From IMG/VR virus record IMGVR_UViG_3300002026_000067, positions 1-62,836 of that record: a DNA stretch of 62,836 nucleotides, one strand, 5' to 3'. Positions 1-62,836 of the stretch are shown piece after piece (within the stretch, counting starts at the first letter, position 1; each line of letters starts with the position of its first letter). Made by a program: the position numbers and the translations under genes. This DNA is from a virus (Duplodnaviria; Caudoviricetes). The notes below the pieces were generated by a model. The model worked only from the letters and a program-made list of their open reading frames with translations. It was not told the DNA's origin and did not search any database.

Positions 1-119
1 TATGATCCTGCTGGACCAATTAATATTTTCGTATTAAATTTAACATCAGTTAGTTGTAATCTCCTAACGGAGTGCTGCGGCGATTTATGAATTTCATCTA
101 GAAACATTTTAAATCTCAT
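1..119 (-). CDS. 5' part of a gene running off the window (MRFKMFLDEIHKSPQHSVRRLQLTDVKFNTKILIGPAGS...), with a capsid-targeting-like N-terminus
   Basis: Manually translated. ATG at 119-117 overlaps the portal stop codon (TAATG) and the frame stays open to the window edge. Confidence 0.65.
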   Translation of the reverse strand, partial: MRFKMFLDEIHKSPQHSVRRLQLTDVKFNTKILIGPAGS

Positions 120-1765
120 TATGCTTCCTCTGCCGGTGCCTCATCAGGTACTTCTGGCGCTGCAGTTTCGGCTTCAGCATCATTACCCTCATCTGGTAAA
201 TCTAATCCAGTATCGTCTGAAGGTTCTTCACTTGGTACTTCACCTGCAGGAGCTTCATCTGCAGGAGCTTCAATTTTAATCGGCTCTCTATTTTCATAAA
301 CAGCAGGATCATAAATCTGTTGATCATCTGAAACCGTTCCAGTATCAATGATACCGCGTTCTTGTTTAACCAAAGCTTCATTCATTTGAATTTCATCTTC
401 AGTCAGACCTAAGTAACGTTTGAGGATAAACTTCTTCGATAGATACTTAATACCATCTGCAGAGTTGAAAGTATTAATCAAATCACCATCAAGTGCAGCT
501 TGTCTGTATAGAGCGAAGTTTTGTGGATCAGGTAACTTTAATTCGAATAAGTCTGGATCAACCTTAATACCAGTACTTGTTAAATAAACCTTAAATTGAT
601 CATCAAAGGTCTGTTCAATTTTAGTTTGAAGACGCTTAACAAAATTCGCAAAACGTAATTCTTCAATATATGCTATACCAACTTTACCATCATTAAATTG
701 AGCGCCTTGAGCATCCTGACCAGACATATAAGAGGTAGGAACTCGTAATCCACGGAATACTTTCTTTTGGAAGTAAAGTAGATCGGTATTCTCACCAAGG
801 TTTTCACCGCCTGGAAGAGTTTCAACGCGTGAACCGCGACCAGTACCGGTAACAGGGAAGAAGTAGTCTTCACTTGACGACATTGGATTGTAAGTGCTGT
901 CAGTAAAGTCACCTAATTGACCAGGTATTCTCTTCTGACGAATATCATTCTTTACTTGTTCAAGGTATGCTTTAACACGTTGAGCTGGCATATTACCAAC
1001 ATCGATATAGAATGCGCGGCGTTCTGGTGCACGCACAATACGATAAATGATAATTGAGTCTTCCAACATCATCATCTGACGGAATACACGATAAACCGGC
1101 TGCAGAATTGAATCGCCAAATGGCATGGAGTCACCCATTTCATCTGATAAGGTGAAGTGAATAATACCTTTGGCTGGAATTACATTAAATTCAGCTTTGC
1201 CAGTAGCTGCATTATTCAATGATTGCTTTCTAAGATGATAAGCAATCTTTTCGCCATTTTCATTTATCTCAATACCGATAACTGTCTTAGGATCAAGAAA
1301 TTCCCATCTCTTTAAATCAGAAGTCTTCTTAAAGAAACAATCACCATACTTAATTAGATGACGCGCAACTCTAAAGATTCTGTTATCAAAATCCTGAAGG
1401 TTTGCCCAATGTCTAACCGCAGCACGAAGTGTTGTGACTACTGTTTCAGATACTGACTGATCTTCTTCATTTTGGTAATCAATCATAAATGGTAAACCTG
1501 TTCTATCATCCTGAACAGCCATTTCTTCAGCAATCGTGTCTAATGCCCGTGACACATCAGTATCAGAATCCATACTGTCATATTGCATATATCGTTGCAT
1601 ACGACTAGTAGCACCCTTAATAACTTGGGTGTACCATGCATAATTCATCATTGATGGGAAAGGTGAATTAGCAGCACTACTAATAGAGTCTTGTGCTAAT
1701 GTGGTATATTCTTTTTTAGGAGTTTGTGGTGTTACAATTCTCCAATAATCAACCCAGTTAGAAAT
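119..1765 (-). CDS. gp20: Portal vertex protein (T4 gp20 family); probable start is ATT at 1765 rather than the ORF-track ATG at 1816
   Basis: Motifs IIIYRIVRAPERRAFYIDVGNMP, EDYFFP, VETLPGGENLG and ELRFANFVKRLQ, plus an acidic tail. SD GGAG (1776-1773) lies 7 nt before the in-frame ATT. Confidence 0.95.
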   Translation of the reverse strand: MSNWVDYWRIVTPQTPKKEYTTLAQDSISSAANSPFPSMMNYAWYTQVIKGATSRMQRYMQYDSMDSDTDVSRALDTIAEEMAVQDDRTGLPFMIDYQNEEDQSVSETVVTTLRAAVRHWANLQDFDNRIFRVARHLIKYGDCFFKKTSDLKRWEFLDPKTVIGIEINENGEKIAYHLRKQSLNNAATGKAEFNVIPAKGIIHFTLSDEMGDSMPFGDSILQPVYRVFRQMMMLEDSIIIYRIVRAPERRAFYIDVGNMPAQRVKAYLEQVKNDIRQKRIPGQLGDFTDSTYNPMSSSEDYFFPVTGTGRGSRVETLPGGENLGENTDLLYFQKKVFRGLRVPTSYMSGQDAQGAQFNDGKVGIAYIEELRFANFVKRLQTKIEQTFDDQFKVYLTSTGIKVDPDLFELKLPDPQNFALYRQAALDGDLINTFNSADGIKYLSKKFILKRYLGLTEDEIQMNEALVKQERGIIDTGTVSDDQQIYDPAVYENREPIKIEAPADEAPAGEVPSEEPSDDTGLDLPDEGNDAEAETAAPEVPDEAPAEEA

Positions 1766-1766
1766 T

Positions 1767-2495
1767 TTACTTCTCCAATCTTGTAAATTTGATACCACAA
1801 TATGTGTTAGTATCATATACTGCTGTTAATACCTCTTTGTAATTAAAGTTGAATTTTTTACATAAATGTCTAAGAGATATTCTATCTATTATTTCACCAT
1901 TCTGTAAAATTAAACTAAATTCCATTTTAGCTTTTACCCAATACTCTCGATTACTTTGTTTAAGTTTTTCACTACCAATATACTTTTTACCTAATTTAGC
2001 TGCTGATATTTTTCGTATTACTTCAATTGGTCTTTTGCATCCTGTCATCGTTTCACTTAATTTTTTACGTGATGCATCAGTCCACACCCTTTTACTAACA
2101 GCCTCACTAATTTTTTTCTTAGCTTCATCAGTATGGTGCTTACCATAAAATGGATGATCCTTACCACCTTTACATCCTTGGCCGCCTGCGTAGATATTAG
2201 TTAATGGTCCGTTACCATTAAAACCTATTTCAGAAATAATTTTTTCTTCAAAGTCGAATGCCTCTTTTGCTGTTTCAAAAAATGCAATTTTTTGAATAAT
2301 AGGTTCTAATCCTATTGCTCTTATTTTCTGTATCTTTTGTGTAAATGGATGAGTATCTTCTCTACTTAAATGCCGATAACACCGAGTACCTGAACCCTTA
2401 CCAATATAGAAAGGTTCATAATCGAATTTTGTAAAACTGTTCTCGTAAATGCCTGGCTTTCGAGGATCCAAATAAACATACACATAATAAAACAT
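1767..2495 (-). CDS. GIY-YIG-type homing endonuclease with NUMOD3 repeats
   Basis: YYVYVY..PFYIGKG..R and a downstream conserved E and N (LTN); NUMOD3-like HPFYGKHHTDEAKKKISEA and related repeats. Confidence 0.85.
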   Translation of the reverse strand: MFYYVYVYLDPRKPGIYENSFTKFDYEPFYIGKGSGTRCYRHLSREDTHPFTQKIQKIRAIGLEPIIQKIAFFETAKEAFDFEEKIISEIGFNGNGPLTNIYAGGQGCKGGKDHPFYGKHHTDEAKKKISEAVSKRVWTDASRKKLSETMTGCKRPIEVIRKISAAKLGKKYIGSEKLKQSNREYWVKAKMEFSLILQNGEIIDRISLRHLCKKFNFNYKEVLTAVYDTNTYCGIKFTRLEK

Positions 2496-2523
2496 AACAA
2501 TCCACTAAACTAATATTATGTCT

Positions 2524-2531
2524 TATTTATA
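2524..2531 (-). promoter_or_regulatory. T4-type late promoter TATAAATA upstream of the GIY-YIG gene
   Basis: Exact TATAAATA on the minus strand, 28 nt before the ATG; gp55 is encoded in this window. Confidence 0.7.
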
Positions 2532-2533
2532 GT

Positions 2534-2569
2534 CTAGTGAAATAAATCTAAATCTGTCCATGTCGCCAT
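2534..2569 (-). pseudogene. Mini-ORF MATWTDLDLFH*, probable orphaned original 5' end of the portal gene
   Basis: SD AAGGA 6 nt upstream; MATWTD aligns with the portal N-terminus (M)SNWVD. Confidence 0.5.
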
Positions 2570-2588
2570 TCATATTCCTTTATAGTTA

Positions 2589-5500
2589 CTACGCCATAGC
2601 TAACATTGTAGATTTTGAAGGAGCATAATTACCACTCTTCATTTGACGGAGTTGTTCTTTTTCCGCATCCTTAATTTCTACATTCAAGTCAACTAATTCA
2701 GTCATCTTAGTTAAAATTGATTGCAATATAGTTGCTGGATCAGCAGTGATTGATCCAGTAGGTGTTATCGTTGTTACCTTTGAAGCATCAGAACTACTTG
2801 CATTATCATTCTTTGATGTGTTATTTATAGCTGAACCCGATGACGTTTGCGGTCCTACCGGCGATTGTGGTTTTACTATGGATGCTTGAGCAGTAGCAAC
2901 TTCATTCACAAGACTTGAACCACTCAATGCATCAAATGTTGTTTTATGAAGTGTATCTAATGCAGCAACTGCTTCCTTAGTGGTGGATGTTGCATCTTTT
3001 GCAGCATCACGATTCTTTTTAGCAGCCTGTCTTTCAGCTTTTGAGTTTTCTAAATCAGTATCACGCGTTTTCTTAGCAATAGCATATTCTTTTTCTTTAT
3101 CATCAGCTAATGACGTCATACTATTTGATTCATCGAAGCCGAAAAAGCCTTTAACGGCACCTATAACTTTACCAATAATTTTTATTTTACCTAAGATATA
3201 ATTCTCAAATAAATCAGCAAAGAAATTGAATACTGAACTAAGTTTTTCACCTATCCAGCCGGCAGTATCATAAAGCCCTTTTGAGACATCCTCGGCAGAT
3301 AACAGACCTAATGTCAATCCACTTAGTACACCTCCTAAAGCTCCTGATATTTTTTGACCCATCGTAGGAGCATCAGTTGCAAAAGTTTCTCCTGCACTCA
3401 TCCAACCACCAGCAGCATCAAATACTCCATTAAGAATTGCTAATGGTAATGCTATTTTTCCTGCAATTGTTCCTAATTTACCAAACATACCACCAGCAGC
3501 ACCAATCATTTTGCTTAATCTGCCTTTAGGTTTTGCATTAGAAGCTTTAGGATGTCCAGCAGTAGTATGTGCATCTGTACCGATTGTTCCAGCTGCGTCT
3601 GCTAATTCACTAGGACTACCTCCACCAACAGTGCGACTGCCCGCTTTACCAGGTACATTTTTTGCTCTTTTACCACCAACTGCTATATTGATCTGACGCA
3701 ATATCGTATTGCCGTTTAAAATAGCTTTTTCAACTTTGTTACCTTCTGCAACGATGTGTTTAACCTGAGCATCTGTACCAGTAGTAATTGCCTCAGTTAC
3801 CTTAGGTAACTCTGCAGCCTGCACCTTAATCTCATTCAGTTTTGATCTTGCAAATAATGCTGAGCCAACTAATCCAGCAATGCCTATAACTATTTGAGCT
3901 AATGGATTACTTAAGACAACACCAAGAGCATCATTGGCTTTGGTTACTAAACCACCAATATCACTATTTGCATTATTCTTGTTCTCTTCTATCTGGGCTT
4001 GTGATATTCCGCGCTGGCCTTCTATAGCAAAACGTAGATCACGAGTTGCCATCATCAAATCTTTAGTTGCACTACCTAAACCTTCATCTAACGAATCTTT
4101 TAAATTCTCTGCTCCTAAACTACCACCTGCCATCATATCACCTTTTGCTGTTATCTGTGACATAATTTCTGATAGTCGAGCATTTTCTTCCTGTGTTCTG
4201 TTACGTTTACCTTTACGTGTAATCTGAGCAGCCTCAGCACCCTCGGCACCCATACCGACAAGAGCACCATATTGCTGAATTTTTGCGGCTTCTGTTAAAC
4301 GTGATTTAACCGTCTGGCCTAACAATGCTTCATTTGCAGTTATTAATCTCTTAGCTTGTTCATTTGATAGGCCGAGAGTTGTTAATCGCTGTTGCTCAGC
4401 CATGATATTAGATAAGATAGTTGAACGTTCAGAAATATTTACACGAGCCATCGACTCTTGAATATCTTTGTTTGATCCTAATTCTTCACGTAGACTATTG
4501 AATGCCTCTATCGTAATACCCGTTGTTTCATTTAATTTGAAAAATGAATTACGTTGTTCATCCAATGCACTCTTAAATTTAGGGTCGCCTACCTTTATAC
4601 CAAAGTCATTCAACGACTTTGTGGCAGCGACATTCATTTTCATATTATCTTCAGTGGACATGCCATGCTTACGTGCAGCATCAGCACCTTCAGACATAGC
4701 ATCAATAAAACCTGCTAAGCCAGTCTGACCCATCAACAGTTTATTTGCACCTACAATTTCACCCATTGCTTTAGCTGATACAAGTGTGCTAATGCTCATC
4801 CTATTAAGTGCTAATGTTGCTCCACCTAAACCTGTAGTACCTAATGCTTTAAACTGTTCGTAAAGACCTTTTAGACCGGTGGTTATTAATGCTACAGCAC
4901 CAGCGGTAGTTGCAAATGCTCCAGTTAATGAACCAATTTCATGACCAAATCCTGTAAAATGACCAACTTGCTCAGTTATTGATTTTCTAAAAGCCATAAA
5001 TGATGCTTTTCTACCAAGCATCATTGCAGTATTGGCTACAGTATCTTTAGCAACAACTGCGGCATGGTCGAGTTGTGCTAACGCATTTTTTCTAACTGCT
5101 TCATTGGTACTAAGCAAGTCACCTTCTAATCTATTAGACACTAACCCAAGTTTTTTGTATTCAGGAATTAACTGCTTGATAATATTAGTACTCTGCTTTG
5201 ACATATCTAAGTCTTCAAGCCGTTCTACATTAGCTTTTTCCATAGTAGCTTGTGCTAGTTTGGTAACCATGCTCAGATTTGCTAAATTGTTATTAAATTC
5301 GCGGGCTTTATTTGTATTAGTAGTGTCAAGAACATTTGATAGAATAGCATTACTTGACGTCATATTCTGAACGGTTTTATTAAGTTTTTTGGCAAAATCA
5401 TCAATCCCGTGATTTGACATATCCTTAAATGCACTAGAATTTTCAAGTAGTGCTCTCGATAATGCACTACTCTTCGTCAGCAGATTGTTTAACCCGAGCG

Positions 5501-5822
5501 TCGATTCAGATGCACCAAGTTGAAGATTTTTGAGTGATTTACCGATTGTTCTAGCCTGAATGGTCATTACACCAGTCATGGCCTTACCACTACTCTTTAA
5601 TCTGTCGGTAAAATCTTCTGCTGCATCAGTATGTTCTTGTAGTGAATCAGTATTTTCATCTAAAGCTTTGCTATTTTTATCTGTTGACTTTCCACTACTA
5701 CCGCCGCCAGGTGATGCAGATTTCTGAGCGCCATTGTTCATTTGACGCACTATTGTCTGCATTGAAGCAGTCATACTTCTTGTCAGTGAGTCTGAAAGAA
5801 GTTTTATTTGTTTTTCATCCAT
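2589..5822 (-). CDS. Tail tape-measure-like protein
   Basis: 1077 aa, Ala/Gly/Lys-rich and helical, with amphipathic GALGGVLSGLTLGL-type segments; adjacent to gp26/gp51-like genes; late promoter upstream. Confidence 0.65.
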   Translation of the reverse strand: MDEKQIKLLSDSLTRSMTASMQTIVRQMNNGAQKSASPGGGSSGKSTDKNSKALDENTDSLQEHTDAAEDFTDRLKSSGKAMTGVMTIQARTIGKSLKNLQLGASESTLGLNNLLTKSSALSRALLENSSAFKDMSNHGIDDFAKKLNKTVQNMTSSNAILSNVLDTTNTNKAREFNNNLANLSMVTKLAQATMEKANVERLEDLDMSKQSTNIIKQLIPEYKKLGLVSNRLEGDLLSTNEAVRKNALAQLDHAAVVAKDTVANTAMMLGRKASFMAFRKSITEQVGHFTGFGHEIGSLTGAFATTAGAVALITTGLKGLYEQFKALGTTGLGGATLALNRMSISTLVSAKAMGEIVGANKLLMGQTGLAGFIDAMSEGADAARKHGMSTEDNMKMNVAATKSLNDFGIKVGDPKFKSALDEQRNSFFKLNETTGITIEAFNSLREELGSNKDIQESMARVNISERSTILSNIMAEQQRLTTLGLSNEQAKRLITANEALLGQTVKSRLTEAAKIQQYGALVGMGAEGAEAAQITRKGKRNRTQEENARLSEIMSQITAKGDMMAGGSLGAENLKDSLDEGLGSATKDLMMATRDLRFAIEGQRGISQAQIEENKNNANSDIGGLVTKANDALGVVLSNPLAQIVIGIAGLVGSALFARSKLNEIKVQAAELPKVTEAITTGTDAQVKHIVAEGNKVEKAILNGNTILRQINIAVGGKRAKNVPGKAGSRTVGGGSPSELADAAGTIGTDAHTTAGHPKASNAKPKGRLSKMIGAAGGMFGKLGTIAGKIALPLAILNGVFDAAGGWMSAGETFATDAPTMGQKISGALGGVLSGLTLGLLSAEDVSKGLYDTAGWIGEKLSSVFNFFADLFENYILGKIKIIGKVIGAVKGFFGFDESNSMTSLADDKEKEYAIAKKTRDTDLENSKAERQAAKKNRDAAKDATSTTKEAVAALDTLHKTTFDALSGSSLVNEVATAQASIVKPQSPVGPQTSSGSAINNTSKNDNASSSDASKVTTITPTGSITADPATILQSILTKMTELVDLNVEIKDAEKEQLRQMKSGNYAPSKSTMLAMA

Positions 5823-5847
5823 GTGACGGATACCTTTGGTAGAAGAT

Positions 5848-5855
5848 TATAAATA
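5848..5855 (+). promoter_or_regulatory. Late promoter TATAAATA for the gp26-like gene
   Basis: Exact consensus in the divergent intergenic region. Confidence 0.7.
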
Positions 5856-5869
5856 GCATTGACATTGAT

Positions 5870-5877
5870 TATTTATA
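5870..5877 (-). promoter_or_regulatory. Late promoter TATAAATA for the tape-measure-like gene
   Basis: Exact consensus on the minus strand. Confidence 0.7.
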
Positions 5878-5924
5878 CTACCGACAAAATTTCGTTGGGC
5901 TCATATTCATACAGGAGAGACTTT

Positions 5925-6725
5925 ATGTCCGAAACAGTATCCCTCAATCCGCTATTAGCGAAAATTCAATTACCTGGACGCTCCTTTACTCTGCCGTCTG
6001 GTGCATATCTATACTCAAACAATGAAGTTAATGATGAAATCAAACGTAACAGCGGTGATGTGCACGTCCATGCGTTAACTGCAATTGATGAAATCAATAT
6101 GAAGAACCCAGATATGCTTTTTAATGGCAAATCTGTTGAGGCAGTTCTAACTTCCACTATTCACGGAATCAACAAACCACTTGAACTGTACGGTCGCGAT
6201 ATCGATGCACTTATGCTTTATATGCGCATTGTGACATACGGTCCACGTTATGAAATTTCTGCTCGTCATTACTGTGAGAATGGTAAAGAACACGAGTATG
6301 ATGTAGATTTAGAAGATGTGGTACGTCGCATTAGACGTTTGGATCCAACTATGGTCAATGATAGTTATAAGGTTGATTTAGAAAATGGTCAAACTGTTCA
6401 ACTTCGACCGACTCGATTCGTTGATGTTATCACGGCATTGCAGAGTATTGATCCAAAGAAGAAGATGACTGGTGAGGATGTTAAGGACGCCTTGTTTAAG
6501 AATCTGTCGCAGGTTATTGATAACGTAGATGGGATCAAAGATAGATTTATGATTGATGAATGGTTGAAGAAAGTACCAGTCACAATTATTAACGCTATTG
6601 CGGATGCTATTGATAAGTCAAATGATTGGGGTCCAGACTTTTCAGTTGAATTAACTTGCCATGACTGTGGTGAAACATTTAAGGCTGATCTACCGATCAA
6701 TCCCGTAAGTTTTTTCTCAGAATGA
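5925..6725 (+). CDS. Baseplate hub assembly protein, T4 gp26-like (tail assembly chaperone-like)
   Basis: LPSG..Y, DEI..K, D.D.L....R..TYG, a CHDC zinc motif and terminal NPVSFF. SD AGGAG precedes ATG 5925. Confidence 0.75.
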   Translation: MSETVSLNPLLAKIQLPGRSFTLPSGAYLYSNNEVNDEIKRNSGDVHVHALTAIDEINMKNPDMLFNGKSVEAVLTSTIHGINKPLELYGRDIDALMLYMRIVTYGPRYEISARHYCENGKEHEYDVDLEDVVRRIRRLDPTMVNDSYKVDLENGQTVQLRPTRFVDVITALQSIDPKKKMTGEDVKDALFKNLSQVIDNVDGIKDRFMIDEWLKKVPVTIINAIADAIDKSNDWGPDFSVELTCHDCGETFKADLPINPVSFFSE

Positions 6726-6949
6726 TCCGAAGGTCTGAGGATCTTTCAGAGGTAGGTAAGTTAATACAAGCTTTAGGAAAACAGACCCAAGATATCGTTA
6801 AAACGTGTTTAGAGATATCTTATTTTTCTAAAGGAAGTTGGTCATTCGATTCTGTAATGACATGGGCTCCAGCAGTTAGGCAAATGGCTGCAGAGTTAAT
6901 CAGTGAGCAATTGAAAATACAAGCTAAGAATCCACATATGCTATTTTAA
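6722..6949 (+). CDS. Small gp51-like baseplate hub assembly protein; possibly the -1 frameshift extension of the upstream gene
   Basis: Position after gp26, ATGA overlap, and the pattern YF.KGSWSFDSVMTWAP..R. Confidence 0.6.
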   Translation: MIRRSEDLSEVGKLIQALGKQTQDIVKTCLEISYFSKGSWSFDSVMTWAPAVRQMAAELISEQLKIQAKNPHMLF

Positions 6950-6952
6950 CCC

Positions 6953-6985
6953 AACAACAGAGCGCTTAAAGCGCTCTGTTGTTTT
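6953..6985. terminator. Bidirectional intrinsic terminator
   Basis: AACAACAGAGCGCT-TAA-AGCGCTCTGTTGTT hairpin between convergent genes. Confidence 0.8.
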
Positions 6986-6986
6986 A

Positions 6987-7259
6987 TTACTTTTGCTTCT
7001 TAACTTTAGATGCAGCCTTCTTCAATCGAAGGTAAACACCGCGAACAGTGTCTGTATCAACTGAAACAGAACCCATACCAACTTCACGGGTAAGAGCGTT
7101 GCCCTTTTCATCAAACATAATTTCACCGTCACGATCACGAACATAAGTGACAGGACGGTTATGCTTGTTTTCAGTGGTTGCTACTTCAGCAGTGATTCCT
7201 GCTTCAGCAGACATCTTCTTTGCTAACTTACGAAGCGACTTTGCGAGTTTTGCGCTCAT
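6987..7259 (-). CDS. Hypothetical basic protein
   Basis: 90-aa ORF with SD AAGGA and an ATGA overlap with the upstream gene. Confidence 0.7.
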   Translation of the reverse strand: MSAKLAKSLRKLAKKMSAEAGITAEVATTENKHNRPVTYVRDRDGEIMFDEKGNALTREVGMGSVSVDTDTVRGVYLRLKKAASKVKKQK

Positions 7260-7639
7260 TGTTTTTCCTTTCTAAGGCGTGGGCTGGTGAGATTGGTACT
7301 ACGGTAATCGGCGACTAATTCACCGTTAACTTGCATAAAGCGATTTTTCCTGCGAGCATTAAGATAATTCCTACCATACAGGTGTGCAGCAAATGAAGCG
7401 ACATCCCAATCACGTTCGATCCGTTGCGGACCACGGTAACCAAGTTGAGCATAGATTGGGCGTGGCTCAAGAGATGTATAAAACGTTTTGCAATTATTGG
7501 TTTCAGTAATAACTGAGGTTGCACGCAACTTAGTAACTTGAGTATTATCAACAACAACCTTAATAGTGCGGCATTTGTCGTTATACCAGTCTTCCATTGA
7601 ACCGACCAATACCTTTACAATAGCATAATCTTTTTTCAT
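7256..7639 (-). CDS. Hypothetical protein
   Basis: 127-aa ORF with SD AAGGAG. Confidence 0.7.
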   Translation of the reverse strand: MKKDYAIVKVLVGSMEDWYNDKCRTIKVVVDNTQVTKLRATSVITETNNCKTFYTSLEPRPIYAQLGYRGPQRIERDWDVASFAAHLYGRNYLNARRKNRFMQVNGELVADYRSTNLTSPRLRKEKQ

Positions 7640-7681
7640 TTTACATCTCCTTTTAACGTGAACGACCGCGTGAAACAGCCA

Positions 7682-7942
7682 TTAGATATTAAATGTTGGA
7701 TATACTTTAATAATCGTCTGAATATCCCATAACGAAAAATCTTTTGCATTTGAAAACTCAAACGCAAAAACACCAATTGACGTAGTAACAATCTGTGTGT
7801 TGTCATTAAACCATTTAAAAACCGGTGTTTCATTCATAAGTTCTGTTGTCACGGTTATGCCCGACTGACGTAAACCATGACATAAGATACCCATATAATC
7901 GATGCGGCCGTTTGTTACTGCTGTTACGAAACATGGAAACAT
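7682..7942 (-). CDS. Hypothetical protein (start MFPCFVTA)
   Basis: SD AAGGAG before ATG 7942; fits the operon tiling. Confidence 0.6.
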   Translation of the reverse strand: MFPCFVTAVTNGRIDYMGILCHGLRQSGITVTTELMNETPVFKWFNDNTQIVTTSIGVFAFEFSNAKDFSLWDIQTIIKVYPTFNI

Positions 7943-7958
7943 AGTAAGCTCCTTATTG

Positions 7959-8327
7959 TTAAACATTGAAATTGCCAATACGCAAATCTAACACAGGGAC
8001 ACCATTAACAAGTTTGGTGTCATTGATTTTTCTTGCACCGATGAATTTATCACCATACAGATTTTTTGCTGCGGATGTATTACCATTAACATGTAGCACC
8101 CGTTCCATGGTGTACGAGGTGTTAAATGGAGAAGCATATACCGAATTAATGCTCATACTATCAGTTTCACGGTTGTATTTCTTTTCAAATAGTAAAGCTT
8201 CTGCTCGTGTTGCGGCATCAAGACCGGTAACTACAGCCTGTTGAGTTACACAGCTACCGTTTTTTAAATCGGTAATATTACCACTCTTGATTGTAACTAA
8301 ATAATCGTTATCATCAATTTTACGCAT
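7959..8327 (-). CDS. Hypothetical protein
   Basis: 122-aa ORF with SD AAGGA. Confidence 0.7.
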   Translation of the reverse strand: MRKIDDNDYLVTIKSGNITDLKNGSCVTQQAVVTGLDAATRAEALLFEKKYNRETDSMSINSVYASPFNTSYTMERVLHVNGNTSAAKNLYGDKFIGARKINDTKLVNGVPVLDLRIGNFNV

Positions 8328-8383
8328 GTTATTTCCTTAAAAGTGTGTGTTCGTATAATACTAATTTAAAGCCGAGATAGAAA

Positions 8384-9229
8384 ATGTTTTTAACTAACAA
8401 ATACACCAACTTGTACAACAGCATTATCCAAAATTCAATACTACGAAATTGGACTTCTACAATAGCACCAGTTTATACAGAAATGCATCATATTATTCCT
8501 CGTTGTTGTGAAGGAACAAATGATTTATCTAATCTAGCCTGTTTAACAGCTAGAGAGCATTATTTGGTGCATCTGTTACTAACAAAAATGTTACACAAAA
8601 CAAATCCATTAATCAAAAAACTATACATGGCATACGACTTAATGTGTATGAGTTACAAGGACCCAAATCAACTTAAGTTTAGATACAAACCACGTACATC
8701 TATACTTTACTCACTAGCATCCAAATTATCAAGAGACTCTAAATTAGGCATTCCACGTAGTGATGAAACAAAAAGAAAAATTTCAGAAGCACTAAAAGCC
8801 CGTGATGACAATGGATGGACTGGTAGAAAACACTCTGATAAATCAAAGGAACAAATGTCTAAAGCAAAACTTGGTAGACCTGGTGCTAAACTTGGTACTA
8901 AATTATCAGATGAGGCTAGAAAAAATATTTCTGATGCTCATAAAGGTTTACCAGCATGGAATAAGGGAAAGAAATCATCAGCTGAAACGAGAGCTAAACT
9001 TTCTGCATCACATAAAGGTAAACAGTCAAACAATAAAGGTAAAACTCCATCTGAAGAAACACGAAAAAGAATTTCTGAAGGTCAAACAGGTTATATGTGG
9101 ATTCATAATGACTTATTACTTCATCAAACACGTATTAAACGAGGAATAATTTTACCTGAAGGTTATGAAATTGGTAAATTATCACATAACCTTCAACTAC
9201 TTCGTAAATTACCGGCTGCGACCACGTGA
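8384..9229 (+). CDS. HNH homing endonuclease with multiple NUMOD3 repeats
   Basis: EMHHIIPR..EGTND..NL..LTAREHYLVH motif and about five S.ETK.KISE-type repeats. Confidence 0.88.
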   Translation: MFLTNKYTNLYNSIIQNSILRNWTSTIAPVYTEMHHIIPRCCEGTNDLSNLACLTAREHYLVHLLLTKMLHKTNPLIKKLYMAYDLMCMSYKDPNQLKFRYKPRTSILYSLASKLSRDSKLGIPRSDETKRKISEALKARDDNGWTGRKHSDKSKEQMSKAKLGRPGAKLGTKLSDEARKNISDAHKGLPAWNKGKKSSAETRAKLSASHKGKQSNNKGKTPSEETRKRISEGQTGYMWIHNDLLLHQTRIKRGIILPEGYEIGKLSHNLQLLRKLPAATT

Positions 9230-9925
9230 TACAGAGAGACCACAATAGCGTGGGTTGATATCCGCATCAACCCGATCTAAGAAAAATCCATGATTCTTTT
9301 TGAAGAACAATGCTTCCCAATTTGCAATAAGTGGAACACCGAGTTTAGAAAGCTTTGGTCGCAGAATAATGTATTTGTGATTGTCAGGACGGTAATTTTC
9401 AACATAAACAGAAGTTCCTAGTCCTGCAAAATCGATTCGATGAACACTGGAAGGAAGATATGGCCGAGTACCTGCAGCTTTAATCCAATCAGTAACAGTG
9501 ATTTCTTCAAAGCTAAATGTACCTTCAGGAAAATGAGCACTATGAAGAGTAACAGGATCAGGATAAGCAAGTTGTTTATTCGTCTTATGCTCTTCAGTAA
9601 AGCGACGAACTGATTGAAGCATATTATCAAATGTGATTTGGTTGACAGTGGATGGACGGCGTTTAACTACAGCTTTCAGATAATCCATTGACGGTGGAAC
9701 ATACGGTTTATTGCTACCAAGTTGTTTAGCATTGTATGGTGAAAGCGCATCGAATAACAATTTGTAAAGCATAAAGGTGCTTGATACTACATTGCCTGCA
9801 TCATCCCAATTTTCACCAAGTCGGCGAATTGCATCCAGACGGACTGCACCAGCGCCTCTATACTTCGGGTTGTTATTTTCAATTACTGAATTCGTTTCCT
9901 GAGTCTGTGCGGTTGCCGTATACAT
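9209..9925 (-). CDS. Hypothetical protein
   Basis: 238-aa ORF with SD AAGGAG. Confidence 0.75.
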   Translation of the reverse strand: MYTATAQTQETNSVIENNNPKYRGAGAVRLDAIRRLGENWDDAGNVVSSTFMLYKLLFDALSPYNAKQLGSNKPYVPPSMDYLKAVVKRRPSTVNQITFDNMLQSVRRFTEEHKTNKQLAYPDPVTLHSAHFPEGTFSFEEITVTDWIKAAGTRPYLPSSVHRIDFAGLGTSVYVENYRPDNHKYIILRPKLSKLGVPLIANWEALFFKKNHGFFLDRVDADINPRYCGLSVSRGRSR

Positions 9926-9999
9926 CTTTGATTCTCCTTTAACTTACACCAGATGATGATCCACCCTTGTCAGAGACGCAGGTATTTTGTTTTAAACCT

Positions 10000-10269
10000 T
10001 TATTGTGTTACTGCAGAATTACGTCGTTCTCGTCTTTGTTGTTTTACGTGTGCAATAACGATGTATTTGATTTCTTTGTTTACGTAATGATTAGTATTTC
10101 CACCACAAGTTTTGATGGTGTAACCGATCATATTTGATTCGTGGAAATATCGAACAATTTTTCCTTCCGTATGATCATCACATTCTGATCTAGTCACAAT
10201 CTCTAGAATATTGCCTAGATACTGTTCATTAATCTTTGCATACTTTATTTCTGTACTAGGTTGCAGCAT
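10000..10269 (-). CDS. Hypothetical protein
   Basis: 89-aa ORF with SD GGAG, downstream of an early promoter. Confidence 0.65.
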   Translation of the reverse strand: MLQPSTEIKYAKINEQYLGNILEIVTRSECDDHTEGKIVRYFHESNMIGYTIKTCGGNTNHYVNKEIKYIVIAHVKQQRRERRNSAVTQ

Positions 10270-10357
10270 TAATTAGTTACTCCGAGATTTTAGGTACAAT
10301 AAAAGGACGCTTATAGCGCCGATTTACTGTGTTATTAATGATTTAGTGTATGGAGTA

Positions 10358-10386
10358 ATTATATCATATTGTGAATAAAAGTAAAC
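10358..10386 (-). promoter_or_regulatory. T4-like early (sigma70) promoter
   Basis: GTTTAC-17 nt-TATAAT with an extended -10 TG. Confidence 0.7.
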
Positions 10387-10423
10387 TCTTTTTTACGTAA
10401 TCAAACTATAGAATGAAAGTAAA

Positions 10424-11158
10424 CTAAAATTCACCATCCTCGCTATAGCAGGTCATCATTCGTGGATACATTATGCTAGCTTTATTTTGTAGCCATAATT
10501 CATATTGGATATTATGCGATTCATCTTTATTAAGATTTTCGTGCATTGGAAAATTTAATGACCTACTTTCTGCGATATAAAAAAATCTTTGTAATTTATC
10601 ATCTCTAGGATGGTCATCTTTAGGATGTATAACAGTAGTGGTATTACCGGTGTTTTTTCCTATTTCATCGAAACTGTAGATACTCATATCACCGGTATCT
10701 AAAATCCTAACAATGATTCTATCTCTCAATTTTGTCCATACTCCTTCTGCAGCTTTACTTAAGCTACCACCATTTACCAATTTAATGCCATCAGATTTTA
10801 TGACCTTTATGTAAAAATCAGTGCCTAAACCTTTTCCGGCATATGGTTTATAAACTTCAGTTGACATAACCTGCCAGACTTTATCGGCTAGTTTACTGAG
10901 CATCATATAACCAACCGGTTTATTATCCACGTGTGTCGCAATTATATAACATTTTTGATTACTAGTATGTAAATCATATTCATAGTAAATAACACCGAAT
11001 CGTTCTTCGCCGGTCACACCACCATGTGCACGCAATAAACGTAAATTATCAGTATCTGATAAAAAACTTGCAATTTCTCTCGCAGGTAAGGATGTAGACA
11101 TTTCAACCTGACGATATTCCTGTAGGAATTCAGCAAATCTTAATTGTTGTACTTTCAT
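10424..11158 (-). CDS. GNAT-fold acetyltransferase-like protein
   Basis: Acetyl-CoA motif A-like EVYKPYAGKGLGTDFY followed by LSKAAEGVWTKL. Confidence 0.65.
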   Translation of the reverse strand: MKVQQLRFAEFLQEYRQVEMSTSLPAREIASFLSDTDNLRLLRAHGGVTGEERFGVIYYEYDLHTSNQKCYIIATHVDNKPVGYMMLSKLADKVWQVMSTEVYKPYAGKGLGTDFYIKVIKSDGIKLVNGGSLSKAAEGVWTKLRDRIIVRILDTGDMSIYSFDEIGKNTGNTTTVIHPKDDHPRDDKLQRFFYIAESRSLNFPMHENLNKDESHNIQYELWLQNKASIMYPRMMTCYSEDGEF

Positions 11159-11161
11159 ATT

Positions 11162-11740
11162 TTACTCTTTAGGTGTTGTTGGTTCTATATCCCAAAAGTC
11201 TGTCAGGTCAAGTATATCTTCTAGGTGACAAAGCTGAACACCATTCAACAATGTGATCTTTTTCTCAATTGGTAAATTGATATAAGCTGGAAATGCTGCA
11301 TAGATGGGCGTTTGTTTCCACTTGAATATGGTAATTGGGTCCTTCTGAATCTTGCTAGCATCATCGATGGCTTCATTTACCCAAAGATAGATAGATGAAT
11401 TACCAAATAGCGATTCCATACGTTCAGCATCACCGTAACTTTTACATTCTACGCTGAATCTAAATGGTTTGCCTACATCTATTTCATTCGTGCAACATAC
11501 ATCACCAACAAATAGTGACATTGCCTCCTTAGAATACAGATGAGCACGTCTTCCGAAATTTTTACCGCCTACCATTGCTCCGGACATTTGAGATCGACTA
11601 AAGCAATAAGGGGCTAATCTCTGTGTAAGAAGATTAGCAATTACTCTTTCAAACCCGGAACCCTTTGCTTTTCCGTTTACCCGCTTTTTCTTTTTAGGAA
11701 CTTCTACTTCGGGTACTACACCAATGATTTCATCTGACAT
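11162..11740 (-). CDS. Holliday junction resolvase-like PD-(D/E)XK nuclease
   Basis: KAKGSGFER...GD...VECK motifs; late-like CATAAATA at 11777-11770. Confidence 0.75.
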   Translation of the reverse strand: MSDEIIGVVPEVEVPKKKKRVNGKAKGSGFERVIANLLTQRLAPYCFSRSQMSGAMVGGKNFGRRAHLYSKEAMSLFVGDVCCTNEIDVGKPFRFSVECKSYGDAERMESLFGNSSIYLWVNEAIDDASKIQKDPITIFKWKQTPIYAAFPAYINLPIEKKITLLNGVQLCHLEDILDLTDFWDIEPTTPKE

Positions 11741-11798
11741 TGTTTTAACTCCAATATGTGTTATGTGAATATTTATGGATCCAGAAACACAAGAAATT

Positions 11799-11828
11799 GT
11801 TTACTTTTCATTAAACGTATGTTATAAT
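11799..11828 (+). promoter_or_regulatory. T4-like early promoter
   Basis: GTTTACTTTTCATTAAACGTATGTTATAAT. Confidence 0.75.
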
Positions 11829-11857
11829 TCAATTATGTAAACAATGAAGGAACTGAT

Positions 11858-12091
11858 ATGTCGATATATACCGTAGTTGATGAATGTTATTGCGTTGATG
11901 TATATCACTCATTGAAATCAGTTTCAAATGCATTTAATGGTCAAGAACTCTGTTTGTCAGAGGCAGGTGATGAAGATATTCCACTTGCTCATCCAAATGA
12001 TATCGCAAAAGCACTCTGTAAAGAATCAATCATCAGGCTGTATGAGCCAGGTTGCATTGATTGGAAATACAAAATTGAAAAACAGCCGTGA
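11858..12091 (+). CDS. Hypothetical early protein
   Basis: SD AAGGA; first gene after the early promoter. Confidence 0.7.
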   Translation: MSIYTVVDECYCVDVYHSLKSVSNAFNGQELCLSEAGDEDIPLAHPNDIAKALCKESIIRLYEPGCIDWKYKIEKQP

Positions 12092-12333
12092 TTGGAGGAT
12101 ATATGGTAGATACTAATATGACACTTGATGTTAAAGAATTTACGATAAAGGCATTGAAAGGTATGCTCCAAGATATCGATTTTACATATCCAATGGGTCG
12201 TTTCAATGAAAACAGCGCACACACTACATTTGTTAAACTGCAGGGTAAGGTTGGTATGCTGATAGGTATGCTTGAAATGATTGAACAGCCTAAACGGCAA
12301 ACAGAAATACCATTTGAACCAAGAATCGAATAA
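12088..12333 (+). CDS. Hypothetical protein (start may be ATG 12103 after GGAGG)
   Basis: ORF in operon; strong SD GGAGG upstream of MVDTN. Confidence 0.65.
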   Translation: MIGGYMVDTNMTLDVKEFTIKALKGMLQDIDFTYPMGRFNENSAHTTFVKLQGKVGMLIGMLEMIEQPKRQTEIPFEPRIE

Positions 12334-12348
12334 CCTAAGGAAACTGAT

Positions 12349-12930
12349 ATGCACAAAGTTAAAGTTGATCCGTTGAAGCTTTCAATGATTACTAATCCTG
12401 AATTTCCAGGTGTTAGTCGTCTTAATTGGCACTCAGATCATTTCGGTGATCTGTTATTCATGGATCAGTATTTAATACCATTCAATAAAGAATTGACGGC
12501 AAACCGGCAGTTCCTAAGTTTTGGATATATCGGTCTTAATGCGGTTGATGTGAGTTTATCAATCGGTTTTGATTCATCTCAACTTGCTAAATATTCCTGT
12601 CCATACACACATCGTGATTATTATTGGGCTATTCCAATCGGCATTTATACAACTAAACATTCTGATGTGTTTGTGAAATATGCAGAAATGATTACGGCGA
12701 ATAGTCCATGGACACTAGACATGGCGCTAGATGTTGAATGGAATGAACGTCATTACAAAATCAATCCACACGATGTTGATGTCGGTGTTATTGAACAGTG
12801 TCTGCTTGGTCCAGGATACACCATTGGAACAATAGTGAGTGATGGTAGCGGATCGGTGGTTTATGCATTAGGTGTATTACCATCTGGCGATCTTGCACTG
12901 TTTCTCACAAATCTGTGGCATAACAAATAG
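12349..12930 (+). CDS. Hypothetical protein
   Basis: 193-aa ORF with SD AAGGA. Confidence 0.75.
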   Translation: MHKVKVDPLKLSMITNPEFPGVSRLNWHSDHFGDLLFMDQYLIPFNKELTANRQFLSFGYIGLNAVDVSLSIGFDSSQLAKYSCPYTHRDYYWAIPIGIYTTKHSDVFVKYAEMITANSPWTLDMALDVEWNERHYKINPHDVDVGVIEQCLLGPGYTIGTIVSDGSGSVVYALGVLPSGDLALFLTNLWHNK

Positions 12931-12986
12931 ATCACAATCTTAAGACGATCGGGTATTGAAGTTGTTAAACTTGAAAGGAGTGCATC

Positions 12987-13250
12987 ATGAAGCTAAATGA
13001 AAGTCGTGGAGTTCTTGTAGAAGTTCGTGAAAATATGACGAACAAGGCTCATGTCAGTCAAGTTTTGCTTGATGCAACGCCCACAAAAGAGGTCTTTGAC
13101 CCGCTAAATCCTGACCATCTTAAAGCTTACGAGGTGTTTCGTGAGCAAGGTAAGTGGACGAAGAAGTTCTACACTGAAGGGCAGTATACTACTCTCCCAG
13201 CTACAATTGACAAGAAAATCGTCGACATGGTGTTGTCCAGAGTTAAATAA
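12987..13250 (+). CDS. Hypothetical protein
   Basis: 87-aa ORF with SD AAGGAG. Confidence 0.75.
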   Translation: MKLNESRGVLVEVRENMTNKAHVSQVLLDATPTKEVFDPLNPDHLKAYEVFREQGKWTKKFYTEGQYTTLPATIDKKIVDMVLSRVK

Positions 13251-13287
13251 TAACGTTGATTCCATCTATTACTGGAATCAACGTTAT
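13250..13287. terminator. Hairpin, probable terminator between convergent genes
   Basis: 15-bp perfect stem ATAACGTTGATTCCA/TGGAATCAACGTTAT with an 8-nt loop; weak U tract. Confidence 0.6.
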
Positions 13288-13326
13288 CATATCACTAGAA
13301 ATTCGTTGGTCATCTCAGTGAGTTAA

Positions 13327-13920
13327 TCACTGCGCTTCATAGTCACTCTCAAATTCAGTTTTACCTAACATAACTGGATCAGACTTTGAACCATCAGCTC
13401 TAAACAGGTAAGTATTTTTTGTCAGTGTCTTACCAGTTTGTAATTTAACATCTTCACCAGTGTATAGATATGCATCGAGCTTAATCGATCTACGAACCAT
13501 GATGTACCCTTCAGCATCAGGTTTCTGATTTGCATTTACCTGCACAAATGTTTTATTATAATCAGTATGTTTAATAGCCCAGGTACGATTGATGTTTTCG
13601 TGATCACGAATCATATAGTCATCGTCATGGGTAGTATACATACCTTTTGGTGATGTTCGCGAAATTGGAAAAGCTGGAGCTTTAAAACTGTCTTCGACGC
13701 GTTTAGCATCGTAAACCTTTTTAGGAACGAAAGTTTTAATCTCAGATTCATTTTCATCAAAAATGAATTTAAGAGTCTTAGGTTCTTCAGGTGCATCCTC
13801 TACTGATTTATTCTTAGGTTCTTCAGGTGTCGTGTCCTTAGGCTCCTTAGTAGATTTTGCATCTTGCTCTGGATCAGCAGGTAAATCCTCTAATGACTCA
13901 CAATATTGTCTAAATCTCAT
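13327..13920 (-). CDS. Hypothetical protein with capsid-targeting-like N-terminus (MRFRQYCESL)
   Basis: 197 aa; acidic, Pro-rich linker after the N-terminal motif. Confidence 0.75.
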   Translation of the reverse strand: MRFRQYCESLEDLPADPEQDAKSTKEPKDTTPEEPKNKSVEDAPEEPKTLKFIFDENESEIKTFVPKKVYDAKRVEDSFKAPAFPISRTSPKGMYTTHDDDYMIRDHENINRTWAIKHTDYNKTFVQVNANQKPDAEGYIMVRRSIKLDAYLYTGEDVKLQTGKTLTKNTYLFRADGSKSDPVMLGKTEFESDYEAQ

Positions 13921-13921
13921 T

Positions 13922-14434
13922 TCATTCCTTCCCTAGAACATCAGCAAGTTCTGCTAACTGCTCATTTGTTAATGTTGTTTTTGCTAAAATTACTAGCTTA
14001 GAATTATTTTTAGTTGCATGGTATACTGTAAAAACTGGTAATTTACGACATATTTCACTTGCTGCTAAATTATAAATCATAGAACGTTTTTCAACATATT
14101 GATCAGATGCTGCTAACATTATCACATCACACTCTGTCAATTCACCATTTGATAAACAAGCCGTAGCAACAGTTGAAATTATAGTTCTCGGTTTTCCGAT
14201 ATTAACTAAATCTTTATTCAATGCTTCAGGATTGATAACACCCGATTTACTTGTTACGGTACCGTATGAAACATTAGCACAAGACACTGTTAAATCTGAT
14301 GAAGTTAAAAACTTATAATTCAATATTTCTAAACAAATAGCAAAATTAAAATCATTAAATGAAAATCTACAAACTCTGTCATTTACCCATTTGAATGGTA
14401 ATGGTGTCATGTCTAAGATTTCAGTTAATAGCAT
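13922..14434 (-). CDS. Hypothetical protein, paralog of 54737-55330 (RSMIY family)
   Basis: Shared motifs RSMIY and LT.(E/D)Q...LA. Confidence 0.7.
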   Translation of the reverse strand: MLLTEILDMTPLPFKWVNDRVCRFSFNDFNFAICLEILNYKFLTSSDLTVSCANVSYGTVTSKSGVINPEALNKDLVNIGKPRTIISTVATACLSNGELTECDVIMLAASDQYVEKRSMIYNLAASEICRKLPVFTVYHATKNNSKLVILAKTTLTNEQLAELADVLGKE

Positions 14435-14446
14435 TTCGATAGTCTT

Positions 14447-15073
14447 TCATAATTTCGCATATTCTTCAAGACCTGCGTCTATCAACTCACGCTGACATTC
14501 CATGACAGCTGTGTTGCCTCTAGTGTTTGGTAGATACTTGTTGATAATCGTTTCAAGATGTGCATTGTCTAATTTTGCGCGCTTTAATTCTTTTATCATA
14601 AGCAGCCCTAATACAGATGATGTGAGGATATTATCCTCTAAGCGGATATTCCCAGTTATTCTCGTTATATGCTTATGGATGTTATGCAAGCTGGTAAATT
14701 TGTTGCAGTCAAAGTCTGCAAACCCGGTGATATCCTTTGGTGCGCCTTCAAATGAGTCAAGTGAATTTTCATTTGCATAGAAATCGTTTATGACCGTGTG
14801 AGGACAACCTACTAGTGTTGTCAATTCATTTTGTGCAATCGAAAAGCCCTTAGATGCCGTACCAAATTTGATAAATAATGGAAGCTTAGTGATCTTCTTT
14901 GACATACCTCGCGTTGTAATCCGAGGACTTACCTGAATGAACAAGTCAATGTCAATTTCACCTTTCGAGTTAAGCTCATATGGAGGAACTTCCCAATTGC
15001 CCCTCCAATATGACGCTAAAAACTCATCAATTTGGCTCTTGTTATCGTTTTCAAAAAGCTCTCTAATTTTCAC
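14447..15073 (-). CDS. LRR-like repeat protein with conserved ...EYAKL C-terminal domain (family member 1)
   Basis: GTG start MKIRELFE; LTTLVGCP and LDSFEGAP repeats; VMECQRELIDAGLEEYAKL; AATAAATA at 15109-15102. Confidence 0.8.
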   Translation of the reverse strand: MKIRELFENDNKSQIDEFLASYWRGNWEVPPYELNSKGEIDIDLFIQVSPRITTRGMSKKITKLPLFIKFGTASKGFSIAQNELTTLVGCPHTVINDFYANENSLDSFEGAPKDITGFADFDCNKFTSLHNIHKHITRITGNIRLEDNILTSSVLGLLMIKELKRAKLDNAHLETIINKYLPNTRGNTAVMECQRELIDAGLEEYAKL

Positions 15074-15108
15074 GGATAGTACTCAGATGATTATCATTCT
15101 TTATTTAT

Positions 15109-17325
15109 TTAGCTATGCTCGGGTAAAATAATAGAGGAGAAACCATTCTCTTTTCTGATAACCAATTCTCGATCCATTCTACCGAGCATTTCTGGATGAT
15201 GACTAATTGTCCAAATACCGACACCGTCGTCACGAGACTTGCGTTTCAATAGTCTAGTCATTGACGATACACCTATAGAATCAACAGAACCACCATCTAT
15301 TTCATCAAGCATAAGCAAGTTAACCTTCGAATGTAGATGATGGAGCACATCACGGAATGCAATAGACAATGCAAGGTTTACCCGTTTCTTTTCGCCGCCA
15401 GATAGATTACCAAAATCTAGATCACGACCACACTCTGTAACAGTGCAACTCATATCTGGATCGAATCTAACAATATGTGGTAGTCCGAGTTCCTTTGTGT
15501 AATGGTTAATCTGAGAATTTAGGAATGGAATAGTCTGGTTGACAATGTTCTTACGAATGTAGGAATTCTTGTCAGTAAGAAGTTTGAGCAAGAATTGCTG
15601 ATGCTCAAGATATGATTTCAATTCATCAAGTTTCTCATTATCGATTTTTACTTCGCCGTCTGACAGTAGAGACTGATATGCCTCAATATGTGGGTTGACT
15701 GCTTCACGCAGATCAGCTAATTTAACTTTCAACTGATCAGCATTAGCTTTTACGTTTAGCAGCTTTGCTAAATCATCGTGTTGAATTGATGCAATGGCCG
15801 CGTCGCGCTCCGATTTATGTTTGTTGAGATTAATATTGCTTGTCGAATTCTCAACAGTGTTAATCATCTTGATAGCCTCTGATGCAGTATCACTCAACAG
15901 CATGGCTTCTATGATTTCCGGTTTGACTGACACCTCATATTCACCATCTATTGTATCTATCAATGATTGCTGATGAGGATTTTCAGTTTCAGAAAGTTGT
16001 TGTAATTCAGTACGCAGACTTTGTGCATCAGCGTGGACATCCATTAACTCAGCAAGGTTAGGATATTTGATAGCAGCGTGTGCATCAACAAGAAGTTGGG
16101 TATAACGAGCGGCATCAGCAACATTCTTATCGAAGTTAATCTTCAATTCAGCTAACAGTCCACTTTCTTCTTCTTTCTCTTTCTCTAATGATGCAACCTT
16201 TTCACCATTTTGGTAAACCTGAGAACAGTAAGGACATTTAGAATCTGCTAAATGTGAAAGTTCGTGTTCGATTTCAGCCAATCGCTTTGTCATCTGTTTA
16301 TCAAGTGAAGACTGGAGTTTCTTTTCTGATTCAGCTTTTTGAAGTAATTCTGTTAATTCAGACAGACGTAAATGCAATTGCCGTTCAGCTTCAAGGTCTA
16401 CACCGTCTATTAATTTCAACTTTTTGTTAATAGCAACTTTTCGTAGGTCATTGTCTTTTTGCCACTTAACACCGCTCACCAATGTAGTATTGATTAATGA
16501 TAGAAAACCTTTATATGCAATTTCAAGAGAAGAAATTTTCGTATTTAAATCTGCAACTTTCGTATGGACTGCCTGTTCTGCCTCAAAATCGATATCATTG
16601 AGTGAGTCAAGAGCCTTCTGAATAGTTTCAATATTGGTTGACGTGTCATCTTCCCATTTCAATACACGTGATTCTGCTTCAGTTAATTGCTTAATACGAA
16701 ACTCTTTTGACCGTTCCTGCTGTAAGATCAACGCATCCTGAACCGTGATATCAGATTCAGTAGACTTGATCTTGTCACGTAACGATAATGCCTTTTGAGA
16801 CAATGTAGTAATGTTAAACAGTTCTTCGATATGATTACGTTGAGTCGATACAGGAAGGTCCAAGAACGGTTGTGCAGAACCAGCAAATACAATAACACGT
16901 GAGAATAATTCAAAACTGAATCCAACGATTTCCTCGATGGCCTTATCAATGTTAGATACAGAATCAGGAGTAATATCGACGCCATCCCGTTTCAGAACTG
17001 TTGCATTGGTTTCGCCACGAGCACGATAGATATCATATTCGATATCATCTTTCATAAACACCAATCGCACTTCCATTGCAGTATTCTTATTACCAGTGTT
17101 TGTGCGATTTATGAGACGTTCTTTGGAGATATTCGAAATCGGTTTATTGTACAATGCAAATGAGATGGCATTGATAATTGTGCTTTTACCGACACCATTG
17201 GCACCTGCTGCATCCATGTTTTCACCAAGGATAAGAGTAGTGCCATTGAATTCGAGATCAAGTTCTGTTGTCACATTTCCAAAGGAGAGGAAATTGCGTA
17301 GTGTTAGCAGTTTAAATAGTAGCAT
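15109..17325 (-). CDS. gp46: Recombination endonuclease ATPase subunit (gp46, SbcC/Rad50)
   Basis: NFLSFGN, Walker A GANGVGKS, zinc hook CPYC, signature LSGGE, Walker B LMLDE and H-loop ISH. Confidence 0.95.
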   Translation of the reverse strand: MLLFKLLTLRNFLSFGNVTTELDLEFNGTTLILGENMDAAGANGVGKSTIINAISFALYNKPISNISKERLINRTNTGNKNTAMEVRLVFMKDDIEYDIYRARGETNATVLKRDGVDITPDSVSNIDKAIEEIVGFSFELFSRVIVFAGSAQPFLDLPVSTQRNHIEELFNITTLSQKALSLRDKIKSTESDITVQDALILQQERSKEFRIKQLTEAESRVLKWEDDTSTNIETIQKALDSLNDIDFEAEQAVHTKVADLNTKISSLEIAYKGFLSLINTTLVSGVKWQKDNDLRKVAINKKLKLIDGVDLEAERQLHLRLSELTELLQKAESEKKLQSSLDKQMTKRLAEIEHELSHLADSKCPYCSQVYQNGEKVASLEKEKEEESGLLAELKINFDKNVADAARYTQLLVDAHAAIKYPNLAELMDVHADAQSLRTELQQLSETENPHQQSLIDTIDGEYEVSVKPEIIEAMLLSDTASEAIKMINTVENSTSNINLNKHKSERDAAIASIQHDDLAKLLNVKANADQLKVKLADLREAVNPHIEAYQSLLSDGEVKIDNEKLDELKSYLEHQQFLLKLLTDKNSYIRKNIVNQTIPFLNSQINHYTKELGLPHIVRFDPDMSCTVTECGRDLDFGNLSGGEKKRVNLALSIAFRDVLHHLHSKVNLLMLDEIDGGSVDSIGVSSMTRLLKRKSRDDGVGIWTISHHPEMLGRMDRELVIRKENGFSSIILPEHS

Positions 17326-17334
17326 TCTGAATCC

Positions 17335-18393
17335 TTACAGTGAATCGTAAATTTCAATGAGTGTTTCAGGTTTAATCTTTGTCATATCCTTGATACCTGA
17401 TTTGAGCATAGATTTTACCATGTCATCGATATTTGATAGTTGCAAAGTTGACACGTCAATTGTTTCACCATCAACGGCATCTGCACGTTCAACCAGATTT
17501 TCCTCAATCTGGAATTCACGCAACTGATATGTATCAACCATAGCTGAGCGAAGTGTTTGTGTTTCACTGTAGGTAATATCTACATCAAGCAAACATTTAA
17601 CTCTCGTCTTCGGTAAAAAGTTAATATCACCATCTAACACACGTGACAATGTCGTCTTAACATACAACGGACAATCTGGCCAGTCGATAAAATCAGGCGT
17701 CTTGGCTTCATTATCAAATACCATCATACCACGTTGTGAATCACCCGCATCGCCGTAATCCATTGGGAAGGTATTACCAATGAACACTACATTATCTCTA
17801 AACTGTCTACGATGGAAGTGACCGGAAAAGATAAAGTCCTGATTTTTGAATAAGGTATGATCATTACCTTTATCCAATGTCAATGTTGAACCAGTTACAA
17901 CAAACTTCTTGAACTCAAAGTGACCAACCCATACTGGAATATCCTTGTATTGCATCAATGAGGGATATTCCTCAGGAAACATATAAGGGCAAAACAGAAT
18001 ATTATCAACAACTGTTGGCTCACTTATAATTTCAAAGTTTTTAAGTTCTTGAAAAACTTTTGCACTGTGAATTTTGCGATTTGTACGATGATACAAATCA
18101 TGGTTACCAACTAAATGTAGAACTGGTAACCCAAGAGCATCAATCATTCTCAAACCTTCGTGAGCATAATTGAGCGTTGAAATATTCACAGCTGCACGAT
18201 TTTCGAACAGGTCACCTAAGAAACTGATATGTGTAATATCAGGATCCTTTTTAACTTGCTCACAGAAAAAGCTGATAAAATCTAAACAGTCTTGATTATG
18301 AATTTCAGAGGAGTTCTTTTTACCAAAATGGATGTCCCCATAACAAGCAATTTTCTTTATTTTAGACAAGATGTCACCTTTATTCGTCGTCAA
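17335..18393 (-). CDS. gp47: Recombination endonuclease nuclease subunit (gp47, SbcD/Mre11)
   Basis: Metallophosphoesterase motifs GDIHFG, GDLF, GNHD, GHFE and SGHFH. Confidence 0.95.
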   Translation of the reverse strand: MTTNKGDILSKIKKIACYGDIHFGKKNSSEIHNQDCLDFISFFCEQVKKDPDITHISFLGDLFENRAAVNISTLNYAHEGLRMIDALGLPVLHLVGNHDLYHRTNRKIHSAKVFQELKNFEIISEPTVVDNILFCPYMFPEEYPSLMQYKDIPVWVGHFEFKKFVVTGSTLTLDKGNDHTLFKNQDFIFSGHFHRRQFRDNVVFIGNTFPMDYGDAGDSQRGMMVFDNEAKTPDFIDWPDCPLYVKTTLSRVLDGDINFLPKTRVKCLLDVDITYSETQTLRSAMVDTYQLREFQIEENLVERADAVDGETIDVSTLQLSNIDDMVKSMLKSGIKDMTKIKPETLIEIYDSL

Positions 18394-19087
18394 ATACTAA
18401 CAGGTCTTGTAAATCGGCGACAATACCTTCAGTGATTTCATCATCAGGAACACCATCACCTTCTTCATTTAGAAGTTCAACTAGAACCTCATCTTCAGGT
18501 GTATCTTCAATTTCACCAAAATGAGTAGTAACACATTCACCAGGTAATCGAGCAGATCGACGACCGGTAACTAATTCACCAACACCAGCAGATAATGGAT
18601 CATTTGGATTACGTTCTACTGGAGCAGAATCAGCATCAGCAAAGGCAAAGCTTGGATTAGAACCAGCTGCAACTATTAAACCATCACGAATATTACGATG
18701 CTTTTTCTCATCAGCCATGTACTGAAGAAATGAATGGTGGATAGCTGTTGTATAAAAGGCAAAAGGATTACTGGATTTTTCAGGATTAAATTTTAACCCA
18801 TTGGCACAAAGATTAATTAATGCTGTTGATACCATGTCTTCACGAAATGAATATCCAGCAAAGTTAGATTTTCGTGAATAACGTTCAGTTAGCAGTATAA
18901 ACATTCTAGCTAATTTGTCAGTGATCTTTCCTAACCCTTTTGCATGGACAACTTCTTTGAGAAGATCAGCATTAGTAAGGTAAAATGGCTTACGCTTCGT
19001 CATAACTACAGGTTTTGGTGGCTTTACTGCTTTTTCTTTTTTAACGACAGGTGTGTCATTTTCTATTTCAACTAATGGAGTGGACAT
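18380..19087 (-). CDS. gp55: Late-transcription sigma factor (T4 gp55 family)
   Basis: YLTNADLL, NFAGYSFREDMVS, FNPEKSSNPFAFYT..I..SF...EKK; SD GGAG before ATG 19087; canonical 55-47-46 gene order. Confidence 0.92.
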   Translation of the reverse strand: MSTPLVEIENDTPVVKKEKAVKPPKPVVMTKRKPFYLTNADLLKEVVHAKGLGKITDKLARMFILLTERYSRKSNFAGYSFREDMVSTALINLCANGLKFNPEKSSNPFAFYTTAIHHSFLQYMADEKKHRNIRDGLIVAAGSNPSFAFADADSAPVERNPNDPLSAGVGELVTGRRSARLPGECVTTHFGEIEDTPEDEVLVELLNEEGDGVPDDEITEGIVADLQDLLVFDDE

Positions 19088-19219
19088 GGTGTGTCTCCGT
19101 GTAATAATAATTTCTAATGGGACAACTAGCACCAAATTGGACACACACTCTATTCACCAAGGAGTTCTGGGAAGTAAAAGATGTTGTGGGAAATGTGAAT
19201 ACTAGAAGTATTAGTAGCT

Positions 19220-19249
19220 ATTATATCATTAATTGAAATGAAAGTAAAC
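19220..19249 (-). promoter_or_regulatory. Early-type promoter for gp55-47-46
   Basis: GTTTACTTTCATTTCAATTAATGATATAAT. Confidence 0.7.
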
Positions 19250-19290
19250 TACTTATATCTCATTTAATGGGATGTCATGGCCATCATAAT

Positions 19291-19574
19291 GTTTTAATCG
19301 AATGTCATCAGTATATACTCTATATTAGACGACATTCGATTAAAACAAATTTGATCAGCTGACTAAGTTGGTTGCTTCTGTTTCTTAACCAACTTAGTCA
19401 GCTAGCTGAAATCTCATTTCAGCTGTTATTGTATAGCTTGATGAAATTTGCATTTCATCTACCGTATGTAATTTGGTAGGAAACAGAAGCACCAAATTAC
19501 ATACGGTGCTTCTAATAAGTTTTAATCGAATGTCGTCTAATATAGAGTATATACTGATGACATTCGATTAAAAC
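19291..19574. repeat. Dyad-symmetric six-hairpin array bounded by 56-bp perfect inverted repeats (candidate replication origin or structured RNA)
   Basis: 19291-19346 is the exact reverse complement of 19519-19574. Internal hairpins at 19357-19403, 19404-19424, 19440-19459 and 19461-19507. Confidence 0.95.
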
Positions 19575-19603
19575 TATTCGCTACATTAGCATATGGACGA
19601 CAA

Positions 19604-20035
19604 TTAGAGACTCATTCGAGATACTAGCTTGTGAGCTTCAAGCATCTTTTCAGGACGGACTGACCAAATCCAGTGATAACATCTAGTCAATTTCTGTTCA
19701 TAATGCTTATCTGACATTCTACCAGAAATACGTTGTTGCAATAATCGTTCAGCTCTATCATTATCAAAAATTTTCTTTGCTTCAAACCATAATTTAAATT
19801 CTTCAAGTGCGTGGATACCAAAACAATCTCTAATTTCACGACCCTTAAAAAACGCACCTTCTGGTAATACCCACATATTAGGTTTAGCTATACGCAATGC
19901 TCGTGGAATATGTGCTGTTAAAAACTCATCATAACGTGGATGTTTGTTTCTGTTTTTTATGACATATGGACCACGTTTTGTACCTACTTTTACACCCCGC
20001 ACTAAACCAGTCAATTCCTCATTTTCCTTAGTCAT
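19604..20035 (-). CDS. Hypothetical basic protein, possibly nucleic-acid binding
   Basis: 143 aa, K/R-rich N-terminus (RGVKVGTKRGPY); TAATG coupling with the upstream gene. Confidence 0.7.
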   Translation of the reverse strand: MTKENEELTGLVRGVKVGTKRGPYVIKNRNKHPRYDEFLTAHIPRALRIAKPNMWVLPEGAFFKGREIRDCFGIHALEEFKLWFEAKKIFDNDRAERLLQQRISGRMSDKHYEQKLTRCYHWIWSVRPEKMLEAHKLVSRMSL

Positions 20036-20422
20036 TATATAAGGGCTGACAATGATTGACGCTGTGCTATCGCATTATTATAACCATTAACAGCTGGTTG
20101 ATTTATTAACTCAAGACAACGGTATTTAACTGGTATGTTCGCTGATATTGCAGCATCAATACCTTCTTGCATACCTGTAGATATGCCTTTGTCAATATAA
20201 ACAACCCAATAATGTGCGACTGTCTTCCAGGCTAAACCTGCATCTATTCCCATCTTACGTTCTGCTGGAACAAGGTCATTTAGAATGGTTGGTTGTGTGT
20301 ATAACATGACTTGCGATTGGGGCTTCACCACGTAACAGTGAATCACGAACACATAACCTAGCATAATCAACATTTGCCGCCACGTCCCCCTGATAAGGAC
20401 TCTCAAGTATTACTAAATGCAT
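20035..20422 (-). pseudogene. Frameshifted gene of a small phage family with a nucleoside-deoxyribosyltransferase-like fold
   Basis: One frame from ATG 20422 gives MHLVILESPYQGDVAANVDYARLCVRDSLLRGEAPIASH; the next frame continues LYTQPTILNDLVPAERKMGIDAGLAW...GISTGMQEGI. The break is at about 20305. Confidence 0.7.
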
Positions 20423-20430
20423 AATAACCT

Positions 20431-20682
20431 TTATAGAAAATCTGTACCTGTATTTTCAACAAGTATTTTAAATTTTGGAAAAATTGCAAGTGATGATTTA
20501 GAAATTTCGCGTAAATTGAATTCAGCTTGTGCTTCAATAATAAATGTTGCTACAATTTTATTACTTATGCCTTCAATTGAATCAACAACACTTAAACAAC
20601 CTTCTGCAGATTTCAGTCTTTTAACTAAACTGTTATGCATCGGTTCATTTCCACTATCATAATAAATTTCTAGCATATACAT
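20431..20682 (-). CDS. Hypothetical protein (start MYMLEIYY)
   Basis: SD AAGGA before ATG 20682; downstream of an early promoter. Confidence 0.6.
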   Translation of the reverse strand: MYMLEIYYDSGNEPMHNSLVKRLKSAEGCLSVVDSIEGISNKIVATFIIEAQAEFNLREISKSSLAIFPKFKILVENTGTDFL

Positions 20683-20740
20683 TTTACATCCTTTACTTAA
20701 ACATATCACCTCATAAAAACAAGATTATTTCTAATGATTC

Positions 20741-20770
20741 ATTATATCATACGTTTAATGAAAAGTAAAT
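20741..20770 (-). promoter_or_regulatory. T4-like early promoter
   Basis: ATTTACTTTTCATTAAACGTATGATATAAT, 28/30 identical to the promoter at 11799. Confidence 0.75.
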
Positions 20771-20779
20771 AGATGCCAC

Positions 20780-20810
20780 ACGACCTCACAAATTAAATTT
20801 GTGAGGTCGT
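20780..20810. terminator. Palindromic hairpin downstream of mgsA
   Basis: ACGACCTCACAAATT-A-AATTTGTGAGGTCGT; no clear U tract. Confidence 0.55.
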
Positions 20811-20820
20811 TAATGAGTTT

Positions 20821-21300
20821 TTATTTTACTAATGGTTTGTCTGCAAAACGACTTTGATGATTATCAAAATTTGGCATCGTGCGTTGATAACTTGATGACA
20901 GCAAAGGTGATGAAATAATGAAATCTGCAGTTGCCCGATTACAAGCAACTGGTACATTCCAAACTACAGCAATACGTAATAGGGCTTTCACATCTGGGTC
21001 ATGTGGTTGAGGTTCAAGTGGGTCCCAGAAAAAGATAATGAAATCGACTTGATTTTCAGCAATCATTGCACCAATCTGTTGATCACCACCAAGTGGACCA
21101 CTTTGTAACTTTAACACTTCGGTTCCGAGTGTTTTTTCAAGCATAACACCAGTTGTACCGGTTGCACACAGATTATGCTTGATCAATAATTCACGGTTAT
21201 ACTTTACCCATTCCATCAAATCTTTTTTCTTGTTGTCATGGGCAACTAGTGCGATACTTTTACGAACAAAAGGTACCGCAGGAGTTGTTTTCATTTCCAT
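20821..21300 (-). CDS. mgsA: Methylglyoxal synthase
   Basis: IALVAHD, ATGTTG, SGPLGGDQQIG, FFWDPL..QPHDPDVKALLR and ACNRATAD motifs all intact. Confidence 0.95.
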   Translation of the reverse strand: MEMKTTPAVPFVRKSIALVAHDNKKKDLMEWVKYNRELLIKHNLCATGTTGVMLEKTLGTEVLKLQSGPLGGDQQIGAMIAENQVDFIIFFWDPLEPQPHDPDVKALLRIAVVWNVPVACNRATADFIISSPLLSSSYQRTMPNFDNHQSRFADKPLVK

Positions 21301-21327
21301 ATTTTCACTTTATCAATAAAATTGTAT

Positions 21328-21798
21328 TTATTTAAAGCGAACGAAGTACGTTTCCCAACTAGCTTCACGATCAGTAACAAGGTCGATACCCAAATCACTT
21401 GCTTTCTGAATCAGCTTTGCGATTGTTTCAGCATGGCTGACAATAGCCTTCGGCTTATTATCACGATAAGCCATCACGTGTTGAACTACCCAAGTCTTAA
21501 AGCTGTAACCCTTTTTACCTGCAGGCATAACAGCTACATCCATATAACTCAAATATGATTCACGACCAGGCACAACAACATTTTTGGAATTGAAAATTTC
21601 TTTGATTGTATCAAAGAATTTCAGACGGATGGTCGAACCATCATGCAGTGTGAGTTTGAAACCTCGCTTACCATCGGCTTCCCAACAGTCTTTACCCATT
21701 TGATTGGGAACAGACTTACTATTCACATAACTCTCAAAAGCTTCAGGATCAGCAATGAGATCAACGAGTTCTTGAGAATTATTTGGAAAATTTTGCAT
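21328..21798 (-). CDS. Hypothetical protein
   Basis: 156 aa with SD GAGGTG; TGATATAAT about 45 nt upstream. Confidence 0.75.
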   Translation of the reverse strand: MQNFPNNSQELVDLIADPEAFESYVNSKSVPNQMGKDCWEADGKRGFKLTLHDGSTIRLKFFDTIKEIFNSKNVVVPGRESYLSYMDVAVMPAGKKGYSFKTWVVQHVMAYRDNKPKAIVSHAETIAKLIQKASDLGIDLVTDREASWETYFVRFK

Positions 21799-21883
21799 TT
21801 CAATTCACCTCTTTAGTTAATTAACGTTTAGTTGATAGAGTCATTATATCATACTTTTATGAAACTTTTCATTTTATGAATAA

Positions 21884-22456
21884 TTAATTTTTCACCCACA
21901 TATGAATATGACGTATCAATGGAAATGTACCATGAACCAGAGGTGTTTTTGTGTTACATGGACGCTCAAACAAAATAACTTGATGACCTTTTATCTTTAG
22001 TAATTGCATTGCTTTAGCTATAAATTCTGCTATTTCGATATCAAAGGTGTTTTTATCTTTTACCCATAACAAATACTGCTTTACATCAGATGGTGCAATG
22101 TACGGATAATCATTCTGACTTAACAACAAATGGCTATCACCCATTTTTGAAATTATGTCCTGAGCTAATTTCTGTTTATCAAGTTTTGAATAATCTGTGC
22201 GTAATTTCGGTTCTTTTATCGGCAACATAATCAAATGTTGTATTTTTTCACGATGCATATACAGTTCATCAAAGGTTTTGAACAATTCTGTTCTGATTTG
22301 AAAAGCCGCCTGAAAATCTGTTTGATGACGTATTTCTATCGGTGTCATTCGTAACCGTACTTGCGTAACCTGACCTTCGGAAACCTTAATGTTTTCTACA
22401 TCACTCATCGAATAATTCATATCATCTCCTAATAAATGCATTTTAACATATTTCAC
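21884..22456 (-). CDS. Hypothetical protein resembling the DUF3605 (HIT-like) family; start may be MNYSM after AGGAG
   Basis: NDYPY...YLLW...IRHIH motif order. Confidence 0.5.
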   Translation of the reverse strand: MKYVKMHLLGDDMNYSMSDVENIKVSEGQVTQVRLRMTPIEIRHQTDFQAAFQIRTELFKTFDELYMHREKIQHLIMLPIKEPKLRTDYSKLDKQKLAQDIISKMGDSHLLLSQNDYPYIAPSDVKQYLLWVKDKNTFDIEIAEFIAKAMQLLKIKGHQVILFERPCNTKTPLVHGTFPLIRHIHMWVKN

Positions 22457-22522
22457 CCTTTTAGTATACTCGTTTTATACAATAGGATAGCAATAAATAG
22501 ACTATCTAGTAAAGGAATAATT

Positions 22523-23167
22523 ATGTCTGAAATTGAATTATACGAAGGCGACAAACTTGCACCTATGCAATCCAAGAAAGTTGTAGTTGCAGTCGGTCGC
22601 TTTTCTGTTCCAACTATTGGTCACTACCGTGTTATCAATGCAATGAAGAATTTCATCAGAAAATCTAAATTGGATTTAGAAATTATTCCGATCGTTGTTA
22701 TCGTGAATGGTAAAGATACGTCAAAGGATAAAAAGCGTAATCCACTTACTCCTGACCAACGTATAAAATTTATGCAAGCTTCTGGTAAAGCAAACGGCGT
22801 TAAATTTTTGGTAGCATCTAGTGCATTTGATGCATTTGCTAAAGTTCGTGCTGCAGGATTTGAACCTATAGTGATTGCTGCTGGTGATGATAGATCGGAT
22901 GGTTACATCAAAATGCTAAACAAATATTTTAAGACCCCTGATGATAAAGCTATTGAACATATTGAAGTTCCTGGTCTTGAACGGAAGAATGATAAATCTG
23001 TAACAGAAAAAAGTGCATCAGGCTCAATGGCTAGATTAGCTGTTGAGTTAGGTCATTTTGATGAATTCAAACAGATAACCGGTCTTGACAAAAAAGAAAA
23101 ATTAGCAAAACAGATGTATGATGCAGTTGCTGCAGGAATGAAGAGTACCGATAAGGAAGAGGAATAA
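22523..23167 (+). CDS. Cytidylyltransferase-like (HIGH-family nucleotidyltransferase)
   Basis: GRFSVPTIGH, RNPL...R, AGDDR and SGSMAR; SD AAGGA; AATAAATA at 22492-22499. Confidence 0.8.
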   Translation: MSEIELYEGDKLAPMQSKKVVVAVGRFSVPTIGHYRVINAMKNFIRKSKLDLEIIPIVVIVNGKDTSKDKKRNPLTPDQRIKFMQASGKANGVKFLVASSAFDAFAKVRAAGFEPIVIAAGDDRSDGYIKMLNKYFKTPDDKAIEHIEVPGLERKNDKSVTEKSASGSMARLAVELGHFDEFKQITGLDKKEKLAKQMYDAVAAGMKSTDKEEE

Positions 23168-24213
23168 TGGCAAATCCATTTGACACTTTAACGACTAGTG
23201 AAGGCTCTGTAAATTTACCTAATTCATCTGGTGAAACAACACAGCTGACATCGAAAGTACAAAACTTTTCTATAGCTGGAGTAAAGCAAACAGCTAATGA
23301 GGTTCTGTTGAAATTGAATTCCATAGGAATTACTGATCAGTTTAAATCATTTTCTGAATCAGTAACAAATATACAGCCTGGTATGCCGCAATGTGTTCCT
23401 GGATATTTAGGTGGTCAATTTCCTGATTACGTTGGTACTGGATTTAATCCTACAAATATTAATCAGACATTAGGTGTAATGTCAGTTCCAAGCATTAATG
23501 GTAGAAAAGTTTTCCAAACAACAGAAGCTCAACAACTAAAAGAATTACGTTCACAACTTACCGGGTTTGCGAGTAATGCTGAAGCATCTAAGTCTTACCG
23601 GGTAAAATTGACTTCGATGACAGATTTGGATACCATGACAACGGCATCAGATAATGTCATTTATAAAAAACGTGAAGTTGTATTCGATGTACGACCTACA
23701 TTTGCCGATTCACGAGCCGCACAATATACGACAGTTGATGTAATTCATGGTCCTGGTGCAATGCAAATTTATAAGAATACCGATGCTAGAACTTTTCAAT
23801 TAGCCGGCAAATTTGTATCCAATACTTCTAAAGAAGCTTCCAAAAATCTCGAATACATCAATATTATTCGTTCCTGGGTAATGCCATTTTATGGTGAAGG
23901 TACTGAAAAGGGGCTTTACGGTAAAAAGTATTTTGGTGCTCCACCTGAGGTGTTGTGGTTTGATGCATATGGCGAACAGCATTTTAAACGCATTCCTGTA
24001 GTTATGGTAAGTTACAATTTTTCATATGATGAACAGTATGATATGATTCCTTCATTAACTTATGCTGAAGATAAAACTATTATTCCAATGCCAATAATAA
24101 TGGCGTTTACAATAGATCTTAAAGAAAGTTATTCGCCATCAGAGTTAGGTAAATTTGATCTAGAAGCTTATCGCACTGGTAATTTAACAAAAGCTTATGG
24201 CATGAAAGGTTAA
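23167..24213 (+). CDS. Baseplate/tail-tube initiator-like structural protein
   Basis: P.F.DSR.AQY, YKNTD.R.F and GAPP.VL.F..YG...IPVV..SY motifs typical of tube-fold initiators; lies before a LysM/gp53-like gene. Confidence 0.6.
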   Translation: MANPFDTLTTSEGSVNLPNSSGETTQLTSKVQNFSIAGVKQTANEVLLKLNSIGITDQFKSFSESVTNIQPGMPQCVPGYLGGQFPDYVGTGFNPTNINQTLGVMSVPSINGRKVFQTTEAQQLKELRSQLTGFASNAEASKSYRVKLTSMTDLDTMTTASDNVIYKKREVVFDVRPTFADSRAAQYTTVDVIHGPGAMQIYKNTDARTFQLAGKFVSNTSKEASKNLEYINIIRSWVMPFYGEGTEKGLYGKKYFGAPPEVLWFDAYGEQHFKRIPVVMVSYNFSYDEQYDMIPSLTYAEDKTIIPMPIIMAFTIDLKESYSPSELGKFDLEAYRTGNLTKAYGMKG

Positions 24214-24219
24214 TAGGTT

Positions 24220-24588
24220 ATGACATCAAGTGTTGATATAAAAAATTCTAGATACGTGAATGGTGGGTCGACTGAGGTTAGCCCAGGTAGAGTTGAATGG
24301 TGGGAGCGTAAAACGTTTACACAAAGTTCAACTGATGACATTTACCTTGTTCAACCTGTTTTTGCCGGTCGGTTAGATAAGATAGCTGATGCATTTTATG
24401 ATGATTCTAGATTATGGTGGATTATTGCACAATACAATAATATTCTTGACCCATTGACTGAAATAGTGCCAGGTAAAGAATTGTTTATTCCTAAGAAATC
24501 CAGATTATATACAGATTTTCTGAATGGTAAAACCGGCGGCGTACCTACCACTAGAGTGCTAAAGCAAACCATTAAACCTGTTGTATAA
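24220..24588 (+). CDS. Baseplate wedge gp53-like (LysM-like) protein
   Basis: GRLDKIADAFYDDSRLWWIIAQYNNI.DP....PG..LFIP. Confidence 0.8.
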   Translation: MTSSVDIKNSRYVNGGSTEVSPGRVEWWERKTFTQSSTDDIYLVQPVFAGRLDKIADAFYDDSRLWWIIAQYNNILDPLTEIVPGKELFIPKKSRLYTDFLNGKTGGVPTTRVLKQTIKPVV

Positions 24589-24601
24589 GTGAAAGCAAAC
24601 G

Positions 24602-26980
24602 ATGTCACGAGATCCAAATCAAAAACCTAATCCCTTAGATAATTTTCGTTCAGTTAGTTACCATCATTTGTTATTGGTTTCTAACAACACGGATGCACTT
24701 GCTCCTTTTATCAATTCAACAGAGCAATTTGATAAATCAGGCATCATAATCGATAGAACAGATTTATCATCACTACGAAACACTTTAGACAATTTGCAAT
24801 TAGGTGAAGATTTAAATGGTATCTATAAAGTAATAGACACCCGTAAGGATGCACATTTTAATATTAGGGACATTCATTATACATCATACATTGGTGCAAT
24901 GATACCTGGTCAAACTCAGGTTATGGGAGGAGAATTAAATCTCGTTGTTCATGACCCAATGGGCATTAATTTTCTAAACTATCTGCAGGACCTAATTGAT
25001 AATAAGCTAAAATGTAATTATGATGGTATGTGCTTTTTGTTAAAGACATTTTTTATCGGTCATCCAGATGATGGAAGTGATGATGTATTGGTTAGTACTT
25101 CTGCAAACCCACTGTTTTTAACAAACATTTCTGCCGAGTTTAATGAAACGGGTGGCGTGTATTCAGTAGTCTTTGCCCCATTAACAAAGGGTGCAATTCA
25201 GCAAATGTCACGAACTGCCAATATTCGAAACATTACAGGATTCAAAAGTAAAGATGGTACTTTGGGTTCAATGGTGAAAAGTTTGCAAGATGAGTTGAAT
25301 GGTCAGTTGAAGGATTATTATGACACAATGCAGGTTGTGCAAGTTGCCGACGGTGGAATTACAGAAGAAATTAATAGCAAAAGAAGTATCCCATTGGGCA
25401 GACGTGTCTACTATATGATCACTATCCCTGATGCATGGGCTTCATATCCTATTCAGGCTAGTTCAGATAATGCTATTGAGGTTGAATGGAAACAGAAAAT
25501 TAAAGATGCTGAAAAAAGTGTTGATCAAAAAGTCGCAGATTATAACAAATCAGTAAAACCTGATAGTAATGGTAAAGTGATTGGTGCATCCTATATTCAG
25601 GGTAGTGTTACAATGACTGTTGATGATGCTCTTGCATTGATTTTTAAACATTGCCCTAAAGTAGCAGAGATGGCAGGTATCGATAAACGTAAAGGTACTA
25701 ATGGTCAATCAGTGAAAATGTATAAGACTGTCAGTAGTCTAACCTCTGACAGTAAATCAATGACATTACACTGGGATGTATTAGAGTTCATTGTTCCTAA
25801 CATTTCAGTAAAAGCTGAAAAAAATTCAGCCTATAAAAAATGGTTTACAAAGGCAGATGATGGTTCAAATGTGCCTAAAAACCTTTACACTTATGACTAC
25901 ATCTTTTCAGGTAAGAATATTGACATCATCAGATTTGATATGAAACTTGCAAATGCATCAATTGCATTATTGACAGGCTCGAATGTTGGACAGAAATCAC
26001 TGCAGACCATAGCATCATCACAAAAAGATGGTGGTCTTATGGAATCAAAAGTTAAACATACCGATGTGTACACACAACGTACAAATGATCCAGTGTTTTT
26101 ACCAATGGTGAATGCTAGCAATTTTAGAGGTAATTCATACATAGTTGATGGTAGTCAATTAACGTCAAAAACTAATGATGAGTATGTACGCACTATGGCA
26201 GACTTGTACAGTGCTGCACAAGTTGATATCAAGATGCGTATTCGTGGTAATCCAAAATTGATGAATCATGTAACTACAGGAATACCACCACATGTTGAAC
26301 CCGACATGGATGACAAATTACCAATCAACACTAACTCATCAAACAAAACAGATGGAACAAAACAGAGTAAGTATATCGAATACATAAAGAAATATTCTGC
26401 TGGTGTTCAAGAGGAAATTAAAATTGCATCTAATACTGGTGATGATAGCACTATTGATCCAGCAGTATTCCCGATATTTACAAAAGTGAATGTGTATGCA
26501 CCAAAAAGCTATAGAGCATCAGATATAACAACTGATGGTTATGGCGAAAAGTTTTGGTATGACAAATATTACATGGTTCGATCAATAGAGCATTATTTTG
26601 TTGATGGTCATTTTGAGCAGGAACTTGTGATGGGTTCTTATAACATTTATGACAATGAAGTTTCAGATTCTGCATTAGAGGCAACTGCTACTGCAACTAA
26701 ATCACCAGATAAAACAGAAAATGCAACAGCGAATAATCAAGAAAAGACAAAAGCTGGTTCTGGAATAGCAGCACCTACTGCACCAGGCCAACCAGCACAA
26801 CAAAATAATGTAGTTATACCAACAGAGGAATTGTTATCTACAAATTTTGGCAATGCTTCAACTACCGATGCTGCAACATCAGGCACAGAAAATGTTTATT
26901 ATGATGCCGTACCATATTCACCATCTACGAATAAACAGGCTATCACTACAGGTTCAGCAATTGTTAAGAAAGGTTCTTAA
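24602..26980 (+). CDS. Baseplate hub protein (gp27-like)
   Basis: Lies between gp53- and gp5-like genes; M.IRGNP and YMVRSIEH.F.DG.F.Q.L motifs. Confidence 0.6.
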   Translation: MSRDPNQKPNPLDNFRSVSYHHLLLVSNNTDALAPFINSTEQFDKSGIIIDRTDLSSLRNTLDNLQLGEDLNGIYKVIDTRKDAHFNIRDIHYTSYIGAMIPGQTQVMGGELNLVVHDPMGINFLNYLQDLIDNKLKCNYDGMCFLLKTFFIGHPDDGSDDVLVSTSANPLFLTNISAEFNETGGVYSVVFAPLTKGAIQQMSRTANIRNITGFKSKDGTLGSMVKSLQDELNGQLKDYYDTMQVVQVADGGITEEINSKRSIPLGRRVYYMITIPDAWASYPIQASSDNAIEVEWKQKIKDAEKSVDQKVADYNKSVKPDSNGKVIGASYIQGSVTMTVDDALALIFKHCPKVAEMAGIDKRKGTNGQSVKMYKTVSSLTSDSKSMTLHWDVLEFIVPNISVKAEKNSAYKKWFTKADDGSNVPKNLYTYDYIFSGKNIDIIRFDMKLANASIALLTGSNVGQKSLQTIASSQKDGGLMESKVKHTDVYTQRTNDPVFLPMVNASNFRGNSYIVDGSQLTSKTNDEYVRTMADLYSAAQVDIKMRIRGNPKLMNHVTTGIPPHVEPDMDDKLPINTNSSNKTDGTKQSKYIEYIKKYSAGVQEEIKIASNTGDDSTIDPAVFPIFTKVNVYAPKSYRASDITTDGYGEKFWYDKYYMVRSIEHYFVDGHFEQELVMGSYNIYDNEVSDSALEATATATKSPDKTENATANNQEKTKAGSGIAAPTAPGQPAQQNNVVIPTEELLSTNFGNASTTDAATSGTENVYYDAVPYSPSTNKQAITTGSAIVKKGS

Positions 26981-26984
26981 ACTA

Positions 26985-28073
26985 ATGTCAATATTTGATG
27001 AAAAACGCGCCATCCCATTCATAACAGATGGCATAGTTAAATCTGTTGATGACGATCAGCAGATGGGCCGTGCTAAAGTATGGTGCCCGTCGATTGATGG
27101 CGGAAACTATGATGTAAATACTTTGCCTTGGGCTGAATATTCATCACCGTTTGGTGGAATTACTACAAACTTTCCAGCAGGTAGACAGATGAAAAAGAGT
27201 ACTGGTACAGTACCTTATGGATTCTGGTCTATTCCTAAGGTCAATGCTCGTGTGCTTGTATTTTTCCTAAATGGCGAACCAAATCGCAGAGTATATTTTG
27301 GATCTCTATTTCCACAACATGGTAATAGAGGACTGCCTCATGGTAGAAATGTAAATGATAAAGGCGAAGAGGGTCCATGGACAGATACATTTGATCCTTT
27401 AGAACCAGCTTATACTAATTTGCGTACGGCATTTGCAAAAGACATGACGAATGCTGTTACAAAAGAACGTGGTGGTTATAACAGACAGGTAGCACAAGCC
27501 AAGACTAATAAAGATGGTAAAGAGGGTTATTATCCAAATCTAGTTGATAATACAGCTCTTGATCCGCAGATGTATTGCTGGGTAACGCCAGGCCATAATT
27601 CTATTTCTATGAGTGATCAACCAGATCATTGTCGGGTAACATTGCGCACTGCAGAGGGCGCTCAAGTTATTTTGGATGACAGTAATGGTCGCATTTATAT
27701 TAGCACTGCTAAAGGCGGCAGCTATCTTGAAATAAATGAGACAGGTAAAATTCACGTTTATGCTGCTGATAGTGTTTCAGTTCGGTCTGGTAAAGATATC
27801 AATTTTGCAGCAGATGGCAACATAAATCTAGAAGCAAAGAAAGATGTGAACATAAAAGCTAACGGTAATTTGTTCCTAGATGCCAATGCGAATATAAATA
27901 TTAGTGCAGGTGGTAGTGTATATGAAACGGCATGTGGACCATTACATGTAAATGCTAGTGGTATTTTTGAAACTGCTTCTCCTATACATCACAATGGTCC
28001 AACTGCTGAAATTTCTGCTCAAGCTAGCTCGCCTAGCATTGTGCCTAATCATGAACCTTGGAAGCGCCCATGA
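26985..28073 (+). CDS. Baseplate central spike, gp5/gpV-like (OB fold plus beta-helix, no lysozyme domain)
   Basis: G.V..VDD.QQMGRAKVW.P, LPWA, P.V..RVLVFF.NG.P..P and beta-helix repeats DINF.ADGNINLEA. Confidence 0.8.
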   Translation: MSIFDEKRAIPFITDGIVKSVDDDQQMGRAKVWCPSIDGGNYDVNTLPWAEYSSPFGGITTNFPAGRQMKKSTGTVPYGFWSIPKVNARVLVFFLNGEPNRRVYFGSLFPQHGNRGLPHGRNVNDKGEEGPWTDTFDPLEPAYTNLRTAFAKDMTNAVTKERGGYNRQVAQAKTNKDGKEGYYPNLVDNTALDPQMYCWVTPGHNSISMSDQPDHCRVTLRTAEGAQVILDDSNGRIYISTAKGGSYLEINETGKIHVYAADSVSVRSGKDINFAADGNINLEAKKDVNIKANGNLFLDANANINISAGGSVYETACGPLHVNASGIFETASPIHHNGPTAEISAQASSPSIVPNHEPWKRP

Positions 28074-28675
28074 GATTTAGAGAATATTTAATTGAGGAGA
28101 AAGTTGATTTCACTGGTGTATTTGCAAAGGATATCAAGACGGTTAATGATATGCGGAGATATATGGATATTCCTGATATCATTACCGGTGATTGTTATTA
28201 TCCAGCAACAGGACTAATATCGTTAGAAGGCGGTCCATCAAAAGTCAATGGTGATTTTAATTGTGCTGATAATAAACTAGTTTCATTAAAAGGTGGCCCA
28301 TCAATAGTTGGTGGCCTTATCTATCAAGCTCGTGACAATTTAATATCGGATTTAGAAGGTGTTCCAACTGTTATTAGTTGGTTGGTATTATCTGGAAACA
28401 AAATTAAATCATTGCATAATATTCATAAACTTATTACTAAAGCAACCGGTGATGTTGCAACAATTAATCTTGATGATAATCCTATAGAATCAAATGTTTT
28501 GGGATTATGTTTAATACCTGGATTAAAACATGTTGACATGTTCAACGTTAAAAATGCACACTTGAAAAACGTACACTTGATAATTAATAAACATCTTAAT
28601 ACCGGACGTCAGGGTGTTATGGATTGTCAGACTGAATTAATAGCTGCTGGATATCCAGAATATGCAAAACTTTAA
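28070..28675 (+). CDS. LRR-like EYAKL-family protein (member 2)
   Basis: MRFREYLIEE; LISLEGGP and LVSLKGGP repeats; GRQGVMDCQTELIAAGYPEYAKL. Confidence 0.8.
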   Translation: MRFREYLIEEKVDFTGVFAKDIKTVNDMRRYMDIPDIITGDCYYPATGLISLEGGPSKVNGDFNCADNKLVSLKGGPSIVGGLIYQARDNLISDLEGVPTVISWLVLSGNKIKSLHNIHKLITKATGDVATINLDDNPIESNVLGLCLIPGLKHVDMFNVKNAHLKNVHLIINKHLNTGRQGVMDCQTELIAAGYPEYAKL

Positions 28676-28683
28676 GGAATGAA

Positions 28684-29073
28684 ATGGCAACTCCTATTAG
28701 AACAAAAACTTTTTACAAAGGATTTAGCACTGCTAAATATGAGCAATCCGGTGGGTCATTCGCCACTGCTAATATCGAAACAGTTAAACAAGATTTGCTA
28801 AATCATATTTGGACAGAGGTTGGTGAACGTGTTATGATGCCAAAATTCGGCACCCGTATCCCAACCCTCGCATTTGAGCCATGTGACGATATTACCAAGA
28901 GTATCGTGGAAGAAGATTTGCGAATGGTTGTTGAATATGATCCACGTGTTAAATTAATCAATCTTGAAGTTGTAACTCTACCAGATAATAACTGTATTGC
29001 TGCTTTCATTGATATTGAATATATCGAATTGAATATTCAAGACACTTTACACATTCAAGTAGGAACGAACTAA
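28684..29073 (+). CDS. gp25: Baseplate wedge subunit gp25-like
   Basis: T..GERVMMPKFGT.I..LAFEP...YDPRV. Confidence 0.9.
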   Translation: MATPIRTKTFYKGFSTAKYEQSGGSFATANIETVKQDLLNHIWTEVGERVMMPKFGTRIPTLAFEPCDDITKSIVEEDLRMVVEYDPRVKLINLEVVTLPDNNCIAAFIDIEYIELNIQDTLHIQVGTN

Positions 29074-29723
29074 TGAAATTTTCTGATTATTTATCTGAAG
29101 CTAAAAAGGCTAAAGAGTTAAATCTAATTGGTATGATTATTCATGATCGTAAAGTTACTGAAAAAACTCCTACTGAAAAGTGGAATGTCAATTTTATTTG
29201 TGATTCATGTGAATTAACTTCATTAGTCGGTGCCCCTGAAGAAGTACTATCATTTAGCTGCGATTATAATCATTTAACATCTTTGGTCGGCGCACCTAAA
29301 ACAGTAAAAAGTGATTTTAGTGCTTTGCAGCGTCAAGCTGCACTAAAATCACTTGAAGGATTACCGACATTTATTGGCAACAATCTTTATTTGTACAATA
29401 ACAGCATTTCACAATTGCATTCTTATCCAGTAATTGTTAAAGGTGGTATATACTTTCATAATAACAAACTTAAATCATTAAGCAATATTCATAAATTGTT
29501 TACAGAATGTGGTGAAGAGTTTGATGCTGATCAGAATCCTATTGTGTCAAATATTTTAGGTATTTTGTTTATTGAAGGTATTAAATATTTTAGAATGGAT
29601 TATAATCCTGCTGTAGAAAAAATTGTTAATTCATATTTAGATATTACGAATATTAGAAAACGGGTTATGGATTGTCAGACTGAATTAATACAAGCTGGAT
29701 GGCCGGAGTATGCAAAATTATGA
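29073..29723 (+). CDS. LRR-like EYAKL-family protein (member 3)
   Basis: MKFSDYLSEA; LTSLVGAP repeats; VMDCQTELIQAGWPEYAKL. Confidence 0.8.
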   Translation: MKFSDYLSEAKKAKELNLIGMIIHDRKVTEKTPTEKWNVNFICDSCELTSLVGAPEEVLSFSCDYNHLTSLVGAPKTVKSDFSALQRQAALKSLEGLPTFIGNNLYLYNNSISQLHSYPVIVKGGIYFHNNKLKSLSNIHKLFTECGEEFDADQNPIVSNILGILFIEGIKYFRMDYNPAVEKIVNSYLDITNIRKRVMDCQTELIQAGWPEYAKL

Positions 29724-30352
29724 AATTTAAAGAATATTTATCTGAGAGTAATAATTATGTCGGCAGATATTTTTATTATTTACCATTATTCTCAACAACA
29801 AAAAGAGACCCTATTGAGATGGTAAAATCTGTTAAAAAGGCTATTAAAGATGTTGGTAAGGTAAAAATATCACCAATAGAGGATTTTTCAAATTCACAAT
29901 TTAGCTTTTCTATATCTGCTGACACGGTTGTTCCCCTTCATCATTTAATAAATGTTATGATTAATGAGTTAAATGTATTAGCAGGACCTTTACATACCGA
30001 ATTAGAAATGATAGAATATACTGCTAGTAATCTTAATTTGACAACAACAGATAAATTACCACCAAAAATTGATGCAGCATTGAATCTTAAAGAGAATAAA
30101 CTTACATCACTCCATAATATCCATATGCATATTAAAGAAATAAATGGTAATCTTCTCGTTTCAGATAATAATATTACTGAATGTGTATTGGGCGTTCTCT
30201 TAATTAAAAATTTAACGCATATTTACATGGATAATAAACCATTGCAGGTTATCATCAATAAGTATCTCCCTAACACCAGAGGCCGTCAGGGCGTCATGGA
30301 TTGTCAAACTGAGTTAATGGCGGCAAACTTCTCGGAATTCGCAAAACTATGA
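29720..30352 (+). CDS. EYAKL-family protein (member 4)
   Basis: MKFKEYLSES; LTSLHNIH; GRQGVMDCQTELMAANFSEFAKL. Confidence 0.8.
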   Translation: MKFKEYLSESNNYVGRYFYYLPLFSTTKRDPIEMVKSVKKAIKDVGKVKISPIEDFSNSQFSFSISADTVVPLHHLINVMINELNVLAGPLHTELEMIEYTASNLNLTTTDKLPPKIDAALNLKENKLTSLHNIHMHIKEINGNLLVSDNNITECVLGVLLIKNLTHIYMDNKPLQVIINKYLPNTRGRQGVMDCQTELMAANFSEFAKL

Positions 30353-31026
30353 AAATATTTGAACTGTTAAATGAAGGTCTTTCACCTGTTAAAGATACAG
30401 TGATGAATAGAAACAAAGAATATGTGTTACATCAAAACCTTTATAGTGATAGACAATTCTCTAAATTTGCCAAAACTTATGTTGGTAAATTTCCAGCAAT
30501 GGAATATATTATCTCTACACAAGAACCTCGGTTAAGAGATAACTATCTTAAAGATGATTTTAAAAATTGTGATGTGCGTAGTACTAATGTCACAATTGTT
30601 GATACTTTAGACATCGGTTACTATGACAAATTAGGTCCTCCACCATTTAACATTGTAAAAACTGATAAGTTTTATATCGATAATGCTAAAAAATTAAAAA
30701 CTATTCCAAGTTGGTTTCCAACTGAAGCAACAGAAATCATGCTATCGAATACAGGTATTACCTCATTTAAAGGAATAGAAAAGATAATTAAAAAATGTGA
30801 GTATATTACTGTTAGTGGTGGAAACAGCGAAATTATTACCAGTCATTTGCTTGGATTAATTCTGATAGAAGGTTTGATAAAAGCCTCATTTTATTTTACT
30901 AGTGGACTAGGCGCAAATGATGCCTTTGCTATAATTAAAAAATATATAGGCAAAGGGCGTCAAGGTATTATGGACTGTCAAACTGAACTTATTCATGCCG
31001 GTCTTAGCGAATACGCAAAGCTGTAA
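30349..31026 (+). CDS. EYAKL-family protein (member 5)
   Basis: MKIFELLNE; ITSFKGIEK; GRQGIMDCQTELIHAGLSEYAKL. Confidence 0.8.
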   Translation: MKIFELLNEGLSPVKDTVMNRNKEYVLHQNLYSDRQFSKFAKTYVGKFPAMEYIISTQEPRLRDNYLKDDFKNCDVRSTNVTIVDTLDIGYYDKLGPPPFNIVKTDKFYIDNAKKLKTIPSWFPTEATEIMLSNTGITSFKGIEKIIKKCEYITVSGGNSEIITSHLLGLILIEGLIKASFYFTSGLGANDAFAIIKKYIGKGRQGIMDCQTELIHAGLSEYAKL

Positions 31027-31070
31027 ATCGATAAATAGTAACATCACTCAAAGTTTATTGGATTAATCGA

Positions 31071-34000
31071 ATGGCAATTAAAAACACATATTATGCTGAA
31101 TCTTGGGATGCTATCTATACTGCATTCGAAAAGGTAAATTTCGCTTCATTTGACTATGATTCCATAAAGGAAGGTTTGCTTTCCTATATGAAGTTGTATT
31201 ACAAGGAGAGCTTTAACGATTATATCGAAAGCTCTGAAGCTGTTGCTATTATTGAAATGTTTGCATATATTGCTGAACAGTTATCATATCGTATCGATAT
31301 GAACAGCCATGAGGTGTTCATCACAGATGCTGAACGTAAACAATCAATTCTAAAATTAGCAAAATTGATTAGCTATACTGCATCACGTAATTTACCTGCA
31401 CGTGGTATGGTTAAGATCACTTCAATCTCAACAACTGAAACGATTACTGATAGTCAAGGTAATAACCTTGCGAATTTAACGATTTTCTGGAATGATCCAA
31501 ATAATTCGTTATGGAAGGAACAGTTCTTTCTAGTTATGAATCGCGTTATGGCTGGTAAATTTGGTCAGCCATCAAAAGTATCTACCGTTGGTGATGTGTC
31601 ATTTCAGCTTTACACGTTCAATAACCAATTATCGTCATTCACGAATTCAGTATATCGTTATGGTGCTGATACCGGCGCAGATAATTTCCCAATGGAAATT
31701 GTTACTGCAGACTTAGATGATAATGGTCCATTCGAAAAAGCACCTGATGTTAATAACCAAATGAATGTGTTGTATTCAAATGATGGTCTTGGTGATGGTT
31801 CAGACTTAACAGGTTTCTTACTTTATACCAAACAAGGTTTACTATCGCTTATTGATTACACCTTTGATGGTAGAATTCCTAATAGAAATATCGATGTGAA
31901 TCTACAGAATATCAATGACACTGACGTATGGGTTCATAAGGTAGATACTTCTGGTAGAATTACTGAACGTTGGGTTAAAGTCGATACTGTAAATGAACAA
32001 AATCTGCATTTTAGTTTAGATCGTAATCGTAAAAAGTTTGAAGTTGAAACTTTAGAAAACGATTCAGTGAAACTTATCTTTGGTGATGGCGACTTCTCCG
32101 ATATTCCAGTGGGTCGTTACTTTATTTGGTGCCGTCAGTCAGCTAACACTAATTCAGTTATTCAGAAAAATACGGCTGTAAACCAACCAATGATCTTTAC
32201 CTATCGTTCTACTTTAGGTATTACTGAAACAAGTTCACTCACTTTCAGTCTAACATCATCTTTAACTAATTCCTCACTGTCAGAAGATATTGAGCATATT
32301 AGACAGGCAGCTCCTACTGTTTATTACTCACAAGGTCGAATGGTTAATGGGCAAGATTACAATACATTCTTGTTACGTGATCCACGCGTATTGCACCTTA
32401 AAACTATTAACAGAACCTTTGCAGGTCAACCGAAGCATGTTGAATGGAATGATGCTTCTGGTCAATACCAAAATGTGAAATTATTTGGTGATGATCTTCA
32501 AATTGGATATGAATTTAGACACAATGCAGTTAACACTACTGAATCTGGTAGAAGTTTGATTGATAATGTTCTTGAGCCATTACTTAGAACGCCAGGTGTC
32601 ATCAATATGATGATTCACCAAACCGCAGCTATGTTACCAGGTGTTGTATCTACGCCACGAACCAAGTTTATCGAAAATGGCGCAAATTGGATGGAGAAAA
32701 CTCTTATCCAAGGTTTTATCGATCGCCATTATTATGGAGAACCTGATAGCACTACAACAGTAAATAATATTCTGTATGCAGTTGTTGACAATGATGCTGA
32801 TCAACATATCTACCTTGATACTTTACCACGTATAATCGGCGGTAGTTATGTGCAGGGTAGCGGTTTGCAATCAGTATCTGATCAGCCACACTTTGGTCTT
32901 AGATTCGAACGCTATATTAAAATGTTTAATCTTACGGGTAATATCACCGGTATTACTGCAAATTCTTCATTATTACCACAGACCTTCACAATAGAATGTG
33001 CTGCTAATCAAACATCATTTACTGTTATCAGTTCAATAAATGGTAGATTAGCTGATGCTGCAGTGGGTGAAGTTTATTCAAATGGTGGAATATCATTTAC
33101 GATCACTAACACTGGTGCATATGTCCAAGGTGATACATTTATTCTAGATATCCATGCACAAAAGGTGCTTGTTGAATCTTCATCTTTTGATTTGTCAATG
33201 CGTAATTCATCTGATTATGATTTAAGAGTGTTTATTGACAGTGTAGAAACTACAGCATTCTCATTTAGTACCGTTACTGATTTATGCACATTCACGGTAC
33301 CAATAACCATTGGTAAAACAGTATCATTCGTGTTTGAACGTAAACCGTATGGTGGTAATCGCTGTAATCTGATGGGTCGCTGGTATACTATAATCGGTGA
33401 CAACATTGACGATGAAATTAATTCGTTTGACCCGATCACTGGTGGCGGAGTTAATGACAGTTCATGGACTATTAAAGTTGATAGAATTTTTGATAATGCA
33501 GGGAATGCATTAGGTTTTACCACTACTTATCGTGATCTTAAATTAGTTGCTTACAGCCCAACTACTAAATTCTGGTATAACACGAATGACCAAATTCTAG
33601 ATTCACAAACGAAGAATGCCGTTCGTGATAAAATATTGGTGCTTCGATCTAATCTTTATACAAATAGGGTTACTGGTGCATTGCTTCCATTAGGTTCTAA
33701 TCAGGTTTATGATGTCGTTGGAAATGTACGTGATAGCTCAGGTGTCGTCGCTCCTAATCTTTTAGAAGTAATGCCCGCTGGTACTTTGGACTTACTAGTG
33801 TCTGGTACTGGTGTGACAGATAATGTAATGCAATTTGAAGATTTTGCATTAGTTGATTATTCATATGAACGAAAAATTGGTTCTAAGTTTTATCCTATCA
33901 CCGATACTTCATTACAAATAACAATTACTGGTGGTCTAACATTACTCACTGAATCATTTGCTCCTGGCAGTTTCACTGTTACCGATACTGCTACTGGCGC

Positions 34001-34643
34001 ACTTTATCGTAGATATTTGACACGTAAGAGTCTCGATTTTATGTGGCAGCATTTTAGTCCATATACCAATCTCATTGATCCAGCAACGACAAATATTCAC
34101 GATGCTTACTTACTAACTCGAGGTTATTATGATGAGGTAACTGCTTATCTGAATAACATCACCACTACTGTTCCTACACCGCCGACTCCATTAGTGCTGC
34201 GTAATACATTCGGTATGCTGCTGAATAATAAGATGATGTCAGACACTATGATATTACACTCCGCTAAAATAAAGCTTTTATTTGGTCAGAAGGCCTCACC
34301 AGAATTACGTGCTAAATTTACGGTAGTTATGACCCCAAGTGCGTCATTGACAAATGACCAAGTAAAAGCTGAAATTCTTGATGTTATTACTAACCATTTC
34401 TCTATTGCTAACTGGACATTTGGTTCAACATTTTATGCAACTGAATTGATATCGTTAATTCATCAACGTTTACCTGCAGATATTGCATCAGTTGTTATTG
34501 TTCCGTTGTATGTTAATAACTCTTTTGGTTCTATGTTCGTTGTAGAGTCTGGTGTAGATGAAATTCTTCAATCTTGTGCTCAATTATCTGATATTGAGAT
34601 AGTTTCAACACTTACTTCTGCAATTATTCGTCAAAGCGTCTAA
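31071..34643 (+). CDS. gp6: Baseplate wedge subunit gp6-like (extended)
   Basis: FDYDSIK..L...FNDY.ESS, A.R.SI..LAK.ISY, L.FGDG, EDIEHIR..AP..Y.SQGRMV...DY; GATAAATA at 31030-31037. Confidence 0.85.
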   Translation: MAIKNTYYAESWDAIYTAFEKVNFASFDYDSIKEGLLSYMKLYYKESFNDYIESSEAVAIIEMFAYIAEQLSYRIDMNSHEVFITDAERKQSILKLAKLISYTASRNLPARGMVKITSISTTETITDSQGNNLANLTIFWNDPNNSLWKEQFFLVMNRVMAGKFGQPSKVSTVGDVSFQLYTFNNQLSSFTNSVYRYGADTGADNFPMEIVTADLDDNGPFEKAPDVNNQMNVLYSNDGLGDGSDLTGFLLYTKQGLLSLIDYTFDGRIPNRNIDVNLQNINDTDVWVHKVDTSGRITERWVKVDTVNEQNLHFSLDRNRKKFEVETLENDSVKLIFGDGDFSDIPVGRYFIWCRQSANTNSVIQKNTAVNQPMIFTYRSTLGITETSSLTFSLTSSLTNSSLSEDIEHIRQAAPTVYYSQGRMVNGQDYNTFLLRDPRVLHLKTINRTFAGQPKHVEWNDASGQYQNVKLFGDDLQIGYEFRHNAVNTTESGRSLIDNVLEPLLRTPGVINMMIHQTAAMLPGVVSTPRTKFIENGANWMEKTLIQGFIDRHYYGEPDSTTTVNNILYAVVDNDADQHIYLDTLPRIIGGSYVQGSGLQSVSDQPHFGLRFERYIKMFNLTGNITGITANSSLLPQTFTIECAANQTSFTVISSINGRLADAAVGEVYSNGGISFTITNTGAYVQGDTFILDIHAQKVLVESSSFDLSMRNSSDYDLRVFIDSVETTAFSFSTVTDLCTFTVPITIGKTVSFVFERKPYGGNRCNLMGRWYTIIGDNIDDEINSFDPITGGGVNDSSWTIKVDRIFDNAGNALGFTTTYRDLKLVAYSPTTKFWYNTNDQILDSQTKNAVRDKILVLRSNLYTNRVTGALLPLGSNQVYDVVGNVRDSSGVVAPNLLEVMPAGTLDLLVSGTGVTDNVMQFEDFALVDYSYERKIGSKFYPITDTSLQITITGGLTLLTESFAPGSFTVTDTATGALYRRYLTRKSLDFMWQHFSPYTNLIDPATTNIHDAYLLTRGYYDEVTAYLNNITTTVPTPPTPLVLRNTFGMLLNNKMMSDTMILHSAKIKLLFGQKASPELRAKFTVVMTPSASLTNDQVKAEILDVITNHFSIANWTFGSTFYATELISLIHQRLPADIASVVIVPLYVNNSFGSMFVVESGVDEILQSCAQLSDIEIVSTLTSAIIRQSV

Positions 34644-34649
34644 TGGTAT

Positions 34650-34678
34650 AAAGGTCGGACTTACTCTCCGACCTTTTA
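34650..34678 (+). terminator. Intrinsic terminator after gp6
   Basis: AAAGGTCGGA-CTTACTC-TCCGACCTTTT. Confidence 0.7.
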
Positions 34679-34731
34679 TCAGATCAAATAAATAGAGTTG
34701 TTAAACAATTCTTTTTAGATGGCGTGAAAAT

Positions 34732-37700
34732 ATGAGCGATTACCAGAAGCCGCACGTGGATTTAAGTAACTTACTACCACAATACCTTCGCAATAAAACA
34801 AATGATTCACTGTTTAAGAACGTCTTTAATAAGATGCTCACTAAACAAGAGTCTTTACCATTGCTCGGTTATGTTGGTGATAAAGTTTTATCTGATGTGC
34901 TGCCCGCACTACCACAACCTAATCTAGAACGTGAACTAAATACTCTTCAACCGATGGTTTATGCTAAAATTGGTAATGAAGAACAGGTATTCACGTTCAA
35001 TGATATTATCCAGAAATTAAATCTGTTAGGTGTTGATACTAATGAGATGGATAGTTGGGCGACTGCAAAGAGTTTCAATTATGTGCCGCCCATCGATTTG
35101 GATATGTTCATTAACTATCCACGTTATTTTTGGTATGGTGGTTTATTATCTGACAATATCAAGTCACAGGTCACGTTCAATTCAACGTTAGAGCCTGAAT
35201 ATTACGTAATAGGTTTACCGGGTGATAAGCTCCTTCAGTTAACTGAGGTAGAAGCTGTTGCCGATTCAAATATTACATTATCCGGTGACAATCAAATAAT
35301 TGATGGAGTTACTTTAGAGATAGGAGATCGCGTTTTAGTTGTCAATAAAAATGCTGCTAATCCATTGTATCCACATTCAGACTGTGGTATCTACATTGTT
35401 GCAACGGGTAATTGGGAAAGAGCATCTGATCTCTCAAGTTCATCGGCATTTAAAAATAATGCTTTTGTTTTAGTTCGTAATGGTACTAATCATGGTCATA
35501 CATACTGGACACTGTCCGTACCACAGTATGTGTCTATTGGTGAGACTCCGATTATGTGGACACGCCATCAACGAATCATTACCGATTGGACACTTAACAA
35601 TTTCTGGGCTCACGAAGATGATTTATTGATTCTTAATATACCTGTTGCACAATGTGTACAAGCAACAGCTCCTATTGTTCAGTATGATTTCAATCTCGAA
35701 TTGAATAATGCATTCAACAATATTGGCCCTACATCACCTGCAGGTTCGGTAGACAGCATTGCATTAATTAGTAATGGTGCAAACTATTCAGAATTACCAA
35801 CAGTAACTATTGCCGCGCCATTAACATACCCAGCCATTGGAATATTTCCTGCTGAGGTTGCAGTTAGTTGGCTTGATCAAGCAGCTGGATCAATAAAAAT
35901 TGATCCCGTTTCCGGTGGCATAGGTTATGTTGATGCTCCTGCTATTACGATCACTGGTGGTGGTCAATGGACAGCAGAAGCAAAAGCTTATGCGACATTA
36001 GGCACTGATAATACACAAACAGATGTTACTTACATCACACAACAGAAATATTTGTTCAATCAAGTGCCACAATTCAATCTGTATTGGTTAGATGGAAGCC
36101 ATGCAAATAAAACCTCTGCTATTTTTTACTATGCTGAAAATCAACAGTATGATATCGATTCTGTCATTAAACGTAGAATTGCACGTGATGTGAATGGCGA
36201 CTTCTTATTTGAGCAAGGCTTGTTGAATGAAAGTAATATTCAACATTTCTTTAAAGTAAATAATCAACTTCAAGGTATTTGGCATCCTGGCGTAGAAACA
36301 AAACCTAAATGGGTTAAACGTGGTTTAGACGGTTTACCGGTTGATTATCCTGCTGGACCTCTGAATAAAGATGCTTTATACGGTAAAGCCAGTGTCGTTG
36401 CAACCACAACAGAACATATAACATCATTGAATGGCAAACTTATTCTTGATGGATATCAAACATCAAATGGCGATAGAGTTTTAGTTAAGGATCAACTTGT
36501 TGGTGCTAAGCAAGATAACGGTATTTACATTGTTGGTCAAGGGTATCTTCAAACCCCGTATGTAATTGTGACAACCACAACAACCCCGACAGTGCAAGCA
36601 AACATTATATGCACAATTAACAGAGGACGTATCTCAGGATTTAGAATTATTGATGGTGGTAGTGGTTATTCTGCATTTACTGGTGAAACACAAATACATT
36701 TTGAATCTGCAAACGGTGTAGGTCTACCTACTGATGGCGCGCCTGCTTATGCGATACCTGTTGTTCGTGAATCCGATGGTGCTATTACTGAAGTACAGTT
36801 AGTAAATGGTGGACACTGGAAACGTGCACCTGATGTATCAGCTAATCTGTTACACGGCATTCACACTTTCGTTGTTAATGGTGATACCTTTGCAAATACC
36901 TATTGGTCATTAGATACAAACAATCCAATGGTTGTTGATACCACCCCTCTAATATTTAGACAATATGAAGAAGGTGATGGTGCATGGTCTATTCCTGAGC
37001 AAATGTTCCATAATCTAAAACACGAAAATAGAAAGCAAATCGGTTACGGTGATCTGTATGAACACTTCTTTTCTATTATCGGTGCACAACCGCTCTTAGA
37101 AGGTTCACCTTTCGGTTTTAACAATTGGCGTCATCTTAGCAATAAAGATTTAGGTCTCGGTGGCACTATTCGAGATTACAATACTAGTTTCGATTTGTTT
37201 ATCGGTATTATGAATCAACGCGATATTTCCATATTGTCAATGTTAGATTTTGCTGAACTTCAATATAGTCAGGCATTGAATACTATCTCTGAATTCTTTA
37301 CACAGAATATTAGTGAATTACTAACATCCGGTTTATTAGGGTCTGTTCCAAATGTGAACATCACAAATCCTATAATTACTGCATTATTTGATAAGTACAT
37401 AGCGAATACAGCAGCAAGAACTGATTTAAGCGGAATTTATTATGATTCTACTAATCCATTACCAAATTGGCCAGCAACATTACCATATTTAGGTTTAATT
37501 TACGATGTGGCTAATCCAACGATGGCAAAACGTGTTAAACCTGAAATAACATTTGATAATGAAATTGGTTTAGATGTTATTATTCACCATGACGGTCATC
37601 GTTCACCGGCGATTGCAAAAAATGTTGCTTATGAACAAGCTCTTGTTAAAACTACGATTGCACGTTCAACTGGTGAACTTGTACCTGGTATTTTCTCATC

Positions 37701-40700
37701 TACTACTCCAGCAATTGCAACATCACTGCAGATGTTTAAGAATCAGCTTTGGTATAATCCTACTGACAATAGTGTCTACTATTTCAATGTAACTAGCGAT
37801 ACCACTCCGGTTTATCCAGTGAATCACGGTGATTTTTGGTTTAACAGAAGCAACAATGTGCTTAGCAAATGGAATCAAGGTGCTAATGGTGGTCTTGGTG
37901 ATTGGATTGTCCACACTAATATAGCAGATGCCTGGAAGCCATTCTACTTTCATAATATTCTCAATTCATTGATTTTGTGTGTTGAAACTTCATTGTATAA
38001 CAATGTACAACCATTGCAACCATCAAATTGGGATATCACTGCAGCAGAAACTAATCCACTTCTAGAACAAGAATTGGCTAAATATGCAGCTCGTAACGGA
38101 TACGATATGTATGCTCCTGATTATATTGCTGCAAATGCATATACCTGGAACTACTCAGGTTTAACTAATGGTATTATCTCAGGATTATCGTTATCAACAT
38201 ATCCAGCTAGATGGTTTGATCTGTACAAAGCATATTTTAAACACCCTTTAACAGGATTGTCAACCTGCAGACCTAATCTTGAGCCATGGATTTTAACTAG
38301 TGAAACTGAATCAGTGTTTAGAACACAGTGTGGTGTATTTGGCTCTCCTGCTATGTGGTCGTATGTAAAAACGAAGTGGTCGAAAAAATTATCTGTTGAT
38401 ATTACTGGCACTCTTGCTACTAATCCATCATACGGTTCACTGTTGCCTCCATATGTTAATCCTTCTATGTCAACATCAAGTGAAGCAATATTGAATGTAA
38501 TTCCTGACAACATTAGCAAAGGTTATGTTTTTGGTGATAATGGTCCTATTGAATTAGTTTGGAGAAAAAGCTTAGAATACAATTATGCTCTATTGAGAAC
38601 CTCATTTAAAATTGACCCAATCAATTTTATTTCAAAGACATGGGGATCAAATAAGGCAGTGGTTAATGAATATGAATTAGATCGTTCAGCTGGTCGTCGC
38701 GAAAATTGGTTAGAATTCAAACTTCACGGTGACACTATTAATACCCCGATCACTCGTGATCTAAAAGTATTGTTTGAGCCATTGCTTGATAAGCAAACTG
38801 CTGCTTATCCAAATGTGCGACCAACCCCTGTCACTTATCCATTAGTACCATTATGTTTCTCTGGTACAGATGGAGATTATCCATTAGCAACACCTGAGAA
38901 ACCTATTACATGGTTCCTTAAGGATTTAACTCTTACCCCATTAGGTGGTATTTGGAGAAACATATTCACTGATACCGACGGTTTTGAATATGAAATGGAT
39001 CCAGTAGCAGTAGGTACACCATATATTACTCAATGGATAAGTTTTACTCTACGTGATAGTGGTCTTGATTTTGAATTGCACGATACTATCAAAATTACAT
39101 ATGATGGTTCTGCATATAACTTTGAATTTAACCCATCACGCTATAAGTTGTTTAATGGATTAAATCAGATTTATGTGAATTTGCTACGTTATAATGGCAC
39201 TGACCCATCTATCGCATTCAATGTTGTTATGTTACGTAATTGGAAATTGCAATTAGGATATCGTGTGTCAGGACTTGTTGATACAGATTCATTAAAATTA
39301 TCATCAGACAATTTCAGTTTGCATAAATCAAGCTTTAGAGCTCTTTTGAAACAGAATCCTGCACAACGTGAGACATGGTTAGATGCAATTCGTATTCAAT
39401 TAGTTCAAATGGGTACCACACAATGGGATTCAGATGGTGGATATAACATCCCACGTCAAGGTATGTTAGCAGATGACTGGTCATTCAGAATTGAGACATT
39501 TAATCCACGTCACCCAGTACTCACATATTTTAATGTTGACACTTCTAGTTCTTATCAAACCTTTAATGCATTGGTAAATTCTGCTGCATTACAAGCTAGA
39601 GCTGAAGCACAGCAGTTATTATCTGATGTAACAGCAGCATACCAATTACAGTTAAAACAACCTGCTGGATCAGTCACGACTGCCGAATATGCAGCTGCTC
39701 TAGCAGCCGTTCAAGATGCAAGCAATGCCCTTGCTGCAGCAAATAATAAAAATGAAGAATGGCGTATTTACAATACGATCAAAGTTGATACTACTAACAG
39801 TGATCCTGCTTTACGCACTGATGCAAATGGTTTAATTACCAGGGTCGCACCGTTCACAGTGGTCGGTCTTCAAAATGTGCTTAACTTTATTTACGGTTAT
39901 TTGATGAGACTTGAGGCTGATGGATGGGCTTTTAATGCAGGTGATGGTCAAATCATTGATCAAGAAACCGGTAGAGCATTAGGTTGGCAGTTAGATATTG
40001 AAAAATTTATTTACTCGATTTATCATGGTGCTATTGCAGGTACTGGCAATATCTTGAATCCATTTATGAGTTCTGTTTGGTTCAAGACTCCACGCGGTAT
40101 GTTAACATCATTTGATAGACCACTGTTCTCAGACATTAGCACTTCACAATTAGTATTTGATGTGCTAGGTGGAACAGTTTCTAAATCGAATCTTCGTGTC
40201 TTTAGACAGGATGAAATTTCAGAAGTTGTTTCAAATATTCCAATGATGAGTGCACACTTTATAGTTGATGAATATGAACACGTTCTATTGTTCACTGACT
40301 ACAATGATATGTCGCAGAATAAAGGATTGATTTATGACCAATTCCTTGGAATAAGAATCAATAGAATTATTTTTGATGGTGAGCGTCAACTTTATTTTAA
40401 TGGTAGACCTTCTTACGGCGGACATTACTTGTATGGTAATGAGGTTCGTGAAAATATCGAGGCAAGCGTAGAGGGCATCCTTGATTACTATGATGCAAAT
40501 CATATTAGTGCTGATAACAAAGCAGCAAAAGCGGCACGTGAATTGTTAGGTTATCAGAAAAAAGATTATATGTCAGCTATTGATATGACTGATAAGAGTC
40601 AATTCCATTTCTGGAGAGGTTTGATTCATAATAAGGGATCAAACAATTCAATGGGTGCATTCCTTAACAGTGCTAAGTTTAAATCTGCGGCTATGGATGA

Positions 40701-43700
40701 ATACTGGGCTGTGAAGGTGTCTGAGTACGGTGATTCACGTACTAAGAATTTCCCAGAGCTTAAGCTTAAAGCAAAGGATTGTGAATATTCTTATACAAGA
40801 CTTCAGTTCTTGGAAACATTAACAGGCGATACGGTTGAGGCAGGATTTACTACTATTGTCCCTGAAGATGAAAATCGTTGGTTTACACTTGATGATATCG
40901 GTTCACATTTGTACTTCGAAGCTGAACAACTCGGCACATTTGATTATCAGCCAGCAGCAGCGGGTGAAATGATCACTTTACCATGGTCTGCTGATTATGT
41001 TCAGATAACTGGGCCAGCACGGCAAGAGTCAACAAGCATAGACCCATCGGGTAATACAACAACATTATTCTCTACTGCAGAAGATTTAGTTACGGTGATC
41101 GGTTATGCTCCTGCTAAACCTAAATTTAGCCCAATTAAGTTAATTGATTATGCTGATAAGCAAGTTGTTTCTGAAATTCCAATTTGGGACCCTGCTAGAG
41201 GTGTTCATCAAACCTTGGCCTCTGAGGTTATTGACATCACCAGTTCTGATAACCCTGCTCGATACAATTACAGTGTTCAAACTGTAGGCAATACTCATTA
41301 CGATCCATTGCGCCCATGGGGTATAGATCAAATTGGTAGAACCTGGTTTGATACTACCAATTTAGGATATGTGCCATACACCGATAAGTACATCTTCCCG
41401 TCCATTGATGAACGGTTGTCTAGATGGGGTGTACCTGCCGATTGGGCTTCCATTGATGTTTATGAATGGGTTGGTTCAAAGATTCATCCAAGTCTTTGGG
41501 ATGACAAAGCTAAAGCTGAAGAAGGTAATACTGAAATTCCAGTAGATCAGCGTGCATCAGGCAGAGTAGCTCATAAAGAACTCTATGCTCGTACTAGAAC
41601 ATGGACTGAACGTCCTATAGCATGGGCATACTCAACACTCAATAATCCATTATTGACAAGTTCTGGTTTTGCAGGTATTGAATTGTCTGGAACTGGTATT
41701 GGTGATCATAACGTTATTCTTGATCACCATCGCTTTAGTGATTACGGTTTAATGACAGGTATGCATCTTAGCGCCATCGATCCAGTAAAACAAATTCCTA
41801 TTGGTGAAGGTATATTAGATGGTGATGTAAATTATCAAATAGGTGGATATGAATTAGCATCTTGGGACACATCATGGATTGAACCGGATTCAAACTTTGA
41901 ACTAATTTATACCTCTGCTTCAAGCATTGGTAATTTAGGTAAAGTATTGGGTCCTATCACATTCAGTCAAGTGATGATTGGATCAGATATGTTTGTTCGT
42001 GCAACATCACTGACAAACAATATGTATCAAGATATTAAGGTTATCGATACACTAGATTTAATTGGAAGCACGGTCACTTACGATTTTGATCAACTTGGTG
42101 TATCGATTAATGCAATCACCGCATTCGATTTTAGTACACCTGGATTCACAACAACAGCTGATCGTATATCTGCTGTTCTATTAGCACTTGGTAATATTAA
42201 TCACGAAGTTTCTGTTCGTGAAACCATGGGTATTAGCATCTTTATACCGTTTATTGATGTCAATTATTCTATTCATACAATGAGTAATGAAACCGGTCCT
42301 TATGGCTGGAAAGCATATAAGGTTCCATCAGCTGCTGAATTAGCGAGTGAATTAGCTGGTAATTCTGCACAAAATCATTGGACTCCATATTATGGTGAAT
42401 ATGTTAATTTGACATATACTGCTGCAGTCCGCGATCGTTTAGCTGCTTATGCTACAGAACCACTATTGTTTGCTGATGGCACATCAGTAGATAAAGTTAA
42501 GGGAACATGGAGCAATTGGCAACCACTAAACGATGAACGCCTTACCCATAAATATCAAAACAATACTGATAAAGTATTCAATTTCACGAATATTCCTAAC
42601 ACCGTGAATGTATATGTGAATGGGTTAATTCAGTTAAATAATGCATTTACGGTATCAGGTAAAACAGTAAATGTAACAAGTAATGCAAACGTTGGTGATT
42701 TAATAACGGTTGTAGGTCGTAAATATACACCAACTGCAGCTGAATTAAAATTTGATCCAACTGTTTCAGATGACAGCACTGTTAACACTCATTACAAATA
42801 TGATTACCAATATGTTGTTGAAACAGTTAGAGATTCAGAAGGCAATATTATCACTTCATACTATTATTTCTGGGTTTATGATAAGAGCACACCTACTAAA
42901 AATGGTAAAATGAGTATAAAAACTGCTGCTGGTTTATTGAAGAATAATTCATATCCGTATTTGGTTATGATTGATGCTAAACCCGCATATACGTATGTTA
43001 GCAGTTTTGATATACCTGAACCACTAATTCAGACAGGACCGTGCGAATTAAGAGGAACACAACACGGAGTATCACATATTGTAACATTAACACCAATTAG
43101 AAATTCTGATAACAACGTTATTGATTTTGAAAGTGTTGATACTGGAAATTGGTTTGATGAAATGCCTAAAGTGTATATAAATGGAATTGATATAACATCA
43201 GGACCGCTAAATGCTAAGTATCAGGTTTTTCCAATTATCACTGAGCTACCTGTTCGTTACAGTAAAGTTGCTATTAAGGGTTTGAACCAAATCGTTACAC
43301 GCGACAATATGTACAAGTTAAGATTTACTCGTGATTTCACATTGCGTGATAACCCCGATGACTCTGATAAGCATCAGCTAAAGAATGTTCATCAGGAATG
43401 GTCATTAATTCGTGAAGCTCAGCTCAAGCGTATTCCTAGTACATTATGGGATAAGTTAGTTGATGCTGCTTGTGGTCAAAATGCTGGTGGAGAATTTATT
43501 CCTTCACAATCTAGAATTGATTATGATTCTAGACAGGGAACAAGTACTAGATATGGTACTGCAGATGGTCAAATTTTAGTTGATAGTGATATTGCAAAAA
43601 AATCTATTTTGAACACTATATTAAATACAACAATTACTTATGAGTTGAGTGGCACAAAGTATCCTGACTACATTAAATGTTTAGATTTTGGCAACTTAAG

Positions 43701-43956
43701 TGGTCAAGCACAAGTTGATGATAGAATGAATGTGTGGTTTGGTATTACATCTACTACCAGACAAACACTTTCTAACATATGGAATAATGCTACACCTAGA
43801 CAGATTAATGAAATATTTTTTGCAGTATTACACGACGCCCTGTCATCTAATATAGAAATGACTGATATTTTTAAAACTTCGTATTTATCGGTTTACTCGG
43901 TACGACTTCTCAGTACTGTTGATGTATTGAAGAAAATTAATGGAGCACAAGCGTGA
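34732..43956 (+). CDS. Giant virion structural protein, probably a baseplate wedge (gp7-like position)
   Basis: 3074 aa directly after gp6; N-terminal LLPQYL...N..LF, YVPPIDLD.FINY..Y.W and internal KGS motifs; AATAAATA at 34687-34694. Confidence 0.6.
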   Translation: MSDYQKPHVDLSNLLPQYLRNKTNDSLFKNVFNKMLTKQESLPLLGYVGDKVLSDVLPALPQPNLERELNTLQPMVYAKIGNEEQVFTFNDIIQKLNLLGVDTNEMDSWATAKSFNYVPPIDLDMFINYPRYFWYGGLLSDNIKSQVTFNSTLEPEYYVIGLPGDKLLQLTEVEAVADSNITLSGDNQIIDGVTLEIGDRVLVVNKNAANPLYPHSDCGIYIVATGNWERASDLSSSSAFKNNAFVLVRNGTNHGHTYWTLSVPQYVSIGETPIMWTRHQRIITDWTLNNFWAHEDDLLILNIPVAQCVQATAPIVQYDFNLELNNAFNNIGPTSPAGSVDSIALISNGANYSELPTVTIAAPLTYPAIGIFPAEVAVSWLDQAAGSIKIDPVSGGIGYVDAPAITITGGGQWTAEAKAYATLGTDNTQTDVTYITQQKYLFNQVPQFNLYWLDGSHANKTSAIFYYAENQQYDIDSVIKRRIARDVNGDFLFEQGLLNESNIQHFFKVNNQLQGIWHPGVETKPKWVKRGLDGLPVDYPAGPLNKDALYGKASVVATTTEHITSLNGKLILDGYQTSNGDRVLVKDQLVGAKQDNGIYIVGQGYLQTPYVIVTTTTTPTVQANIICTINRGRISGFRIIDGGSGYSAFTGETQIHFESANGVGLPTDGAPAYAIPVVRESDGAITEVQLVNGGHWKRAPDVSANLLHGIHTFVVNGDTFANTYWSLDTNNPMVVDTTPLIFRQYEEGDGAWSIPEQMFHNLKHENRKQIGYGDLYEHFFSIIGAQPLLEGSPFGFNNWRHLSNKDLGLGGTIRDYNTSFDLFIGIMNQRDISILSMLDFAELQYSQALNTISEFFTQNISELLTSGLLGSVPNVNITNPIITALFDKYIANTAARTDLSGIYYDSTNPLPNWPATLPYLGLIYDVANPTMAKRVKPEITFDNEIGLDVIIHHDGHRSPAIAKNVAYEQALVKTTIARSTGELVPGIFSSTTPAIATSLQMFKNQLWYNPTDNSVYYFNVTSDTTPVYPVNHGDFWFNRSNNVLSKWNQGANGGLGDWIVHTNIADAWKPFYFHNILNSLILCVETSLYNNVQPLQPSNWDITAAETNPLLEQELAKYAARNGYDMYAPDYIAANAYTWNYSGLTNGIISGLSLSTYPARWFDLYKAYFKHPLTGLSTCRPNLEPWILTSETESVFRTQCGVFGSPAMWSYVKTKWSKKLSVDITGTLATNPSYGSLLPPYVNPSMSTSSEAILNVIPDNISKGYVFGDNGPIELVWRKSLEYNYALLRTSFKIDPINFISKTWGSNKAVVNEYELDRSAGRRENWLEFKLHGDTINTPITRDLKVLFEPLLDKQTAAYPNVRPTPVTYPLVPLCFSGTDGDYPLATPEKPITWFLKDLTLTPLGGIWRNIFTDTDGFEYEMDPVAVGTPYITQWISFTLRDSGLDFELHDTIKITYDGSAYNFEFNPSRYKLFNGLNQIYVNLLRYNGTDPSIAFNVVMLRNWKLQLGYRVSGLVDTDSLKLSSDNFSLHKSSFRALLKQNPAQRETWLDAIRIQLVQMGTTQWDSDGGYNIPRQGMLADDWSFRIETFNPRHPVLTYFNVDTSSSYQTFNALVNSAALQARAEAQQLLSDVTAAYQLQLKQPAGSVTTAEYAAALAAVQDASNALAAANNKNEEWRIYNTIKVDTTNSDPALRTDANGLITRVAPFTVVGLQNVLNFIYGYLMRLEADGWAFNAGDGQIIDQETGRALGWQLDIEKFIYSIYHGAIAGTGNILNPFMSSVWFKTPRGMLTSFDRPLFSDISTSQLVFDVLGGTVSKSNLRVFRQDEISEVVSNIPMMSAHFIVDEYEHVLLFTDYNDMSQNKGLIYDQFLGIRINRIIFDGERQLYFNGRPSYGGHYLYGNEVRENIEASVEGILDYYDANHISADNKAAKAARELLGYQKKDYMSAIDMTDKSQFHFWRGLIHNKGSNNSMGAFLNSAKFKSAAMDEYWAVKVSEYGDSRTKNFPELKLKAKDCEYSYTRLQFLETLTGDTVEAGFTTIVPEDENRWFTLDDIGSHLYFEAEQLGTFDYQPAAAGEMITLPWSADYVQITGPARQESTSIDPSGNTTTLFSTAEDLVTVIGYAPAKPKFSPIKLIDYADKQVVSEIPIWDPARGVHQTLASEVIDITSSDNPARYNYSVQTVGNTHYDPLRPWGIDQIGRTWFDTTNLGYVPYTDKYIFPSIDERLSRWGVPADWASIDVYEWVGSKIHPSLWDDKAKAEEGNTEIPVDQRASGRVAHKELYARTRTWTERPIAWAYSTLNNPLLTSSGFAGIELSGTGIGDHNVILDHHRFSDYGLMTGMHLSAIDPVKQIPIGEGILDGDVNYQIGGYELASWDTSWIEPDSNFELIYTSASSIGNLGKVLGPITFSQVMIGSDMFVRATSLTNNMYQDIKVIDTLDLIGSTVTYDFDQLGVSINAITAFDFSTPGFTTTADRISAVLLALGNINHEVSVRETMGISIFIPFIDVNYSIHTMSNETGPYGWKAYKVPSAAELASELAGNSAQNHWTPYYGEYVNLTYTAAVRDRLAAYATEPLLFADGTSVDKVKGTWSNWQPLNDERLTHKYQNNTDKVFNFTNIPNTVNVYVNGLIQLNNAFTVSGKTVNVTSNANVGDLITVVGRKYTPTAAELKFDPTVSDDSTVNTHYKYDYQYVVETVRDSEGNIITSYYYFWVYDKSTPTKNGKMSIKTAAGLLKNNSYPYLVMIDAKPAYTYVSSFDIPEPLIQTGPCELRGTQHGVSHIVTLTPIRNSDNNVIDFESVDTGNWFDEMPKVYINGIDITSGPLNAKYQVFPIITELPVRYSKVAIKGLNQIVTRDNMYKLRFTRDFTLRDNPDDSDKHQLKNVHQEWSLIREAQLKRIPSTLWDKLVDAACGQNAGGEFIPSQSRIDYDSRQGTSTRYGTADGQILVDSDIAKKSILNTILNTTITYELSGTKYPDYIKCLDFGNLSGQAQVDDRMNVWFGITSTTRQTLSNIWNNATPRQINEIFFAVLHDALSSNIEMTDIFKTSYLSVYSVRLLSTVDVLKKINGAQA

Positions 43957-46900
43957 CAGTTCAAGATTCGTATTATGTACAGTCATTAACGGATTATCTT
44001 AATGATATCAAACCTTACCATTCAAAATTATTGGATGTATTGGTTGAGTATCAGTATGATGATATGTTTGCTGTTAGAGCAGAAGATTATCTATTTACAA
44101 CAGCCCAGCTAAACAGTAACTGGTGTCAAACCCATTTACTGTCTGGGGCTAGAACTGAACGTGATAGAACCTTTAACATTCCTGCAACGGTTATTCCTAG
44201 ATTACTGAGTAATAATGGGCAATCGAAACATACAATTTATGATGCATTGGATTTTACTGGTGGCGAAGGATATACGACATTTCCACGTCCTGTTATCACA
44301 TTAGTTCATCCAGTCTCTGGGGTAGAATTAACACCTACCCAATTAGGTGATACTTCTACCGTGGAACACGGCATCATAGCAATAGTTAGTCAAATTACTG
44401 TCCCAATGGATATCATTAATGGACAAGCTACTGCTACTAGTGTTGCAACAGGTGGTAAAATCACCGGTTTTGTGATTTACAACAAAAAGATATGGGACTT
44501 TACTGGTACCGATAATGCCGACGATCCAGATTTCGATAGTGCTGCAATATTAACAACAATAGGTACAGGCTTATCATTTGCTCCAAATGTCAAAATTACT
44601 CATAAGACCGGTTTTGGTTGTAAAGCTGATTGTACATTAGAGAATGGTAGTGTTACACAAATAGTGGTTCGCAATCAACAAAATATTGCTGATAGAGATG
44701 TGTATCGTATCTCCGGTCAAATAGATCATAGACGTTTAGATAAGATCATTATTTCTAATGCTGGCACAGGATACACTGAAGCACCAATGGTTGTGCTATA
44801 TGATTCAGGAAAGCCAGGAAATCCTATTATTAGCGATGCGCGGATTGAGGTTTTCAAGCGGGATTATGTAACAGCAATAACGGTTTCAAATGCATCTAGA
44901 GCCTTTGCAACTGCTCCTAGAGTCACCATTGAATCACCAACAACAGGAATCACTGCAACTGCTAAAGTCAAACTGTATTATGACAATTCATCGGCGTTAC
45001 CAAGTTACCGTGTAGAAGCAATTGATATTGTTGAACCTGGTAGTGGTTATGTTACTGCACCATCTATACGAATTCATAGCTATTTGAATAGAGTAGAATT
45101 ACTGACAACTGGTAAAGGTTATGAAGGTGACATTAATGGTCAGGTTGATGTTCAAGTTATTGATCCATCTGGTGTCTTATCACATCCTGCTGTTGTTAAA
45201 GCTACAGTAGTTAATGGTGCAATAACAGGATTTACCGTTGTAGATGGTGGTGAATCATTTACAGCAGACAATTCTACAATCATCGTACAGATACCAGCAC
45301 CTACTGGTGCTAACGGCATCCAAGCCACGGCTAGAGCAGTAATTCATGGTTTGAGCCATGACGTATCTGATAAGATAGTATTGGCACGATGTTCTATTAT
45401 GGATGTCACTATAGCAAATCCTGGTACAGGTTACACGGATATACCATTTGTCGGTGTTACTAGTAATTCTATTGATTCGCCTATTGCAGATATTAGTGAC
45501 ACTGATACTAACCCAAACAATGCAAATAGTTTACCAGGTCAACCAGAAGAAGATCCATATTCAGCAGGTGGATCTGGGATGGAATGCCGTGCATTAATGA
45601 CGGGCATTGCACCTTGGGATGTTGGTGTGAAAGTGCGTAATGTGCTAATGTCACAATCACGTTTCAAAATTGGCGGACCAAATAACAGTCTTGTGCAATT
45701 CAATGATGGTTATGCACCAACAAGCGCAGATGCAGAATTTGAAATTGAAAGTGCTATACTTGATAATTTAGAAGTTTATGTAAATGATAAACCTATAAGT
45801 TTACGTCCTAGCTTTAATATCATTTTACCTAATACGAACCCATCTGGTGGTTATGGTGGTTCATCGATGTCGCCGTCGATACCTGAGGATATTGATGATC
45901 CAACAACATTGATTAACCCAGATTACACAAATGTTTTATTGGATAATTATGATACTGGTGGATATGACGGTCTTGATACAGCTGGATTAGGAAGTTCATC
46001 GCGTACTGAATTCTTTAATGGTCTATTACGTGTTGGTACGATGTACGCGCCATTCACATTACCTGAGAATGATACTGGTAATTATGTATTTGTGTTCGAT
46101 GAAAAATGGTGGATGATCAGTACTGAGATTAATGATAAACTCCGTTTTTGTGTAGGTGAACGTGAGAATTATAATCCGGAAGTACTTACTAATTTTGTAG
46201 AGTCATTTAAAATATCTGATTCATTCTATCTATTTGATCATTTTGGTGTTTCATTTAGTGGTCAATATGTTACTGGTAGAGACCCATATTTAGCAAATGA
46301 TATAGATAGTGCACATGGTACAGGACCAGGTGGTGCAGCTGTTGGATATGCTTGGACGGTTGATCGTGATCGTCAAGCTCCACCTAATATTGATTTTTGG
46401 GCAACTTACACTGGTACAACGGGTGTGGAACACAAGGCTCATCAACAACTCAGAATGGTAAAATTTGAGGCAATGGCCCGAGCAATTAATGCTCCTAATG
46501 CATCAACAAATCCAGCAGTTTTGGAATGGAAAAACTATGGTAGCCAGATTGATTTGCCTGAATTTATAACAACAGTTGAAGCAGTGTATGATGCTAATGG
46601 TGTCATCATATCAACAAATATTCTTACTGATGGTTATGCACTAAAAGCTGATGCATTAACTGCATTATCGCATACTCAAATTTTGACATTTGATGGTATT
46701 AAACGTACAACGTATGATCCTACCGGTATAAATGCTATAACAAATGAAATTGCACCTTACACTAATACTCGTAATGGTGTTCACGATGCTGAATTTATGT
46801 CATTAAAAATCACTCCACCCGGATATAAAATATTAAGCGGGGTGAATATATTTAATCCGTTAACCGATATATGGGGTGATAAAAATCATACATGGTATTA

Positions 46901-47540
46901 CTCATCATCAAGTCATAATGAAAATGTTGATGTTAAATTAGATGAAATTGACAGTATGCCAAATGGTTATGATTCTATGTGGTATGATACTCACGGTTAT
47001 GATGAGGATAAACAGTTGAATCAGCATATTGCAATATTCCGTGCAAGCCCAACTGATGCTTTATCTGGTCAGCAAACTGATGATCAACCGACGGCTAATA
47101 TGTCTGAAGATTTAATGCTCATCAGTAAAACGACACTACCTGCTGAATTTGATATTGGTGGATTTGATACTGGAGTATTCGATTATGAGACAATTAGATA
47201 TGATGTCACAGTTTTCAAATCTGTTCCACCACAGGATATAGTACCGGGCCAAATAGAGATTTCGGATATTCCATTAATTGTTAGTGTTCCACATAACACT
47301 ACTGCTAAATCTGTCACAGTTAGACACGATAAACAATTTAGAAATAATACCATGCCGACAATTATTGTTGAAGCATGGAATCCTGATACAAATAGTTATC
47401 AGCAATTGAGTTCAGGTGCTGGATATAATGCCGTAACCGTGCAAAGCAGTATAGGCACAGTAGGAAATTTAGTTAATGATACTTTTATCGTAACGATGAT
47501 TACTCCTGCTAGCGTTAAAATTTCGTACCTCTGGTATTAA
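43953..47540 (+). CDS. Virion structural protein with repeated G.GY..AP.V.I beta modules
   Basis: N-terminal YLNDIKPYHSK; GTGA overlap with the upstream gene; several (N/E)(A/P)G(T/S)GY..AP repeats. Confidence 0.6.
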   Translation: MTVQDSYYVQSLTDYLNDIKPYHSKLLDVLVEYQYDDMFAVRAEDYLFTTAQLNSNWCQTHLLSGARTERDRTFNIPATVIPRLLSNNGQSKHTIYDALDFTGGEGYTTFPRPVITLVHPVSGVELTPTQLGDTSTVEHGIIAIVSQITVPMDIINGQATATSVATGGKITGFVIYNKKIWDFTGTDNADDPDFDSAAILTTIGTGLSFAPNVKITHKTGFGCKADCTLENGSVTQIVVRNQQNIADRDVYRISGQIDHRRLDKIIISNAGTGYTEAPMVVLYDSGKPGNPIISDARIEVFKRDYVTAITVSNASRAFATAPRVTIESPTTGITATAKVKLYYDNSSALPSYRVEAIDIVEPGSGYVTAPSIRIHSYLNRVELLTTGKGYEGDINGQVDVQVIDPSGVLSHPAVVKATVVNGAITGFTVVDGGESFTADNSTIIVQIPAPTGANGIQATARAVIHGLSHDVSDKIVLARCSIMDVTIANPGTGYTDIPFVGVTSNSIDSPIADISDTDTNPNNANSLPGQPEEDPYSAGGSGMECRALMTGIAPWDVGVKVRNVLMSQSRFKIGGPNNSLVQFNDGYAPTSADAEFEIESAILDNLEVYVNDKPISLRPSFNIILPNTNPSGGYGGSSMSPSIPEDIDDPTTLINPDYTNVLLDNYDTGGYDGLDTAGLGSSSRTEFFNGLLRVGTMYAPFTLPENDTGNYVFVFDEKWWMISTEINDKLRFCVGERENYNPEVLTNFVESFKISDSFYLFDHFGVSFSGQYVTGRDPYLANDIDSAHGTGPGGAAVGYAWTVDRDRQAPPNIDFWATYTGTTGVEHKAHQQLRMVKFEAMARAINAPNASTNPAVLEWKNYGSQIDLPEFITTVEAVYDANGVIISTNILTDGYALKADALTALSHTQILTFDGIKRTTYDPTGINAITNEIAPYTNTRNGVHDAEFMSLKITPPGYKILSGVNIFNPLTDIWGDKNHTWYYSSSSHNENVDVKLDEIDSMPNGYDSMWYDTHGYDEDKQLNQHIAIFRASPTDALSGQQTDDQPTANMSEDLMLISKTTLPAEFDIGGFDTGVFDYETIRYDVTVFKSVPPQDIVPGQIEISDIPLIVSVPHNTTAKSVTVRHDKQFRNNTMPTIIVEAWNPDTNSYQQLSSGAGYNAVTVQSSIGTVGNLVNDTFIVTMITPASVKISYLWY

Positions 47541-47549
47541 GTTGAAGAG

Positions 47550-47557
47550 TATAAATA
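47550..47557 (+). promoter_or_regulatory. Late promoter TATAAATA
   Basis: Exact consensus 40 nt before the FG-GAP gene. Confidence 0.7.
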
Positions 47558-47597
47558 TACACATTATAACCTGTTAAAATGCTAAGGACGTGAAATT

Positions 47598-50051
47598 ATG
47601 AAACTATATCGACGTATGTTAAATCGCGGCACTGCCGCGCTATCTCAACTGCCACCAAATTACGTTTTATGGCAGACGTTAAATAACCCAAATACGTACG
47701 CTTCCAGTCTTGGTGACAAATTCGGAACCGTAGTGGCCACATCAGATAACTATATGGTTGTCGGTGTACCTAATGAATTAGATAGGACTTCGCAGTTTGA
47801 TGCTGGAAAAGTTTATATTTTTGATATTATAACCGGTGCTAAATTACGGGTGCTAGATAATCCAGGTGCTGCAGCCAGCGGCAATACGACCGATGATCAA
47901 TTTGGGTGTAGCGTAGCGGTATCTGGTAACTATGTAATAGTAGGTGCTATTAATACTAATTCATCCTATGTATCCAATTCCGGCAAAGCATATGTCTTTA
48001 ACGTTACTACTGGTGCTTTAATTTACACCTTTGAGAATCCTAATGTCTGGACTCCAGGTGAAAATGATCAATTCGGAAACAGTGTAGCAATATCAGGTGA
48101 CTATGCGATCGTAGGTGCTAGTAATACCGACACACCTTATGAAGATCCAGAACTGTTTGCTAATACTGGCAGAGCATATATTTTTAATCTCATATACGGC
48201 ACCTTAGCTTATACATTGAATAACCCTAATACGAATAACAATGGTATGGACGACGGATTCGGAAACAGCGTAGCAATATCTGGTAATTATGCGATCGTAG
48301 GTGCTAGCCTTACTGACGGCCCGCCTACTGATATCGGCAGAGCATATATCTTTGATGTCACCACTGGCGCTCTAATTCAAACATTAGATAGTCCAAATGG
48401 TATAGTTGGCGCATATGATAATTTCGGAGGCAGTGTGGCTATATCTGGTAACTATGCAGTGGTAGGCGCAACAGCTCCCAGTGCAGCATATGTCTTTGAC
48501 GTCACTACCGGTGCTCTAGTTCGAACAATAAATAACCCGAATGCATATGGAACAAACTCGTATGATCAATTCGGAAACAGTGTAGCAATATCAGGTGACT
48601 ATGCGATCATAGGTGCAATAGGTGAAGATGATGCCGGAGGCATCGAGTCCGGCAAAGCATATGTCTTTGACGTCACTACCGGTGCTCTAATTCAAACATT
48701 GAATAACCCAAATGCATATGGAACAAGCGCATTTGATCAATTCGGCACCGGCGTGGCAATATCAGGCAATTATGCGATAGTAGGTGCTTATACTGAAGAT
48801 GCCAGCACCGGAAACAATTCCGGTGCCGTATATGCTTTTAACCGTACGTCAGGTGCTCTAATTTACACGGTGGTTGACCCGAATGTATACGGGTCAACCG
48901 CTAATGATCAATTCGGCATCACCCTCGATATATCTGGTAACTATGCAATTGTAGGTGCTTATGGTGAAGATGCTGCGACCGGCATGAGCTCAGGCAACGC
49001 CTATATCTTTGACGTCACCACTGGCGCTCTAATTCACACATTGAATAACCCGAATGCATATGGAGTCAGTCAGTCAGATGAATTCGGTAGAGACGTGGCA
49101 ATATCAGGCAATTATGCAATAGTAGGTGCAACAGGTGAATCGACCGCTGCAGGTGCAAGCTCAGGCAACGCCTATATCTTTGACGTCACTACCGGTGCTC
49201 TAGTTCGAACAATAAATAACCCGAATGTGTATGGAACCACTTCATATGATTATTTCGGTACCAGTATCGACATGTCAGGTAATTATGCAATAGTAGGTGC
49301 AATAGGTGAAGCTGACGTCGGCGGCGGTGCTTCCGGCAAAGTATATGTCTTTAACGTTACTACTGGTGCTCTAATTCAAACATTGAATAACCCGAATGCA
49401 TATGGAACAAGCGCAGGTGATCAATTCGGCGCCAGCGTGGCAATATCAGGCAATTATGCGATTGTGGGCACTTTTGGTGAATCTGATGCCGGCGGCAATT
49501 ATTCTGGCAAAGCATATGTCTTTGACGTTACTACCGGTGCTCTAATTAAAACATTGAATAACCCGAATGCATATGGAACAAGCACATTTGATAAATTCGC
49601 CACCACCGTGGCCATATCAGGTAATTATGCAATAGTAGGTGCACCTGGTGAAGATGCACCTTCTGCCGGCGACTCTGGCAAAGCATATGTCTTTGATGTC
49701 ACCACCGGTGCTCTAATTAAAACATTGAATAACCCGAATGCATATGGAACAAGCGCATATGATCAATTCGGCACCGGCGTGGCAATATCAGGCAATTATG
49801 CGATAGTAGGTGCAACAGGTGAAGATGAGACTGCCAGACAGGCCTCCGGCAAAGCATATGTCTTTAACGTTACTACTGGTGCTCTAATTCAAACATTGAA
49901 TAACCCGAATGCATATGGAACAAGCGCAGGTGATCAATTCGCAAGTAAGATGGTCATATCTGGTGATTATGCAATCATAGCATCTCCTGGTGAAGGCGAT
50001 ATTAATGGAATTAACTCTGCTAAAGCATACATTTTTAAAAATTTAACCTAA
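47598..50051 (+). CDS. FG-GAP repeat beta-propeller protein (14 blades), putative adhesin or receptor-binding protein
   Basis: 14 D.FG..VAISGNYAIVGA repeats of about 57 aa. Confidence 0.85.
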   Translation: MKLYRRMLNRGTAALSQLPPNYVLWQTLNNPNTYASSLGDKFGTVVATSDNYMVVGVPNELDRTSQFDAGKVYIFDIITGAKLRVLDNPGAAASGNTTDDQFGCSVAVSGNYVIVGAINTNSSYVSNSGKAYVFNVTTGALIYTFENPNVWTPGENDQFGNSVAISGDYAIVGASNTDTPYEDPELFANTGRAYIFNLIYGTLAYTLNNPNTNNNGMDDGFGNSVAISGNYAIVGASLTDGPPTDIGRAYIFDVTTGALIQTLDSPNGIVGAYDNFGGSVAISGNYAVVGATAPSAAYVFDVTTGALVRTINNPNAYGTNSYDQFGNSVAISGDYAIIGAIGEDDAGGIESGKAYVFDVTTGALIQTLNNPNAYGTSAFDQFGTGVAISGNYAIVGAYTEDASTGNNSGAVYAFNRTSGALIYTVVDPNVYGSTANDQFGITLDISGNYAIVGAYGEDAATGMSSGNAYIFDVTTGALIHTLNNPNAYGVSQSDEFGRDVAISGNYAIVGATGESTAAGASSGNAYIFDVTTGALVRTINNPNVYGTTSYDYFGTSIDMSGNYAIVGAIGEADVGGGASGKVYVFNVTTGALIQTLNNPNAYGTSAGDQFGASVAISGNYAIVGTFGESDAGGNYSGKAYVFDVTTGALIKTLNNPNAYGTSTFDKFATTVAISGNYAIVGAPGEDAPSAGDSGKAYVFDVTTGALIKTLNNPNAYGTSAYDQFGTGVAISGNYAIVGATGEDETARQASGKAYVFNVTTGALIQTLNNPNAYGTSAGDQFASKMVISGDYAIIASPGEGDINGINSAKAYIFKNLT
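48490..49941 (+). repeat. Intragenic 171-bp tandem repeats
   Basis: 49343-49428 is identical to 49856-49941 (86 bp, offset 513 = 3 x 171); many shorter identical blocks. Confidence 0.85.
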
Positions 50052-50054
50052 TTA

Positions 50055-50081
50055 ATCTGTGCTTTTAATAAAAGCACAGAT
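50055..50081. terminator. Hairpin terminator after the FG-GAP gene
   Basis: ATCTGTGCTTTTA-A-TAAAAGCACAGAT. Confidence 0.65.
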
Positions 50082-50310
50082 GTAGCGATGTGAATAGACA
50101 CCTTTGTTATTATGAATTTATCAAATAAGATTAATTTTATTCATTGTTAGATTTTATAGCAGAGCACTGATCCCGTGCTTCCTTGCGACATCATTGTGGT
50201 TGAAAATCTAATCAATTATTAGCTTATGGACATTCAATAAATATTTGAAGAACACATTCACATACTCTTTTTAGAGGGACTATTTATGCATAACCAAGAG
50301 GTAAAGTTGG

Positions 50311-51306
50311 GTGTTAACAGCTAAATTTTTACAATTTATAACACAGGAAAACGATCTAACCTCTGACACGGTTAGAGGAACTGTTTGGTCCTGGGCTATA
50401 TCTAATAAAAACGGTTATCATACGATGTTGGCTCATAATTCTAAATTGTGTGAATTAAATGCTATAATTATGTCATATTATGGAACAACGCGGCAAGAAA
50501 AATTATTTAATTTTACTCATAACACGGTCAATCCTAAATGTGAGCATTGCAGTTCAGTAGATGTCCATTTAGTTAATGGTTCTGCGTTTAATGGTTGGGA
50601 TCATTTTTGTTGTAATCGTTGTGCTAAAAGTAGTGAAATGAATAAGCATAATTATATGGAAACCTGTTTAAGTAGATACGGTATGCACGTAGCTAAAACG
50701 CCGCAATATCGTAAAAAATATAAAGAAACCTGGCTTAAAAACGAAGATAAAAACAGAGTTGCTATTGAAAAATCAAAAATAACTAGACGTGAAACGTGTT
50801 TAGTTCGATATGGTGCTACTAATGCATGGGGTAACACTGAAGTTCAAGCAAAAGCTCAAAAATCAGCTAATACCAGTATGCATAAATATAAATTATGGAT
50901 ATCACCAAATGGTAAAGAATATCAAGTACGCGGATATGAACCTTTGGCTATTACTCTATTGTTAAATTCAGGTTTAGATGAAAATGATATATTAGCAGAT
51001 GATTTTAATACGCCCGTTATTAAATGGGTCGACGGAGTAAATGATTTTATCAGATCTTATCACCCAGATATTTACATTAAACCACTTAATACATTGATTG
51101 AGGTTAAAAGCACGTATTGGTTTATGCGGCAACCTGATAAATGTAAAAAAACGCTGATGGCCGCACAATCAGCTGGATATAAAATGGAAATATGGGTATT
51201 TAATGGTCAAAACGAACTATTATCAAAAATTGACTGTGTAAATAAGATTGACACGGTGATATCGATTATCAAGGAGAAAAGCAATGCAAAATGCGTTAAT
51301 TACTAA
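50311..51306 (+). CDS. Putative homing endonuclease (zinc finger, ETCL.RYG repeats, PD-(D/E)XK domain)
   Basis: CEHC...CCNRC, ETCLSRYG and ETCLVRYG, YHPDIY...LIEVKS; overlaps the start of the next gene. Confidence 0.7.
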   Translation: MLTAKFLQFITQENDLTSDTVRGTVWSWAISNKNGYHTMLAHNSKLCELNAIIMSYYGTTRQEKLFNFTHNTVNPKCEHCSSVDVHLVNGSAFNGWDHFCCNRCAKSSEMNKHNYMETCLSRYGMHVAKTPQYRKKYKETWLKNEDKNRVAIEKSKITRRETCLVRYGATNAWGNTEVQAKAQKSANTSMHKYKLWISPNGKEYQVRGYEPLAITLLLNSGLDENDILADDFNTPVIKWVDGVNDFIRSYHPDIYIKPLNTLIEVKSTYWFMRQPDKCKKTLMAAQSAGYKMEIWVFNGQNELLSKIDCVNKIDTVISIIKEKSNAKCVNY

Positions 51307-52000
51307 GGTTGTTGGCAAAGTACATATTTCTGATGCAAAAACAGGTGAAGTGATTTTAGACAATTTTAACAGTGTTCATCCACGTAATATGGCATTGGCT
51401 ATTGCTCGTGGGCTTGCGCATTCAACAAAATCGTCATCTATCTTTCGTCTTGCATTAGGCAATGGCGGCACCCATCTGTCATCTAACAGTTTAGTTTATA
51501 TGACACCTAATACAACGGCAGTTCCTGGTTCTTTGTATCACGAAACCTGGGCTGAAGTCATTGATGATAATGATGTGGTTGGTGGACATTGGGTTAATAC
51601 AAACTCTCTGGTTACCCAATTGCATTCATGGGACGCAACCGCCGGCAATTATGTTGCTGAAGCTCAAGGACCAGGCATTTCTTCGACTATCACCTGTGTT
51701 ATGCACTTAACAGCTGACGAACCTGCTGGTCAGCGCACATCAGATGGTGCAATCACAACGAATGATTCAACATTTAATCCTGACTTAGTTAATCCAGCTA
51801 ATCCAGAAGATGCAGCAAATTATGCTACTTCATCACCTTATGTGTTTGATGAGTTAGGTTTATTCTTAAATGGTGATCCTACTGCAGTAACATCAGATGA
51901 TAAACCAATGTTGCTAACACATATCGTATTTAGCCCGATTGAAAAATCGAGTAATAGAGAACTTATTATTACCTATACATTAACAATCACAGTTAGTTAA
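51284..52000 (+). CDS. Virion structural protein (baseplate or tail-collar-like)
   Basis: SD AAGGAG; ALGNGGT, FDELGLF and THIVFSPIEKS.NR...I.YTL motifs. Confidence 0.6.
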   Translation: MQNALITKVVGKVHISDAKTGEVILDNFNSVHPRNMALAIARGLAHSTKSSSIFRLALGNGGTHLSSNSLVYMTPNTTAVPGSLYHETWAEVIDDNDVVGGHWVNTNSLVTQLHSWDATAGNYVAEAQGPGISSTITCVMHLTADEPAGQRTSDGAITTNDSTFNPDLVNPANPEDAANYATSSPYVFDELGLFLNGDPTAVTSDDKPMLLTHIVFSPIEKSSNRELIITYTLTITVS

Positions 52001-52020
52001 CACATCATTTTTTATCCTTT

Positions 52021-52061
52021 AAAGAAATCATCAATATATAGATTATGTTGATGATTTCTTT
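52021..52061 (+). promoter_or_regulatory. Hairpin abutting the RBS of the Hef-like gene (terminator or translational control)
   Basis: AAAGAAATCATCAA/TTGATGATTTCTTT 14-bp stem ending just before GGGG and ATG 52070. Confidence 0.5.
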
Positions 52062-52069
52062 GGGGTATT

Positions 52070-53767
52070 ATGAAACAAAAATTGTTAAAATATGGCTTTC
52101 TTGCTAAAGATGGTACAAAACTAAATCCTAATATCAGACACGCTATTATGCGTAACCCTGAGTTTTATACTGAAATTGAAAACACGACATCTTTTCTAGT
52201 AAATCCCACATCACAAGAGCGGGTATATTGTATTCTGTATAATATCACTGAAACACCAATATGTGTAGCGTGTGGCAAGGTTATAAAATTTAAGTTAGGA
52301 TATGCAAAATGCTGTTCTTTAAAATGTAATATTGTTTATGAAAAGAACACACTAGACATCACAACAGGTAAAACACTGTATCAACTAAGAAAAGAAAAAG
52401 TAATATTAAGCAATAAGAAAATAGGAATTGATGGTTTATCCGGGTACGAACGAGGTTCCCGTAAGGGTGCAGATATAAGAGCAACACAGCTAGTTGATGG
52501 TAAAACCGGACAAGAGATAGCTACAAATAAAGCATTAAGCACAAAAGCGTTAATCGGTTTAGATGGTAAAACTGGGCATCAACGGTCTAATGAGAAGATG
52601 GTTAAAACTTCGCGTAAACTTGGTAGTTTTGAAAGAGCTAAATATAAACGCAAAAATACCATGCTTACAACCTTTATTGATGGAAAATCAATAGAACAAA
52701 TTAGACACGAAAATGCTGCACTGTCTAGATTTACTAACATCATAGACACGAAAATTAAATTACTGAGTGCTGATTATGACATAGTAGATCGAGCTGAATA
52801 TTTTGAGACAAGAACATCATCATGGAAATGTAAAAAATGCAGCGACATTATAGCTAACCATAGTTTTTATAATGGACAAAATCCACGATGTCCAAGATGT
52901 TTTCCTCCTGTGCAATCACAACCTCAAGAGGATATTTTTAATCTATTATCACAATATGCGACCGTTATCAGAAATACTCGATCAGTATTAAAAGGTTTAG
53001 AATTAGACTTATATATTCCTGACAACAAATTAGCTATAGAATTTAATGGCGTTTACTGGCATAGTGATAAATTTTTAGATGCTAACTATCATTTAAATAA
53101 AACACTCGAATGTGAAAAATTAGGTATCACGTTAATTCACGTGTTTGAAGATGAATGGGTAAATAAACGGGATATCGTAAAGTCGAGATTATTACATATT
53201 CTCGGTGTTACATCAACAAAACTGTATGCTAGAAAATGTGAAATTATTGAGTTGCTAACTAGTGAAAAAGATATATTTTTAGATGATAACCATATTCAGG
53301 GACACGATATATCTAAACTGAAATATGGTTTAAAATATGAAAATGAGTTAGTTGCAGTTATGACGTTTGGTAAACCTCGCTTTAATAAAAATTACGAATG
53401 GGAATTGATTCGTTATGCATCACGTAAAGATACGAGCGTTATCGGCGGCGCAGCGAAATTAATGTCACACTTTATTAAGCAAATTAAACCTAAATCAATT
53501 ATAAGTTATGCTGATCGTAGATGGTCTTCTGGTAAGCTGTATTATAAGCTAAAATTTGCGTTGCTAAATAAAACATTGCCAGGATACACCTATCTAGTAA
53601 AAGGCCGTCGTGAAAATAGAATGAAATACCAAAAACACAACTTGAAAAAACTTTTGCCCAATTTTAGTGTATCACTTAGTGAAAGTGAAAATATGCGTGA
53701 TGCTGGATTTTATCGAATTTATGATTGTGGTAATCTTGTATTTACATGGCAATCAGAAACACAATAA
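52070..53767 (+). CDS. Hef-like homing endonuclease (zinc ribbons, Vsr-like nuclease, C-terminal Hef-type domain)
   Basis: ELDLYIP..KLAIEFNGVYWHS, IHVFEDEW, KLYARKC, GGA.KL..F, SYADRRWS.G and IYDCG. Confidence 0.8.
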   Translation: MKQKLLKYGFLAKDGTKLNPNIRHAIMRNPEFYTEIENTTSFLVNPTSQERVYCILYNITETPICVACGKVIKFKLGYAKCCSLKCNIVYEKNTLDITTGKTLYQLRKEKVILSNKKIGIDGLSGYERGSRKGADIRATQLVDGKTGQEIATNKALSTKALIGLDGKTGHQRSNEKMVKTSRKLGSFERAKYKRKNTMLTTFIDGKSIEQIRHENAALSRFTNIIDTKIKLLSADYDIVDRAEYFETRTSSWKCKKCSDIIANHSFYNGQNPRCPRCFPPVQSQPQEDIFNLLSQYATVIRNTRSVLKGLELDLYIPDNKLAIEFNGVYWHSDKFLDANYHLNKTLECEKLGITLIHVFEDEWVNKRDIVKSRLLHILGVTSTKLYARKCEIIELLTSEKDIFLDDNHIQGHDISKLKYGLKYENELVAVMTFGKPRFNKNYEWELIRYASRKDTSVIGGAAKLMSHFIKQIKPKSIISYADRRWSSGKLYYKLKFALLNKTLPGYTYLVKGRRENRMKYQKHNLKKLLPNFSVSLSESENMRDAGFYRIYDCGNLVFTWQSETQ

Positions 53768-53800
53768 ATAACATATCAAGAAAATATTTTGGATCCAAGT

Positions 53801-54727
53801 ATGTTAGTTAAAGAACTTTTTGAAGCGAAAGCAAAGCGAGTGCCTCATGGCGCTCATCGCTTTCGTGAAACCAAAGAAGATATAGTTGCATGGCTTTATG
53901 AAATGGGAATTAAAAACCATTCATATCGTAATGGTCCAAATGGAATAGTTGTAGATATTGATGGAAATGTAAATCTAAATAGAAAGAATCTACATTATAT
54001 CCCAGTTCAGTTTGGTGTTGTTAAAGGATCATTTAGTTGTAGTGGTAATCCTGAATTAGAAACATTAAAAGGTGCACCTACAGAGGTAACAGGAAAGTTT
54101 TCTTGCTCAGATAATCCAGCATTAACAAGTTTAGAATATTCACCTGTTAAAGTAGGTGGGTTATTCAATGCTAGACAATGTCCATTAACGGATTTAACTG
54201 GTTCACCTAAGTATGTCGGTGGTAATTTCAACGTATATAAATGTAGTCTTAAAAGTCTTAACGGTGCTCCTGATTATGTTGGTGGTGATTTTGCAATTTA
54301 CCATAACAGACTAACTAATTTAGAAGGTTCTCCAAAAATAGTTAACGGTGGTTATTCAGCACAATTTAACAAATTGACATCATTAGCTGGCATTACACCT
54401 GAAATAGGTAAAGACTTATACCTTGGAGATAACCGTTTAACCTCGTTCAAGGGTATAAATAAACTAATCAAGAAGATGAATGGTGTTATCAACATTTCTG
54501 GCAATTATTTAATTAAGGAATGTTTGGTGCCATTGATGTTAGTGAATGGCCTTGTTAGAATTGATGCTAATACTCATAAAAACGGATCAACACTCGATGA
54601 TCCTGATATGTCAAAAGAGTTAATAACTGCATTACGTATTTTAATTCAGTTTAAATCACGAAATGATGTAATGCGAATTCAAACTGAAATGATTGAAGCA
54701 GGACTTGATGACTTTGCAAAAAATTAA
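53801..54727 (+). CDS. LRR-like EYAKL-family protein (member 6, longest repeat array)
   Basis: MLVKELFEA; about seven 22-aa L.SL.G.P..V.G.F repeats; VMRIQTEMIEAGLDDFAKN; AATAAATA at 53763-53770. Confidence 0.8.
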   Translation: MLVKELFEAKAKRVPHGAHRFRETKEDIVAWLYEMGIKNHSYRNGPNGIVVDIDGNVNLNRKNLHYIPVQFGVVKGSFSCSGNPELETLKGAPTEVTGKFSCSDNPALTSLEYSPVKVGGLFNARQCPLTDLTGSPKYVGGNFNVYKCSLKSLNGAPDYVGGDFAIYHNRLTNLEGSPKIVNGGYSAQFNKLTSLAGITPEIGKDLYLGDNRLTSFKGINKLIKKMNGVINISGNYLIKECLVPLMLVNGLVRIDANTHKNGSTLDDPDMSKELITALRILIQFKSRNDVMRIQTEMIEAGLDDFAKN

Positions 54728-54736
54728 AGGCGTATT

Positions 54737-55330
54737 ATGAAACTTATGAATATTGTTGAAGCCTTAACTTATAAACAGGATTTAGTATTGAAGATTGATA
54801 CAACAAGTAATGGTGGAACACAATACAGTTCAAAATTCAGCATTGATGGTGAGAATTTTGAACTGTATTTTAATCTTTGGGAAATAACACTGGTTAATAT
54901 TGTTTGCGACATGGCAGAATTTGGATATAAACGTATCCCTACTGATGGAACAGACCCTACTCAAAAAAGAACGCCTTCTAAAGTTTCAAGTAAAGTGCAT
55001 GGTTTAGTTTTACACGCTATGCTTGATTTTGTACAGAAGCACCATGTTAAGGTTTTAGTGTTTTCTGCTAAACGGGATAATGATGATAGTGAAGTTGCAT
55101 TTGATACCAGATCAATGATTTATGACAGAATAGCAACTAGACTAATGTCTTTATTAGGTATGTCATTAGTTAATGATAGAGATTTTTCTGAATATATTAA
55201 AAGACGTAAATTAACAGCTATTAAAAATTTAGTTGGCCGACATTGGTTATTAACTCGTAACTTAACATCAGACCAACAAGAAGCTTTAGCTCAATTTGTT
55301 AAAAATTTAGTATTGGTGCCAAACTTATGA
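54737..55330 (+). CDS. Hypothetical protein, paralog of 13922-14434
   Basis: VLVFSA...RSMIY...LTSDQQEALA. Confidence 0.7.
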   Translation: MKLMNIVEALTYKQDLVLKIDTTSNGGTQYSSKFSIDGENFELYFNLWEITLVNIVCDMAEFGYKRIPTDGTDPTQKRTPSKVSSKVHGLVLHAMLDFVQKHHVKVLVFSAKRDNDDSEVAFDTRSMIYDRIATRLMSLLGMSLVNDRDFSEYIKRRKLTAIKNLVGRHWLLTRNLTSDQQEALAQFVKNLVLVPNL

Positions 55331-56289
55331 AATTACAATTTCGTCACGGGCTGGTACGCTGGCAAACGGACATTTCAGGAACACAGTCTTTTCTACAAAA
55401 GTCTAGTCTTTCTGGTGATTACATTAATCTAATCATTAGTCCTGATCCAACAATTTTTACTGTTGCTCATGGTCGTGCTGATTACTTAATTGAAGAAACA
55501 AAGACCGTTGTGAATGCTTGGGGACCATTTCAAGCTGTTGGTCAAACTCAGTATCTTTACTGGGATGTAAATGTGCTTGACGGCACTGTTACCCGAAACT
55601 ATACCATTATTCCACCGTCTCATGGTCCAGTAGAACCAATCAATCCTGTTAATGATCAGCATTGGTTTGACACCATTAACTTCTTTATGAAGGTGTGGAA
55701 TGGTACAAAATGGATCATTAAGGTTAGAATTTTTGCAGCAATCTATAATCAAAATGCTGTTATTATTCCATTACAGGCCACATTTGGCTCACAGGTTAAT
55801 TTAAATACCACGTGTTCTGCAGGGCACATCATTCTCAATGATGTCGGTAATCCATTGCGTGATCGTGATGGTGCATTGTTAACAACAGAAAGTTCATTGT
55901 TAGTTAACAGATCAGCAACTTCACCTATCATATTAGAATCAGCTATTATCCATGTTGAAGCAATGGAGCACGTTCCAGCTTATTATTTAGTATCATTTGT
56001 AGCCAACAAAAAAGCGGTTCTTGCATCAAGTGCAAGAATTGACAGGCAAGTTGCAGGTATCGTGATAGAAGATATGTACCAAGGTGAAATACGCAGAGTT
56101 GTAATCAATGGTAATGTAACAAATGAGCAATGGAATTGGCCAGATGCAACAATAGGCCGACCGGTATTTTGTGGTTTAACTGGCGAAGTTACTCTGGTTT
56201 CTCCAATTGCCGGCGTAAGTCAACAGGTTGGTTTAGTATTTGACCACCACACCATCACCTTCAATATAATGCAAGCTATCAAGAGGTAA
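55327..56289 (+). CDS. Virion structural or fibre-associated protein
   Basis: Late module; WFDT..MKVWNGTKW motif and a C-terminal G.PVF....G.V.....QQVG domain. Confidence 0.55.
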   Translation: MKLQFRHGLVRWQTDISGTQSFLQKSSLSGDYINLIISPDPTIFTVAHGRADYLIEETKTVVNAWGPFQAVGQTQYLYWDVNVLDGTVTRNYTIIPPSHGPVEPINPVNDQHWFDTINFFMKVWNGTKWIIKVRIFAAIYNQNAVIIPLQATFGSQVNLNTTCSAGHIILNDVGNPLRDRDGALLTTESSLLVNRSATSPIILESAIIHVEAMEHVPAYYLVSFVANKKAVLASSARIDRQVAGIVIEDMYQGEIRRVVINGNVTNEQWNWPDATIGRPVFCGLTGEVTLVSPIAGVSQQVGLVFDHHTITFNIMQAIKR

Positions 56290-56292
56290 GTT

Positions 56293-57462
56293 ATGTCAGA
56301 TGTGAAAAAACCTATTTTCCTAGATGTTGATGGCCTATTAGCTTCACTGCCTGATGGCGCACTAATTAATGCCGGTGGTACTTCTAATTCATCATTTACT
56401 GTTGGTGGTAGAGGACTGCTTTTCGATGATGGTTCATCGACTGGTGGGTCTACTAATAGCAGCATTATTACATTACAGCAAGCATATAACAGTTCATCGA
56501 ATTCACAAGGCGTAGCTGCAATAACGCTCACTGGTACTAAAGACCTTGTAGTATTTGATAATGATAATAGTTCTGTCTTCTTTAAAATTGATGCTGCCAC
56601 AGGCGCAGTAACAATCACTGGTGATTTATACGTACAAGGCTCACAAACTACTGTAAACAGCGCAGTGATTGACAGTGACCATATGTTGTTAACGACATCG
56701 TCGCCACTACGTTCTGCATTAATCATTGAACCTGATCAAGGTGTTATTCCTGTTGCCGATATTATGGTCATTAGAAATGTATCTAATGGTCAACCTGTTT
56801 TCAAAATTGATGCATATGGTAAATCAACTGCTGCTAATTTAGATGTGACAGGTAATCTGAATGTAGGCAATCTGATCAACGGCATTAATCTTGTTCAGTT
56901 TTATGCTTCATATCAAGCTCACTTAACCGCAAGTGCCACATTAAAACATACAGCAATTGAAATCAGTGTAGCATCTAATTCAATTAACATTGGAACTGCA
57001 ACAACACCAGTATATGCTGGAAATGTTCAAACCGCACTAGCTGGATTAGCAACACGAATTGATACTTTGATTCTATCTGGCGCAGGTCAACCTGGTCCTG
57101 CTGGTCCTGCTGGTCCTGCTGGTCCTCAAGGCCCTGTTGGTCCCCGTGGTCTTCCTGGTATTCAAGGTGATAAGGGTGACAAAGGTGACAAAGGTGATCA
57201 AGGACCTAAAGGTGATAAGGGCGATCAGGGTATTCAAGGACCTCCAGGTTTTGTTATTATTGTACATAACCAATCTGTTCCTGCTATTACCTGGACAATT
57301 GCACATCCATCAGCACCAATAGTTATGGTTCAAGTATTCGATGTCACCGGTAAAATGATGTTACCATTAGATATTGATATCTCTGATCCGTTGAATGTAT
57401 TAGTATCATTCGGTGATGAAGGTGTAGCAGGAAAAGCAATTGTAGCAGTTCCAGGATACTAA
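56293..57462 (+). CDS. Collagen-like tail fibre protein
   Basis: About 18 Gly-X-Y triplets (57085-57249) and a C-terminal WTIAH..P.V.VFD domain. Confidence 0.75.
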
Positions 57463-57551
57463 AACTATTACGTAGATAATAGTGAAAAAATGTGCTGACA
57501 TTGAGATAGTGAATAAATAATGCTGTATGCAACAATTTGAAACATTATAAA

Positions 57552-57818
57552 ATGAAAAACACATATTCCACACAAGATATTGTTCTCGCAGCAGCATTAA
57601 AAGTGCTCGGGTTTAAAATGAGTCATATTGACAAGGTGGGCAACAAAGGTACTTTCTTTTTTATTGACGTAGATCAAACAGTTTTACAAGATTTTGATCT
57701 TGGCAATTTAAAAGTAGAACCAATTGCTTTCAATATGGCAATTAAAGCATTGACGACTGCCACACGTCGTCAATGCTTTAATACATCTATCATCGTTTCA
57801 TCACAAAAGGAAAATTAA
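57552..57818 (+). CDS. Small DUF5659-like protein
   Basis: YSTQDIVLAAAL...GF....DK.....F.F pattern; AATAAATA at 57512-57519. Confidence 0.55.
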   Translation: MKNTYSTQDIVLAAALKVLGFKMSHIDKVGNKGTFFFIDVDQTVLQDFDLGNLKVEPIAFNMAIKALTTATRRQCFNTSIIVSSQKEN

Positions 57819-57819
57819 T

Positions 57820-60561
57820 ATGAAAATTAATGGTAATTTACAACTTAACGCAGGCGACATCTCACAAATTGAGAATTTGCGCGTTGAAAAAGTATCTGCT
57901 CTGCCAGCTCATACGGCTACAGATGCAGGCCGTTTAGTCTTTTTAACTAATGGTAATAATGTAACGTATTTCAATAATGGTACCGCATGGGTTGCATTTG
58001 CAACTGGTGGTAATGCTGCTGCTTTGCAAACTGAGGTCGATGCAATTGAATCTTCTTTAGGTGGTGCAGTTAATGGTGCAGGTGTTTTTGTTCCTGCTGC
58101 TTTAACTGGTGCTGCTGGTACTGCATTAGAAGTTGCTCCTACAAGCATCACTGCTGCTATTATGGCTCTTAACAGCTTTGCTGGTGCACACGATGCACTG
58201 TCTGAACTCACTGATGTTCTGCTTACTGGTTTAGCTACTGGCGATTATCTTAAGTGGAATGGTACCAAGTGGGTTCCTGATGCAGTGACTTTAGTAGATG
58301 TGACAGATGTAACAGCTACTGCTGCTGAAGTTAACCAACTTCATTTATCGGGTGTTCTCAAGGCTGATCTAGAAAAGCTCCATGCAGTTACATCTACAGC
58401 TGCTGAATTGAATGCTCTTCGAGGTATTCCTGCAACATTGACTGCAACTGAACTTGGTTATGTTGATGGTGTTACTTCACCAATTCAAGCACAATTGAAT
58501 TTATTGCAGGCTGGCGATACAACATTGAATGGTCTGGCTGCTCTAGCTGGTACAGGTATTGTTGTTGAAACTGGTGTTGATACTTTCACTAATCGTACTC
58601 TAGTTGCTCCTTCTGCTGGTATTACTATTGCTAATGCTGCTGGCATCACAGGTAACCCAACATTTGCACTTGCTAATGACTTAGCTGCACTTGAAGGTCT
58701 TACAACTACCGGTTATATGGTTCGTACAGGCGACGGTACAGCTGCTACTCGTTCATTCAGCACCATTGCTGGTGATATCGTTATTACTGGTTCTGCTGAT
58801 GGTGTTTTAACTGATACAACTTTCGGTTTAGCTACAGTTACACAAGATACTGCTGGTACATTCGTTAAAGTGACTCTTGATGGTAAAGGTCGCGTAACTG
58901 GTAATACTCCTGTTACAACTGGTGATATTACTGCTCTTGTTGATACAACTTATGTGAATATTGCCGGTGATACAATGACCGGTGATCTTAACATGGGCGG
59001 TACACATACTGTTACCGGTCTAGCTACTCCGGTTGGTGCTACTGATGCTGCCAATAAAGCATATGTTGATGCACAAACACAAGGTCTTACATGGAAGAAT
59101 GCAGTAGTTGCTGCTTCTACTGGTCCTTTGACTCTTGCTACTGGTTTTGCTGCTGGTCGAGTTGTTGACGGCGTAACTCTTGTTCTTGGTGATCGCATTC
59201 TTGTTAAAGATCAAGCAGCTGCAAAAGAAAATGGCATCTATATTGTTACTGTAGATGCACCAACGCGCGCACTTGATATGAATGCTGCTGCAGAGTTTGA
59301 TGGTTCTGCCGTATTCGTTCAGCAAGGTACAATTAATGAAGGTACAGGTTGGACAGAAACTGCTACAGTTACTGATGTCATTAACGACTCGAAATCATTC
59401 TCCCAGTTCTCTGGCGGTCAAGCATTTGTATGGGGTACAGGTCTTTCAAACACTGGTAATACTGTATTCGTTAATCTCGGTGCTGGTATTGTTGAATTAC
59501 CATCTGATGAAATCGGTATTGATATTGTTCCTAGCAAAGCTGTTCAGCTTACTGGTACTGCAACTGGCGACAAGTTAACATTCGTTCTTGATGGTGCTGG
59601 TCTTGAGCAATCTTCAGCAGGTTTGAAGATTTCGGCTCTTGGTGTTACCAATGCAATGTTAGCAAAATCACAGTTAATCCTTAACGGTGATACTGGTACT
59701 GATGCTCTCGTCTTAGGTGATACACTTCAGATTAAGGGAACAGGCGTCCAAGGTATTAGCACAGCAACAACTGAATCGTCAGCCGGTACTTCTACTGTTA
59801 CGATCACTGCAGCTGATGCATCCGCCTCACAAAAAGGTGTAGCTTCTTTTGCTGCTGTTGACTTTGATGTTACTGTTGGTGCTGTTACTATCAAAGCTGC
59901 TGGTGTTGATAATGTTCAATTAGCAAATAGCACGATTGGTTACATTGGTACAACTGGTGGTACCAACACTGCTGCTCTTGGTACTGCATTTAGTATTCTA
60001 GGTGGTTCTGCACCAATTACTACAGTATCTGCTGCTGGTTCAATCACGATCAATGTTGCCGATGCTACAACTGGCGCTAAAGGTCTTGCAAGTTTTGATG
60101 GTTCACACTTCAGTGTAACTGCTGGTGCTGTTAGCTTAGCTGCAACTCTTGGTGATCTTACCAACGTTAATGCTGCAACGGTTGATTCTGCTTCTGTTGG
60201 TGATTTGCTCCAGTACCGTGCAGGTGAATGGACCACACGTAACGAAACAACAATGTTTGGTGCCACATCTATCGATGCACTTAGCGATGTTACTTTAACT
60301 GCTACTGCTACTGGTCAAACTCTTGTTTACAGTGCCGGTGCATTCGTTAACAAGAAGACCTTCCACCTCGGCACATTCACTGCTGCTACATCATGGGTTG
60401 TTACTCACGATATCGGTCAGCAATACTGTAATGTGACCATTGTTGATAATACTGATGAAGTTATTATCCCACAAAGCATCAAGTTTGACTCAGCTACACG
60501 GTTGACCGTCACGTTTAATGCTGGTGTCGCTGGTAAGTGTGTTGTAATGGGTATTGCTTAA
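57820..60561 (+). CDS. Long tail fibre or abundant fibrous virion protein
   Basis: GDTMTGDL, DAANKAYVD, DGVTL..GDRILVKDQ and KGVASF repeats; visibly strong GCT/ACT/GGT codon preference. Confidence 0.75.
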   Translation: MKINGNLQLNAGDISQIENLRVEKVSALPAHTATDAGRLVFLTNGNNVTYFNNGTAWVAFATGGNAAALQTEVDAIESSLGGAVNGAGVFVPAALTGAAGTALEVAPTSITAAIMALNSFAGAHDALSELTDVLLTGLATGDYLKWNGTKWVPDAVTLVDVTDVTATAAEVNQLHLSGVLKADLEKLHAVTSTAAELNALRGIPATLTATELGYVDGVTSPIQAQLNLLQAGDTTLNGLAALAGTGIVVETGVDTFTNRTLVAPSAGITIANAAGITGNPTFALANDLAALEGLTTTGYMVRTGDGTAATRSFSTIAGDIVITGSADGVLTDTTFGLATVTQDTAGTFVKVTLDGKGRVTGNTPVTTGDITALVDTTYVNIAGDTMTGDLNMGGTHTVTGLATPVGATDAANKAYVDAQTQGLTWKNAVVAASTGPLTLATGFAAGRVVDGVTLVLGDRILVKDQAAAKENGIYIVTVDAPTRALDMNAAAEFDGSAVFVQQGTINEGTGWTETATVTDVINDSKSFSQFSGGQAFVWGTGLSNTGNTVFVNLGAGIVELPSDEIGIDIVPSKAVQLTGTATGDKLTFVLDGAGLEQSSAGLKISALGVTNAMLAKSQLILNGDTGTDALVLGDTLQIKGTGVQGISTATTESSAGTSTVTITAADASASQKGVASFAAVDFDVTVGAVTIKAAGVDNVQLANSTIGYIGTTGGTNTAALGTAFSILGGSAPITTVSAAGSITINVADATTGAKGLASFDGSHFSVTAGAVSLAATLGDLTNVNAATVDSASVGDLLQYRAGEWTTRNETTMFGATSIDALSDVTLTATATGQTLVYSAGAFVNKKTFHLGTFTAATSWVVTHDIGQQYCNVTIVDNTDEVIIPQSIKFDSATRLTVTFNAGVAGKCVVMGIA

Positions 60562-60589
60562 TAGCAAAATTGTACTTTAGCAAATAGAT

Positions 60590-60618
60590 AGAGGGTAGAG
60601 TGTTTTACTCTACCCTCT
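60590..60618 (+). terminator. Intrinsic terminator-like hairpin
   Basis: AGAGGGTAGAGT-GTTTT-ACTCTACCCTCT. Confidence 0.6.
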
Positions 60619-60640
60619 TCTACCTTAAAGGGAAAGAAAT

Positions 60641-61246
60641 ATGAAATCTTATGGTAACGTAAATATGCTTCAAAACCAAGTGCAAAATATGGCACTTGAG
60701 TTGACTGCAAACTTTCCGACAATTCCTGTTGTTGGGCAGTTAGTTTTCAAAGAACGTGTGCTATACATCTGTGCTGAAATTGTAGCAGGACTACCTGCTT
60801 GGATTCCTTTGACGAATGAAGTTAATACCTTTGTTCACGTTCAGGCTCTTCCGTCATCGACATGGAATATTACACATAATTTAGGTACTACTACACCAAT
60901 GGTGCAAGTGTATCAGGCAGTTGATGGCGCTATGATTATTCCTGGTGATGTTATAGCTTCATCAAACAATGCAGTGACAATCAGTTTTGGTGTTCCAGTT
61001 GATGGTCGTGCAGTTATTATGATGGGTACTGAGGATGGTACGGCACGTCCAGTGTTCTCATATACTCATTATCAAAATGCTTCTTCTTCAATGTGGACAA
61101 TTAACCATATGCTTGGCTACAATCCAGTCATTCGTGTGTTTGTTGGTAACAGTGAAGTTCAACCAAACTCTATAACATTCCCAAATATCAATCAGGCTGT
61201 TGTTACATTCACACAGTCATATATTGGTGTTGCACGGTGCGTGTAA
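60641..61246 (+). CDS. Fibre-associated protein with two W.I.H.LG..P domains
   Basis: WNITHNLGTTTP and WTINHMLGYNP. Confidence 0.7.
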   Translation: MKSYGNVNMLQNQVQNMALELTANFPTIPVVGQLVFKERVLYICAEIVAGLPAWIPLTNEVNTFVHVQALPSSTWNITHNLGTTTPMVQVYQAVDGAMIIPGDVIASSNNAVTISFGVPVDGRAVIMMGTEDGTARPVFSYTHYQNASSSMWTINHMLGYNPVIRVFVGNSEVQPNSITFPNINQAVVTFTQSYIGVARCV

Positions 61247-61258
61247 TGGAGAAATAAT

Positions 61259-61501
61259 ATGGCAGAAATTAATAGATTTACATTTAGACGTGCTGTAACC
61301 TATACTCACACCCAAGATGTAGAAGCAGTAGAGTGGAATATAGAGCACAGACTTAATGGTTATCCTGTCACCGATATTTTGTACGATGATAACGGTGTTT
61401 TGACTAAAATGATTGCAGCATCGATAGATTATATCGATGCACACAATTTAAAGATAACATTTACAAGCCCCCGTAAAGGTGTGGCTAGATTGGTAGGTTG
61501 A
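61259..61501 (+). CDS. Single W.I.H.L...P domain protein
   Basis: WNIEHRLNGYP; SD GGAG. Confidence 0.7.
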   Translation: MAEINRFTFRRAVTYTHTQDVEAVEWNIEHRLNGYPVTDILYDDNGVLTKMIAASIDYIDAHNLKITFTSPRKGVARLVG

Positions 61502-61502
61502 T

Positions 61503-61724
61503 ATGTTAACACCAATTCAATATAACGGTGAATTTGCATCATCTATGACATGGAATGTTAAGCATAATCTCGGTAGACCCGTAATATGTGATGTATTCGT
61601 TCAAGACCCTGTTATGCCGTCAAACACTGTAAGTATGTTACCATTCGGCGTCGTTATTGTTGATGATAACAATGTTACGGTCACATTTACTAAGCCTACT
61701 GCTGGTAAAGTTCGTTGTATCTAG
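61503..61724 (+). CDS. Single W.V.HNLG.P domain protein
   Basis: WNVKHNLGRP...NNVTVTF.KP.AGKVRC. Confidence 0.7.
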   Translation: MLTPIQYNGEFASSMTWNVKHNLGRPVICDVFVQDPVMPSNTVSMLPFGVVIVDDNNVTVTFTKPTAGKVRCI

Positions 61725-61730
61725 TAGTTA

Positions 61731-61762
61731 TGTAAAGCTATTCTTGATTGAGTAGCTTTACA
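61731..61762 (+). terminator. Hairpin after the fibre cluster
   Basis: TGTAAAGCTA...TAGCTTTACA stem. Confidence 0.5.
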
Positions 61763-61797
61763 ACCTGTTTATATTCATATCACATAACGGAGAATGT

Positions 61798-62226
61798 ATG
61801 TTCCCACTCAATCTCTTAACTGGAATACCTTTGCGTATCTGGATCTTTTTAGCAGTTCTCATAGCTGTTATATCTGGTGTATATTTCACTATTCATTCGT
61901 ATACTTCCCAAATTGAAGACTTGACAAAAGAAAACAAATCCTTAACTGCTGCAAATGTTCAGTTAAAAGAGGATGTTAGACTTTGTGTAGATGCTAACGC
62001 AACAAATATGGGAACTATTACTCAGCTTCGAAATGACAAGCAAAATGCTGAAGATGCTGTTAAGCAAATGGAAATTCAGAGCAAACGTGATAAGCAAAAT
62101 ATTCAAACGATTATGGGCGCAATTAAGACTGCTCCTGAATCAGAAAATGGTAAAGTTTCTCCTATCCTGAAGAAAACTATTTCTTCTATTATCACTAACA
62201 GAAAATTGAAGGAGTCAGTAAAATGA
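61798..62226 (+). CDS. Inner-membrane spanin (Rz-like)
   Basis: N-terminal TM helix followed by a coiled coil containing Cys; overlaps a lipoprotein gene. Confidence 0.75.
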   Translation: MFPLNLLTGIPLRIWIFLAVLIAVISGVYFTIHSYTSQIEDLTKENKSLTAANVQLKEDVRLCVDANATNMGTITQLRNDKQNAEDAVKQMEIQSKRDKQNIQTIMGAIKTAPESENGKVSPILKKTISSIITNRKLKESVK

Positions 62227-62528
62227 AAAAGCTTCTATTGATTCCATTATTCATTTTCATTACTGGATTTGGTTCTTGTGAAACAAAACCGGACCCGGCT
62301 GTTGTTATAAAAACTGAATATGTAGTAAGACAAGCACCTGATTCTATGTATGCTTTGCCACAGCAAGTAACAACTCTAGATTTAGAGAGCGCTTCACAGC
62401 GTGAGGTGGCACAATGGATAACGGAAAGTGAAGATAGAACTAATACTTTAGAGCGAATGATTGATGCTCTTAAAATCTATTTCAACCAACCAGTAACTCC
62501 AACTGAGACATTGCCACCTATCAAATAG
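62223..62528 (+). CDS. Outer-membrane spanin lipoprotein (Rz1-like)
   Basis: MKK plus hydrophobic signal and FGSC lipobox; Pro-rich mature part. Confidence 0.75.
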   Translation: MKKLLLIPLFIFITGFGSCETKPDPAVVIKTEYVVRQAPDSMYALPQQVTTLDLESASQREVAQWITESEDRTNTLERMIDALKIYFNQPVTPTETLPPIK

Positions 62529-62589
62529 TACGTAATTTCACCGTTCAAAGGATGATAAATATGTCTATCAATGTAAAAGAGAAAATAAT

Positions 62590-62836
62590 ATGGGGTGCAG
62601 TAAAGGACAGTCAGGACGATCACCAGGGAATGCATGGAATACAGCCCCTGATGTTGATCGAGAAACTTTTTTGCAAGTCACAACACCGGCTCGTCTGGGG
62701 GAGTCGCCTGAATGTTATCTCGGAAGAGCAGGTAATCCAGAACAAGAGCAGGCGCCAGTAGGAAATAATCCAAATAAGATAGACACTGTTTCTATACCAG
62801 TTCGTTGCGATCTAGGTGTAGATACTCAGATGAAAC
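62590..62836 (+). CDS. 5' part of a late gene running off the window (MGCSKGQSGRSPGNAWNTAPD...)
   Basis: Manually translated; frame open to the window end; GATAAATA at 62554-62561. Confidence 0.55.
   Translation, partial: MGCSKGQSGRSPGNAWNTAPDVDRETFLQVTTPARLGESPECYLGRAGNPEQEQAPVGNNPNKIDTVSIPVRCDLGVDTQMK

What the first reader, a model, noticed from the sequence alone, without database searches (positions are those of the whole stretch)
1763..2580. Homing endonuclease appears to have displaced the portal's start, leaving a stub and supplying a new ATT start
Seen: upstream of the GIY-YIG gene is a good SD followed by ATG GCG ACA TGG ACA GAT (MATWTD...stop, 2569-2534), then a late promoter for the nuclease. 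Just after the nuclease stop, the portal frame reads ATT TCT AAC TGG GTT GAT TAT TGG (I/M-SNWVDYW), with GGAG 7 nt upstream inside the nuclease's last codons. Inference: insertion after about codon 6 of the portal, with a recoded replacement 5' end that would be cleavage-resistant and would initiate at a rare AUU codon, perhaps limiting portal dosage. The non-coding flanks (about 60 nt) seem too short for a group I intron core.
Basis: partly seen in the sequence, partly recalled or inferred. Interest (0 to 1): 0.72.

Follow-up and report, generated by a model that had tools for sequence, protein, structure and literature searches.

The report
Homing endonuclease displaced portal gene start
A selfish nuclease gene has landed inside the first codons of a giant phage's essential portal gene, and the portal now restarts at a rare ATT codon, an arrangement that recurs in related phages.

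Summary
From upstream to downstream the region holds:
- an 11-codon stub (2569-2534) that begins MATWTD;
- a TATAAATA box;
- a GIY-YIG/NUMOD3 homing endonuclease gene (HEG, 2495-1767);
- one base;
- ATT 1765, opening an intact T4-type portal ORF.

Relatives start the portal with M-[AS]-x-W-x-[NSD] directly before YWRIV. The closest begin MASWVD, MAGQWTD and MASTWTD. Both window copies are therefore true portal 5' ends. None of 121 related proteins has the 17-residue extension from ATG 1816.

New here:
- Among 73 distinct related loci, the homologous start codon is ATT in 4 and ATC in 3.
- Each of those 7 has a strong Shine-Dalgarno (SD) sequence and no upstream in-frame canonical start.
- Codons 2-18 in those loci are under purifying selection (pN/pS 0.17).
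- Nine relatives carry a HEG at the same spot. In one, the HEG uses the portal's own ATG and the portal restarts at ATT.

No intron signature was found. An independent assembly reads ATT.

Best reading: a free-standing HEG cassette split the portal's 5' end. The portal initiates at AUU 1765, probably coupled to HEG termination.

Not tested: cleavage, target immunity and the actual protein N-terminus.

The parts
2589..5822 (-). Upstream 1077-aa virion-module gene, the syntenic left neighbour of the portal
   Evidence: ORF. tblastn finds its homologue directly upstream of the portal in 8 of 21 relatives' loci. TATAAATA lies 48 nt before its start at 5877. No Pfam family.
2575..2580 (-). Shine-Dalgarno sequence (AAGGAA) of the ancestral portal start, now serving the stub
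   Evidence: Anti-SD duplex -5.6 kcal/mol at spacing 5. This matches the geometry of relatives' portal starts.
2534..2569 (-). Stub ORF MATWTDLDLFH*. Codons 1-6 (2569-2552) are the remnant of the original portal 5' end.
2524..2531 (-). TATAAATA box, a T4-type late-promoter motif (consensus recalled), 29 nt before the HEG ATG
   Evidence: It is the only match with <=1 mismatch between 2600 and 1700. Of the 7 copies in the window, 4 fall in the 5.6% called intergenic. A fifth lies 48 nt upstream of the 1077-aa gene.
2501..2541 (-). 12-bp hairpin whose 3' arm pairs the HEG's SD-like GUGGA (2505-2501). The stub's stop codon and the start of TATAAATA lie in its 5' arm.
   Evidence: MFE -12.4 kcal/mol, z -2.8, with 3 of 200 shuffles as stable. 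An RNA starting after the box is unstructured at -0.7 kcal/mol.
1767..2495 (-). Free-standing GIY-YIG/NUMOD3 homing endonuclease gene (242 aa)
   Evidence: Pfam PF22945 37.3 bits (cut-off 27) and NUMOD3 38.1 bits (cut-off 20.4). PHROG_314 'homing endonuclease' 4e-18. GC 31.4% against 38.5-38.7% in the flanking genes.
1773..1776 (-). GGAG Shine-Dalgarno sequence for the portal, inside the HEG's last codons
   Evidence: Duplex -6.4 kcal/mol at spacing 6. In the window, 18 of 26 strong-SD genes have spacing 5-7.
1763..1765 (-). ATT, the proposed portal start codon, 1 nt after the HEG stop codon TAA
   Evidence: It aligns with the start codon of all relatives. ATT or ATC holds the same position in 7 of 73 distinct loci.
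119..1765 (-). Portal gene (548 codons from ATT). Codons 1-6 (1765-1748) are the second copy of the portal 5' end.
   Evidence: Pfam Portal_T4 2e-98. PHROG_213 7e-102. 82% identity to P0004 and P0005.
1814..1816 (-). In-frame ATG that gene callers choose, giving a 17-residue extension. It is the rival start.
   Evidence: SD AAGAGG at spacing 13, whereas 0 of 26 strong-SD genes exceed 9. No relative has such an extension.

Best explanation
A free-standing GIY-YIG/NUMOD3 homing endonuclease cassette sits inside the 5' end of the essential T4-type portal gene of a jumbo phage.

The original translation-initiation region and first six codons are cut off as a dead 11-codon stub. The intact portal ORF is preceded by a second, divergent copy of those six codons. 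Its Shine-Dalgarno sequence lies in the HEG's last codons and its start codon is ATT.

The portal is most likely translated from AUU 1765. Initiation would occur either directly on the GGAG or by ribosomes that terminate at the HEG's UAA one base upstream. Either route would give low but sufficient portal output.

The HEG appears to be controlled as T4 endonucleases are. A late-promoter box sits inside a hairpin that hides the HEG's ribosome-binding site on read-through RNA.

Shown here: the anatomy, the homology of both copies, the absence of the HEG in most relatives, and recurrent ATT/ATC portal starts under purifying selection.

Inferred only: that the nuclease cuts HEG-less portal alleles near the start codon, that the split or diverged target makes its own genome immune, that the ATT allele spreads with the HEG, and that the portal's dependence on the embedded SD hinders loss of the HEG.
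For: (1) Both copies are real portal 5' ends. The tblastn alignment to Ralstonia phage RsoM2USA starts exactly at the ATT codon, which equals its M1. Of 121 related proteins, 113 have exactly 6 residues before the [YF]W[RK]I motif. The closest relatives begin MASWVD (82% identity), MAGQWTD (82%) and MASTWTD (79%).

(2) The stub lies at the ancestral site and is unlikely by chance.

(3) ATT is favoured as the start.
- SD -6.4 kcal/mol at spacing 6 for ATT, against spacing 13 for ATG 1816.
- No extension in 121 relatives.
- ATT (L070, L076, L084, L087) or ATC (L078, L079, L115) holds the homologous position in 7 of 73 distinct loci, from different datasets.
- In those 7, the SD is -6.6 to -9.2 kcal/mol at spacing 5-6 and ORFs run 562-581 codons (one runs off its locus at 471+).
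- In those 7, there is no in-frame ATG/GTG/TTG in the open frame upstream. The next canonical codon lies 19-38 codons downstream.
- pN/pS is 0.17 over codons 2-18. For example, L078 against L079 shows 5 synonymous and 0 non-synonymous changes.

(4) The site is a HEG hot spot.
- Nine of 73 distinct loci carry a HEG-like ORF directly upstream of the portal.
- In L070 the left flank matches HEG-less L101 through SD+ATGT and then enters the HEG. Homology resumes at portal codon 2 after ...GGAGAACTAAA ATT.
- In L121 the first four portal codons are duplicated, and the left copy is fused to the HEG.
- The HEG stop lies within 1 nt of the portal start in 7 of 9 HEG+ loci and in the window. The same is true of 6 of 61 HEG-less loci.

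(5) ATT/ATC is commoner with a HEG: 4 of 10 against 3 of 61, Fisher p 0.006, not corrected for relatedness.

(6) A hairpin plus TATAAATA matches the I-TevI/segB/mobE scheme.

(7) The independent assembly reads ATT.
Against: - No expression or protein data exist. No RNA run holds the stretch.
- ATG 1816 is in frame, has a stronger SD duplex (-7.1 kcal/mol), and cannot be excluded as a minor or main start.
- AUU initiates at only 0.02-3% of AUG in E. coli reporters (passages of bioRxiv 10.1101/063800).
- ATT/ATC starts also occur without a HEG (L087, L078, L079), so the HEG need not have supplied ATT.
- The HEG-ATT association is not corrected for phylogeny. It weakens to p 0.025 without the window.
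- DNA of the three closest relatives (P0004-P0006) is not held, so the insert's exact borders and origin in the window are unresolved.
- TATAAATA is not enriched overall: 7 found against about 12 expected from composition.
- The whole-region fold is not unusual: z -1.07 and 0.28.
- The window is about 18% of a genome from a metagenome, so the viability of this phage is unknown.
Confidence: 0.75

Rival explanations
1. The portal is translated from ATG 1816. This would give a 17-residue N-terminal extension encoded in the overlap with the HEG's 3' end. ATT would be just an internal isoleucine codon.
For: ATG is in frame and the frame is open from 1825. AAGAGG lies upstream with a -7.1 kcal/mol duplex. 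Gene callers chose this start (P0003, 565 aa). AUG is far more efficient than AUU.
Against: - The SD spacing of 13 lies outside the range of all 26 strong-SD genes in the window.
- None of 121 relatives has an extension.
- 20 open codons are expected by chance about 1 time in 4 at this composition (my estimate).
- Seven relatives with ATT/ATC have no such ATG, yet keep the region under purifying selection.
Confidence: 0.13
2. The HEG insertion inactivated the portal gene. The contig would then come from a defective genome or a transient genotype, and ATT would be a decay mutation.
For: The start codon is non-canonical. The source is a metagenome, with no proof of viability.
Against: - The ORF is intact for 548 codons.
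- The first 42 residues after ATT are about 76% identical to P0004, against 82% overall (counted by eye).
- The same ATT/ATC state recurs in 7 distinct relatives with long intact ORFs (562-581 codons; one runs off its locus) and purifying selection.
- The sequence is assembled at 7-9x depth, with no variant seen in the contigs.
Confidence: 0.04
3. The ~790-nt insert is a self-splicing group I intron carrying its endonuclease. Splicing would join the stub's six codons to TAT TGG...
For: The 5' piece ends in U (GAU). Phage structural genes can hold introns (title of PMC3706429, seen only in the search listing). Joining would restore MATWTD-YWRIV.
Against: - No intron family was found at E<=10 in Rfam over 1500-2800. 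The best relevant hit was a 16-bit plastid group II fragment against a gathering score of 140.
- Only 57 nt of the insert lie outside the ORF.
- The base before TAT is U, not the terminal G expected of group I introns (recalled rule).
- A second full copy of the six codons with its own SD would be pointless in an intron.
- HEG+ relatives show the same non-intron layout.
Confidence: 0.02
4. ATT is an assembly or sequencing error for ATG.
For: It is a single base. Only contigs could be inspected, not raw reads.
Against: - A second assembly (Logan contig, depth 9.4) is identical over 1717-2640.
- ATT/ATC recurs at the same codon in 7 other distinct loci.
- L079 and L080 are identical yet come from two datasets.
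Confidence: 0.02

Closest known systems
MobA element splitting the T4 topoisomerase gene (genes 39/60)
   Same: A free-standing HEG is inserted inside a coding region. The element itself encodes a region homologous to the displaced target segment (HomR). The insertion protects the genome from its own nuclease. (Passages of bioRxiv 10.1101/2022.08.31.505936.)
   Different: - MobA is an HNH enzyme.
- It splits the protein into two polypeptides with added extensions.
- It carries a 50-nt translational bypass.
- It deletes 55-75 nt of the target.
Here the nuclease is GIY-YIG. Nothing is deleted and the old 5' end survives as a stub. The protein is not split, and the replacement includes the SD and an ATT start.
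Aeh1 mobE in nrdA, and seg43(25) in gene 43 ('genes in pieces')
   Same: A free-standing HEG is transposed into an essential gene's coding region. The gene stays functional without splicing. (Review PMC2988022, passages.)
   Different: Those insertions lie mid-gene and yield two subunits that reassemble. Here only 1-6 N-terminal codons are cut off and are replaced by a duplicate.
T4 segG/gene 32, segA, segE, mobB, mobC: expression signals of the downstream gene embedded in the HEG
   Same: The downstream essential gene depends on signals inside the endonuclease ORF, which favours retention of the HEG. (PMC2988022 section 9 passage.)
   Different: In T4 the embedded signals are promoters. Here it is the Shine-Dalgarno sequence, together with stop/start coupling, and the start codon is non-canonical.
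I-TevI / I-TevII / I-TevIII / segB / Aeh1 mobE hairpin and late-promoter control
   Same: A hairpin sequesters the HEG's ribosome-binding site on long transcripts. A late promoter placed so that late RNA lacks the 5' arm frees it. (PMC2988022 section 12, read whole; window hairpin.)
   Different: - It is predicted only.
- The read-through RNA here is probably also late.
- The stub's stop codon lies in the 5' arm, so stub translation might open the hairpin (inference).
AUU-initiated genes infC and pcnB of E. coli
   Same: AUU is used as a genuine start codon with a normal SD. (Introduction passage of bioRxiv 10.1101/063800.)
   Different: - Those are cellular regulatory cases; IF3 autoregulation of infC is recalled.
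- Here it is a phage structural gene.
- ATT, ATC, GTG and TTG alternate among relatives.
- The site is linked to a HEG hot spot.

Membership tests
Free-standing GIY-YIG homing endonuclease (Seg/I-TevI-like architecture) | GIY-YIG nuclease domain | tested here: met
   PF22945 LEM-3-like GIY-YIG, 37.3 bits against a cut-off of 27, residues 3-104. PHROG_314 4e-18. The YVY...FYIGKG...R...E...N motifs were read by eye only. The best solved-structure match is weak (E 0.25).
Free-standing GIY-YIG homing endonuclease (Seg/I-TevI-like architecture) | Separate DNA-binding module (NUMOD3) | tested here: met
   PF07460, 38.1 bits against a cut-off of 20.4.
Free-standing GIY-YIG homing endonuclease (Seg/I-TevI-like architecture) | Own ORF, not inside an intron or intein | tested here: met
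   It has its own ATG and stop and lies in a different frame from the portal. No intron family was found. No Hint domain was found.
Free-standing GIY-YIG homing endonuclease (Seg/I-TevI-like architecture) | Present/absent polymorphism at a fixed site among related genomes | tested here: met
   This HEG is absent from 21 of 21 first-set loci. In 61 of 73 distinct loci the large upstream gene directly abuts the portal. Nine carry other HEGs at the same site.
Free-standing GIY-YIG homing endonuclease (Seg/I-TevI-like architecture) | Site-specific cleavage of the HEG-less allele and homing in mixed infection | not testable with these tools
   Requires purified enzyme or phage crosses.
Group I intron with intron-encoded endonuclease | Conserved catalytic RNA core | tested here: not met
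   No group I hit at E<=10. Only 57 nt of the insert lie outside the ORF.
Intein | In-frame Hint/splicing domains flanking the endonuclease | tested here: not met
   The stub ends in a stop codon and the HEG is in another frame. No Hint family was found. By contrast, relatives P0006 and P0022 do carry PF14890 inteins elsewhere in the portal.
MobA-type cassette (HEG plus element-encoded homologue of the target) | Element-linked copy homologous to the displaced target segment | tested here: met
   ATT-SNWVD against the stub MATWTD. Both fit the family N-terminus.
MobA-type cassette (HEG plus element-encoded homologue of the target) | HNH MobA nuclease and translational bypass cassette | tested here: not met
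   The nuclease is GIY-YIG. The portal ORF is continuous from ATT with no coding gap.
Hairpin/late-promoter-controlled T4-type HEG | Hairpin pairing the HEG's SD, with the late promoter placed so that late RNA lacks the 5' arm | tested here: inconclusive
   The hairpin is -12.4 kcal/mol with z -2.8, and TATAAATA lies at the junction of its 5' arm and loop. Neither promoter activity nor the transcript 5' end has been measured.
Genes initiated at AUU/AUC | SD at working distance, no usable canonical start, coding constraint right after the codon | tested here: inconclusive
   - Window: the SD criterion is met, but ATG 1816 exists in frame.
- Seven relatives: all three criteria are met.
- Direct mapping of the start has not been done.

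The most novel reading that the evidence does not exclude
A clade of T4-core jumbo phages routinely starts its portal gene at weak codons, including AUU and AUC. The junction just upstream is a homing-endonuclease hot spot.

In this hot spot the HEG uses a 'start-swap' strategy. It takes over, or cuts off, the portal's own ribosome-binding site and first codons. It then hands the portal a replacement SD, a stop/start-coupled AUU and, where needed, duplicated first codons.

This would let a free-standing HEG live inside an essential ORF with no intron, intein or bypass. It would also tie portal synthesis to the HEG.
Probability: 0.45. Interest if true: 0.78.

Novelty: new variant of a known kind. 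Interest (0 to 1): 0.66.

Why it matters
It shows a third way, beside introns/inteins and gene splitting, for a homing endonuclease to occupy the coding region of an essential gene. The HEG duplicates or usurps the gene's first codons and translation signals.

It also gives comparative evidence that AUU and AUC act as start codons of a major phage structural gene in at least seven independent metagenomic phages. Gene callers miss all of these. They either extend the portal, as in the window (565 aa), or would have to truncate it, since the next canonical in-frame codon lies 19-38 codons downstream.

Portal copy number is fixed at 12 per capsid. The case therefore makes testable how phages tune portal dosage, and how selfish elements exploit that tuning.

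Tried and rejected
- **Near-identical DNA in phage records:** none.
- **Closer relatives or a HEG-less twin of the window:**
  - The best DNA-level relatives in IMG/VR and JGI metagenome contigs are 63% identical.
- **Relatives of the window's own HEG in IMG/VR:** only partial matches (best full-domain match 30% identity over residues 1-170; shorter NUMOD3-region pieces higher), none next to a portal. The best phage match, Xoo-sp13 at 33%, sits beside a recombination nuclease gene and not the portal.
- **Rfam intron search:** nothing found.
- **RNA evidence:** no RNA holder is listed.
- **Read-level check:** only Logan contigs were available. There were no joints and no variants. Contig breaks at 1710/1717 and 2628-2640 are uninformative at 7-9x depth.
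- **Terminator scan between the genes:** none on the minus strand.
- **Folds around ATT:** not different from shuffles.
- **Salmonella phage SD-1_S14 'split portal':** only two overlapping CDS, with no insert.
- **PMC10448857:** searched for duplication, remnant, start codon and portal, with nothing relevant.
- **Earlier notes of this scan:** none.
- **Literature searches:** four searches listed no paper describing a HEG at a portal start or an AUU/AUC portal start.
  - One search was one base over the length limit and was redone.
  - In one search a second regex was anchored wrongly and printed nothing.
  - In one search three rows (L011, L013, L016) begin one codon after their ATG.
  - The upstream-ORF finder skipped same-frame ORFs and was replaced.
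- **Loci dropped from the start-codon table:**
  - L089, L099, L103, L109 and L123 hold no N-terminus.
  - L117 has an unclear register; read by eye it has a GTG start.
  - L017-L031 and L058-L066 are distant or partial and were not examined.
Full report
**1. What is there**

The window is a 62.8-kb IMG/VR virus record. It is estimated to be about 18% of a genome, which implies a jumbo phage. On the minus strand the order is as follows:
- a 1077-aa gene at 5822-2589;
- SD AAGGAA at 2580-2575;
- a stub ORF from ATG 2569 to TAG 2534 (MATWTDLDLFH*);
- TATAAATA at 2531-2524;
- a 242-aa ORF at 2495-1767;
- one base;
- ATT 1765, which opens an ORF running to 119.

The long ORF is a T4-type portal: Pfam Portal_T4 2e-98 and PHROG_213 7e-102. 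The 242-aa ORF is a GIY-YIG nuclease with a NUMOD3 motif. Both Pfam hits are above their cut-offs, and it matches PHROG_314 'homing endonuclease' at 4e-18. Its GC content is 31.4% against 38.5-38.7% in its neighbours, among the five lowest of 47 called genes.

**2. Both copies are portal 5' ends**

The nearest cultured relative is Ralstonia phage RsoM2USA, at 54% identity. The tblastn alignment begins at the window's ATT codon, which equals that phage's annotated M1 (MGTLTN-YYRIV).

Twenty-one loci from IMG/VR, JGI metagenomes and two phage records all start the portal with ATG five to seven codons before the conserved [YF][WY][RK]I[VI] motif. Most read M-[AS]-x-W-x-[NS] (alignment).

The protein search listed its best 120 hits (of 6258 proteins at E<=1e-50), including the window's own protein. 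Together with the two phage portals this gives 121 non-self proteins, which split as follows:

| Residues before the motif | Proteins |
|---|---|
| exactly 6 | 113 |
| 7 | 2 |
| 5 | 1 |
| 4 | 2 |
| N-terminally short calls | 3 |
| extended | 0 |

The three closest relatives begin MASWVD-YWRIV (82% identity), MAGQWTD-YWRIV (82%) and MASTWTD-YWRVV (79%). So the stub (MATWTD) and the ATT copy (xSNWVD) both fall within the natural variation of the nearest clade.

The two copies differ at 8 of 18 bases and 3 of 5 residues. The 25 nt upstream of each are unrelated, by my direct comparison.

The stub pattern occurs at 1 of 2781 ATGs in the window and in 68 of 300,000 shuffles of the spacer. It lies 19 nt after the stop of the upstream gene. 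That gene is syntenic and directly abuts the portal in relatives.

**3. Not an intron, an intein or an error**

- Rfam at E<=10 gives no intron hit of any weight.
- Only 57 nt of the insert are outside the ORF.
- The HEG is in a different frame, with stops on both sides.
- A Logan contig of run X1 spans 1717-2640 with no difference at depth 9.4. It is probably from the source sample, so it is an independent assembly but not independent DNA.
- No HEG-less joint was seen. Contigs drop rare variants, so this says little.

**4. Which start does the portal use?**

Within the window, 26 genes have a strong SD. Their spacing is 0-9 nt, and 18 of them have 5-7.
- ATT 1765 has -6.4 kcal/mol at spacing 6.
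- ATG 1816 has -7.1 kcal/mol at spacing 13, outside that range.
- The 20 open codons above ATT are about what chance gives (roughly 0.25 by my estimate).
- The next in-frame ATGs (1651, 1648) have no SD.

The stronger evidence is comparative. A second harvest of loci was seeded with relative P0071. Together with the first set it gave 94 loci. A start could be assigned in 88, and 73 are distinct. The codon at the homologous start position is:

| Codon | Distinct loci |
|---|---|
| ATG | 52 |
| GTG | 8 |
| TTG | 6 |
| ATT | 4 (L070, L076, L084, L087) |
| ATC | 3 (L078, L079, L115) |

The seven ATT/ATC loci share these properties:
- They come from different datasets. L079 and L080 are identical in two datasets.
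- Their SD duplexes are -6.6 to -9.2 kcal/mol at spacing 5-6.
- Their ORFs run 562-581 codons; one runs off its locus at 471+.
- They have no in-frame ATG/GTG/TTG in the open frame upstream.
- Their next canonical codon lies 19-38 codons downstream.
- Codons 2-18 are under purifying selection among them, with pN/pS 0.17. L078 against L079 shows 5 synonymous and 0 non-synonymous changes. L076 against L084 shows 5 and 1.

That region is therefore translated, and AUU/AUC is the only plausible start there. The window's junction (ttGGAGaagTAAa ATT TCt) is almost the same as that of L070 (aaGGAGaacTAAa ATT TCg), despite 37% against 55% GC. I put the AUU start in the window at about 0.8.

**5. A homing-endonuclease hot spot**

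Nine of the 73 distinct loci carry a HEG-like ORF between the upstream gene and the portal.
- Six belong to one family (L069, L070, L084, L115, L116, L121). They are 38-80% identical to each other (mostly 44-66%) and match PHROG_314 at 5e-16 to 6e-23 (scored for L070, L084 and L115). They are not BLAST-similar to the window's HEG, at E 7.5.
- Three are HNH-type (by eye for L016):
  - L141 has HNH at 22.1 bits against a cut-off of 21.4, plus NUMOD3.
  - L013 has HNH below the cut-off.
  - L016 is a 68-codon remnant.

In L070 the left flank is homologous to HEG-less L101 through the upstream gene end, the SD and ATGT. Identity is 44 of 56 positions, with the last 19 identical (my count on alignment A2). 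It then continues as the HEG. Homology resumes at portal codon 2, right after ...GGAGAACTAAA ATT. There the HEG has taken the portal's own start codon and the portal restarts at ATT.

In L121 the first four portal codons are duplicated. ATG GCG CAG TTT is fused to the HEG (MAQF-VTYLT...). ATG GCA CAG TTT AGT... opens the portal after a TGATG overlap.

The window is the longest such fossil seen, at six codons, and its copies are diverged.

The HEG stop lies within 1 nt of the portal start in 7 of 9 HEG+ loci and in the window. This holds in 6 of 61 HEG-less loci.

ATT/ATC is found in 4 of 10 HEG+ cases (window included) against 3 of 61 HEG-less ones. Fisher p is 0.006, or 0.025 without the window. 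This is not corrected for shared ancestry, so it is only suggestive. Because L087, L078 and L079 have ATT/ATC with no HEG, the weak start codon is a family trait that HEGs may carry along by co-conversion. It is not something the HEG must create.

**6. Control of the HEG**

TATAAATA (T4 late-promoter consensus, recalled) occurs 7 times in the window, against about 12 expected.
- Four copies lie in the 5.6% of the window called intergenic and face a gene: 2531, 5848, 27893 and 47550.
- A fifth, at 5877, lies 48 nt before the 1077-aa gene.
- It is the only such box between 2600 and 1700.

A 12-bp hairpin at 2541-2501 has -12.4 kcal/mol and z -2.8, with 3 of 200 shuffles as stable. It pairs the HEG's SD-like GUGGA. 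An RNA beginning after the box is unstructured.

This matches the scheme described for I-TevI, I-TevII, I-TevIII, segB and Aeh1 mobE (PMC2988022 section 12, read whole). The stub's stop codon lies in the 5' arm, so ribosomes finishing the stub might open the hairpin. That is my inference.

No minus-strand terminator separates the genes. The portal is therefore probably transcribed from the 5877 and 2531 boxes.

**7. Mechanism, and what is shown versus inferred**

Shown:
- the anatomy;
- the homology of both copies;
- HEG presence/absence polymorphism at one site;
- recurrent AUU/AUC starts under selection;
- tight stop/start geometry.

Inferred:
- the nuclease cuts HEG-less alleles near the portal start;
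- repair copies the HEG with the adjoining portal initiation region;
- the split or diverged target protects the carrier;
- the portal's SD inside the HEG discourages deletion, as with promoters embedded in T4 segG and others (PMC2988022 passage);
- divergence of the two copies (10 of 18 identical) prevents excision by repeat recombination;
- AUU gives low portal output. In E. coli reporters it gives 0.02-3% of AUG (passages). That may suffice for 12 copies per capsid.

**8. Known or new**

The nearest precedent is the MobA element of T4 genes 39/60. It carries an element-encoded region homologous to the displaced target (passages of a preprint; its supplements were not seen). Aeh1 mobE in nrdA is a further case of a HEG inside an essential gene.

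The present layout differs in four ways:
- the 5'-end duplication or usurpation;
- an SD embedded in the HEG;
- a stop/start-coupled AUU;
- no split protein and no bypass.

Four literature searches listed nothing on a HEG at a portal start or on AUU/AUC portal starts. I rate it a new variant of a known kind.

**9. Limits**

- There are no RNA, protein or raw-read data.
- DNA of the three closest relatives is unavailable.
- The host is unknown.
- Nuclease activity is untested.
- The statistics are not phylogenetically corrected.

Noticed in passing
P0006 (937 aa) and P0022 (922 aa), relatives of the window portal: Two portal homologues (79% and 60% identical) carry an intein (PF14890) with an HNH-like motif, inserted after ...STYNP(M/A)C. 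The portal gene of this clade is therefore invaded by inteins as well as by free-standing HEGs.
   Followed up: partly
L100:1501-3696 and L136:111-2504: The tblastn match to a 566-aa portal spans about 500 and about 890 extra bases. This suggests further insertions (intein, intron or HEG) inside the portal ORF of these contigs.
   Followed up: no
window 8384-9229 (+): This is a second homing-endonuclease-like ORF (281 aa). It has three NUMOD3 stretches at 5.8e-22 and matches PHROG_655 at 3e-36. It lies antisense between two minus-strand genes, overlaps the end of 9209-9925 by 21 nt, and has only weak similarity to the portal-linked HEG.
   Followed up: partly
window 5848 (+), 5877 (-), 27893 (+), 47550 (+): TATAAATA boxes face structural-module genes: a baseplate-like gene, the 1077-aa gene, the gp25-like cluster and an FG-GAP repeat protein. 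This is consistent with T4-type late promoters in this phage.
   Followed up: partly
L073-L075, L083, L085, L090, L098, L100, L102, L104, L105, L108: Many HEG-less relatives start the portal at GTG or TTG behind a strong SD. Weak start codons on the portal look like a clade-wide habit: 21 of 73 distinct loci are non-ATG.
   Followed up: partly
L016:2157-2363: A 68-codon remnant of the HNH-type ORF seen whole in L013 sits just upstream of the portal. This looks like a decaying HEG at the same hot spot.
   Followed up: no
L067 (Salmonella phage SD-1_S14), 1441-3133: The portal is annotated as two overlapping CDS with no insert. It is probably a frameshift or a sequencing error.
   Followed up: no
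window 50311-51306 (+) and 52070-53767 (+): One ORF matches DUF7487 (3.6e-31). Another has a weak restriction-endonuclease-like match (MTES_1575, below the cut-off). Both lie in the tail-fibre region and may be further mobile or nuclease genes.
   Followed up: no
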